NCBI RefSeq assembly: GCF_963921235.1 | Contig: NC_086097.1 | Coordinates: forward strand, 17,670,001-17,734,000 | Reading direction: 5' to 3' | Source of the DNA: Mobula hypostoma | Lineage: Eukaryota | Length of the DNA: 64,000 nucleotides | Shown: piece by piece, positions 1-64,000 of the stretch | How the letters are laid out: each line of letters starts with the position of its first letter | Position numbering within the stretch: the first letter of the stretch is position 1 | The notes under the pieces: model-generated | What the model was told of the DNA's origin: nothing | Database searches by the model: none | Seen by the model: the letters and a program-made list of their open reading frames with translations, nothing else | Position numbers and translations under genes: made by a program

Positions 1-454
1 TGGTTTTATATGATCTTGGTCACTTCGCAACCACATCTTATTCCGCAAGGTGCACTGGTTTCCTCCTGCAGTTCAAAGACATTTATGTCATTAATTCATC
101 ACCTGATCATAAATAGCATGTGCATTTAGATAAAGAAATTTCAAATCTGTCTTTGTAGTTTCATTTTTCTGCTCTGATTCGAATTGGACACATTCTCTAA
201 CACTTGTAAACAGTGGTTCTTCTTGACTTACTGGTCCTTTTGAACTCTTTTCTTTCCCACCGTTCAGTTAAACCGTTATCTGGAGCTGTGGTTACCTGCA
301 GTGACTACTTTCCTAGCTCAATCTAAGTTAAGTCCAACCCACTGGGAAATTTCCATCTGCCAAGTACTGTTGTTGTCTCTCCCACACAATCTCTGAGCCA
401 TCTATTCAGTTCTTTGGTCTCATTGACCCTATCTCAAATCACACTTAGTGCAGC

Positions 455-743
455 TTTTTTTTTATAGATATCCATTTGTCTCATGAGACCATGGATTTGC
501 GCCTTGGAAGGTTTGCAGGGCGCAGGCCTGCGCAAGGTTGTATGGAAGACCAGCAGTTGCCCATGCTGCAAGCCTCCCCTCTCCACGCCACCTATGTTGT
601 CAATTTGGCACCTGTGTCGTCGCAGGGCAATGTGTGGTTAAGTGCCTTGCTCAAGGACACACACGCTGCCTCAGCCAAGGCTAGAACTAGCGACCTTCAA
701 ATCACTGGACGAACGCCTTAACCAGTTGGCCACGTGCCAACAC
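455..743 (-). mobile_element. tRNA-derived SINE
   Basis: Minus strand starts gtgttggcacgtggccaactggttaaggcg (A-box-like), then ctagttctagcc (B-box-like), a SINE core motif ccttgagcaaggcacttaacc, and an A-rich tail (T-run at 455-463). Confidence 0.75.
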
Positions 744-2211
744 AGATTTCTACCTTTCTTGTTCTTTCTAATTTATTTCCTAGTATCTTCTGTTATTCTA
801 TTTGCTGCCTTTGATTGTTCTATGATGTTTATCTCAAGCCACCTTGAACTTTTCTCTCCCATTTCAGTTGATCTCCAGCCCTAATGATGTTTTCTCACCC
901 CTGGTACCAGGCAAGCAATATAATCTTCAGGACAAATGATTACAGATGCAGAGGAACAGTAGTGATTTTCCTTGCCAAACCATCAAGAATTCCTTTCTTC
1001 TCTCTCTAGTTAATTGGTTTCCTACAGCTTCTGTTCTTATCTACACAGACCTTAGAACCTTGTACCTGTAAGATAATTGAAACGATTAGACTTTCGAAAG
1101 CACTACCTTATGAATAACCCTCTGTCTCATATATAGCCATATCTTCTGAATCTCTTGACACTCCATTTCTATAGTACCTGATCTATGATAATTGCTTCTC
1201 AGAGAAAAAAGTGTCTTGGTGACTTTTCCACTCTCTGAATACATAGTCCGATCCAACTTTCAAAGCATAAAAGACCTGAAGTTTCAACAGGACCTACAGC
1301 CACAGACACTGCAGATGTAGTTCCCAGAGAACTCTATGTTTTCTGTAAATTCCATCAGACTTCAGCAGTATATCAGCTACTCAACTATGCCTATCTTAAA
1401 ATATTAATTTAACTTAATCAAATTATTTAACCCTGCCATGATTTCTCTAACTTCACAAAAACACATTTACTCACTAAATTCCATACCCTTTTGGATTCTG
1501 CACTATTCGGACATTCTGCTAAAAAAAAATCAGAATATTCTATTAGTTGATCTCACAGGTCTTTATTCCCCAAATACCCTGACTTCAATCAATCATTAAT
1601 ACTAATCTGCTATTAAGGTATTCGGAAAACTATGAAGTTTCTTGCTTATGTCAATGCAATTTTAAAAAAAAATAAGATAATGGAATTTTAACTGTAAAAC
1701 ATTTGTGGAGAGAGGAATGAAAATATTAATTATGCAAGATTAGAAGGTAGAAGTATAAAGTATAGAACATTAAAACATAGTATGGAACATGAACAGGACC
1801 TTTGTGCAGTCCATAATGTCAATTGAAAATAATCCCATCTGTCTACACATTGTCCGTATCACTCCATTCCCTGCCTGACATATGCTTGTCTGAATGCTTT
1901 TAACTGTAATTGTACTTACTTCCACCACTTCCCCTGGCAGTGTATTCAAGGCACCTATGACTCTATGTTTGCAGGGAAAAAAAATCCTTGCACGTCTCCT
2001 CTAAATGTTCTTCCACTCACTTCATGTTTTGCTTTCTTGTACTTTATATTCCCATCCTGGGAGGAAGGGGTAAAAGAATAACTACCCTTTATTACCCTTA
2101 ATATTGAGCCATAGAAGACCAGAGCACAGAGAGAGGCCTTTCAGCCCATCTTGTCCATGCCAAAATATTATTCTGCCTCGTCCCATCAATCTATAGCTGG
2201 ACAATAAACCA

Positions 2212-2419
2212 CAAACATGAAAAGATCTGCAGATGCTGGAAATCCAAAGGAACACACAGAAAACGATGGAGGAACTCAGCAGGCCAAGCAGCGTCTATGG
2301 AAAAGAGTAAATAGTCGATGTTTCGGGCCGAGACCCTTCTTCGGGACCCGAAGTCTGTTTACTCTTTTCCATAGATGCTGCCTGGCCTGCTGAGCTCCTC
2401 CAGAATTTTGTGTGTGTGT
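2212..2419. repeat. Penelope terminal-repeat palindrome with a degenerate hammerhead (minus strand, 2311-2347)
   Basis: Arms ggaactcagcaggcc..ctatggaaaagagtaaa and tttactcttttccatagatgctgcctggcctgctgag are reverse complements. Same repeat family as the one following the GIY-YIG remnant at 63364. Confidence 0.8.
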
Positions 2420-2907
2420 AGCCCTCTATACCCTTCCATCCATATACTTATCCAATCTTCTCTCAAATGTTGAAATTGAACCTACATCCACTTCTGCTGG
2501 CAGCTCATTCCACACTCACTAGCTTCCGAGTGAAGAAGTTCCCCTTCATTTTCCCTTAAATATTTCACCTTTCACCCTTAACCCATGACCTCAAATTATA
2601 GTTTCTCCCAACCTCAGTAGAAAAAGGCTGCTTGCATTTATCCTGTCTATACCTTTCATAATTTTTTACCTCTATCAAATCCCTCCTCATTCTCTTGCGC
2701 TTCAGGGAATAACATCCTAACTTATTCAGCTTTTCCCTATAATTCAGGTCATCAAGTCCTGGCAACATCCTTATAAATGTTCTCTGTACTCTTTAGATGT
2801 TATTGATATCTTTCCTGTAGGTTGGTGACCAGAAATACATCAAACAAACCTCATTAACATCTTGTACAACTTCAACATAATATCTCTACTTCTGTACACA
2901 ATACTTA

Positions 2908-3782
2908 GGCTACGTCCAGACTAGACCGGGTAAATCCGTAACCAAAGCTTTTTCTCTTCGTTTTGACCCTCCGTCCACACTGAAACGGTGTTATCCTCCC
3001 CTGAAAATGGAACTTTTCTGAAACACTCTCCAGAGTGTTTAAGTCTGAAAACGCCAGTTGGCCGTTGTAGTGTGTAGGGGGTAACCAGCTAATTTTAAAA
3101 AAACGCTGTCATGACGTGCTGGAACAAATGGTGGCGGCAGCATGGTATTTCATTGTTTTCTTGAACGCAACCTCCAACACCACAACAACGACAACAATAT
3201 CTGACAATAGATGTGTAACAGCCTAATGTAACATTGTATGGAAATAGAAGATAACACTGATGCTGATATGTTTTATACATTTAACAAGGTGCTTTATTAA
3301 TGTATTGCTTGTGCAAACATTCAATAGATGCAATTGTCACTTTTGCCCAGTAACTCGTTTTATTGCACATGTTAAATACAGCAAAATAATACACAAAGTC
3401 TTGGCAAAAGTAAAGGCAAACAAATGAAGTAACAGCAAATTTCACTTTTGCCCAGTAACAAGCCTTATTGCATTTAGTTGTAGCTGTTGTCCCTTTCATC
3501 GGTGAAGGGACTATGGCTATAGGAAATGTTTCTGGACAAACGTGCACCAAGTCTTTCGTTTGGCAATTTCCTTTTAAGTTTTTCTAGTCTGTAACTGGAC
3601 AAACGTGCACCAAGTATACCATTTCCTCTTCACTGTTTTTCTGTGTGTCCTGCGCATGCCCAGTAGGAGGAAATTCACCCAAATACCTGTTTTAATGTGG
3701 ACGGAGGTATTTTCAAAAACTCCTGGTGTGGACGCCTATCGTTTGTGTTTTTAAAATTGTCTGGTCTAATGTGGACGTAGCC
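2908..3782. mobile_element. Non-autonomous PIF/Harbinger-type DNA transposon (875 bp)
   Basis: TIRs ggctacgtccagactagacc and ggtctaatgtggacgtagcc. TTA target duplication at 2905-2907 and 3783-3785. It splits a CR1 fragment that is continuous across it. Confidence 0.88.
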
Positions 3783-5161
3783 TTAGATTTTTGAAGGCCA
3801 ATGTGCCAAAAGCTCTCTTTATGAGATCACATTCAAAGAATTATGGCTCTGTACTCCCAGATCTCTCTGTTCTACCACACTCCTCAGTGCCCTAAATATG
3901 TGCTGCGTCAGTTCTACCCTGGTTTCTCCTACCAAAATATAACACTTGTCTGTATTAAATTCCAGTCTGCCATTTTTAGCCCATTTTCTAGCTAGTTCAA
4001 ATCTTGCTGCAACCTTTCTTGCTGTCCACCAAATCTTAAATCTTGGTGTTACCTGTGAATTTACATATCTGGTTTACCACATTATCTTCCAGATCATTTA
4101 TATAGATGATGAACAACAATGGACTCAGCACTGATCAGCTTTTGACAGTGCAGATCCAAGTTTGTCTGACCTCTCCTGATAGCTAATACACTCCAATCCA
4201 AGCAAAATCCTGGCGAACCTTTAATGTACCCTCTCCAGAGCCTCTGTATCTGTGCTATAATGTGGTAATCTGATCTGCACATAATTTCCCAAATGTTATC
4301 TCACCAAAGTTTTGTATATTTGCAATGACTTCCCAACTCTTTTACATGATGCCCACTGATGAATTCAAAAATTCCATTCACCTTCTTTACCACTCTATCT
4401 ACTTGTGTTGCCACTTTTAGAGAACTGTGATCTTGTACCCAAAAATTCTTCTGTATATCAATGCTTCTAAGGGTCCTTTAGTTTATTGTATATGTTCCTT
4501 TTGCATTTGACCTCCTAAAGTCCAACATCTCATACTTGTCTGGATTAATCTCCATCTGCCATTTCTCTGCCATATTTCCAATTGATCTATATCCTCCAGT
4601 TTCCTTTGATAATCTTCTTTAGTATCACATTTCTGTCACATTTTGTGTCACCTGCTAACTTGCTAATCAGGCCACTTACACTTTAGTACATATCACTTAA
4701 AAAACCTCAAACAACAGAGGCTCCATTTCTGATCCCTGCAGAACACCATTGGTCTCATACCTTCGGTCAGAATAACATCTGGGCTAAATGGTGTATTTCT
4801 ATTTCCCTTGTTCCTTAATTGCATAAAACCTATGAAAGTGAACAATTGATTTCAGTGAGCCTAGGTTTCCCAAACTATCATTATCATTTTCTACTTTTAC
4901 ATTCAGTGATTAAGTGCAGAATTTGCATTTGCTGGGTTCACAAAGTTTGCGTAAATTTAATCTGGAGCTGGCTTTTTAGTTACTAGAAATGTTATATTTT
5001 CTCATGTTTCCATTATCAATTGTGCATCTGCTTCTCTGATCAATAGCCATTAAACATGATAAAAATATTGAAACTATTAATCATGAAGAGAAAGAAAGCT
5101 AATCCCCTTAATGCATAACATAAAATCATGTGAATTCTGTTTTTTTTTCTTTTTATTGTAG

Positions 5162-5264
5162 TGTGGAAAACCACTTCCAGGTCTCACAAGGCAGGATGAT
5201 TGTTGTGGGAGTGTAGGATTATCATGGGGTTACCATAAGTGTACAAAATGTCCTCCAAAACCAG
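5162..5264 (+). CDS. LTBP2: LTBP2 internal exon A (hybrid domain): [34 protein letters not shown]
   Basis: Polypyrimidine tract plus AG (5160-5161) and donor CAG|gtaagc. 103 nt, phase 0 to 1. Cysteine pattern of the LTBP hybrid domain. Splices in frame to exon B. Not in the ORF track. Confidence 0.93.
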
Positions 5265-5449
5265 GTAAGCCATCAAAATTTATAACTTGAATGTTAGTAT
5301 AGCAGAAGTTACTCAATGTTAAATCATATTGACAAGAACATATCTAGACTGAATGCTATTGTAATTTAACCCAATTTACTCAGATTGACTAGGTATCTTT
5401 TAAAGAGAATTCAGTAATCAATAGCTTATCCTTTTTCATCCATGCTCAT

Positions 5450-6225
5450 GAGCAATTTCTAAAATAGTGTGGTCAAACCAAAGTTTTATCAGAGCTGCAA
5501 CGTTAACATGTCAATCCCCAACTAATATAGTCACCATACACCGGAATCATCTTATCAATTTTCACTGAATTTAAGGGATATGTAGATGTTAAACGTAATA
5601 AACCGTTATTCCTCCATACTGTTAAGAACCTATCAATAACTCTGTATTCCTCCTTCAAGTTCAACCTTCCAAAGTGAACCACTTCACACTTTTCCAAATT
5701 GAACTCTACCTGCCACTTCTCAACCCAGCTCTGCCTGCTATCACTGTCCTGTTGTAACCTATGACAGCCTTCTACACTATCCACAGCACCACCAAACTTT
5801 GTATCATCTGCAAGCTTACTAATCCACCCTTCCACTTTCTCATCCAAGTCATTTATAAAAATCACAAAGAGCAGGAGTTTCAAAATAAGTATTCTGCAGA
5901 ATGTCAGTGGTCACCGACCTCCCAAAGAATACGTCTGTCTACCATCACCCTCTGCTTTCAGTGGGAAAGCCAATTCGGAATTCAGACATCCAGCTTTCCC
6001 TTTATCCCATACCTCCTGACTTGCTGAATGAACCTATCATGGAGAACCTTGTCAAATGCCTTACTAAAATCCATATACATCACATCTATTACTCTGCCTT
6101 CATCAAAGTATTTTGTCACTTCCTCAAAAAATGTTATCAGGCTTATGAAGCATGTCCTGCCCATCAGAAAATCATGTTGACTATCCCTAATCAGACTATG
6201 CTTCTCCTAATGCTTGTAAATCAGT
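5450..6225 (-). mobile_element. CR1 reverse transcriptase fragment
   Basis: Peptides [13 protein letters not shown] and FINDLDEKVEGWISKLADDTK. Confidence 0.9.
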
Positions 6226-6851
6226 GTACTTCATTTTCCTCCTTTGATATTTCAGATCTGGGTACAGATAGATAGGACTTAGGTGTATGATCATGTTGGC
6301 ATGGACAGGAGCCCGTTTCTGTGTTGTAGTACTGTTTGACTCTATGGATGAATTAAAAAATAAAGTTTTCTTTTACTTAGACTTTGATTACCTTATCTAC
6401 CAGTATAGACTAGAATTTATGTTAGTTACCTAATTACTCAAATATTTAGTATGAATAAAGAAACTGTTAAAAATCTACAGTAATATAAGAGACGAAACCC
6501 CGTTACACTTGTATCTTTCCACATTGTAAAAGATAAAATGAGAAATCCTTGTGTCTAGCTGGCTCAAATAAGGGCATTCATATGAATCCAATTTACCCAT
6601 AATTTTCATACCTATCTTTTTTTTGGAAAATTTCTAAGGCCTTTTCCTTTACCAACTGTTAACAGCATTCTTCACATCCCCCTTGCATCATTGTCCAGGA
6701 ATTTAACTTTGAGCAACCCAATATTCCTCAACTACCTCTCCCCACCCCCCAACTATTCTTGCATTGTCTGATGGTGGGAACAATTTTTTTCCGATTTATT
6801 TGGTATAAAATGGTTTTGTTTATGCCGATCAAATATACTTTTAACCTTAAC

Positions 6852-6996
6852 ATGAGAAAATCTGCAGATGCTGGAAATCCAAATCAACACACAAAATGCT
6901 CGAGCAACTCAGCAGGCCAGGCAGCATCTATGGAAAACAGTAAACAATGGATGTTTTGGGCCAGGCCTGCTGAGTTCCTCTAGCGTTTTGTGTGTG
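6852..6996. repeat. Collapsed Penelope terminal-repeat palindrome
   Basis: cacacaaaatgct..aactcagcaggcc mirrored by ggcctgctgagtt..agcgttttgtgtg. The hammerhead core is deleted. Confidence 0.75.
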
Positions 6997-7004
6997 ATCT
7001 TTTT

Positions 7005-8580
7005 AACATAAGAACATAAGAAATAGAAGCAGGAGTAGGCCATCTGGCCCATCAAGCTTGCTCGGCCATTCAATAAGATCATGGTTGATCTGATCATGGA
7101 CTCATCTCCACCTACCTGTCTTTTTGCTATAACCCTTAATTCCCCTACTATGCAAAAGTCTATCCAACGTTGTCTTAAATATATTTACTGAGGTAGCCTC
7201 CACAGCTTCATTGGACAGAGAATTCCACAGTTTCATCACTCTTTGGGAAAAGCAATTTCTCCTCATCTCCATCTGAAGTTTACTCCCTCGAATCTTGAGG
7301 CCTTGTCCCCTAGATCTAGTCTCACCTGCCAGTGGAAACAACTTTCATGCCTCTATCTTACCCATCTCTTTCATAATTGTATATGTTTCTGTAAGATCTC
7401 CTCTTATCCTTCTGAATTCCAATGAGTACAGTCCCAGGCTCAATCTCTCCTCATAGTCTAACCCCTTCATCTCTGAAATTAACCTGGTGAACCTCCACTG
7501 CACTGCCTCCAAAGCTTTCTCAAATAAGCAGACTAGAATTACACGTAGTACTCCAGATGGGGCCTCACCAGTATCCTATAGTTGCAGTACAACCTCCCTG
7601 CTCTTAAATTAAATTCCTCTAGCAATGAAGGCCAACATTCCAATTGCCTTCTTGATAGCCTGCAGCACCTGCAAACCCACCTTTTGTGATTCATGCACAA
7701 ACACTCCCAACTCCTTCTGCACAGCAGCATGTACAATTTTTTTACCATTGAACTGATAACCTGCTCTTTCATTTTTTCCTTCCAAAGTGGATGACCTCAC
7801 ATTTACCAACATGGTACTCCATCTGCCAGACCCTTGCCCACTCACTTAACCTATCTATATCTCTCTGCAGACTGTCCGTATCCTCTCCACAATTTGCTTT
7901 TTCACTCAATTTAGTGTCATCAGCAAACTTAGATACACTACACTCAGTCCCCTCTTCCAGATTGTTAACGTATACCGTGAACAGTTGAGGGCCCAGCACC
8001 AACCCCTGCAGTACACCACTCACCACTAATTGCCAACCAGAGATATATCCTAACTCTCTGCTTTCTGTTGGTTAACCAATCCTCTATGCATGCTAATGCA
8101 TCACCCCCAATTCTATGCATCCCTGTATTATGGATACGTCTTTTATGTGGCACCTTATCGAATGCCTTCTGGAAATCAAAGTAAATAACGTCCATCCATT
8201 CCCCTCTATTCAATGCGCTTGTGTATTCTCAAAGAACTCCAGTAAGTTTATCAAACTAGGACGTGCCTTTGCCGAATCCATGCTGCATCTGCCTGATGGA
8301 TCCATTTCTTTCCAGATGCCTGACTATTTCTTCTTTAATGATAGCTTCAAGCATTTTCCCAACTACAGAGGTTAAACTAACTGGCCTATAGTTACCTGCC
8401 TTTTGCTTGCATCCTTTCTTGAACAGTGGCATGACATTTGCTGTCTTCCAATCTGTCTGGACCTGCCCAGGATCCAGAGGATTTTGGTAGATTATCGCCA
8501 AAGCCTCTACTATAACTTCTGCCATTTCTTTCATTATGCTGGGATACATTCCATCAGGACCAGGGGACTTGTCTAACCTT
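7005..8580 (-). mobile_element. 5'-truncated CR1 LINE (RT to 3' tail)
   Basis: Peptides [41 protein letters not shown]. Tail (aacataag)n at about 7005-7022. Confidence 0.93.
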
Positions 8581-8908
8581 CTTTGCTCCAAATTTAAAAA
8601 AAAACTATTTTGTTCAGAACAAAATTGTATTCTGAACTGTTTCTGCAGTCTTTGTATCTTTCCATCAGTGTGTTAACTGAATTGGATGCAACACTCATGT
8701 GGTGGTCCAACTAACATTTCAACATTTCAAACAGATGAACATAACTTCCTGACTTCACTAACCAATCAAAGTTTCCTATTTTCTTACTTGTCATACTCTC
8801 AATTTGCCCTGTCAGTTTCAAACTTTCGAATTCATATTTACCCATCTCCCTATGTTTCCACCTCTACCTTGTCTACAATGTGAAACTAACTGGTTTATCT
8901 CTGTTTCC

Positions 8909-8947
8909 CAGTTCTGATGAAGCATCTTTGACTGGAAATGTTAACTG
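8909..8947 (+). ncRNA. Degenerate minimal hammerhead motif in an older Penelope repeat
   Basis: CAGTT-CTGATGA-A-(decayed stem II)-GAAA-TGTT-AACTG, with a perfect 5-bp stem I. Confidence 0.5.
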
Positions 8948-9859
8948 TGTCTCCCTTCACAATGCTGCTATTTTCAGCATTTTCTGTTTTTCTTTCAGAT
9001 TTCCAACCTCTGTAGTTGTTTTTCTTTTATTTCTCTATGTTCAGTACTTGGCATTGGTAAAACAATAAAAATGCAGTTGAAGGCAGGGAGAAGGACAGCA
9101 GGAAGCTGCATGCCTTGAACTCAAGGCTGGGAAGAGGTTCAGAGATGGAGGTCAGTAATGTGGGTAGGTATGCATCTGGAAAATGATAGGTGTGTCTGAG
9201 TAGAACCAGGGATTATCATGTGCATAGCTGTGTAATGGAGCTTAGGGCTAAGAATATTGTTTGGGTGGGTTATGGGCATTATTGGAACCATAGTTAAGAA
9301 CGTGGCTAGATGTGAAGCAGAAGATGGGACCAGGAACAAGTGTTAAGTGTAAGGCCAAAGTTGGGATTTGGATCACTGGCAGGCATGTACAGTAGCTAGC
9401 ACTTGAGTCCAGTAACTGGCTGGCTGCGTTTAGGAGGTGGAGAGCAGAGCATGGCCAGGAATGTTGGTGACAGGAGTGGGCATAATTTTTAGAAGATATT
9501 TGGAATTTTACCTTTAATTCAACAATGTGCGAGGGTCAATTACTGTAGAGTACTAAAATTAATCATACTGTTAATATTTTTTAAATATTTTAAGCATTGA
9601 GAAATATCTGCCTTCTGGATTGTTAAATATTTTCTGCAATTGAACCTTTAGGGACAATTCTAACCAAAAGATACCTTGCTGTTGGCGACCACATGGATTT
9701 GTTACACTTGCATGATGTGTGCTCAGTTCCAATAGTTGAAGATATATAATCGATCCTTTATTAGTAATTAGCAAATTTACAACCTTGAAGCAATTAAACT
9801 TAAGCATACCCTAAGGTAATTAAGCATAATTGAGTGGTCAGCAAAAGATATGACATCTG

Positions 9860-11991
9860 TCGGTCCCCAGTTACAAATTGCCACAAACAAAGCCCAAGTA
9901 CATAACTTATTCCCTTCTCTTTTTCCATGTTGCCCAGTCATGTAACTAGTTACCATAATAAATATGCAGAACAGAATATAATGTAGATAGAAAACAAATG
10001 CATGGCTTTCACATTCCAGCCCCTAATTATTATACTGTGATAATTATGGCTACATGCTACCAAGGCACAGGAGACATGAAATTTCAAGATTTACACAAAT
10101 GTCCTTTTTCTGGTAGGCAGACTGTCCTGGATTGTGCTCTTCACCTTACAAGCCAGGTTGTTCCTCTTGACTACATTCATGAAAATCTATCTTGAATTGC
10201 TGATACCTAAGCTCATCCAAGTGCAAAGCTGAAGTCCCATTAACTGTTATCTCCGGCCAGTCATAGTCTTCCACCGTTATGGTCTCCTTTTAATGGTCCT
10301 TTAACATCCAACGTAACATTGTTTTGATTGCATAGGGTCCATCATTAACACTGCAAATCACTTGCAGCGGCTCCAATGCCTTAGGCACACTCACCCCTAT
10401 CAACAGCTCAATTTCTGGCAAATGTATATGATTGGACATAGCATCAAAGGTTATGGGGAGAAGGTCGAGAATTGGGTTTGAGGAGAAGAAGAAAGGATCA
10501 GCTATGATTGAATGGCAGAGCAGACTCGATGGGCCAGATGGCCTAATTCTGCATCTATATCTTATGGTCTTCATATGAGACCATTCTTGAAGATCTTTCT
10601 GATGAGGAATGTTCCTCTTGTGGACAGGCATATATCCCTGTGTGTAGATGTTAGTAGATGTTAGGCAGTTCACAATAGTTTCACAATAATTCTCTAAGCC
10701 AGCCACTCCCAATCCTGAAGCAATGTAGCTACTCACAACCTTCTCTTAACCCATGGTGCATAAGAGAATGTGTGTTCTTTTTCCTATCAGGCTGAGCTTA
10801 TTCATGATGCTCTCTGTGCAGAACACAGCAGTATTTCTTTGATCGAAGAAAGCATAAGTAACCACTATCTTGTAACCCTTCTTAGACTTCATCTGAAATT
10901 ATAGGAATTTACAGTCATGATCACCAGCCCCTGTAAGGCCATTTGGTACCTGGGCATAACTCACTGCTGTGCTTGATTCATTCATGGCTTGTTTTGAAAC
11001 TACACTTTTTTCGTCAGAGTGAATATGAAGTATGCTGGGATCCTTGCCACTGCATACTTTGCATAAAAGATGCTTTTGCAATCCTTACTGAAGTGTCTCA
11101 TACACAAACAACCAAAGCAGACACCATTTTCTTTTAGGAAAACTTTTTTCACCAATTTAGAGCACAAATCCAAGGTATGTTCACCCTTGTAGAACAGGCA
11201 AACATGATCTTAGTTCCGGACTCAGTTTTAGTTTTTCACAGTAGCTACAGTAGTGGCTTAGCTGCTTCCTTTAATCTTGGAATAAATTTGTGATTAACTT
11301 TTGATCACAGCTTTGCTTATTGCTGGTGGCTTAGTATCGTATACGTTCCCAAACACTGGGTGTGTAGCAATCTTTCAATAAAATCAACAATGCCAGTGAA
11401 AGTAACCTTACAGTTGTACCTTTCTTGCATTTTATCTGTCACTGATCTTCATTTTTCCCAAATTTATCAGGCAATTTATTTACGACAACTCTCATTAGCA
11501 GGCATGTCCTGCATGTCTTCCATGGCATTGCAACAGCCTCTTTTAAAAAAAAAAGGCTGTGTTCTTGAACAGCTTTCACATCATCTGATTTGATATGTGG
11601 CCAAAGAAGAGCCTCTTCCATGTAGGCCATTGCAATTTTACGTTCATCCACCAAAATGTTCCTGTAGTAAAGCTTTGGCCCTTAGATATCCTTCCTCTGG
11701 GCTGGCTCACTGGCAACTTTTGACAAGCTCTCTAGGGTAACCTCCATTGAACTGACAGAGAAAATAGAGACGGTCACCGTAATTATCTGTATTACCTTCA
11801 ATGCTATTCTTGAAAGCCCTCATATATAAATGATACGGCAATGGAAATAAACACAAACAAAGCACGGATATGTAACTTGTTCCCTTCACTTTTATCATGC
11901 CCCCACTCATATGACTGGTTATCATAGTAAGCATAATAAACGTGCAATACAGAATACAATGCAGATAGAAAATAGATGCATGGCTCCAACA
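9860..11991 (-). mobile_element. Decayed, internally deleted BEL/Pao LTR retrotransposon (LTR-gag-protease-PPT-LTR). Left boundary approximate.
   Basis: Gag remnants YMRAFKNSIEGNTDNYGDRLYFL and a Cys/His knuckle (CKVCSGKDPSILH). Post-protease motif IELLIG..PKALEP..GPYAIKTMLRW. Two LTR-like direct repeats (9882-10013, 11852-11991) both start TGT on minus. PPT-like taattaggggctggaa precedes the 3' copy. Confidence 0.8.
10434..10571 (+). mobile_element. 138-bp CR1 3'-end insertion inside the BEL element
   Basis: Resembles CR1 3' UTRs elsewhere in the window (e.g. 31180-31317). Removing it rejoins EWSHM|NHIHLPEIE. Confidence 0.85.
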
Positions 11992-12150
11992 AAACCTTTG
12001 TAATAATCACCATTGAGGCTCTCCTCTATTTGTGAAGTCAAAATTGACTTGTTGGTGTTTGATATGGACTATTACTATATACTGTATGATGTTGGCAACA
12101 AAGTTGTATTTATGCTTGGTTGTTTAACATTCAGTCCTTGATGACTATTC

Positions 12151-12460
12151 GAAGAAAGTCTGAGAATCGGAGCGGGAGTGCGGAGGAAGCCATTTTTGAA
12201 TTTTTCGGGTTTTTTTTCCATTGGCGTTCAGAGAGGCGGGACTGCGCAGGCGTGTGACGTTGGGCAATGAACCGCAGAAGATTTAAAAGGACAGAAATCC
12301 TGCTTCGGGTTTAATTCGTGGAAAGAAGTCTGAGAATCATAGCAGGAGTGCGGAGGAAGCCATTTTTGAATTTTTCGGTTTTTTTTCCATCGGCGTTCAA
12401 AGAGGCAGAACTGCGCAGGCGTGTGACGTCGGGCAGTGAAGCGCGGAAGATTTAAAAGGA
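12151..12460 (+). promoter_or_regulatory. Tandem 170-bp-period duplication in the CpG-rich CR1 5' UTR (putative internal promoter)
   Basis: 12151-12290 repeats at 12321-12460. Each copy carries tgcgcaggcg (NRF1-like) and tgacgt (CRE-like). Confidence 0.55.
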
Positions 12461-15400
12461 ACAGAGCCTCATACAGCGGGCAGCGTAGTTTGCGGGCAGC
12501 AGAGTGAGCCGGGAGCAGAGTGAAGGCTTAAGGGCTTCGGCTCAACGGGCTTAGGCGGAAATGGACGAGGCGAGGAAGGTGTGGTATTCATTTTTTGTTG
12601 TTATTTGAGGAGAGGGGCAGTATGAGTGTGAGGGCAGTTTGTTGTTCTCGGTGCTGGATGTGGGATGCCCTGGAGTCTCCAAGCCTCCCGGATGTCCACA
12701 TCTGTGCCAGGTGCGCCGAGATGCAGCTCCTAAGGGACCGCGTTAGGGAACTGGAGCTGCAGCTCGATGATCTTCGTCTGGTCAGGGAGGATGAGGAGTC
12801 GATAGAGAGGAGTTACAGGCAGGTGGTCACACTAGGGCCACGGGAGGCAGACAAGTGGGTCACGGTTAGGAGGGGGAAGGGGAAGAGTCAGGTAATAGAG
12901 AGTACCTCGGTGGCTGTGCCCCTTGACAATAGGTTTGAGTACTGTTGCGGGGGATAGCTTACCTGGGGGAAGCGACAGTGGCCGTGCCTCCGGCACAGAG
13001 TCCAGCCCTGTAGCTCAGAAGGGAAGGGAAGAGGACGGCAGTTGTAATAGGGGACTCGATAGTAAGGGGGTCAGATAGGCATTTCTGTGGACGCAGTCCA
13101 GAGACCCAGATGGTAGTTTGCCTCCCTGGTGCCAGGGTCCGGGATATTTCTGATCGCATCCAAGATATCCTGAAGTGGGAGGGTGAGGAGCCAGAGGTCG
13201 TGGTACATATAGGTACCAATGACATAGGTAGGAAAAGGGAAGAGGTCCTGAAAGGAGAATATAGGGAGTTAGGAAGGGAGTTGAGAAAAAGGACCGCAAT
13301 GGTAGTAATCTTGGAATTACTGCCTGTGCCACTCGACAGTGAGAGTAGGAATGCAATGAGGTGGAGGATAAATGCGTGGCTGAGGGATTGGAGCAGGGGG
13401 CAGGGATTCAAGTTTTTGGATCATTGGGACCTCTTTTGGCGCAGGTACGACCTGTTCAAAAAGGACGGGTTACACTTGAATCCTAGGGGGACCAATATCC
13501 TGGCGGGGAGATTTGCGAGGGCTACTGAGGTGACTTTAAACTAGAATGCTTGGCGGGGGGTGGGAATCAAATTAAAGAGACTAGGAGAGAGGAGGTTAGT
13601 TCACAACAGGGGGATGGGAACAAGTGCAGAGAGACAGAGGGGTGTAAAATGAAGGTAGAAGCAAAAAGTAGTAAGGTGAAAAGTAAAAGTGGTAGGCCGG
13701 CAATTCCAGGGCAAAAATCAAAAAGGGCCACTTTTCAACATAATTGTATAAAGGCTAAGAGTGTTGTAAAAGCGAGCCTGAAGGCTTTGTGTGTCAATGC
13801 AAGGTGCATTCGTAACAAGGTGGATAAATTAAAAGTGCAGATTGTTATTAATGAATATGATATAGTTAGGATCACAGAGACATGGCTCCAGGATGACCAG
13901 GGATGGGAGCTCAACATTCAGGGATATTCAATATTCAGGAGGGATAGACATGAAAGAAAAGGAGGTGGTTAGAGAGGAGATTAACGCAATAGAAAGGAAA
14001 GACATTAGCCGGGAGGATGTGGAATCGATATGGGTAGAGCTGCGTAACACTAAGGGGCAGAAAACGCTGGTGGGAGTTGTGTACAGGCCACCTAACAGTA
14101 GTAGTGAGGTTGGGGATGGTATTAAACAGGAAATTAGAAATGCGTGCAATAAAGAAACAGCAGTTATAATGGGTGACTTCAATCTACATAGAGATTGGGT
14201 GAACCAAATTGGTAAAGGTGCTGAGGAAGAGGATTTCTTGGAATGTATGCGGGATGGTTTTTTGAACCAACATGTCGAGGAACCAACTAGAGAGCAGGCT
14301 ATTCTAGACTGGGTATTGAGCAACGAGGAAGGGTTAATTAGTAATCTTGTCGTGAGAGGCCCCTTGGGTAAGAGTGACCAAAATATGGTGGAATTCTTTA
14401 TTAAGATGGAGAGTGACATAGTTAATTCAGAAACAAAGGTTCTGAACTTAAAGAAGCGTAACTTTGAAGGTATGAGACGTGAATTAGCTAAGATAGACTG
14501 CCAAATGACACTTAAAGGGTTGACGGTGGATATGCAATGGCAAGCATTTAAAGATCGCATGGATGAACTACAACAATTGTTCATCCCAGTTTGGCAAAAG
14601 AATAAATCAAGGAAGGTAGTGCACCAGTGGCTGACAAGGGAAATTAGGGATAGTATCAATTCCAAAGAAGAAGCATACAAATTAGCCAGAGAAAGTGGCT
14701 CACCTGAGGACTGGAAGAAATTCAGAGTCCAGCAGAGGAGGACAAAGGGCTTAATTAGGAAGGGGAAAAAAGATTATGAGAGAAAACTGGCAGGGAACAT
14801 AAAAACGGACTGTAAAAGCTTTTATAGATATGTGAAAAGAAAAAGATTGGTTAAGACAAATGTAGGTCCCCTACAGACAGAAACAGGTGAATTGATTATG
14901 GGGAGCAAGGACATGGCAGACCAATTGAATAACTACTTTGGTTCTGTCTTCACTAAGGAGGACATAAATAATCTTCTGGAAATAGTAGGGGACAGAAGGT
15001 CCAGTGAGATGGAGGAACTGAGGGATATACATGTTAGTAGGGAAGTGGTGTTAGGTAAATTAAAGGGATTAAAGGCAGATAAATCCCTAGGGCCGGATGG
15101 TCTGCATCCCAGAGTGCTTAAGGAAGTAGTCCAAGAAATAGTGGTGATAATTTTTCAAAACTCTTTAGATTCTGGACTAGTTCCTGAGGATTGGAGGGTG
15201 GCTAATGTAACCCCACTTTTTTAAAAAGGAGGGAGAGAGAAACCAGGGAATTATAGACCGGTTAGCCTGACATCGGTGGTGGGGAAAATGCTAGAGTCAG
15301 TTATCAAAGATGTAATAACAGCACATTTGGAAAGCGGTGAAATCATCGGACAAAGTCAGCTTGGAATTGTGAAAGGAAAATCATGTCTGATGAATCTCAT

Positions 15401-16667
15401 AGAATTTTTTGAGGATGTAACTAGTAGAGTGGATAGGGGAGAACCAGTGGATGTGGTATATTTGGATTTTCAAAAGGCTTTTGACAAGGTCCCACACGGG
15501 AGATTAGTGTGCAAACTTAAAGCACACGGTATTGGGGGTAAGGTATTGATGTGGATAGAGAATTGGTTGGCAGACAGGAAGCAAAGAGTGGGAAAAACGG
15601 GACCTTTTCAGAATGGCAGGCAGTGACTAGTGGGGTACCGCAAGGCTCAGTGCTGGGACCCCAGTTGTTTACAATATATATTAATGACTTAGATGAGGGA
15701 ATTAAATGCAGCATCTCCAAGTTTGCGGATGACACGAAGCTGGGCGGCAGTGTTAGCTGTGAGGAGGATGCTAAGAGGATGGAAGGTGACTTGGATAGGT
15801 TAGGTGAGTGGGCAAATTTATGGCAGATGCAATTTAATGTGGATAAATGTGAGGTTATCCACTTTGGTGGCAAAAACAGGAAAATGGATTATTATCTGAA
15901 TGGTGGCCGATTAGGAAAAGGGGAGGTGCAATGAGACCTGGGTGTCATTATACACCAGTCATTGAAAGTGGGCATGCAGGTACAGCAGGCGGTGAAAAAG
16001 GCAAATGGTATGCTGGCATTCATAGCAAGAGGATTCGAGTACAGGAGCAGGGAGGTACTACTACAGTTGTAGAAGGCCTTGGTGAGACCACACCTGGAGT
16101 ATTGTGTGCAGTTTTGGTCCCCTAATCTGAGGAAAGACATCCTTGCCATAGAGGGAGTACAAAGAAGGTTCACCAGATTGATTCCTGGGATGGCAGGACT
16201 TTCATATGATGAAAGACTGGATTGACTAGGCTTATACTCGTTGGAATTTAGAAGATTGAGGGGAGATCTTATTGAAACATATAAAATCCTAAAGGGATTG
16301 GACAGGCTAGATGCAGGAACATTGTTCTCGATATGGGGAAGTCCAGAACGAGGGGTCACAGTTTGAGGATAAAGGGGAAGCCTTTTAGGACCGAGATTAG
16401 GAAAAACTACTTCACACAGAGAGTGGTGAATCTGTGGAATTCTCTGCCACAGGAAACAGTTGAGGCCAGTTCATTGGCTATATTTAAGAGGGAGTTAGAT
16501 ATGGCCCTTGTGGCTAAAGGGATCGGGGGGTATGGGGGTAAGGCTGGTACAGGGTTCTGAGTTGGATGATCAGCCGTGAACATACTGAATGGTGGTGCAG
16601 ACTCGAAGGGCTGAATGGCCTACTCCTGCACCTATTTTCTATGTTTCTATGTTTCTACATTTCTATA
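12151..16667 (+). mobile_element. Near full-length CR1 LINE, inactivated. ORF1 has a Zn finger, coiled coil and SGNH esterase; ORF2 has APE and RT.
   Basis: ORF1 CSRCWMW..CARC, GDSIVRG, VVHIGTND, DGLHLN. ORF2 [43 protein letters not shown]. Several frameshifts and stops (about 12950, 13970, 15222, 15600, 15932). (ttctatgt)n tail. Confidence 0.97.
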
Positions 16668-17284
16668 AGCATTGGGGTATAACAGATAATTTAAAAACAT
16701 GAAAGTTTTGGATCAAAGTTACTTGGCTGGCCATTAACTTTGAGGAAGTAAATTTAGAAAAGTCTGCTGCTGTATAATAGAACATTCTTTGAAATGCACA
16801 TGTTAAGCAACTGCAATTTATTTTAAGGCTTCCCTTAACTTTTTTTGAAAAAACAATGATACAAAATTTGAAGTTGAACTCCTTGCCATTATCAGTGGCA
16901 TCAGTGTAATTGTAAGCATCAAATTTATATAGACAAGGAATGAATAAATAATATATGATTTAATAGAATTAAGGAGTTAAGAGGGTGTGGCAACCTGATT
17001 TAAATGCTCAAAACAATGAAGGGTGTAAATTGAGTAAGTGTTAGGCAGCTTTTCCTATGGCTCTTTAAGAAACGGGCAGGAGGTGTAGAGTGGACCTAAG
17101 AAAGAATCATTAAGCCCAGAGGATGATTGGATTTTGGAATATATTGCCTGAGAGAATGGTGGAGGCAATTAATGTCACAAAATTTCAGAAGTATCTAAGT
17201 GTGCACATGAATCATCAAGTCATATTAGGCTCTTGATCAATTGCTTTAAATGGGATTAGTATAGATGAGTATTTTATAGCTCTG

Positions 17285-17845
17285 CAGCTTCACGTTTCTG
17301 GGTGCCAGCATCTCAGGGGATCTATCCTGGGTCAACACATTTATGCAATCTCAAAGAAAGAAAGCCAGCTGCTCTACTTCATTAGGAGTTTGGGGAGATT
17401 TGCGATGTCGACAAAGACTCTGACAAATTTGTACAGATGTATGGTGGAGAGCATTCTGACTCTGCATCACAGCCTAGTATGGACCCTCCAATGTACAGAA
17501 ATGCATTATAGGCACAACCCTCATCACCATCAAGGACATCCTCAAGAGGTCGTGCCTCCCGTAGGTGGCCTCCATCATTAAAAACCCTCACCATCAGGGA
17601 TAAGCCCTCCTTACCTTATTACCATCGGGAAGGAGTTATAGGAACCTGAAGACCCACACTCAATATTTTAAGTACAGCTTCTTCCGCTCTGAACCGTCCA
17701 TGAACCTATGAAAATTACCTCATTATTCATCTTTTGTGCTATTTATTTATTTTTTGTAAATTATGTCTTGCACTGTATAGCTGCCACAAAATAACAAATT
17801 TCACAGCATCTATCAGTGATGATAAACCTGATTCTGATTCTGATT
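17285..17845 (+). mobile_element. Rex1/Babar-like LINE 3' fragment
   Basis: Peptide MSTKTLTNLYRCMVESILT and (gattct)n tail. Confidence 0.75.
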
Positions 17846-19282
17846 TGGTTGATATGGACATGATGCAAGTAAACATGCAAGGCAATTTGCACACAGCAAG
17901 GTTAACCAGGCAGTAATGATCATATTTAGTGATGTTGGTTGAGGACGAAATGTTTGCCAATCTCAGAAGAAATAGGAATAAAAATAAAATTAATTTCTTT
18001 TCAGCTGTGGAAATGATGAGATGTAACACAGGAGCCATTTCCTGTGATGTATCTGACTCTTTGAGTCACTTTACAAATGACTCTTAAAAGAAGTTCTCAC
18101 AATGCAAAACACTTTAAACATGTTCATGTGTTGAGATAATACACAGTATAATGTTGTTCCCAGATGTATTATTTTCAGAGAGATAACAAGTAGTTTAGAT
18201 TTGGGTTACTGTGCCAGTTTGGATCAGATTGTTTAGCAGTGCCTGTTGTGTCCAACAGGAACTTGGCTGAGAATATTAAGAAATTCATTCAGCCCAGGTC
18301 TCTAATAGATATCAGAGGAAAAAGCTATTTCAAGGATGCCTAAATACACAAAGTGAAGATTGACTTTTCGAGCAAGCTAAAATCTATTTCTTGATACATT
18401 AAATTTACTGTTAGCCTTGCATATACTTGTATCTCACAACTATGCCCATGATAAAAGAAAAAATATTTTTTTTACTTCATTTCTCCCAAATTCTGAAAAA
18501 CATTTCTCCCTCATCCAAAATCACTAAATGTCATCATTTCTGCCCGTTGGACCTTAATTTGCACTGATTACTAGATACATTTCCCACCATCATTTCAGCG
18601 ATTGAATTTTCAAAACTACTTAATCATCAGTGAAGTAAATTGCAATGCAGAATTCTGAAAGGTACAGGTCTAGAAATTAATTCGTGCAGTGCTATGCTTT
18701 TAATAAGTTTGCAATTCAATTTTGAATTGTAAAACCACAGTCATTCACATTCAATGCCTGAATTTCTGTGTGCTACTAACATTTAGCAAATAGATTGTAT
18801 GCAGAATGTGAAGTTCTTTGAGCACTATTCATTTGGATCACTGTCAATTAAAATTGGTTTAACTTTTCTATTTTAGTACACTGTGGGGTACTAATGTGGA
18901 AGCAACTTTTCATAGTATTTCATTCATACAGCAGCTGAATTATTCAGTGGCCACTTAAGGCACTTTTCACACAATCCTCCATTTTGCACAATACGCAATT
19001 TAAGCTGCTTGGACTCTAATACCTGTTTTTCCTAATCTGAGTGCAATGCATTGCAATTTCTCATAAGATCAACTCTGTACCTGAGGAAAAGGAATTACAT
19101 CTCCATTAGACAGAGAAGGCATGTAGATTTAGAAAGAGTGCACACTGCATGGGGTGATTAATTGCATTCATGCTTACTTTAGGTTCACCTTGAGAAACTA
19201 GGTCTGTATATGACTTGTAAGTATAATTTCATGAATGTTGATTGCATGTGTTAAAATTAAGTTCACCTGAAACTTTAATCTT

Positions 19283-21060
19283 CAAGATGGCGCCAATATG
19301 TGGCAACACACACAAAATGCTGAAGGAACTCAGCAGGCCAGGTAGCATCTATGGAAAGCGTTTCGACCCGAAACCTTGACTGTACTTGTTTCCATAGATG
19401 CTACCTGGCCTGCTGAGTTTCTCCAGCATTTTGTGTGAGTTGCTCAGATTTTCTCCTGTTTGTGAGCTGACACGTGGCAGCTCTTTTTGTGCAGCTCTGA
19501 TGAGAATCCACATCAAAGTCCACAGTCAGAACCATAGTTACTTTAGTAAGTAACATTGCTTTAAGACATCTAAAAATGTATTGATACTCAAAATTGGGAG
19601 TACTGGATTGCAGACTCGGGTCATGAGTGCAGTTCTGCTCTAAGAAAACGGAAGCAGGGACTGCATGCTGCTTTACAGGTATGATTGAAATGCGGAGGAC
19701 TTAGACCTCCCACTTCCAACTATCCTGCTAGCAAATGTACAATCTCTAGAAAATAAAATTGAAGATCTCAGAGCAAGATTGTAGTACCAGAGGGACATCA
19801 GGGACTACTGTGTACTTTTCTTCATGGAAATATGGCTAACACCCGCCATTTCGGACACAACCCAGCAGCCCAATGGCTTCACCATTCTCCACAAAGATAG
19901 AACATGTCAGTCTTTAAAAGGTAGAGGAGGTGGAGTCTGCTTTACGATTAACTCATCGTGATGCACAGACGTGGCAGTCAAATGTCGTCCTTTTTATCTG
20001 CCAATGGAGATTTTCGCCATCCTCTTGGCACATTCCACCTCTTGCCAATGTTAGGCAGGCACTGGAGGAGCTGAGCTCAGCGATCAGTTTTCACAAAGCA
20101 ATGCACCTGGATGCCTTCCCTATCATTGCAGGGGGATTTCAACTAGGCCAGCTTGAAGAAGTCTCTGAAACAGCTACCACCAGCATATCAGATGTGGAAC
20201 CAGAAAAGTCAATGGACTTGACCACTGTTATACAACTATCAAGAATGCTTACTGTGCCATCCTATGCCCACATTTTGGGAAGTCCAATCATTTGGCTGTG
20301 CTTCTACTCCTGGCACATAGGCAGGGACTAAAGATCGTAGCTCCAGTGGTGAGGACCAAGGAGGTATGGTCAAGGGAGGTGGAGGAGCACTTACAGGACA
20401 ACTTTGAGTCTGTGGACTGGACAATATTCAGGGATTTATCTTTGAACCTGAATGAATATGCCACAATTGTCAGTGACTTCATCACAACCTGGGTGGCTGA
20501 GTCTGTCCCTTCGAGAACATATTGCGTATGCCCAAATCAAAAGTTGTGGATGTACTAGGAGATTTGTGGTCTGCTGAGCGCTAGATATGTGACATTCAAG
20601 ACCGGTGATCCAGAACTATGCAAAAAGTCCAGGAATGACCTACAGAAGACTATTTTAAACACAAAAGCAATTCTGATTGAAGTTAGAGATGGAATCAGAT
20701 GCATGTCAGCTCCGGCAGGGTTTGCAGGCTATTACTTCATACAAAGTAAAACCTAACATCATGAATGGCTGTGATGCTTCACTCCCAGATAAGTTCAAAG
20801 ACTTTCATGCATGCTTTGAAAGGGAGAAGAAAACTACATCTGCATGAATCCCTGCAGTATCTGGTAGCTGTATGATCTATGATCTCTGTCTTGGAGGCCA
20901 ACATCAGGACATCTTTCAAGATGGTGAATCCTTTCAAGCCCTGATGGTGTATCAGGTAGGGCACTGAATACCTGTGCCTACCAACTGGCTGTGTTCAAGG
21001 ACATCTTCAATCTTTTATTGCCGCAGTCAGAGGTTCCCACCTGCTTCAAAAGTTCAAGGT
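19283..21060 (+). mobile_element. Rex1/Babar-like LINE, 5' part (endonuclease to start of RT), decayed
   Basis: Reads [50 protein letters not shown]. Confidence 0.82.
19307..19440. repeat. Penelope terminal-repeat palindrome nested in the Rex1-like 5' region
   Basis: cacaaaatgctg..ggccaggtagcatctatggaaa mirrored by tttccatagatgctacctggcc..cagcattttgtg. Confidence 0.8.
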
Positions 21061-21489
21061 AAGTTTATTATCAAATCTACTCAGGGAAGCTGTTGGAAGC
21101 AGTGAGCAAGGATACAGAAGTCCAATAAGTGGGCTGGTATTTGAGTGATACTTAAAGCAGATCCCTGTAGGCCTGCTCTTTCAGTGATTCTACTTACTAA
21201 CATATAATTGCTGGAAAATATGCTGGATTACTTTCATCTGTGTCTGCGGGAGATGAGGAACTGCAACCAGAAACTATGGCTGACTGCAGAGGATCAACAG
21301 GGTCTCCATTCCACCCTATTTGTGACATTTACCAGAAGCATTGTAGACAAAGGGCTTGAAACATTGCTGAGGATCCAGTCTGTGAAGCAAATGAGTACTG
21401 TGCCACCACTGAGTTCTTGTCACTGTTTATTGTACTGTTTACTGTTTACCTGTGGGGATCACTACGTGCATTGAAATTGAACTTGACAT

Positions 21490-22500
21490 TTAAGGTGAGG
21501 GAGGGGAAGGACTACAAGCTGACAAGTGATGGGAGAGACCAGGTGAGGGGGAAGTGGACTATAGAAGAAAGAGAAGGAGGAGGGGTGATGGGCAAGTGAG
21601 AAGAAGAGAAGGGATGAGAGGGTAGCCAGAAAAAAAGAGAAAGAGGGAGGGGGAAGATATTATCAGAAGTTAGTGAAATTCATGTTCAAGTGATTACCCG
21701 GATGGAATGTGAGGTGTTGTTCTTCCAATGTGAGTTTGGCCTCATTATGGTAGAAGATGAGCCCATGAACAAACATATCAGAATGGAAATGAAAAGTTGA
21801 ATTGAAATGGGTAGTCACCAGAAGAACCTGCCTTTTGCAGCAGATAGAGCAAAAGTGCTTGGCAAAGTAATACCCCAATCTGCATCATGTCTCACCAAAA
21901 TAGAGGAGGCTGCACCAACTCACATCACCAAGAGGGACTATTTGTGGCCTGGTAAGAGTAGGTGTAGGGGCAGGTGTAGCATTTGTCATGCTTGCAGGGA
22001 TAATTGTCAGGAGGGAAATCATTGGGGTGGGATGAGAGTGGACAAGAGAGTCACATTGAGAGTGATCCCTACAGAAAGTGGAGTGGTGGGGGAGGGAATG
22101 ATGTGCTTAGTGGCATGATTCTGTTGGAGATGGCAGCAGTTAGAGAATTATGTACTGGATATGGACACTCATGTACAGTGAATATAAGGTGCAGTTCCTG
22201 TAGTTTGTGTTTTATCTCAACCTGGCAACAGAGAAGGCTGAGCACAGATAGGCTGGAGTGGGAATAACTTTAAATGGCTTGCAACCAGAAGTTCAAAGTC
22301 GCCATTGTGGTCAGAACTCAGGTGGATATTAAGACAGTGGTCTACTTTGCACCTAGTTTCAGGAATGTAAAGGAGGCCACATTGAGAGCACCAAATGCAG
22401 TGGACAAAGCCATGGAGGTGCATGTGCCTTTCCAGGGAAGACTGTAGAGCTTCTTGAAATATGGTGAGAGAGGAGGTATAGGGACAGGTGTCACATCTCT
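21490..22500 (-). mobile_element. Decayed Penelope-like element fragments (GIY-YIG endonuclease)
   Basis: Peptides RCDTCPY, VHCIWCSQCGLLYIPETR and THFNSTFHFHSDMFVHGL..LEEQHL. Confidence 0.8.
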
Positions 22501-22984
22501 TTATTAAAGTGATTGTCAAATTAACATTTTCATGCAGTGTATCAGTACTAGTCAAAACAGAGAGCCAATTTATCAAACCTGTATGGTCCAAAATATAGAG
22601 ATCATAGTAAATATAAATTATTAGACTTTTAGATCTTTGGTACTTCCTGCCCATATACATGTAGGCTTAGAATGTTGATAGAGGTCATTTCTTTATGTAG
22701 AACAGTAAGAAATAAATGGTAATTGTCAAGAACCCAGCCATTTCTCTTTTTTTAACTTAAACACATCATCTCCGAGAAATTCTAGAACTCTGCTCAATTT
22801 AATTTTTTTTCCTTCCAGGTATTCACGCACTGTTCATAATAATACATTCTTGTAGTTTTCAGTAAATTATTCTATGACTGAATTTATTGGCATAGGTTTT
22901 CAACTGTGGCTTTCAGTTTTAATCTTAAAAATAATCAGTTCAAAATTGAAAGTCAAGAGAATAGGAGACTTCAACTACCTCAAC

Positions 22985-23885
22985 TACCTGAAAGCCCACA
23001 CTCAGTGTTTTTTCAGAACAGTTTTTCCCCTTCTGCCATTAGATTTCTGAACGGTCCATGAATACCACCTCACTATTCAACTTTTGCACTATTTATATAT
23101 TTCTGTAAATTATGTTTTTTATGCCTTATACTATACCAGTGCCATAAAATAACAAATTCAGAATGAATGTGTGGCTAGGCACAGCTCAAATGCTATTTAT
23201 AAACTTGCTGAAGAACCAACTATTGTTGGCAGAATTTCGGGTGGTGCTGAGAGGGTGTACAGGAGTGAGATATATAACTTTCTGCTGAACGGATCCTGAC
23301 CCGGATCTGGGCCGTACCCTCCAAATATCCGGACCTGCCTCTCGGTTTTTTTGCACTACCTACTTTCCATTGTTCTATTTTCTATTTGTAATTTATAATT
23401 TACGTTTTTAATATTTACTAATTTTTACTATTTTTAATGTTTTTTAATATTTAATATTTGTAATCCAGGGAGTGGGAAGCGCAGAATCAAATATCGCTGT
23501 GAGGATTGTATGTTTTAGTATCAATTGTTTGGCGACAATAAAGTATAAGTATATCAGCCAGTTAAGTGGTGCTACAGCAACAACCAGTAAGACCAAGAAC
23601 CGATTTTGACTTCAGAATGGGTAAGACAAGGGACCACACACCAGTCCTTATCGAGGAATCAGAAGTAGGCACAGTGAGCAATTTCAAGTTCCTAGATGTC
23701 AATATCTCTGAGGATCTGTCCTGGACCCAACATATTGAAGCAGTTATGAAGAAGGCTCGACAGCAGCTACATTTCCATAGGCGTTTGAGGAGATTTGGTA
23801 TGTCATCAAAGACACTCACAAATTTCTGCAGATGTACCGTGGAGAACATTTTAACTGACTGCATCACCATCTGGTATGGGATGGG
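22985..23885 (+). mobile_element. Rex1/Babar-like fragments with a nested LINE 3' end (about 23278-23554)
   Basis: Peptide FKFLDVNISEDLSWTQHI..KKARQQLHFHRRLRRFGMSSKTL. The host sequence gagatatat|cagccagttaagtgg is split by an insert ending aataaagtataagtata. Confidence 0.75.
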
Positions 23886-24772
23886 GGAGGAGGGATTACT
23901 ACTGCACATAAGATTGGCGACGAGGAAGTTTTAAAATGAATCCAAGAAGAATATCTACCCATTGAAGCGTAACAAGTAGTTTGAGTTTAGAAATAGTGCA
24001 GCACATTTTTTTTTCTTCGTAAGGGGAGAAAGATGTTTCAATATGTGGGAAGTTCAAGAGTGTTGGCTGTCAAAAGTGTGTGAAGTTTCCATTACTAGAG
24101 AGAAGGTTCTAGGGAAACTGAAAGGTCTAAAGGTAGGTAAGTCACATGGACTAGATGGAAATGCCAGAGGAGACACAATGAGCTTGATGGCTTAATTCTG
24201 CTTCTGTGTCTGATGGTCAATAGGAAGATCATTCCCTCATTTGTTGGGCAAATTTCTGATTTATCTTATAAATTTTGAGCATATTCAGTAATTCTTCCAA
24301 ATAAACTCAGTGGTATTACAATGCTGGTCTGACAAAAGGAACCGTATTCGTCCCATTTCCTGAAACTGTGCTGTTTAAAGAGCCAACACACAAACTGCAT
24401 TTTTTTTGTCCTTGTTGAGATCTGCAGATCCCTACAATCACAAGCACAACCTGACATATAGCTTTCCTATTTTCCCCACAGAAGTAAGGATAATTGGTCC
24501 TCCCAGCTCCCTTGCCCTAGCATCATTCAAACTGCTGCTTCCTACAGCTTTATTGAATACAAAAAAGTTCCATACTTTTGGAGAAGAGGCCCTGTAGTTC
24601 GCTGCCTTTTCTTACTTTTCTTACTAGATTACTCATATATTCTATTTTCCGTAATAAGTTTCTGGGTCTTTATTGTTGAAATTGGAAGTTTTCTCAATTT
24701 TCAGATGTTATTGCCCTTTTTCAAACTATAGTAAGCTTTTTCCTTTGTTTTAATACTGTCTTTAACTGCTGT

Positions 24773-24833
24773 AAGGCATGAAAATGCCCGACGCTGGCCT
24801 CTCAGGTCTGAGTCGATGTCATCATCATCATCA
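24773..24833 (+). mobile_element. 61-bp retroposed insertion with a (CAT)n tail and 11-bp TSD
   Basis: ttaactgctgt at 24762-24772 and 24834-24844 flanks a GC-richer core plus a tcatcatcat tail. Confidence 0.75.
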
Positions 24834-25220
24834 TTAACTGCTGTTGGCTTTTGCTGGACTGCACTTCTGGTTGGGTTTTGTGGGCCTTAAAATAATTATG
24901 TTTACAGTATACGTTGTAGTTCTTTGAATGATAGTCATCACTCATTTGCTGTCATACAATTTAATGGAGTTTCCCAATTTACTTTGCCAATTTAGGTGTC
25001 ATACATTCACAGTTTGTCTTGTTTAAATTTATGGCCCTGTTTTGAATTGAATCACTTAAAGGAATCTTTATAAAACTTTATCTTAGTGATCACTTCCCTA
25101 CAGAGCCCTTAACTATCAAATTATTAATCACCCTTTTCTCATTGGATATTAGATCTAAACTGGTCTTTAACTGTCCCTTATACATTACTTGAATTAGTCC
25201 TTTATATAATTTGGCTTTCT

Positions 25221-25341
25221 CAGGACTTGGTCCTGATGAAGGGTCTCAGCCCGAAACCCTGGCCTGGCCTGCTGCGTTCACCAGCAACTTTGATGTGTGT
25301 TGCTTGAATTTCCAGCATCTGCAGATTTCCTCGTGTTTGCA
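25221..25341 (+). repeat. Penelope terminal-repeat fragment with truncated hammerhead core
   Basis: CTGATGA-A-GGGTCTCAGCCC-GAAA at 25233-25256. The cleavage site and 3' strand of stem I are deleted. Confidence 0.75.
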
Positions 25342-25796
25342 GTGTTTTTCTGACGTGTTTTTCAGTAACCTTTTTGTCGAGTTGCTTGGAGTGTTCTTTT
25401 GTCTTCATGATGTAGTTTTTGCCAGGATACTGACTCACCAGCAGGTGGACCTTCCAGATACGGTGTATTTTTAATACAATCAATTGAAACACCTTGACTG
25501 CTCACAGGTGATCTCTGTTTAACTAATTATATGACTTCTAAAACCAATTGACTGCACCAGTGATGGTTTGGTGTGTCATATTAAAGGGCATGAATACTTA
25601 TACAATCAATTATTTGTGCTTTATATTTGCAATTAATTTAGATCATTTTGTGGAGATCTATGTTCACTTTGACATGAAAGTGTCTTTCTCTGTTGATCAG
25701 TGTCAAAGCATGCCAAATTAAATCCACTGTGATTCAATGTTATAAAACAATAAAACATGAAAAATCGTTGTACTGAATACTTTTTATAGGCACTAT
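25342..25796. mobile_element. Tc1/mariner end fragment
   Basis: Ends tgaatactttttataggcactata (reverse complement agtgcctataaaaagtattca, a Tc1-type terminus), with an internal tgaatactta repeat. Confidence 0.55.
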
Positions 25797-25975
25797 AACT
25801 TGTATGTTTTAGGAAAGTTTATCAAGGTTATGATTCTGGTCCAGAGCTTTGATAGATAATAGCATTGATTATCAGTAAAATACTTACCAATTTTCATTCC
25901 TACCTATATGTTAACTTTTTGAGTTGCATGATTTTTTGCTCTTTGACAATATTACCTCTTCCTTTTGTTCTTTAG

Positions 25976-26050
25976 TTCATCCCAAGATACAAAATGGCCA
26001 AATTGAGTGTCCCCTTGGTTATAAAAAAATGAATGACACAAATTGTGAAG
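25976..26050 (+). CDS. LTBP2: LTBP2 exon B: (V)HPKIQNGQIECPLGYKKMNDTNCE
   Basis: Acceptor ccttttgttctttag| and donor GAAG|gtaagt. 75 nt, phase 1-1. Resembles mammalian LTBP2 [21 protein letters not shown] (recalled). Confidence 0.93.
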
Positions 26051-26689
26051 GTAAGTTATAAAGTTTTTGTGAGCAATGAGATGACTGAAGGGAATATGAA
26101 CATATTTTTCTCATTATTAAATAAGATGTAATGGTATCATAGATATTCAAATGTTTGGGAAAGTTTTCAGTTCCATGACATTTTCAGACAGTGAAAAGTG
26201 TCTGGAGGAAAGAGTGTATTTTATGCATGTGCTAAAAGTTGTTTGCAGGCTAGTTGTTGAACTTCAATCAAATGTTGAAACAAGAACTGAAAATATATCT
26301 TGTCTGAAAAATTAATTTGATGGAATGTTCAATATTTATGTATTTTCTATTGTTCAAACTGCTTACTGAGAATATAAATTGTAGACTAAATATTACCTGA
26401 GTAACACCATCCAACTGTGGACATTAAAATTTAGAAGACTCTCAAAAATTCCTTATCACCTTTGTTCCATTCAATAAATTATTCTGTTTGTGGAAACTTC
26501 TTTTTAACAAAATATATATCTCTATCTCTAAAGAGGTTGCACCTGAACAAAATCATTCAAAAATCTTTGCAGTCAGGTTTGCTAGCGTTATCAGGTTTAA
26601 ATTTGTGGAAAGTAGGTTGGACCACAGAATGACAATGCAACAGGTAGGGAGGCTGACTTGTGATGGCAGAAGAAAAGTTGATGGGGCAT

Positions 26690-27835
26690 GATTTATATTC
26701 ACTTGGAAAGACAACCAGAAAATCTGTGAAGATCTAGATGGTGAGAAGGTTATCTTCTGAGACAGTGGGACACAGATAATCTGGATAGCTGGGCAGAGTA
26801 GTAGCAGATGAAATTTAATCCAGTCAAGTGTGAAGGAGTGCACTTTGAGAAGTCTGGTAAAACACATGGCAAAATTGGCAGGGACCTTAGAGACATTGCT
26901 GTACAGAGGCATCTAGTGGTCCATGCCCATAGCTCACTGGGAGCACTAGTAGATAGTGTAGTGAATAAGGCATCTACTATGCTTCCACTCATAGACTGAG
27001 GTAGAAAAATTGGGGCAGCATATTGCTTCGGTAGAATACAATGGTTAGATGGTGCTTGGGGTATTATGTATAGTTCTGGTCACACTCTGCAGGATATAAG
27101 AGCAATGGAGAGTGCAAAAATTATTCACCAGAATATCGCCTAGAATGGAGGGCTGTAGTTAAAGAAGCTTAGATAGACTAAGTTCACTGGAATGTAGGAG
27201 GCTGAGGGATGCCCTTTTGAATGGTATATAAAATCATGAAGGGCATATAAGGATAGATAACATTCCTTTCCTATGATCTTATGAAAATTTCTCACAGATG
27301 ACTTTAAAAGTCCTTGCAAGAGATTATTAGAGTCATAGAATCATAGAGCACTACAGCACAGAAAAGGCCCTTTGACCTTTCTAGATCCTACCAAACTATT
27401 AATCTGCCTAATCCCATCGACATGCACCTGGTCCCATTACCCTCCATACCCATCCCATTTATGTACCTTTCCAAATTTCACTTATGTGTTGAAATCAAAC
27501 CCAAATCCACCACTTTCACTGGCAGATCGTTCCACATGCTCAACACCTTCTGAGTGAAGATGTTCCCTTAAACAGTTTCTCTTTCACCCTTAACCCATGA
27601 ACAGTAATTCTGGTCTCACCTAATATCAGTGAGAAATCTTGTTTGCATTTACCCTATTTATTCCCCTCATAATTTTATATACCTCTATTAAATCTCTCCT
27701 CGTTCTTCTAAATTCTAGGGAATAAAATCCTAACCAATTAAACCTTGCCCTATAACTCAGGATATCTAGTCCTGGCAACATCCTTTAAATTTTCTGCACT
27801 CTTTCAATCTTATTGACTTCTTTCCTGCAGGTAAA
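26690..27835. mobile_element. Two old CR1 fragments (+ about 26690-27290; - about 27325-27835)
   Basis: Peptide MKFNPVKCEGVHF, a (tcataga) tail and CR1 3' sequence. Confidence 0.75.
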
Positions 27836-28119
27836 GTGAGCCATTTTTCTCCAGCTCAGCCATTTTTCACTTAGATGTTGCTTGCAGCTTTTCTCAGGTA
27901 AATCCACTTGTTATGCTTACTTATTGTATTGAATCATTCATGGTAGAAAGGAAAAATGCAGAGCATCAAGCTGAGATTTTTAAAAAATCATATTTACAAA
28001 GCAAGTGAGATGAGGATTGAGGTAGGTAGTCAGGAGTCAACATGTACTAAGATGTGACACCAAACTTACTTGGAACTGAACAACTTGACAGGATTTTGGA
28101 AGACAAGGGGAGTCAATGA

Positions 28120-28330
28120 GGCCAGCATGGTAATACAGCAGTTAGTGCTTCTGTCCCATAGGTTCATTGCTCTGGCTTCAATTTTGATTTTGAGTGCTGT
28201 CATTATGCAGTCTGGATGTTTTTTCTATAACTGTGTGGGTTTCCCATGGGTCTTCAAGTTTCCTCTCAGATCCAAAAAACCTTCATAAATGTAATATAAA
28301 TTCATTACTGTAAATTATCTCTAGTGAAAA
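28120..28330 (+). mobile_element. Old V-SINE/HE1-like SINE
   Basis: tgtgtgggtttccc..gtttcctctcagatccaaaaa resembles the V-domain. Confidence 0.55.
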
Positions 28331-28669
28331 TGAGTTACAGAAAAAATGAATCAGGAATGGAATTGATTGGATCCTTTGTCAGGAGCTGACATAGATTTGG
28401 TGGGCTGGGTGGCATAATTTTAAGTCATAGTAAAAATGTGAAAAGTCAATAGTTTTATATGTTGGAAATTGAAAAGGATGAGTTCTTTATGATTTATAGT
28501 TGGAATGCACCTTTTAATATCATACAGGCATATAATCAGCAAAGCTGTGATAGTGGAATTATGTATGGAAAAACTGAATGTCATAAGATTATACTAATAT
28601 TGTTCTCTTGAAAGTCAACACAGTACAGGATCTGGATGAGAAAAGGAAGAATGTAAGAATGCGGATAGT

Positions 28670-31317
28670 AAAACTTCTTTAAGTATGTAAAAAAAAAAGA
28701 GAGATGAGAGTGGATATAGGACCGCTAGAAAATGAAACAGGAGAAATAATAACAGGGGGACAAGGAGATGGCAGACGAACTAAATTATTATTTTGCATCA
28801 GCCTTCACTGTGGAAGACATGTATGCAATTGATGGCTTTGTGGCAAAGTTTGTAGATGATGCAGAGATAGGTGGAGGGGTAGGTAGTGCTGAGGAAGCAA
28901 TGCAATTGCAGCAGGACTAAGACAAATTGGAAGAATGGGCAGAAAAAGGTGGTAGATGGTATACAGTGTAGGGAAATTTATGATAATGATTTTGGTAAAA
29001 GGAACAATAGTGCGGACTATTATCTAAATGGAGAGAAGGTTCAGACATTAGAGGTGCAGAGAGACTTGGGAGTCCGCGTTTAAGACTCCCAGAAGGTTAA
29101 TTTACAGGTTGAGTCTGTAGTAATGAAGGCAAATGCAATGTTGGCACATTTATTTCAGGGGGAATAGAATATAAAAACAAGGAGATAATGCTGAGCCTTT
29201 ATAAGTCACCACTCAGGCTGCACTTGGAGTACTGTCAACAGTTTTGGGCACCATATCTTAGAAAGGATGTGTTGCCATTGGAGAGAGTCCAAAGGAAGTT
29301 CATGAGGATGATTCCGGGAATGAAGAGGTTGATGTATGAAGTATATTTGGCAGCTTTGTGCTTGTACTCTCTGGAATTTAGAAGAATGTGTGGGGATCTT
29401 ATTGAAACCTACCAAACATTGAAGGGACTAGTTAAGGTGAATGTGGAGAGGATGTTTCCTATGGTGAGGGTATCCAGAACTAGAGGGCACAGCCTCAAAA
29501 TTGAAGGCGACCCTTTAGAACAGAGGTAAGGAGGATTTTTTTAGTCAGAGAGTAGTAAATCTGTGGAATGCTCTGCCACAGACTACTGTAGAGGCCAAGT
29601 CCATGGGTATATTTAAGGTGGAAGTTGATAGTTTCCTGATCGGTCATGGCATCAAAGGATATGGTGAGAAGGCAGGTGTATGGAGTTGAGTGGGATCTGG
29701 GATCACCCATGATGGAATGGCAAAGCAGGCTGAATAGCCTAATTCTTCTCCATGTCTTATGTTCTAGCAGTGTGCCAGATGTTGAAGGGTGTGAGGGAAG
29801 AGAAGTGAATACAGTTACAAGGGAGAAGGTGCTTAAAAACCTGAAAGACCTAAGTGTACATAAGTCACCCAGACCAGATGAACTGCACCCTAGGGTTCTG
29901 AAAGAGGTAGCAGAAGAGATTATGGAGGCATTAGTAATGATCTGTCAAAAATCATTGAACACTGGCATTGTGACTCTGACCTCAGTAGTTGGGAAGATGT
30001 TGGAGTCAATTGTTAAAGATGAGGTTATAGAGTATATAGTGACACAGGACAAGATAGGACAAAGTCAGCATGGTTTCCTTAAGGGAAAATCTTGCCTGAC
30101 GAATCTGTTGGAATTCTTTGAGGAGATTACAAGTAGGCTAGATAAAGGGGATGCAGTGGATGTTGTATATTTAGACTTTCAGAAGGCCTTTCAGAGGTCC
30201 CACACATCAGGCTGCTTACTATTTAAGAGCCCATGGTATTACAGGAAAGTTACTGGCATGGTTAGACCATTGGCTGATTGGTTGAAGGCAGTGAGTAGGA
30301 ATAAAAGGATCTTTTTCTGGTTGGCTGCCAGTGACTAGTGGTGTTTCACAGGGGTTGGTGTTGGGACCACTTCTGTACTGCTGCATATCAATGAATTAGA
30401 TGATGGAATAGATAGTTTTGTTGCCAAGTTTGCAGATTGGTAGAGGGGCAGGTAGTTTTGAGGAAACAGATAGGCTGTAGAAGGACTTAGACAGGTTAGT
30501 AGAATGGGCAAGAGAGTGGCAAATAAAATATAATGTTGGAAAATGCGTGGTCATGCACTTTGTTAGTAGAAATAATTATGCAGACTGTTTTCTAAACGGG
30601 AAGAAAATCCAAAAATCTGAGATGCAAAGGGACTTGGGAGTCCTTGTGCAGAACAGCCTAACGGTTAACTTGCAGGTTGAGTCAGTGCTGATGAAGGCAA
30701 ATGCATGTTAGCATTAGTTTCAAGCGGTCTAGAATACAAGAGCAGGGATTTGATGCTGAGGCTTTGTAAGGCACTGGTGAGGCCTCACCTTGAGTATTGT
30801 GAACAGTTTTGGCCTCCTCATCTTAGAAAAGATATGCTGGCATTGGAGAAGGTTCGGAGGAGGTTAACAAGGATGATTCCAGGAATGAAAGGGTTATCAT
30901 ATGAGGAATATTTAATGACCCTGGGTCTGTACTCACCGGAATTTAGAAGGATGGGGGAGGATCTCGTTGAAACGTTTCGAATGTTGAATGGCGTAGGCAG
31001 GATGTTTCCCATGTTGGGAGAGTAGGACAAGAGGGCACATCTTCAGGATAGAGGGGTTCCATTTAAAACAGAGATGCAGAGAAATTTCTTTAGCCAAAGG
31101 GTGGTGAATTTGTGAAATTTGTTACCACAGGCAGTTGTGGAGGCCAGGTCTTTGGATGTATTTAAGGCAGAGATTGATTGGACACAGCAGCAAAAGTTAC
31201 GGGAAAAAGGCTGGAGTGTGGGGCTGAGGAGGGGAAGAGAGGATCAACCATGATGGAATAGCAAAGGAGACTCAATGGGCTGATTGGCCTAACTCTGCTC
31301 CTATGTCTTATGGTCTT
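28670..31317 (+). mobile_element. CR1 ORF2 fragment with a second CR1 3' fragment nested at about 28820-29766
   Basis: The host reads FTVED|SSVPDVEG across the insert. Each piece ends in its own (tcttatg) tail. RT motifs present. Confidence 0.85.
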
Positions 31318-31629
31318 AATTAGCTACAAGGGTGTAATTAGGCTGTGCTGGTCTCTAAATACTGTAAATAAGTAATCAGCACAGCTTAGTACATGGACCA
31401 GTTTCATGTATGAGTACTTCTAAACAATCTAGCATTTGCGAGTGTGGGAATTTTTACATATTCGTATGCTTGATCCCATTTTTTGAATTTAAATTTTGCA
31501 GATGCTATTTGCCAACTTATCTTTAACTTCGCAAACACGAGGAATTCTGCAGATGCTGGAAATTCAAGCAACAGTTATCAAAGTTGCTGGTGAACGCAGC
31601 AGGCTGGGCAGCATCTCTAGGAAGAGGTA

Positions 31630-31667
31630 CAGTCGACGTTTCGGGCCGACACCCTTCGTCAGGACTA
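31630..31667 (-). ncRNA. Minimal type I hammerhead ribozyme motif, intact core
   Basis: Minus strand TAGTC-CTGACGA-A-GGGT(GTCG)GCCC-GAAA-CGTC-GACTG: stem I, core, stem II, palindromic ACGT in place of stem III, and a GUC site. Confidence 0.8.
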
Positions 31668-32082
31668 ACTGAAAGAAGAGCTAGTAAGAGATTTGAAAGT
31701 GGGAGGGGGAGGGGGAGATCCGAAATGATAGGAGAAGACAGGAGGGGGAGGGATGGAGCCAAGAGCTGGAAAGTTGATTGGCAAAGGGGATAGGAGAGGA
31801 TCATGGGGCAGGAGGCCTAGGGAGAAAGAAAAGGGGTGGGGAAGCCCAGAGGATGGGCAAGGGTGTCCCTCTCACTATACCCCTTTGCCCATCCTCTGGG
31901 CTTTTTCTCCCCTCCCCTTTTTTTCCTCCCTAGGCCTCCTGTCCCATGTTCCTCTCATATCCCTTTTGCCAATCAACTGTCCAGCTCTTGGCTCCATCCC
32001 TCCCCCTCCTATCTTCCCCTATCATTTTGGATCTCCCCCTCACCCTCCCACTTTCAAATCTCTTACTAGCTCTTCTTTCAGT

Positions 32083-32120
32083 TAGTCCTGACGAATGGTC
32101 TCGGCCCGAAATGTCAACTG
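32083..32120 (+). ncRNA. Degenerate minimal hammerhead motif
   Basis: TAGTC-CTGACGA-A-TGGTCTCGGCCC-GAAA-TGTC-AACTG. First stem II G changed to T, plus CpG decay. Confidence 0.55.
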
Positions 32121-32904
32121 TACTGCTTCCTAGAGATGCTGCCCGGCCTGCTCTGTTCACCAGCAACTTTGATTTGATATTAACTTGTTCCTTTCACATT
32201 CTCAGTGGTAAATCATCTATTTGCTGGTGGCAGTTGCACTGTTGATTAACTAACTTCCTTAAGCAACTGTAGTAGCTGCCCTAGATTTTTTAGGGGAATT
32301 TTAGCTATTATAAATTAGACAGACTCACGAAAGCATGCCAGTAAGCTGAATTCCACACTACTGTATTTATGCACTTTGAAACTAGTAATTTTCAGCAAGT
32401 TAATTTATTTATTTACTACAGCAAATACAGAAAATGCTGAAAATTCTTAACAGCTCAGGGAAGAGACACAGTAAATATTCCAGGTGAAGAATCCTTTTTT
32501 ACTTATCTATTATGTCATGCAATAAATTCAAAACTCTTCATGAATCATGGACAATAACAGGTGCAGGAAATGCTTTCTGCTGAGCCAATGCTGGTTGAGG
32601 TTAAGAGATTGAGTAAAAATTGTCATCACTGTATACAGTTTGAAGGCAGGGTTTCCCTGAATTGCAAATTTCAGCAGGTATTTATTCTGCTGTACAGGAA
32701 AATGCAGCTAAGAGTGATTGAGTGATTACCAGGCAATAACCAGCAAGTATATTGTTCAGAAGACCCCTTTAGGATACTATACTCTTGAATCATTATTGCT
32801 CTTGAATAATGATATGGGTGAGAGGATACTACAATCAAACCCAAAATCATAGCATATTGATACCAGTAAAACAAGCAGATAAAGGAATGAAATACTGTGT
32901 GACA

Positions 32905-33165
32905 GAAGATGAGAAGGGATTTCTTTAGCTAGAGTATGGTGAACCTGTGGAATTTGTTGCCACAGGTAGCTGTGGAGGTCAGGTCATTGAGTATATTTAA
33001 GGCAGAGGTTGATAAGTTCTTGATTAGTCAGGGCATAGAAGGTTATGTGGAGAAGGCAGGACTATGGGGTGAGAGGGAAAATGGATCAGTCATGATGAAA
33101 TGGCGGAGCAGACTTGATGGGCCAAATAGTCCAATTCTGCTCCTATCTCTTATAGTCTTATGGTT
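32905..33165 (+). mobile_element. CR1 3' fragment
   Basis: Peptide VNLWNLLPQVAVEVRSLSIFKAEVDKFL and (tcttat) tail. Confidence 0.85.
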
Positions 33166-33639
33166 TTGAGCAATGAAGAACGAGATTATGAACTAAGACT
33201 TCAAAGGTGCAGGAATTTCTTTTTAACCCCAGTTGCCATATATGAGGACAGGTGTACCTGGATAGATAGTTAGCAGGAAAAGTATTAGATTCTTTGGACA
33301 TTTTGATCATTTCTAGGGAAAGTGCCCTTCTACTGATCATCCAGCTTGCACCTCAATAGAAACTTTTGAAAAGGTTTGTTAAAGCTATTGAGGTGGGTTT
33401 TAATTAGGCTGGTGGTGGATGGAAAGCAGAGCATAGATTGAGAATTCATCAGGGAATTTGGATGGAAGACCAAACATTAGAAAAGAGACAAAAGAAAGGA
33501 AACTGGCTTTGCTCAAACTGTATACCAAAATAGGGTGCTTCTCTACTGGCTGCATTAGCAGATGCAAATATTCAGAAGTCACCCTCTAGATTATTTTACT
33601 TCCTTCATTGATAATGCCAGACAAAGTGGTGTGGAAAGA

Positions 33640-33870
33640 GGAGTTGAAATAGTTTGTAAATGGGAGCTCACTTTGGCCGTTGTGAATGAGTGCAGGTGCT
33701 GACAAAGTGTTTGTCTACTCTACACTTGGTCTCACCAATGTAGAGAAGGCTACATCACGAACACTGAATTCAATAGACAAGCTGGGAGGAGGTGTATAAT
33801 GTGTGAATTTCTGTCTCAGCTGGAAGGGTTGGTTAGGTTCATGGATGGTAGTACAGGAGGAGGTGTAAGA
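33640..33870 (-). mobile_element. Penelope GIY-YIG fragment
   Basis: Minus strand reads LVY*IQCS*CSLLYIGETKCR. Confidence 0.7.
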
Positions 33871-35419
33871 ACTGATGTTAGTTTTAACATTATTAGTAGT
33901 AAGCTTTCCACTGAATGTTTTTAATAAGTGAGTCACAGAAGATTAATTAAATTAATATACAAGGGTTAGGGTCATAATGAAATATACAAATGTTTTGCTA
34001 ACTGATATGTGGTCAGTAGGATCAGCCAAGCAAGACCACAAAATATTAGAAGAAAACACAACATTGTTTCTTTGATTCTAGAAAATGTAATTAAGATGTA
34101 TGAATGGAACATATCGAAAGCAAGTTGTGTTTAGCTTTAACATGAAGTACTTAATAACACAGAATTAATTTTACATAATTTAGCATTCATGTAAAATGGT
34201 AAACCAGGGGCATTGGAATCCACTCCTTTTTTGCTATTTGGTTATATAATAGCTTATCTATATCTTTTCTACTTCTCTACCACTCTACCTTGGTTCAAAC
34301 CTCTTACTTGATCCCAAATCTGAAATGACTTTTGGAAGAAAAGCTTCATTCTCCTAGCTTCTGTATGAAGAAAAGTTTAATGACATCATACCAAAATAAC
34401 TCAGCTGTATTTCAAAACAACCACATCCAAGACAACAGTTTTTCTTTATTCATCATACGAAGTCCTTAATCATTTTAAATGCCTCACTTAAATATTTGAA
34501 ATAACTTCATAACTTAACCTCTATGGTGAATGTAATGTCCCTCACATTCTAGATCTTTTATCAGGTAGTTGTTTAAGAACAAAAACAAATTGTATGCACA
34601 AGGTCGATGTCCATACAAATTTCTCACTCTTGCATGGAAATAAAAAGGCCCATATTCCCTTACTGCAAGATAAAGATAATAACCTTTATTAAATTTGATT
34701 TTAACTGTAAACTATACAGGACTGTGCGAAGAATCTCCCAGCATACTGTAGATATACAAATTCCAGAATACCATTTAATAAAACACAGTTTTACTTAAGG
34801 AACCTATTTCTTTTGTTCCTTTATGTTTGAGTTCCAGATAGAAGTATCCTCCTCCTGCAATTACCTGAAACCATTTATTTGTGTGTTCAGACCCCTATCA
34901 TGCTCCTGGCAAGTTTCTGGTATATGGTTACCTCTAACTGGCAGAGTCAACTGAAAGAGTGAAAAAGATTATAGCACTTGAGGTATGTTCACAGCTACTT
35001 AAGCATAAATTTGCACAATCTTTAATGTTGATACAAAAGTCAATTCATCCAAAGTTAGGAATATCTCTGGTTGAGATGGCAAGATTTCATTAGTTGTGCC
35101 AAGTTGAATGTGTTCATTACAGTGCACTTATTATTCCAAGCACAGGCATCAATGATCACATTAATGACCTACAGCTGTAATAATCATGAATCAGTTGAAG
35201 CTCCTCTGGATATTCATCATATCCTAATACTGGAATGTTTCATATTGCTCGAACTTCAGTTTAAATTCAAGTAATTCAATTGATTGGGCTGTGATACATA
35301 ATACATAAGCATCCAATTGAAGCCACATTCTTAATTCTTCAACAGCATAGTTCCATTAGTAATCTTGATGCTTCATTGGCCATGTCGTAGTCAGTGATAA
35401 TAAAATTGTTACTATCTTT

Positions 35420-38400
35420 TATGGGTCAGTGGTGTTGGGGATAATGCCATGATGGAGAAGTGACCATCTAACAGAGTACTCAGAATCAAGATAAATGAAT
35501 CATTTTTGAATTTATGATCAGTAATTAATGATCTTTGTGTGGCTTCAATTATTTGTAATCTGTATTAAGTTGGATGCAGGGACCAAGTGTACTGTAGCCA
35601 AATTTGCTGACGATAGTAATATGTATTAACAAGTTGTGAAGAGGAGATAAGGAACTGCAATGAAATATAGATAAATTAAGTGAGTGGTGAGATGTCAGAT
35701 AGAGTTCAATACTTACAACTTTCAGCAATCCACTTTGGAAGGAAGAATAAAATAGCAAACTATCATTTAGAAAGTGAGACTTCAAATGGCTGCAGTGCAA
35801 AGGAATATGATATTCCAGTGCATGAATCACAAAATATTAGCATTCAGATAGAGTAAGTAATTAGAAAGCCTGATGGAATATTGGCCTTTATTGCAAAAGG
35901 TATAGTGTATAAAAGTACATCGAATAAAGAGCAGTACTGCAGAGGAACAGGCCCTGATGTGCCGTACATAGAGTCGTACAGGATAGAAACACGCCCTTTG
36001 GCCTATCTAGTCCATGCCGTAACCATTTAAACTGCCTACTCCCATCGACCTGCACCGAGAAATAGCCTTCCAGATTCCTACTATCCATATACCTATCCAA
36101 ACTTCTCTTAAACATTGAAATTGGGCTCATATGCACCACTTGTGCTGGCAGCTCATTCCACACTTGCACTCTGAAGAAGTTTCCCCTCATGTTTCCCCAC
36201 TTAAACTTCTCACCTTTCAGCCTTAACCCATGACCTCTGGCTGTAGTCCCACTTAACCTCAATGGAAAAAGCCTGCTTGCATTTACCCTATCTATAGCCC
36301 TAGCAGTTTTGTATAACTCTATCAAGTCTCCTCTCAGTCCTCGGCATTCTAAAGAATACAGTCCTAGCTTATTCAATCTTTCCTTATAAACTCGAAAGTC
36401 CTCCAGACCTGGCAACATCCTTGTAAATTTTCTCGACACTCTTTCAACTGTATTTACATCTTTCTCTAGGTAGGTGACTAAAACTGCATGGAGTACTCCA
36501 AATTGGGCCTTATCAATGTCTTATTCAACTTCAACATAACATCCCACTTTCTGTACTGAATACATTGATTTATGAAGGCCAATGTTCCAAAAGTTTTCTT
36601 TACAAACCTATCTACCTGTGACACCACTTTCAACAAATTATAGACCTGTATTCCCAGATTCCTTTGTTCTACCACACTCCTCAGTACCCTACTGTTTACT
36701 GTGTAAGACCTGCCCTGGTTGGTCCTACCAAAGTGCAAAACCTCTCACTTGTCTGCATTAAATTCCATCTACAATTTTTCAAGCTGATGCAAATCCCTCT
36801 TCAAGCCTTCCTCGCTATCCACTAAACCCCCAATCTTGGTGTCATCCACAAATTTGCTGATCCAGTTAATCACATTATCATCCAGAATATTGATATAGGT
36901 GGCAAACAACAAAGGACCCAGGAACCAGCACCGATCCCTGTGGCACACAACTAGTCACAGGCCTCCAGTCAATGAGGCAAGCCTCACCAATTTATAATTT
37001 CTAGGTTTCTGTTTAGAGCCTTTTTAAAACAGTGGAAGAACATTGGCTATCCCCAATCCTCTGGTATGTTTCCTGTCACTAAAGATTACTGCAATTGCCT
37101 CCTTTAGGGTTTGAGGGAACACCTTGTCAGGACCTGGGGATTTATCCACCCTGATTTGCAAACACCTCCTCCTCTGTAATCTGTACAGGATCCATGAAGT
37201 TTATGCCACTTTACCTCACTTCTATAGACTCTGTATTCATCTCCCGAGTAAATACAAACGCAAAGAATGCATTTAAGGTTTCTCCCATCTGATTTGACTC
37301 CACACATGGATTACCTTTGGCCTTCCAGAGGACCAATTTTGTCCCTTGCAATCCTTTTGTTCTTAACGTATCTGTAGAATCCTTTCAGATTCTTCTTCAC
37401 CCTGTCTACTAGAGCAACCTTCTGCCTTCTTTTAGCCTTCCTGATTTCTTTCTTAAGTGTCCTTTTGCATTTCTTGTACTCTATATACATCTCATTGTTC
37501 CTCCTTGCCTATACCTGCTATGCACCTCCTTTTATTTTTCTCTTAACCAGGGTCTCAATATCACTTGAAAACCAAGGTTCCCTACACTTGTTATCTTTAT
37601 TGTTTATTCTGATAGGCATATATCTCATATATATATCATATATATAGGCATATAATTTTGTACTCTCAAAATTTGGTTTTTGAAGACCTCCCACTTTTCA
37701 AGTACACCTTTGCCAGAAAACAGCTGTCCCATTCTACACAGATCATTTCTGATATCATCAAAATTGACCTTTCTTCAATTTAGAATCTCAACCTTTGGAC
37801 CATACTTATCTTTTTTTCACATGTACTTTGAAGCTAATGACATTGTGGCCACAGGATGCAAAGCCTTCCACTACACAAACTTCTGTCACCTGGTCTGTCT
37901 CATTCCCTAATCACAGATCCAGTATCACATGTTCTCTCATTGGAAATTCTACGTAATGATGAAGGAAACTTTCCCGAACACATTTTATAGACTCTATCCC
38001 ATCTAGTCCTTCAACAGTATGGGATTCCCAGTCAATATGTGGAAAGTTAAAACCACCTACTATAACAACCTTGTGTTTCTTGCAACAGTCCATGATGCCA
38101 GTTTTAACGAATCTCATTTGCTTGCACATAATCTGTATCTCCTTCATTCCCTGCCTGTTCATGTGCCTGTCTAAATGGCTCATATGCATTGCTATTTCAA
38201 ATACTGCCACCACTTCCCTGGCAGCCTGTGCCAGGTACCTAATATTTTCTGTGTGTAGAAGAAAAAAACTTGCCTCATATATCTTGTTTAAACTTCCCTC
38301 CCCCACCTAATATTTAAAGCTATGCTCTCTAGTATTTGATATTTCCTCTCTATCTACATTACGTCTCTCATAATTTTCCATATATACTTATATTGGGTCA

Positions 38401-38570
38401 ACCCTTAGCCTCTGATGCTGCAGAGAAAATAATTCAGGTTTGGCTAACCTTTCCAGAGCTAATATTCTATATCCAGGCAATATCTTGGTGAACCTCTTCT
38501 GTACCCTCTCCAAAGTCTTCACATCTTTCCTATAATGACCAGAACTGTACATAATACAACACATCTGGTT
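35420..38570. mobile_element. CR1 fragment cluster (old + piece to about 35910; minus pieces 35925-38570)
   Basis: Peptides RKFTRMLPGLE, MHFGRTNQ..RPNLEY and VVIVGGFNFPHIDW. Confidence 0.85.
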
Positions 38571-39569
38571 TAACTATTTTTCTTTACATCTTTAAGTTTA
38601 CAGACTGTTGGTGAGATCACATATAGCAAACAATTTGGTCTCCATCTATAAGGAGATCTGCAATGAAAGATCTGGCATACAGAGAGGTTGAGCACATTGG
38701 ATCTCTTCTCATTGAAGTACAGGAGAATGAGAGGTGAACTTTTTGAGGGGGCTTTGCAATTTGATACAGACAAGATGTTCCCTCAATGGTTTTATGTAAA
38801 ACAGATGGCATTAATTTCATGTGTCACTTTATGGATGTACAATCAGTCTATGTGTGTAAGCTATCATGTATTTTTATTTATTGTATTATTTTTACTATTT
38901 TTGTGTTTTTAACTTTTTGTGGGTTTTTTTTGAGCGCAACTGATCTGGAGTAACAATTATTTTGTTCTTTACATTTATGTACAGGAAGTGACATTAAACA
39001 ATCTTGAATTTTGAAAAAGTTGCTAATTTAAGATGGCGCAGAAATTTCTTGTATTACAAGACCATGAATCTTTGGATTTCTCCACTCCAGAGAACTGTGG
39101 GTGCAAAAAAACTTGCAGCGTTGGAGCCTTAATTGGATTAGTCATGTTCTTAATAAATGGCAGAGGAGGTTTCAGGGAAAACTGGCCTACTGTGGTTCTT
39201 GCTTCATAGAACTCATTAGTTGAATTGGTTCATGGAGAATTTTACAAATTTGTAAATATCTATTTTTATAGAAATTTGGGCATATCTTTACTTCAGCAAA
39301 ACTAGTGGAGGTCAAAGAGGATTCATGATCGGGAACAATGTTGCTCTATACAATTTGTTCTGTTCTCCATTGGTCTGCTATCTTAGATAATTTTCTACTT
39401 TTATGATTCTAAGTTATAGTCAACTGAGAAATATGAGGTAGTTCTCTTTTACTTTCTGAATTTCTGAGTCAGTACTGGTGGTTCATCCATCTCATATGAG
39501 AGACCCAGGTTCATTATCAGTACTTTATGCACTGTGGTGTCAGTGTTGTATTGCTTGTGGCTGCTTGTG

Positions 39570-39880
39570 TGTGGCACAGTAGCACAGCTAGTAAAACTGG
39601 TGTATTATGGCTTCAGTAATCTGATTCAGCCTTAACCTTTATAGTTGTCTGTGCATTCTTCCTGTGGCCAAATAACCTGGTGGGTTTCACCTGGGTACTC
39701 TGGTTTACCCCACATCCCAAAGCTATATGGGTTGATATTTGGCCACAGTAAACTGGCCTTAGTTTGCAGGTGAGTGCTAGAATCTGGGCAAGTTGATGAG
39801 AGTTTGTTGTAGGGCTGGTGTAATTGGGTCTTCACTGGCTGGCACAAGCTTGATTAGTCAAAAAGCCTGTTTCTGTATAT
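39570..39880 (+). mobile_element. V-SINE/HE1-like SINE
   Basis: Head ggcacagtagcacagctag and V-domain-like gtgggtttcacctgggtactctggtttaccccacatcccaaag. Confidence 0.7.
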
Positions 39881-40273
39881 AACTCCATTACTCAGAAGAT
39901 CCAGGCCATACAGTTATGATCATAGCATAGCTTTTTGATTATTGAAACACATGATGAAATTATGTTAACATCTGCAAAAAAGCGTTTTCAGAATAATATT
40001 TAGTGGGATCATTCTTAGGGCTCTTTTCTGTATGCAGATCAAAATTCAGATGATCTGTGTTCATAGAATATAATGCCTACCATTTTGTGGAGAGGCATAT
40101 GGGATTCTTTAATGTAGATTGTATTGGTCTATCAATTCTCTGAATGCTTTCAATTTCTCTCAGTCCTATATCAATTTGCTGTAAAATTATGACTATAAAC
40201 TCTACCTTGTATTATTTTGTATTGTGCATGTACTCTTTTGTGAATTTTAAAATGGTCTTTTTCTTGATCCCAG

Positions 40274-40396
40274 ACATTAACGAATGCCTGATGTCAGGAA
40301 TGTGTCAAAATGCTAACTGTCTGAATACCAGAGGTAGCTACAGATGTACCTGTAATCCAGGATATATGTTGGATACTTCCAGGAGCCATTGCATCT
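40274..40396 (+). CDS. LTBP2: LTBP2 exon C, calcium-binding [44 protein letters not shown](S)
   Basis: Acceptor cccag| and donor T|gtaagt. 123 nt, phase 1-1. Fits the cbEGF consensus (DINEC, CxNTxGSY, 6 Cys). Confidence 0.96.
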
Positions 40397-41504
40397 GTAA
40401 GTAATAATCTGATTATTTTCTGCTGCTTAAAATCTGTTACATATCAGGATACAATTAAAGACAACATTTATTAGGTTCTTCATATTCAGTTATGATATCT
40501 TTTATGTTAAATAGACAACTATGAGAAAACCAGAATATCAGCGAGTCAGAATGTAGGTGAGAACATGCTTGCTGGCATTGCACCTGTTTTAGGAAGCGTT
40601 TTTAGATTTCAGTTGGGAGTCTGAGCTCCGATGTACATTAAAATATCACCACTAGTTCTTCAAAGGCAATAACAGATGGGCAAATAATCCCTTACTAATG
40701 ATGTTCATATTCTGAAAAAAATTATGAACAAGCTAAAAGCTTTTAAAGTCTGGCATGTTGAAACTCTAAGCATCCTAACTGTGTGGGTGCTACAGAAAGT
40801 AGTGTTGCTGCTTCAAATCTCCACTGAGTTGGAACTTCTGTTGTCTATGTGGAATTTGCATAAACGGACTCAGGGTCTTGGATTATATTATATTTTTTTG
40901 TGTGACTGTACATTTACTGCTATCTTATATGTGCTATATGGGCCTTGTGCTGTGTATGAATGTTGGTACCTTGTTTTTCACCTTGGCCCTGGAGGAACAC
41001 TGTTTCGTTTGACTATATTTATGGATATTCGTGTATGTGTGAATGACAATTAAACTTGAACTAGTCATTTTCCATCTAGTTACAACTCCTTCAATATGAT
41101 CACTGATAGCTGTGGGTCAAATACATGGACAATTATACGTAAAGACTCGAAAATTGCCAACATCTGGTTATATTACTATCCATTACTCTAGATCTAGTAT
41201 TTAACATTAATAAAAACAATTTTGGATAATTATAAATATTCTAAGCACTGAGAACTATCATGCATATACTCTGAAGCTACTGTTAGCCTGCAAATGGAAG
41301 TTAATCAATTATTTTAGTCCTTAGATACTTGGCACATAAATGACAACAGGTTAATATCGTAGTGCTCCTCATTGCAAGTCCAAATCTAAGAAAAGATGCA
41401 AATTGATGCTCAGGATACTGGAGTCCTGTTTTCCTTCCGATACCTCCATTTGTTCTTGCTCATTCAAATTCTAAAGAGAGCTTTCGACACATTAGTGTTC
41501 ATAA

Positions 41505-42090
41505 ATCAGAACACTGAGTACAGGAGCTGAGATGTTGAAGCTGTATAAGATGTTGCTGAGGCCTCATTTGGAGTATTGTGTGCAGTACTTTCAATAAACT
41601 TAAAAGAGTACAGAGAAAATGAACGAGGATATTGCCAGTGCCTGAGGACTTGAGTTATAGGAAAGGTTGAATTGGCTCGGATATATATTCCCTGGACCTC
41701 AGAGGAATGAGGGGAGATTTGATAGTGGTATACAAAATAATGAGGTGTATAGATAAGATTAAGTTGCTTGCAGGTTTTTTTCCCATCAGGTTGGGTGAGG
41801 TAAGAACGAAAGGTCATAGGTTTAGGGTGAAAGAGAAAATATTAAAGGGGAATTTGTGGAGGAACAACTTAACCATAGGATGGTGCAAGTATGGAACAAT
41901 TTACCAGCAGAAGTGGTAGATGCAAATTCAATTGTAATATTAAAGAGAAGTTTGGATAGGTATATGGATGAAAGAGGTATAATGGGCTATAGTCTGGATG
42001 CAAATAGATGGGACTCTGCAGAAGATGACTGGGATGGACAAGATGGACTGAAGGGTCTGTTTCTATGCTGTGACTCTTTAACTCTGTATT
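41505..42090 (+). mobile_element. CR1 3' fragment
   Basis: Peptides MRGDLIVVYKIMR and VWNNLPAEVV. Confidence 0.85.
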
Positions 42091-42489
42091 CTCCACTTAT
42101 CCTACTTATTTTTCTATTGTAATCCCCTGATGTTGACACATGTCTTAACTGATGTTCATTTTGAAAGTGTTTTACTGTGCATTGTTACCTCAATAGAGTA
42201 ACCAAAGGCTGCTTCTAGTTTGTGTGGTTCAAAATGAAATCTCAATTTTTTCAGATCCTTTGGGTGGGTGCAGGTGTGGTGGGAGGTCAGGTGAGAGCTA
42301 GGTTGTGGTAAGGAACACGGCCTTCAAAATTTAACACCTAAACACAAGACAAAGACCAAGAGGGTAGCTTCCACTTTCAAAAACAATGCTTGCCACTTTT
42401 GAAAATCAGAGAATGAAAGTGAAGGCATTTTCAAAAATTCAGCAACTCAGAAATATTTCTGATATTCTCCCTCGTCTAATTTAAAAGTA

Positions 42490-43500
42490 TTATGCCTAGA
42501 AATCAGACCAGACCTATTTATATTCAGTGAAATGTTGAAAATTGCAACTATAGAAGGAGTCTCCTTATTGTCAGGCAGAATGAAAGTCATCATCAGGCTT
42601 CTCTCCAACCATCTTCTCCCTGTACCAAAGTGAAGCTTTCCAAATTGCAGTGTGGATTTTCTTTTATCAAGAGCCACAGTGGTCATGATCTTAAGCACAT
42701 AAAAGCTCACAAAAATTGCAAGGACTAGCACCAGACAACATCTTCACTAAAGCCTTTGGCTCTATCATGAAAACCTATCGAGCCCCATCATCAAATTTAG
42801 CTGCCATCTCCATCTTATATTTGCTGCATAATGATATGCAAGCCATGATACTACCCAACAAGTTCAGTAAAAGAAAAATCTCCATGATGACTGGTGTCTA
42901 ACAAGGCTGCATCATTGTGGCAACATTTTTTAAAATCTTTCTTTCTGTGGTGTAGCATGCCATCTCAGACGCTACCCTTGGACAATAAAGGTTCATGATA
43001 AGACTCCAAAAAAAACGCGTTTTAGATCTTGGGAGCCAGCTTCCAATGAAGGCAGGCATTGATAATAAAATTCATCACAGTCTTTAATATGCCAGCACAG
43101 GCTCTTTGCAATTGAGGGAAAGAGATAAAAGCTTCAGACTTGGCTCAGAACTTATGGTGTACTCAGCAGCAGTGGTCCCTGCCCTTGTATGTGCTTCTTA
43201 GGATCTGATCTACTTATATCCAGCTGTCTGAAGCACTGGAAAAATACAAGTATGTGCTATTGCTGCAACATCTTTCAAATTTGCTGGAAAGATAAACCAT
43301 TCAATGTCAGTATTCTCTCCCAGGCCAATATCTATTGTACTGAGTCTCTGTTTACTTTTAATGGACTTACATTTTTTCACTCTTGTGCCTGACAGTAAAC
43401 TCAGGAAGCACAAACTCTATTCCAATCTCTCTGAGGAGATTACAAAACAGAGGAAAAAATTTGAAGCATTTGCACAATATTTTCTTTAAAATGTAACACC
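42490..43500 (+). mobile_element. Old RTE-clade LINE fragment
   Basis: TGV*QGCIIVATFF (RT motif GVKQGC) and decayed downstream RTE-like coding sequence. Confidence 0.55.
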
Positions 43501-43608
43501 CCCTTTATCTATCTCCTGCAAGATGGTGCCGGTGAAAAATGACAACACCGTGCAGGCAGCTTATAATACTTCTATATCTCTATATATCTATATATAGACT
43601 ATATATAG

Positions 43609-43612
<4 letters not shown>

Positions 43613-43652
<40 letters not shown>
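43613..43652. repeat. (AC)n microsatellite, about 20 units, abutting the Tc1 terminus
   Basis: Read directly from the sequence. Confidence 0.95.
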
Positions 43653-43656
<4 letters not shown>

Positions 43657-45083
43657 GAAGTCAGAAGTTTACATACACTTTGTAAGTATTTGGTGGCATT
43701 GCCTTTAATTTGTTTAACTTGGGTCAAACATTGTAGCCTTCCACAAGCTTCTCACAGTAAGTTGCTGGAACTTTGTTCCATTCCTCCAGACAGAACTGGT
43801 GTAACTGAATCAGGTTTGTAGGCCTCCTTGCTCGCACACGCTTTTTCAGTTCTACCCACAAACTTTCTATTGGATTGAGGTCAGGGCTTTGTGACTCCAA
43901 TACCTTGACTTTGTTGTCCTTAAGCAATTTTGCCACAACTTTGGAGGTATGCTTGGGGTCATTGTCCATTTGGAAGACTCATTTGCGACCAAGCTTTAAC
44001 TTCCTGGCTGATGTCTTGAGATGTTGCTTCAATATATCCACATAATTTTCCTTCCTCATGATGCCATCTATTTTGTGAAGTGCACCAGTCCCTCCTGCAG
44101 CAAAACACCCCACAACATGATGCTGCCACCCCCATGCTTCACGGTTGGGATGGTGTTCTTCGGCTTGCAAGCGTCACCCTTTTTCCTCCAAACATAACGA
44201 TGGTCATTATGGCCAAACAGTTCAATTTTTGTTTCATCAGACCAGAGGACATTTCTCCAAAAAGTAAGATCTTTGTCCCCATGTGCACTTGCAAACTGTA
44301 GTCTGGCTTTTTTATGGCAGTTTTGGAGCAGTGGCTTCTTCCTTGCTGAGCAGCCTTTCAGGTTATGTCGCTATAGGACTCATTTTACTGTGGATATAGA
44401 TACTTGTCTACCTGTTTCCTCCAGCATCTTCAAAAGGTCCTTTGCTGTTGTTCTGGAATTGATCTGCACCTTTTGTGCCAAAGTACGTTCATCTCTGGGA
44501 GACAGAATGCGTCTCCCTCCTGAGCGTTATGACGGCTGCGTGGTCCCATGGTGCTTATACTTGCATACTACTGTTAGTACAGATGAACGTGGCACCTTCA
44601 GGTGTTTGGAAATTGCTCCCAAGCAGTTGAACCAGACTTGACATAATTTTCTGACCTCAATCCGACAGAAAATTTGTGGGCAGAACTGAAAAAGCATGTG
44701 CGAGCAAGGAGGCCTACAAACCTGACTCAGTTAGACCAGTTTTGTTTGGAGGAATGGAACAAGATTCCAGCAACTTACTGTGAGAAGCTTGTGGAAGGTA
44801 CCCAAAACATTTGACCCAAGTTAAACAATTTAAAGGCACTGCTACCAAATACTAACAAAGTGTATGTAAACTTCTGACCCACTGGGAAAGTGATGAAAGA
44901 AATAAAAGCTGAAATAAATCATTCTCGTTACTATTATTCTGACATTTCACATTCTTAAAATAAAGTAGTGATCCTAACTGACCTACAACAGGGAATGGTT
45001 TTGAGGATTAAATGTCAGGAATTGTGAAAAACTGAGTTTAAATGTATTTGGCTAAGGTGTATGTAAACTTCTGACTTCAACTG
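43652..45083 (-). mobile_element. Tc1/mariner IR/DR transposon of the Sleeping Beauty family, rearranged. Transposase pseudogene on minus (about 44640-43686).
   Basis: Termini cagttgaagtcagaagtttacatacac and gtgtatgtaaacttctgacttcaactg|TA. Peptides VLWSDETKIELFG, TVKHGGGSIM, MDNDPKHTSKVVAK and SPDLNPIE (DD34E-type). Confidence 0.96.
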
Positions 45084-45329
45084 TACTTCTTTTGAACTAT
45101 TTTTACTGCAATCTGCAGTCTGTAGTTTCCCTTTAAGTAACATCGTTTTGAACTGTCTTAATGAACTAGGGATTTCACGATCTTTTGAAGGACCCAGTGG
45201 GCTTAACTCTCGTGAATGTAGGTATGTCATCATTAAATGGTTGAAGGTACATCGCCATGACTGTAAAAGAGGGAGGAGGGAAAGATTCCAAGCAGACCAA
45301 AACACGGGGTATGAAACTTCCTCTACCAG

Positions 45330-45800
45330 TTTAATGGTTGCTTGTCTTTGGTATCCAGCAATGACATTTAGATTTCTGCAGTCCTTTTGTGTGTCCATAG
45401 GTGGCTCCTGTGTCCAAGTTGTGAACGACATAGATGTCCCCAATAAGGACATGAAACATGTGCTGGATCTGGAAGTGGAGCTGCAGCTATTGCTTTACTT
45501 CTTTGTCAGGCACCGGTTAGCACACGGCTTGCTAGCCACTCCGGTCTTGCGCACTCTGTTCCAGCCATTTTGGTACAAGCCCAACATGTGTAATGTTAGC
45601 TTTCATGCAATCTTTGAAATTCTTACAGGGCCTGACTTGATTCATCTTGCCTAGCAAAAGCCCGCTACTTATAGCTGCTTGGAGATTTGGGAATCCTTCA
45701 TGCATATGACATGCCCTGTCCACTAAAACTGTGATTTTGCAATCGTGGCCTCAACTCTCATGGTCCTTGCCCTGTTGAGGGCCTCTAGGTTTGTGACTAG
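45330..45800 (-). mobile_element. RTE-clade LINE 3' fragment
   Basis: Peptide RPCKNFKDCMKANI..LEQSAQDRSG, typical of the RTE C-terminus. Confidence 0.65.
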
Positions 45801-46669
45801 GTCCTACCACGAGATGCCATCTGCAAACAAGAAGCAACCTAACCTGATGCCTTTCAAATCATTGATGGGGATCCTCACAAAATTATTCAGAATCTTTCCC
45901 AACCAGAAGCCCTGAATGAACCATGAGATCCGCAATCTTGAGTGCCAGATCAGTGGCATTCAAATCCAGCAACCAAGTAAAAAACAAGTGGTCCAGGTAG
46001 GATCTTCAGAAAACCATCTCAGATGTGAGGTGGTAATTCCAGACCAAACGTAAATCTCTGGAAGAATCTTGGCAGCTGTGGCAGGGCTTGAAGGCTATCA
46101 CCTCCTTAAACAATGAAACCAAGCAACTTAAATGACGACAGGTTTTGTTCCCAGATGAGCTCAATGCCTTTTATGCTCACTTTGACTATCAAGACATGGA
46201 GGCACCTTCACGAACTTCCACAACTCTTGATGACCCTGTGATTTCAGTCTCTAAGGCTAATGTAAAAGCATCCTTCAGGAGAGCAAAACGATGGAAAGCA
46301 TCTGGCCTAGATGGGGTACCTGGCTGAGTACTAAAGACTTGTGCTGATCAACTGGCTGGAGTATTCGCTGATATCTATAGCCTCTCACTTTGGCAGTCTG
46401 AGCTACCCATCTGCTTCAAGCAGGCTTCAATTATACTGGTGCTTAAGAAGAACAAGGTAACCTGCCTCGATGACTGTCATCCACTAGCAATTATATCCAC
46501 TATGTTGAAGTGCTTTGAGAGGTTGATAATGAAACATATCAATTCCTGCTTGAGAAGCAATTTGGAAAAGCCATTTCATTGGCCATTCTTTCAACCCCGA
46601 AACATCTGGACAGTGAATATGAATACATCGTGCTCAACATTTCATGCTATCATCCCCTCAAAACTAATC

Positions 46670-49600
46670 TTTCTTTTTATATCTTTTTATTGAATTAGTA
46701 CACGAAGAGTAAAACATATAGTAACAAATACATTGTTAGGATATAAATATAAAAGTAATATTAATGCAAGAAAAAACAATACAATGTATGTTAATTACAG
46801 AATAACAAGGTAATATAATTGTATACTAATTTTTCATATATACCAACAGAACGGAAAAAAAAACAGAAAAAACCTACCATGCAACTAACCTAACAAAGCA
46901 AAGCAATGGGCTAACTAGGTATATACTAGACTTTGAACAATTAAACAATCGTGTCCTTAAACTCGACCTCCGCTAATAACAGATAAAATCCACGAAGGGA
47001 ATGTATATATGGTCAGAGAGAAAGAAATAGTTACATTAAATGAAAATATTGAATAAATGATCTCCAGGTCTGTTCAAATTTAACTGAAGTATCATAAAGA
47101 TTACTTCTGATTTTTTCCAAATTTGAACACAGTATCGTTTGAGAGAAAAAACGTAGTTGGGGCATTAATCTCCTTCCAATGTTGTAGAATACATCTTTTC
47201 GCCATTAAAGTAAGAAATGCAATCATTCTACGAGCTGAGGGGGGTAAGTTACTAGAAGTTTTAGGTAATCCAAAGATAGCAGTAATAGGATGGGGAGAAA
47301 TATCACTATTCAGAACTTTTGAGATAATATTAAAAATGTCTCTCCAAAAAGTTTCCAGACTAGGACAAGACCAAAACATGTGGGTCAAGGAAGCTACCTC
47401 CCCATGACATCTATCACAAAGAGGGTTAATTTGAGAGTAATAATGAGCTAATTTATCTTTAGACATATGTGCTCTATGGACAACTTTAAATTGAATTAAA
47501 GAGTGTTTGGAACAGATAGAGGAAGTATTAACAAGTTGTAAAATATAGGCCCAGTCCTCAGCCGGGATAGTAAGACCCAATTCCCTTTCCCAGTCAGTCC
47601 TAATCTTGTCGAATGGAGCTTTCCTAAATTTCATGATAATATTATAAAGAATAGCCGTTACACCTTTCTGAAATGGGTTAAGGTTAATGATAGCGTCTAA
47701 AATATTTGTGGGGGGTAACGCCAGAAAGGAAAAGAGTGTGGTATTTAGGAAATTTCTAACTTGCAAATATCTTATATAAAAAAAAATGTGTTCTTGGTAA
47801 ACTGTATTTATTAGGTAACTGTTCAAAAGACATAAGGGAGCCATCTGAAAATAAGTCAGAAAACCGTGATATACCATTAGTCTGCCAAATTTGAAAGGCA
47901 CGGTCCGTAGAGGGGGAGAGAAAAAATATATTACCTATAACAGGAATCGCTAGCACAAATTGATTAAGATAAAAAGATTTTCGGAATTGAAATCAGATAC
48001 GTAAGGTATGTTTAACTATTGGGTGCAAACCTGCTTATACCGTTTCAAATCGGAAGGAAGGGAAGATCCTAATATAGAGCCAAGTGCATAGCCTGAACAG
48101 AATGTAATTCCAATACTACCCATTTAGGAATGGATGGTGTATCTTGGTCAAGTAACCAAAATTTCATGTGTCGAATATTAATTGCCCAGTAATAAAATCT
48201 AAAGTTAGGTAATGCCAAGCCTCCATCTCTCTTAGCTTTCTGTAGATGTATTTTACCCAACCTCGGGTTTTTATTTTGCCAAATAAATGAAGAGATTCTA
48301 GAGTCTACTTTATCAAAAAAGGATTTTGGAACAAAAATTGGTAATGCCTGAAATATATATAAAAATTTTGGCAGAATAAACATCTTAACAGCATTAATAC
48401 AACCAGTCAAAGTTAAATAAAGTGGAGACCATTTTAAGGAAAGTTGTGTGATATGGTCAATTAAGGGTAAATAATTAGCCTTAAATAAATCCTTATGTTT
48501 ACAGGTAATTCCCAAGATAGGACCAATGATTATTAACCGATCTAAATGGCAGGTTCTGATATAAGGGAACTTGCTTATTAATAGGGAAAAGTTCACTCTT
48601 ATTAACATTTAATTTGTATCCTGAAAAAAGATTAAATTGGGCTAATAAATCTAGAGCTGCTGGGATAGATTTTTGAGGATTAGAAATATATAAGAGTAAG
48701 TCATCAGCGTAAAGTGATACTATGAGACTTTAATCCACGAGTTATACCGATAACATTAGGAGATTCTCGAAGCAATTGCTAGTGGTTCTAATGCTATATC
48801 AAATAATAAAGGGCTCAGAGGACACCCTTGTCTGGTACCTCGAAATAGAGGGGAAAAAAAGGTGAGTTTTGAGTATTAGTACGAACTGACGCCATAGGAG
48901 AATGGTAAAACAATTTAATCCAGGATATAAGTTTCGGGCTGAAGTTAAACATTTCAAGCACCTTAAATAAGTAGGGCCATTCAACCCTGTCAAAGGCTTT
49001 CTCAGCGTCTAGGGAAATGACGCATTCAGCATCGGTTTGTGACAGGGTATAGACAATATTTAAACGTGTACGAATATTATAAAAAGAATAGCAATTCTTA
49101 ATAAAACCCGTTTGATCTTCCGAAATAATATAAGGAAGTGCTTTTTCTAGTCTATTTAAAAATCTTGGAGTCAACATTTAACAAGGATATTGGTCTATAA
49201 GATGCGCATTGAGCGGGGTCTTTATCCTTCTTTAATATTAAAAAAATCAATGCTCTATAAAAGGATTCTGGTAGATTACCAAGTTTTAGTGAGGCCTCCA
49301 AAACCCTGGTTAACCAGGGGACTAATGAGGGTGCAAAAGATTTTAAAAATTCCACGGTAAACCTATCAGGGCCAGGAGCTTTCCCCGAGTTCATAGAAAA
49401 AATAACATTCTTAATCTCATCAGTAGTGAAGGAAGTTTCTAACATAGAACATATATCGTGTGATATCTTAGGGAAGTCTAGGTTATCTAAAAAGTCACAC
49501 ATATGTTTAAAATCTCGTGGAGATTCTGATCGATATAAAGAGGAATAAAAATCAAAGGAGGATTGATTAATCTCAGCTTGATCAAATGTCAGTTGATCTT

Positions 49601-52118
49601 TTTGATTATAAATCTGATAATTTGAAGTTTATTGGAGTTGGTCTTCAACCCATTAGCCAACAGTTTACCAACTTTGTCACTATGTATATAAAATTCACTT
49701 CTTGTCTTCATTAATTGATTTGCAATAGAGGATGAAAGTAATAAACTGTGTTCCATTTGAAGTTCAGTTGTTTGTTTATACAGCTCAGAAGGAGCTGTAG
49801 CATATTTCTTATCTATTTCCTAAATCTTGTCCACAAGAGCAAGTTCTTCCTTCTTCAACCTTTTCCTCAAAGCAGCAGAGTACGATATAATCTGGCCACA
49901 AATATAAGCTTTGGAGGTATCCCAAAGGGTGTTCAAGGATATATCCTCTGTACTGTTAATTGTAAAAAAAGAGCAATCTGTTCACTCATGAAGTTAACAA
50001 AATCCAAGTCCTGAAGCAACAGCGAATTAAAACGCCATTGTCTAGTGTTATGAGCATTGGCCAATAATTTAATAGAAAACTTAAGTGGAGCATGGTCTGA
50101 AATGGTTATAGAGTCATATTCACATTTAACTACTGAGGAAATAAGACGAGAGTCAATAACTTGAGTAAGAGTGATGAACATGTGTTAAAAAAAAAGTCTT
50201 GGGGATGTAAAAACCGCCAAATGTCCGTCGACCCCGAATCTGAGAGAAATGAATTAATCAAGGGTGCAGATTTATTGGGTGCAGTCCGTATAGGGGCCAA
50301 ACGGTCCAATAGTGGGGATAAACAAGTATTAAGATCTCCGCCCCAGATTAGTGTAAACTCATTCAAATTTGGAAACATTAAATAAAGATATATAAAATTC
50401 CGGACAGTCTGAGTTTGGAGCATAAGTGTTAACCAGAACTACCTTTTTATTAAAAAGTAAACCACTAACCAGTAAAAATCTACCATTCGGATCAGAGATA
50501 ATATCCTGTTGCACAAATATAATTGAGGGATCTATGAAATAGGAACTCCTCTAACTTTTACATTAGAATTCGAGTGGTATTGCTAATCCTTCCAGAACTT
50601 AAAAAAACATAATCTGTCCCACCTCCGCACATGGGTCTCTTGTACAACTAAAATATGTGCTTTAAGTCTCTGGAATACTTTGAAGATTTTTTCCTTTTAA
50701 TTGGTTGATTAAGACCGTTAGATTCCAAGAGACAAAATTAACAGTAGAATTCATAACCCCGAAAGTCAACCCTCAAATAAAGGGAGGATTGACAATAGAT
50801 TCAACCCACGAACCCGGAAAGGGAACAGAGTAAACAGGAGATAACGAGAAAGACGACGCAAAAAATACTTCAATAATATATGAGTAGCCCAAGAAGAAAA
50901 AAAAAACTATAAAGTGAAGCCCCCCCCCGGCCCCGTAACCCCAAAGCTAAATCTAGAATAGACTAGCCAGATAGAAGCAAGAACTAAATCTACCCCCATG
51001 ATTTCCAATAAACGCTCAGTAAAAAAGTGTATATATAAAAAAGATCAACTAAAGTTGAAAAACAGAAGAGTGAAAAAATCAAGAAGTACACCAACTAAAA
51101 CGAAAAAGATATAATACAAAGAAGAAAATATATATATATATTTATCCCCAGGGAAGAAGAAGAAATGACGTAGTTAAAAAAAGAGTTTGGTAACCATATT
51201 AGTTAAACAAAAAAAAATTCTGCCCTCAGATAGAGCAAAAAAAAAGAAAAAGGAAAATAAAACCAGACAGATTAAACAGATTAGCACCCTCCAATCAGGC
51301 ACTGATAATTTAACAGTGCAATTAGGATGTTGAAGGTGAGAGTTGATCCAGGTAGCTCTGGGCATCCGACGGAGAGTTGAAAAAACGGGGAGACCCATCA
51401 GACATTCGGATCCTCAAACGTGAGGGATATAGCAGAACTGGCTTTAAATCCATCTTGTAGAATTCCGCCATCACATCTATAACGAACACGTTGGACGCAA
51501 ACCTGTTTGCTAAAGTCCTCCACCAATCGAAAGCGGAGATCTGAAAAATCAATGTAGCCTTTAGGTCGAGTAGCCTTTAGCAAAACGGAACAACTTTTCC
51601 TCGTCTTGAAAATAATAAAATCGTATAATAACATGCCGAGGCTCGCCTGACTTAGACGAATACGATGGAACTCTATGAGCCCTGTCCAATAGTGGTGGTT
51701 GATCAGGAAACAAGGTGGGAAATTAGTCTTTTAAAAGTTGAGAGAAAATCTTAATAGGGTCTTCAGATTCCACGCCATCTTTGAGTCCGATAATTCTTAT
51801 ATTCTGACGACGCGTTCTGCATTCTAAATCAGAATTTTTAAAGGTAAGGAATTCACGTTGTTTCTTCATTGTGCCGGGTCAACAACAGGAGTGGGGTCGG
51901 TAACTTTCAGTCTGACAGGAGGTTTGCCGTTTTTCCCGTTCTTAGACATACCGGACCTTAAAAGCATCCAAATATATAATGACAATCAACTCCGAGGTAT
52001 TGTAAAGGGCGGTGCCTTAAAAGTTAGCTTAAATGTAGCTGATCATAGGATAAAGATCAGAGGTAATGGAGCGGATCTAAAACACAACCTCACACCATGA
52101 GCACCACTGGAAGTCTCC
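46670..52118 (-). mobile_element. Full-length L1-clade LINE (about 5.45 kb), inactivated. ORF1 about 51949-51322; ORF2 from about 50754.
   Basis: ORF1 LECRTRRQNIRIIGL..LDRAHR. ORF2 GGDLN, ISDHAP, GKAPGPD, YRPISLLNVD, SLDAEKAFDRVEW, YADD and CDRC..HMFWSC. AATAAA and an A-rich tail. TSD caaaactaatc (46659-46669) and caacactaatc (52118-52128). Confidence 0.95.
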
Positions 52119-53112
52119 AACACTAATCAATGAGATTCTAGACCCAAGCCCCAATGCTTCCTTGTACAACTGGGTCCTCGATTTCCTCACTTGCAGATCT
52201 TAGTTGGTTCAGACTAGCAACAAAATCTCCTCAATAATTTCCATCTGCACAGGTGTACCAGATGGCTGAGTACATAGCCCCTTTGTCTATTCACTTTATA
52301 CTTATGACTGTGATGCTAAGCACAGCTTCAATGCCATATTTAAGTTTGCTGACAACACCTCTATCATTCGTTGAATCAAATGTGGTCACGAATCAGCATG
52401 AAGCGGGGAAATTGAAAATCTGGTCGAGTAGTGCTGCAACAACATCTCACTCAATGTCAGGAACTGATTATGGACTTCAGGAGGAGGAAAGTGGAGGTCT
52501 ATGAGCTAGTCCTCATCAGGGGATCACAGGTGGAGAGGTCAGCAGTTTTAAATTCACTGGTGTTTTCATTTCAGAGGATCTGTGCTGGGTCCAGCACATA
52601 AGTACCATTGCAAAGAAAGCAAAGGCAGTGCATCTACTTCCTTAGAAGTTTGTGAAGATTTAGCCTGTCATCTGAAACTTTGACAACCTTCTAATAGATA
52701 TGCAGTGGAAAGTATATTGACCAGTTGCATCACAGCTTGATATGGAAACATCAAAGCCTTTGAACGGAAAAGTGTACAAAATGTAATGGATACAGCCCAG
52801 TCCATAATGGGTAACGCCCTCCCCATCATTGAGCACATTTGCATGGAGCACTGTCACAGAAAAGCATCATGCATCATCGAGGGCCCCCACCATCCAGGCC
52901 ACGCTATCTTCTCGTCATTGTAATCAGGAAGGAAATACAGTTGCCTCTGGACCCACATCACCAGGTTCAGGAACAGTTATTATCTCTCAGCCATCAAGCC
53001 CTTGAACAAGAAGGGATAACTGCACTCAACTTCACTCACCCCTTCACTGAACTGTTCCCATAACCTATGGACTCACTTTTAAGGACTCTTCATCTCATGT
53101 TCTCGATATTTA

Positions 53113-56100
53113 GAACATAGAATAGTACAGCACAGTACAGGCCCTTCAGCCCACAATGTTGTGCCGACCCTCAAACCATGCCTCCCATATAAGCCCCCAA
53201 CTTAAATTCCTCCATATACCTCTCCAGTAGTCTCTTAAACTTCACTAGTGTATCTGCCTCCACCACTGACTCAGGCAGTGCAATCCACGCACCAACCACT
53301 CTCTGAGTAAAAAACCTTCCTCTAATATCCCCTTTGAATTTCCCACACCTTACCTTAAAGCCATGTCCTCTTGTATTGAGCAGTGGTGCCCTGGGGAAGA
53401 GGTGCTGGCTATCCACTCTATCTATTCCTCTTATTATCTTGTACACCTCTATCATGTCTCCTCTCATCCTCCTCCTCTCCAAAGAGTAAAGCCCTAGCTC
53501 CCTTAATCTCTGATCATAATGCATACTCTCCAAACCAGGCAGCATCCTGGTAAATTTCCTCTGTACCCTTTCCAATGCTTCCACATCCTTCCTATAGTGA
53601 GGCGACCAGAACTGGACACAGTACTCCAAGTGTGGTCTAACCAGAGTTTTATAGAGCTACATCATTACATCGCGACTCTTAAACTCTATCCCTCGACTTA
53701 TGAAAGCTAACACCCCATAAGCTTTCTTAACTACCCTATCCACCTGTGAGACAACTTTCAGGGATCGGTGGACATGTACCCACAGATCCCTCTGCTCCTC
53801 CACACTACCAAGTATCCTGCCATTTACTTTGTACTCTGCCTTGGAGTTTGACCTTCCAAAGTGTACCACCTCACACTTCTCCGGGTTGAACTCCATCTGC
53901 CACTTCTCAGCCCACTTCTGCATCCTGTCAATGTCTCTCTGCAATCTTTGACAATCCTCTACACTATCTACAACACCACCAACCTTTGTCTCATCTGCAA
54001 ACTTGCCAGCCACCCTTCTACCCCCACATCCAGGTCGTTAATAAAAATCACGATAAGTAGAGGACCCAGAACAGATCCTTGTGGGACACCACTAGTCACA
54101 ATCCTCCAATCTGAATGTACTCCCTCCACCACCACCCTCTGCCTTCTGCAGGCAAGCCAATTCTGAATCCACCTGGACAAACTTCCCTGGATCCCATGCC
54201 TTCTGACTTTCTGAATAAGCCTACCATGTGGAACCTTGTCAAATGCCTTACTAAAATCCATATAGCTCACATTCACTGCACTACCCTCATCTATATGCCT
54301 GGTCACCTCCTCAAAGAACCCTATCAGGCTTGTTAGATACGATCTGCCCTTCACAAAGCCATGCTGCCTGTCCCTGATCAGACCATGATTCTCTAAATGC
54401 CCATAGATCCTATCTCTAAGAATCTTTTCCAACAGCTTTCCCACCACAGACGTAAGGCTCACTGGTCTATAATTACCCAGACTATCCCTACTACCTTTTT
54501 TGAGCAAGGGGACAACATTCGCCTCCCTGCAATCCTCTGGTACCATTCCCGTTGACAAGGAGGACATAAAGATCCTAGCCAGAGGCTCAGCAATCTCTTC
54601 CCTCGCCTCGTGGAGCAGCCTGGCGAATATTCTGTCAGGCCCCAGGGACTTATCCATCCTAATGTATTTTAACAACTCCAACACCTCCTACACCTCCTCT
54701 CCCTTAATATCAACATGCTCCAGAACATCAACCTCACTCATATTGTCCTCACCATCATCAAGTTCCCTCTCATTGGTGAATACTGAAGAGAAGTATTCAT
54801 TGAGGACCTTGCTCACTTCCACAGCCTCCAGGCACATCTTCCCACCTTTATCTCTAATCGGTCCTACTTTCACTCCTGTCATCCTTTTTTTTCTTCACAT
54901 AATTGAAGAATGCCTTGGGGTTTTCCTTGACCCTACTCGCTAAGGCCTTCTCATGCCCCCTTCTTGCTCTTCTCAGCCCCTTCTTAAGCTCCTTTCTTGC
55001 TTCCCTATATTCCTCAATAGGCCCATCTGATCCTTGCTTCCTAAACCTCATGTATGCTGCCTTCTTCCACCTGACTAGATTTTCCACCTTACTTGTCACC
55101 CATGGTTCCTTTACCCTACCATTCTTTATCTTCCTCACCGGGACAAATTTATCCCTAACAGCCTGCGAGAGATCTCTAAACATCGACCACATGTCCATAG
55201 TACATTTCCCTGCAAAAACATCATCCCAATTCACACCCGCAAGTTCTAGCCTTATAGCCTCATAATTTGCCATTCCTTAATTAAAAATTTTCCTGTCGTC
55301 TCTGCTTCTATCCTTTTCCATGATAATGCTAAAGGCCAGGGTGCAGTGGTCACTGTCCCCCAGATGCTCACCCACTGAGAGATCTGTGACCTGACTCAGT
55401 TCATTACCTAGTACTAGATCTAGTATGGCATTCCCCCTAGTCGGCCTGTCCACATACTGTGGCAGGAATCCATCCTGGACACACTTAACAAACTCTGCCC
55501 CATCTAAACCCTTGGAACTATTCAGGTGCCAATCAATATTAGGGAAGTTAAAGTCACCCATGATAACAACCCTGTTATTTTTGCACCTTTCCAAAATCTG
55601 CCTCCCAATCTGCTCCTCTGTATCTCTGCTGCTACCAGGGGGCCTATAGAATACCCCCAGTAGAGTAACTGCTTCCTTCCTGTTCCTGACTTCCACCCAT
55701 ATTGACTCAAAAGAGGATCCTGCTACATTACCCACCCTTTCTGTAGCTGTAATAGTATCCCTGACCAGTAATGCCACCCCTCCTCCCCTTTTTCCACCCT
55801 CTCTATCCCTTTTAAAGCACTGAAATCCTGGAATATTGAGAATCCATTCCTGCCCTGGTGCCAGCCAAGTCTCTGTAATGGCCACTACATCATAATTCCA
55901 TGTATGTATCCAAACTCTCAGTTCATCACCTTTGTTCCTGATGCTTCTTGCATTGAGGTACACACATTTCAGTCCTTCTACCTTACTGTCTTTACACCAT
56001 TTATCCTGCTTCTCTTTCCTCAAAGCCTCTCTATATGTTAGATCTGGCTTTACCCCATGCACTTCTTTCACTGCTCTATCACTCTGGGTCCCATCCCCCT

Positions 56101-57710
56101 TGCAAATTAGTTTAAACCCTCCCGAACCATGCTAGCAAACCTACCTGCAAGGATATTGCTCCCCCTCGAGTTCAGGTGCAACCCATCCAATCTGTACAAG
56201 TCCCACCTTCCCCAAAAAAGATCCCAATGATCCAAAAATCTAAAACCCTGCTCCCTGCACCAACTCCTCAGCCACGCATTCAACTGCCATCTCCTCCAGT
56301 TTTTACCATCACTGTCACGTAGCACTGGCAGCAATCCTGAGAACACCACCCTTGAGGTCCTGTTCTTCAGCCTTCTGCCTAGTTCCCGAAACACTCACTT
56401 CAGGACCTCATCCCTCTTCCTGCCTATGTCATTGGTCCCAACATGTATCATGACTTCTGGTTGCTTTCCCTGTCGTACCAGGATGTCGTGCACCCGGTCA
56501 GAGACATCCTGGACCCTGGCACCTGGGAGGCAACAAACCATGCAGGTGTCCTTCTCACGTCCACAAAATCTCCTGTCTGCTCCCCTGACTATAGAGTCTC
56601 CAATGACGACAGCTCTCCTCTTCTCCGTCCCACCCTTCTGCACCACCGGGTCAGACTCAGTGCCGGAGGCCCTGCCACCGTGGCTCACATCTGGTCGGTC
56701 GTCCCCGCCAACAGTATCCAGGACGGTGTACTTATTATTCAGGGGAATGGCTATAGGGGTGCTCTGCACTACCTGTCTGCTCACCTTCGCTTTCCCCCCC
56801 CTCTGACTGTCACCCAACGACCCACTTCCGACAGCCTAGGTGTGACTACCTCCCTGTAGCTCTCATCTATGTCTGCCTCATTCTCCCTTATGAGTCGAAG
56901 GTCATCTAGCTGCTGCTCCAGATTCCTTACAAGCTCTTCCAGATCGCCCAGCCGTATGCACTTCTGGCAGATGTGACTCTGCGGGACTGGGGCGTCCCCC
57001 AAGACTGCCACATCTCACATGAGAGGCACATCACCGTCTCAGGAGACATTGTAAAGACTAATTGCGAGCAAGCTTGTCCTCCGCCTCTTCTCGTCTAAGC
57101 CTCTCGAGTCAAAGCCTCAAAGCTCCACTCCTTCACTGGCCACTTTCCACAGGCTGCTTCGCTTGAGCTATCCTTCTATTTATCTGTCTGTATGTATCTT
57201 GTTTTTACGGCGGTTGGCATCCGGCTTAATGGTGCATTACCGCCACCCTCTGCTCCAGAATGTGCACTAGACATACATTCTAAATCCCTTCACCCAATCG
57301 CGCGCCCGCACGCACACACACACACACACACAAACATATATATATATATATACAAACCTACACTTCACCCTCCCATCGTTGACCATCCTAGTATCCTATT
57401 CCTGTTTATTCATCATATTCTATAAAAAAAACCCTTGTACTCCTCTTCTATTTATCTGTTTGAGCTTTTCAAAATGCTTGGTCACCTGACCTTGACTGCC
57501 CAATCAGCTGCTTTCAGCTGAGTCTGAGCTCTTGAAATCTTGATTGTCAATCAATAGCTTTCTGCTGATCTATTCAAATCTTGATTGACTTGATTGCACA
57601 GACCAACTGCCAAAACTGCCAGAATCTCTTGAATCAAAGCCTCAAAGCTCCACTCCTTCACTGGCCCACTTGCTTACTGGCCGCTTTCCGCTTTAAATTA
57701 AATATTAAGA
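53113..57710 (-). mobile_element. Second near full-length CR1 LINE (different subfamily), inactivated
   Basis: ORF1 HICQKC, GDSIVRG, HVGTND, DGLHLN. ORF2 [35 protein letters not shown]. Tail at about 53111-53125. Candidate TSD atattta at 53106-53112 and 57711-57717. Confidence 0.95.
57188..57444 (-). mobile_element. 257-bp truncated LINE 3' end (possibly Nimb/I-like) in the CR1 5' UTR, with a 15-bp TSD
   Basis: cttctatttatctgt at 57173-57187 and 57445-57459. Terminal stem-loop ggcggt..gcatc..ggtgc..accgcc. The clade call is from memory and tentative. Confidence 0.75.
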
Positions 57711-58699
57711 ATATTTAATTCTTATTTATTTCTATTATTATTTCCTATTTTTCCTTTGGTATTTGCACAGTCATTGTCTTTTGCATGTTGGTTGTTTGTC
57801 CAGTGTGTTGAGTGAGATCTTTCATGAATTCTATTGTGTTTCTTGTATTTATTATAAATGCCCGTAAGAAAATGTATGTCTGGTTTGTATATGGTGACGT
57901 ACATGTACTTTAAAGATAAATTTATTTTGAATTTTGAACTTGTGGAAATCCACACCACTCAAGATGGAGAAGAAGCATCCAGGCTGGCATTGAAATACTC
58001 AAGGCTATGCCTCGGCAACATACAGAAGCCTTCTGAAAGATGTGGAAGAAATGCGTGTTATTACCTGCACCTTCAACCATTCTGTCACTCACCTCCTGTT
58101 CACCAGAGGGAGAGTCTGCACATTGCCTCTCTAGGTAACTTAGAATCCAGAAGATTGGAGTGGAGTTAAGTAATCCTCAGTCCTGTGGGACTGCCTGAAA
58201 AGAAGCAACTTTAGTTTCTTTCCACATTCTAAAGACCTATGCATTGGTAAGCTGCTGTAAACTACCCCAAAGAATGGCAGGAGAATTGCAAGGAGAGAGT
58301 TTGGAGAGTTAATAAGCATGGCAAGAGAATAAGTTAGAGGAAAATGTCCTGTGTGCTTTTCAATTCATTTTCTTTTGGAATCTGGAGCCCAAGCACAATT
58401 CAGAACTTCCATTGTGGTGCTCATATATTGGTTGGATTCTTCCTGTGTTGCAACAGGATCTGTGATATCTACCTTAGCTTAATTCATGGATATTACGTAC
58501 AGTACAGGAAAATAACCAATGGCACCAGGACAAACCAACCAAGGGTACAGGGAGATTTTAAATAATAGGATGATAAAGGGAAGCTGCTGACAATCACGGG
58601 TGGCAATGGCTGGTACTGAATGGTTGTTCACAATCTAGAAGATGAACAGCAGCATTCCTGTAGGACTGGTGTTAAGAATAGAAGCCACAATTTTAAAAT

Positions 58700-59500
58700 T
58701 TGCAGTCATCTAAGCAGTAAAGATAATGATAAATTGCAACAGGATATAAACAATCTGGTAAATGAAGGGACACAAGGCAAGTTAATGTAAAGTAATGCAG
58801 TGTGGATGCATTTTGAGAAAATGAATTTCACAAGACAGAACAGGACAAAGGACACTGTTCCAAGCTGGCTGAAGGAGCAAAGGGACTGAGGGAATGAATA
58901 GCATAGTGCAGGACAGGTTGAGAAAGCAATTAAGGCATACACAATTCTGTGATTTATCAACAGAGGCAGAGTATTAATGCCAACTCTTTATAGAATACTT
59001 TTGGCTTCAATTGATGTGTTCTTTCATTTCTGGTTACTTCAATAAAGAGGAAATCCAGAAAGAATTTACAAGAATCAACCTGAGATGAGAGGTTACTTTA
59101 CAAGGATATCTCGGGTACTAAATCTGTTTTCCATAGAGAAGGTTATCGGGAGATCTAATATATGTCATCTTGAATCTTTGTAAACTTCAACAAAAAGTAG
59201 AGGCACTACCATGCTTTCTTCACTATTACACTTATATGCTGAACCAAGGACAGGTCCTCTGAAATGATAACACCAAGACATGTACGGTTGCTGACCTTCT
59301 CCACCTTTGATCCCCTGATGAGGACTGGCTCATGGACCTCTGGTTTCCTCCTCCTGAAAACAACAATCAGCTCTTTGGTCATGCTGACTTTGAGGTAGAG
59401 GTTGTTGTTGTTGTTGTCGTGGCACCACTCAGCCAGATTTTCAATCTCCTTCCTCTATGCTGATTCGTCACTACTTTTGATTCAACCGACAACAGGACAT
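58700..59500. mobile_element. Old CR1 (+, to about 59160) and Rex1-like (-, about 59165-59495) fragments
   Basis: Similar to other copies in the window (caacaggatataaacaatctgg; ccaaggacaggtcctctgaaat). Confidence 0.65.
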
Positions 59501-59717
59501 TCCAAGAGTCTGTCCAGATTAGTCACCATTACTATATAGGTAAACACAGTATACCAGTATATTTTAAGTGATATTGTCTGTAAATTATTTATCATAAATG
59601 TAAAAAAAAAAGTTTAAAATTCTAAATAAGTTGAGATGCTGGAGATAAGTTATCTTATGTCCTACTCTTCTTTAAATCAAATTTTAAAGTAATTTTGTAA
59701 TTTGATTTTCTTTACAG

Positions 59718-59882
59718 CGGACAAGGCGGTTTCTGCTGAACTGGGACCCTGTTTCAGATCAGTGTCCAATGGGAACTGTTCTCTGCCTCTCTCTCAGCAA
59801 ATTGCAAAGCAGATTTGTTGTTGTAGCCGTGTGGGCAAAGGATGGGGTAAAAACTGTGAAAAGTGTCCACTTCCTGGCTCAG
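59718..59882 (+). CDS. LTBP2: LTBP2 exon D, first TB (8-Cys) domain: [55 protein letters not shown]
   Basis: Acceptor tttacag| and donor CAG|gtaatg. 165 nt, phase 1-1. SDKA and [11 protein letters not shown] match LTBP2; LTBP1 has KQLCCCSVGK (recalled). Confidence 0.96.
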
Positions 59883-60029
59883 GTAATGTCTGTTAGACAC
59901 TCTGTCAAATTATTATGATTACCAAATCATTATGATTATATGTGTATATAAAATAAAATTAAATAAGTAGTACTAAAAGAGAGCAAAAAGAACAGGTGAG
60001 GCAGTATACATTGTCCATTCAGAAATTCA

Positions 60030-60950
60030 GGCAACTAAAAATGTCATTAAGAAGATAAAGATGAAATATGAAAGTAAGTAGGCCAATAATATTGAAGAAA
60101 GGCAAACCGACAGTTCCTTCAGATAAAGTGTAAAAGAGAGGCAAACGTGGATGTCGGACCACTGGAAAACGATCCCTCGGAGGTAGTAATGGGGAAGAAG
60201 GAAATGGCTAACAAACTGAATATGTATTTTATAGTTGTCTTCACTGTAGAAGACGCTAGTAATATGGTGAAAGTTCCAGGAGTCAGGGGTCATGAAGTGT
60301 GTGAAGTTGCTATTACTAGGCAGAAGGTTCTTGTAAACTGAATGGTCTGAAGTTAGATAAGTCACCTGGACCAGATGGTGTGCACCCCAGGATACTGAAA
60401 GGTGGCTGAAGAAATTTTGAGGGCATTTGTAATGATTTTTCGAGAATTTCTGGATTCTGGAATGGTTCTGAAAGATGGGAAAATTGAAAGTGTCCCTCCA
60501 CTCTTCAAGAAGGGGGATAGGCAGAAGAAAAGAAGTTACAGGCCAGTTAGTCTGTTGTATTTTCACAATCAATTTTTTGGCCTTGCTGATGTTGAATGCC
60601 AGTTGTCATTGCGACACCATTCAATCAGCTGATGTATCTCTCTCCAGTGTGCCTCCTCGTCACCATCTGAAATTCTGCCAAAAATAATTGTGTTGTCAGC
60701 AAATTAATAGACTGTTTGAGCTGTGCCGAGCCACACAGTCGTGGGTGTAGAGAGAAGAGCAATAGACTAAGCACACATCCTTGAGGTGTGCCAGCGTTGA
60801 TTGTCAGTGAGGATGAGATACTATTTCCGATCTTCACTGACTATGGTTTCCCATGGGGAACCAAGTCAAGGATCCGCTTGCAGAGGGAGATACAGAGGCC
60901 TAGGGTTTAGAGCTTGTTGATTAGTACTGAGGGTATGATGGTGTTGAACG
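60030..60950. mobile_element. CR1 ORF2 fragment (+, to about 60555) and Rex1-like RT fragment (-, about 60555-60950)
   Basis: Peptides PLFKKGDRQKKRSYRPVSL and IGNSISSSLTINAGTPQGCVLS. Confidence 0.85.
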
Positions 60951-61374
60951 CAGAAAGTCAAATGAAAATCTATTTCTAATGGATCTTTTATAGTCTCTGG
61001 TTACAGAGTGAAGTGAGGCTGAAATTTGTTGATTCAGTCTAGACTTTTCAGTCTGGTTTCCTCATTAAGTGACTAAAGCTGTAACAGAAGAATGAAATTG
61101 AGCTCAATGAATGTTGTTGAGTCTCTGTACATACAATTCTTTGCTGAAAATTTCCTTTGAAATTATTTGGCAACATATTGGCACCTTCTTGTATGTAACC
61201 CTCTCTGCCATTCCTGTCTGCTCTGTAAATAATAGCCTGAAAAATGTATTTAAGATTGGATTCAGGATCATTTTTATATCAGTTACTACTTTGCTGCAGA
61301 ATATAACTGCCCCTGTTTTGTAGGTGAATGAGGAATCTCAAAGTCAAATATATTGACATATGGACAAGTTAATG

Positions 61375-61735
61375 CACTCAAGACCACTTTATTAGGTGCT
61401 TGCTGCACTCAATAAAGTGACCACTGGGTGTATGTTTGTGGTCTTCTGCTGCTGTAGCCTATTCACTTCAAGGTTTGACATGCTGTGCATTCAAAGATGT
61501 TCTTCTGCACACCACTGTGGTAACGTGTGGTTATTTGAGTTACTGTTGCCTTCATGTCGGCTTAAACTAGTCTGTCTATTCTTCTCTGACTTCTCATTAA
61601 CTGGGTGCTTTCGCCCACGGAACTGCTGCTCACTGGGTGTTTTTTTTTTCTCACCATGCTCTGTAAACTCTGAAATCTGTTGTGACTGAACACCCCAGGA
61701 GATCAGCAGTTTGTGAGATACTCAATCAACTTGTG
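61375..61735. mobile_element. Probable Tc1-like non-autonomous element remnant
   Basis: Short inverted pair cactca..cactttatt and aataaagtgaccactgggtg. The family call is from recollection only. Confidence 0.4.
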
Positions 61736-62100
61736 GGCGATTGTAAAAATGGAACTTGTCAATGTCCTGTGGATGGTCAGAATGGCAGTTTTGCTCATTA
61801 TATCGGAGGTTAAGTTTCAAACATATATGCATTGTTACAATGTTGTAGTAGCCTTGCAGTGTTTGTCTTGTATTGGAGCTCAGCATTTAACTTGAAAACA
61901 GACATAATATTCATTTCTGCTTAGGGAGCAAAAAACCAAAATTTATAACAGGTTCCAGAGCAGTCAAAATCATAATAACGGTATAATTTTTTAACAATCA
62001 TTTTTATTCAGACATTTATTCTTTCAACAATTTGGTAGGTAATGTTTTGCATATTCCTGTTTCTAATTTCAACTAATTTAGAAATTTCCTTTGATTTCAG

Positions 62101-62279
62101 TCGTTTTCAATGAAATCTGCCCAGCGGGTCACGGTTATCATTACTCCAGGTCTCATGTCCAGATCTTGATGAGACCTGCTGAAGAAGAGGAAATAACTCA
62201 TGTTTCTCTAGAACAGTATCTTGACAATCGGCAGAATGCTGTCAAGGATTCCAAGTTAACTTCAAAGGAAGAAAATTAT
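62101..62279 (+). CDS. LTBP2: LTBP2 exon E, end of TB1 and start of hinge: (V)VFNEICPAGHGYHYSRSHVQILMRPAEEEEITHV... The 3' end is either 62279 or 62295.
   Basis: Acceptor tttcag| at 62100. EICPAGHGY and MRxAEEEE match LTBP2. Two candidate donors: gtaagc at 62280 and gtaagt at 62296. Confidence 0.88.
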
Positions 62280-63363
62280 GTAAGCTTAGAAAGATGTAAG
62301 TACTGAATTTAGGTTGAACGTTCTCAATTTCTATATGCTATATTTGTGCTTGGAGAGAAATTCGAATTTACACTAGGCTATCAAGATGAGAACCCTCCCT
62401 ATAATTTTTCACAGTATTAACTTGGGACAAAGAGAATAATTTTGATGGATTTATAAAGCGGGCTTTAAGGAACACTGCTTCATAATTATGAATGCCAGTT
62501 CCTGAATTCATAAACTTCATAAAAATATGTTCAATTCTAAATTAATTTTCATTGATAAAATAATAAAAGTAGCACAGTAAAGGTAAATACTATATATAAT
62601 GAGATTGTAACTTTTACAAATATCTGAAATATTTCCACTCGATAAACTAAACAATTATTTTAAACTGTTAATTCTTTTCTTTTAAATTTCTTAATATAGA
62701 ACGTAGAACAGTACAACACAGAAACATGATGCCTGTGTCTACCACAATATCAAATTAAACTAATCGCATCTGCCCGCACATGATCCATATCCCTCCATTC
62801 CTTGCATATAATTGGTTCATTATTGTCATGTACTGAAATATACTGTCGTGTAAACCTTTTTGTGCATGCCGTCAATATGGAGGTATTTTAAATTAGTACA
62901 ACAGAAAAAAAGCACTGCAGAATATAATCTTACAGTTACAAAGAATATGCAGGTAGACAGATAAAAAGCAAGGCCTTGACAGACTTAAAATTATATTGCT
63001 CATTCTTATAGCCTTGTAATTGAGATTTAATAAAGTAGGTTTAAAAGAATAGTGATAGAGAGTCATGATGCTGGTAAGATTATGATGTCAGTAGTTGGTA
63101 AATTTCCATCTTCCTCAGAACATAACTGGTACAATTCTTCATTGTTCCTCATTGAGAGCATTCTCACATCAGCCATTACTGTCTGGTTTGGTGCAGCATC
63201 TTCTCACAATATCAGAAAAGTACAATAATCGGTCATGTCAGTAGAAAAAGTCATTGGCTGCATCATTACTGGGCTTGTGTGCATCCAGGACAAAGAAGCG
63301 GGCAGGAACAATCATTGTGGACACTACCCACCCTGCAAACTGCCTTTTCCAAAAGTTGCTGGT

Positions 63364-64000
63364 GACGCAGACTGGGAGACCGTTTTGCTGAACACCTACG
63401 CTCTGTCCGCCAGAGAAAGCAGGATCTCCCATTGGCCACTCATTTTAATTCCACATCCCATTCCCATTCCGACATGTCAGTCCACAGCTTCCTCCACTGT
63501 CACGATGAAGCCACACTCAGGTTGGAGGAGTAACACCTCATATTCCGTCTGGGTAGCCTTCAACCTGATGGCATAAACATTGACTTCTCTAACTTCCGCT
63601 AATGCCCCACCTCCCCCTCGCACCCCATCCATTATTTATTTATATACACACATTCTTTCTCTCACTTGCCTTTTTCTCCCTCTGTCCCTCTGACTATACC
63701 CCTTGCCCATCCTCTGGGTTTCCCCCCCTCCCCCTTTTCCTTCTCCCTGGGCCTCCTGTCCCATGATCCTCTCGTATCCCTTTTGCCAATCACCTGTACA
63801 GCTCTTGGCGCTATCCCTCCCCCTCCCACTTTCAAATCTCTTACTAGCTCTTCCTTCAGTTAGTCCTGACGAAGGGTCTCAGCCTGAAACGTCGACTGTA
63901 CCTCTTCCTAGAGCTGCTGCCTGGCCTGCTGCGTTCACCAGCAACTTTGATGTGTGTTGCTTGAATTTCCAGCATCTGCAGAATTCCTTGTGTTTGCGTT
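63364..64000 (+). mobile_element. Penelope-like element 3' end: GIY-YIG C-terminus plus terminal repeat
   Basis: Reads RRLGDRFAEHLRSV..ATHFNSTSHSHSDM..LRLEE*HLIFRLGSLQPDGINIDFSNFR* (stop 63600-63602), followed by the repeat found elsewhere in the window. Confidence 0.9.
63861..63898 (+). ncRNA. Minimal type I hammerhead ribozyme motif, near intact, sense to LTBP2
   Basis: TAGTC-CTGACGA-A-GGGT(CTC)AGCCT-GAAA-CGTC-GACTG. The first stem II pair is G-U instead of G-C. Confidence 0.72.

Follow-up and report, generated by a model that had tools for sequence, protein, structure and literature searches.

The window (the whole 64-kb stretch of Mobula hypostoma DNA analysed here) carries LTBP2 exons on its plus strand, two of which, an exon with an EGF-like domain (40274–40396; 41 of 41 residues identical to Pristis) and the next one downstream (59718–59882), bound an intron at 40397–59717. 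An element assigned below to the Sleeping Beauty (SB) clade of Tc1 transposons occupies 43652–45083, and its placement inside an LTBP2 intron, proposed in a preliminary description made from the sequence alone, was borne out. That description had also taken the host for a cartilaginous fish. Summed over five consecutive LTBP2 exons (plus strand, 210 residues), identity was highest to sawfish (Pristis, 196), followed by Narcine (186), Leucoraja (183), four sharks (172–174), gar (142) and whitefish (Coregonus, 136), identifying the host more narrowly as a batoid; the matches included no myliobatiform sequence, and the Pristiophorus row (142/210) was left out because the fifth exon is missing from its isoform. 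A single-exon query matched ten LTBP proteins, eight of them from sharks and rays (95–100%) and two from bony fishes (83–90%). No tRNA was found in the window.

TBLASTN with a 340-residue relative aligned codons 23–340 on the minus strand, from 44628 down to 43686, and codons 274–340 a second time on the plus strand, at 44653–44852. The preliminary description had read the locus as a decayed full-length transposon with a nearly whole transposase and a complete right IR/DR. Both parts are there, as are the three peptides and the IR strings it quoted, but the anatomy was misread: the transposase (codons 23–340 of 340) lies on the minus strand and runs away from the right IR/DR to which it had been joined.

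From left to right, the flank (43612–43651) consists of a TA (43612–43613) and a (CA)n run that extends over the element's first two bases. The left terminus (43652–43681, plus strand) holds one outer-type transposase site (core 43660–43678), fused directly to the flank of a right inner site, with no spacer, no second site and no left-IR sequence. The decayed transposase (43686–44640, minus strand, codons about 20–340) ends at this terminus. At its other side lies the rearrangement junction (44641–44654), where the antisense of the ORF start is joined to the sense ORF at codon 273, leading into a second transposase copy (44651–44855, plus strand; codons 273–340 and the stop codon) that is an inverted repeat of 43660–43884. 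The complete right IR/DR follows at 44860–45083 on the plus strand (inner core 44860–44878, spacer, outer core 45057–45075, terminus); a repeat search confirmed its extent and the 197-bp distance between its direct repeats. The right target-site TA (45084–45085) abuts the right end, and the left TA, separated from the terminus by 19 CA units, was likely displaced via slippage of the terminal CA.

The two arms align as inverted repeats over 228 nt (blastn, 90%) and differ at 17 of 224 sites, and the window contains the DR core at three positions (43660, 44860 and 45057), compared with 0.03 occurrences expected from 100 shuffles. Neither the left-IR spacer nor the 5′ UTR of L001, a full-length TA-bounded relative of 1639 bp from a metagenome locus, has a match in the window beyond the DR, and the start codon is absent. 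The left IR that characterises the SB clade, comprising a pair of direct repeats and the half-DR enhancer region, is missing. As the left IR was lost in the rearrangement, the element is a derivative rather than a canonical SB copy, and the inverted arms leave it with two outward-facing right ends, three transposase sites and no start codon. It is a 3′–3′ rearranged derivative, not a simple decayed full-length copy: its 5′ part is replaced by the inverted 3′ part, creating long TIRs with transposase homology, a feature of 3′–3′ rearranged non-autonomous lineages. Read in LTBP2 sense, 43652–44900 folds into a stem of ~225 bp at −580 kcal/mol, compared with −337 to −354 kcal/mol for eight shuffles.

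The rearrangement junction at two Mobula genes

Two gene models of M. hypostoma, LACTB2 X2 (XP_062921089.1) and TTC33 X3 (XP_062905703.1), include an SB-derived exon. The one in TTC33 crosses the rearrangement junction: the C-terminal peptide of the model runs from the antisense of the transposase start through a short linker into the sense C-terminus. The window gives this linker in frame, identical in length and sequence, whereas the antisense of a normal SB continues differently. This second junction copy is a predicted peptide only, TTC33 and the window may share one assembly, and the junction loci number two. In the window, the junction is readable as a 9-nt deletion, possibly with 4 nt of microhomology. 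With one breakpoint at two genes suggesting a single origin and later spread, we regard the 3′–3′ form, judged from these sequences, as a probable case of an amplified non-autonomous family.

One alternative, which we consider unlikely, accepts the transfer but denies that the rearrangement was ever mobile as a unit; it would have arisen once in place, with the TTC33 copy produced by segmental duplication, gene conversion or a repeated hot-spot switch. Only two junction copies have been seen, as such an origin would have it, and clustered but independent breakpoints are described for Rpmar17 in the accessible part of PMC4678618. Moreover, SB is reported to favour its left IR, which is missing here, and, according to the accessible parts of reviews, to need all four sites for transposition, which would make a master with three sites a poor substrate (SB literature, available in part and cited collectively: PMC5224488, PMC7827188, PMC2198921). 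An origin in place does not, however, account well for a linker that agrees in length and sequence between loci whose host genes differ, nor for a window copy that ends exactly at both termini. In addition, a conserved Trp is replaced by Leu only in the window and the LACTB2 model among 20 rows covering the site, which suggests descent from a defective master and thus favours spread of the rearranged form.

Structural parallels exist among mariners. In the accessible parts of the respective studies, Rpmar49 and Rpmar17 of Rhodnius prolixus (3′–3′; PMC4678618) and the Dromar MITEs of Drosophila (5′–5′; PMC4161770) are non-autonomous and have one end that is the inverted other, long TIRs with transposase sequence and a breakpoint common to copies. 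All of these are short-TIR DD34D mariners of insects, whereas the window element is a vertebrate IR/DR Tc1 that kept most of its ORF and carries an extra deletion between the direct repeats of one end. By analogy, it probably works like the 3′–3′ mariners without being one of them.

Family assignment and nearest relatives

Four in-frame stops (codons 56, 105, 108 and 239) interrupt the long arm, which has also lost 1, 6 and 4 nt in three deletions. All of the catalytic D, D and E are retained; owing to the 6-nt deletion, their spacing is 32 residues, and neither the TTC33 nor the LACTB2 model reaches the deleted site. SB100X was the sole PDB match for both open pieces (PDB 5cr4; E 3e-52 and 2e-39), and Pfam assigned a Tc3-type HTH and DDE_3. 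A metagenome scan revealed relatives at three loci (3 of 130 candidate stretches), including L001. The first 400 coding nt of L001 match, by eye, the SB-Huchuc row in the accessible part of Jia 2022 (PMC9777934), and L001 was therefore used as a salmonid-type SB. At its own locus, the full-length SB (30–1610) directly adjoins an apparent other element with ~50-nt inverted ends and a TA boundary. No match to the element was found in a plasmid collection and no SB relative in the genome-contig and viral-contig collections; the terminal motif was likewise absent from the genome contigs. Among viral sequences, the junction motif had one match, of 19 nt, which was rejected as due to chance.

The window and L001 are identical at 922 of 992 and 408 of 446 nt (~93%), and 275 of 307 transposase residues agree with L001, compared with 189–197 of 307 for outgroups. 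Coding identity between SB and SB-like elements is given as 61% in the accessible part of Jia 2022 (PMC9777934). The window element lies above the coding identity to members (about 80%) that marks the SB clade and has the right IR with inner and outer direct repeats that is typical of it; by sequence, it descends from this clade, which belongs to the IR/DR-type DD34E/Tc1 elements. In common with Sleeping Beauty and salmonid Tss-type IR/DR Tc1 elements (PMC9777934, available in part; SB100X), it shows, besides the 93% nucleotide identity across ORF and right IR, DR cores 197 bp apart, a putative TA target in an AT-rich repeat and, at a spacing of 32, the D, D and E residues. It differs in its host (batoids being absent from the accessible SB list of Jia 2022), in the loss of the left IR, half-DR enhancer region, 5′ UTR and start codon, in having two right ends and three sites instead of four, and in diagnostic residues of its own. 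TIRs of up to 415 bp are listed in Table 1 of the same paper, as far as accessible.

Compared against L001, the window has nine residues in common with the LACTB2 model and six to seven with the TTC33 model. In a tree of codons 55–258, window and LACTB2 grouped together (bootstrap 77) between a salmonid-type group and other teleost SB (83 and 92); a C-terminal tree was weak (support 40–47). The ray copies thus appear to form a branch of their own nested inside teleost SB diversity, with modest tree support. These trees were built without the elements of Heterotis and Pangasianodon, which we take to be the genera behind the labels SB-Hetnil (Heterotis niloticus) and SB-Panhyp (Pangasianodon hypophthalmus).

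For these two and SB-Huchuc, the rows of Jia 2022 (PMC9777934, available in part) were compared by eye over the first 400 nt only. Of the 24 differences between window and L001 in coding positions 80–400, nine are shared by SB-Hetnil, seven by SB-Panhyp and none by SB-Huchuc. A non-CpG Arg-Gln codon pair present in the window was found, also by eye, in 2 of the 86 SB rows read from the accessible part, again those of SB-Hetnil and SB-Panhyp; several further sites common to the window and these rows are of CpG type and could be parallel.

These sites bear on the donor. The preliminary description had implied a salmonid source by matching protein and IR to salmonid-derived SB, and the highest identities among alignable full-length sequences are indeed to salmonid-type elements. 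While the close similarity (93%) held up, a salmonid origin is doubtful: the diagnostic sites shared with SB-Hetnil and SB-Panhyp, the codon pair among them, are absent from the salmonid rows, several ray residues match the non-salmonid outgroup state, and the ray copies have their own branch. A salmonid donor is thus unlikely, and "salmonid-derived" describes the best-sampled relative only. As far as the sequences go, they point to a Heterotis/Pangasianodon-type relative as nearest kin.

Embedding in the ray genome and horizontal transfer

That teleost DNA from prey, feed or laboratory contamination was assembled into the ray chromosome is very improbable, even though the sequencing runs richest in element words carry salmonid-type letters and are not from the host. 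A run search revealed 24 runs with 0.40–0.57 of the element's words, none near 1. In the four of these that were aligned, the element was deeply covered, with L001-type letters at the diagnostic sites, and the flank at 45137–45928 had no cover; not being host, these four runs say nothing on host or junction. The preliminary description had argued against contamination from the embedding of the element, an argument that gains from its precise ends inside an intron between consecutive LTBP2 exons. Furthermore, the window copy shares residues and the junction with Mobula models of two further genes; salmonid copies have neither.

Only a slim chance attaches to the structure being a re-inserted autointegration product. 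SB does autointegrate in cell culture (accessible part of PMC3952818), and a small change near the junction, at 44624–44631, makes an 8-nt match to the transposon's own terminus. Yet a transposon end abutting an internal TA is found at neither junction, 228 nt are present twice, and the 8-nt match, probably due to chance, is missing from the Mobula TTC33 copy, where the normal peptide is encoded.

Chondrichthyans evolve slowly, which might lend some plausibility to an element passed down vertically since the gnathostome ancestor and evolving unusually slowly. Against L001, dS of the long arm was 0.071 (binomial 95% range 0.04–0.12; dN 0.050; 309 codons) and that of the short arm 0.165 (66 codons). 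The non-coding right end is identical at 213 of 229 positions, its spacer at 167 of 178 (94%). In the accessible part of Zhang 2020 (PMC7070016), the ray–teleost split is placed at 473 My, for which the vertebrate rate of that study predicts a dS of ~2.9 and a six times lower one (0.5e-9 per site per year) still 0.47; both values, from borrowed or assumed rates, lie outside the range of the element. Between host LTBP2 and the teleost homologue, 35% of residues differ (136/210 identical), while the transposase, decay included, keeps 275/307. The earlier argument that such non-coding similarity is too high for vertical descent is thereby upheld. Although some vertically inherited DNA transposons are less diverged than genes over splits under 120 My (Zhang 2020, PMC7070016, accessible part), the low dS, the conserved spacer and the nesting of the ray copies within teleost SB diversity render vertical inheritance scarcely tenable. 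Horizontal acquisition of the element by the batoid lineage is, in our judgement, very likely.

Transfer criteria in the accessible part of Zhang 2020 (PMC7070016) comprise a TE dS under nearly all host-gene dS, at least five copies per lineage and a patchy distribution; the ray loci with SB sequence found here number at least three (the window, LACTB2 and TTC33). The accessible part of Jia 2022 (PMC9777934) lists 107 ray-finned fishes and one mollusc as carriers of the SB clade but no chondrichthyan, with only ZB-like elements in one chondrichthyan, and six guessed batoid abbreviations were absent from the part of its supplement available. Mobula was the only named chondrichthyan among the matches listed (120 of 2298; 120 of 134). 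Transfer from fish to ray is the simplest reading of direction.

Previously described Tc1 transfers among aquatic vertebrates (PMC7070016; lamprey–teleost, PMC3516227; both available in part) likewise show synonymous divergence far under expectation across splits of >450 My. Of four chondrichthyan names searched for in the accessible part of Zhang 2020 (PMC7070016), only Callorhinchus and Rhincodon were present, and the Tc1 group of the lamprey study is given, in the part available, as absent from cartilaginous fish (PMC3516227). Tc1/mariner elements account for 2.3% of ray and 0.14% of shark genomes according to the accessible part of PMC12361510, which does not mention horizontal transfer; nor do the accessible parts of preprints on batoid genomes mention Tc1. 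In the literature accessible to us, outside most subscription journals, Repbase and Dfam, we found no description of a ray SB or of an SB element with two right ends.

Proposed history and significance

Overall, we assign a probability of roughly 80% to the reading that the element is a dead SB-clade Tc1 with two right ends, whose lineage entered rays horizontally and whose rearranged form spread to several sites. An autonomous SB from a sub-branch also present in Heterotis and Pangasianodon would have invaded a ray ancestor, donated by a ray-finned fish or a shared vector, roughly 13–80 My ago, as estimated from arm divergence at assumed rates of 3.1e-9 to 0.5e-9; this guess leans high, because some of the arm differences may already have been present in the master. 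An inverted copy of the last 433 bp would, in one element, have taken the place of the left IR, the 5′ UTR and the first 11–19 codons, probably by template switching during repair of an excision gap, the mechanism proposed for rearranged Rhodnius elements in the accessible part of PMC4678618. The resulting master, without transposase but with ends still cleavable, may have been cut and pasted in trans into TA sites, spreading as a passenger of intact transposase. At one end, repeat-mediated deletion would have removed the 197 bp separating the direct repeats, an event that we place somewhat more readily in the window copy than in the master, and the window copy would then have decayed through substitutions and indels.

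Restoring the 197 bp between the direct repeats brings the element to 1629 bp, and a net 10 nt of indels to 1639 bp, the length of L001, which hints weakly at a master with both right ends complete. The master may have had four sites or three: length restoration slightly favours four, and three are permitted by one-site transposition, given that transposition in cell culture persisted at about 26% with an SB end trimmed to one outer-type site (as given in the accessible SB literature). A bolder scenario, to which we attach low odds, is that the three-site, two-right-end derivative became the main mobile form in rays and that the transposase hairpin of ~225 bp, carried into host pre-mRNA by intronic copies, acted as a small-RNA silencer that ended the invasion. 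Maize Mu killer offers the comparison for such a built-in silencer. Were this scenario true, the main mobile form would contradict the four-site and left-end rules from cell culture.

Both Tc1 horizontal transfer, well known among aquatic vertebrates, and 3′–3′ rearrangement are known processes, and the window copy itself is dead; the host range and the occurrence of this architecture in an IR/DR element appear to be unreported. With these findings, the natural occurrence of Sleeping Beauty, known as a gene-therapy vector, would reach beyond bony fishes to cartilaginous fishes, which diverged from them about 470 My ago. SB may also be one of the families responsible for the reported surplus of Tc1/mariner in rays and skates compared with sharks. 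If amplified in nature, an SB derivative lacking the left IR would test the end-recognition rules established in cell culture; insertions common to several rays could be used to date the transfer and as markers among rays.

Elsewhere in the window, a broken long LINE, presumably L1-like, with endonuclease- and reverse-transcriptase-like frames occupies 47101–52100 on the minus strand. Two further long LINE copies, which we take to be CR1-like, lie on opposite strands at 12228–16560 and 53171–56859, each with an esterase-like ORF1 and a broken ORF2.
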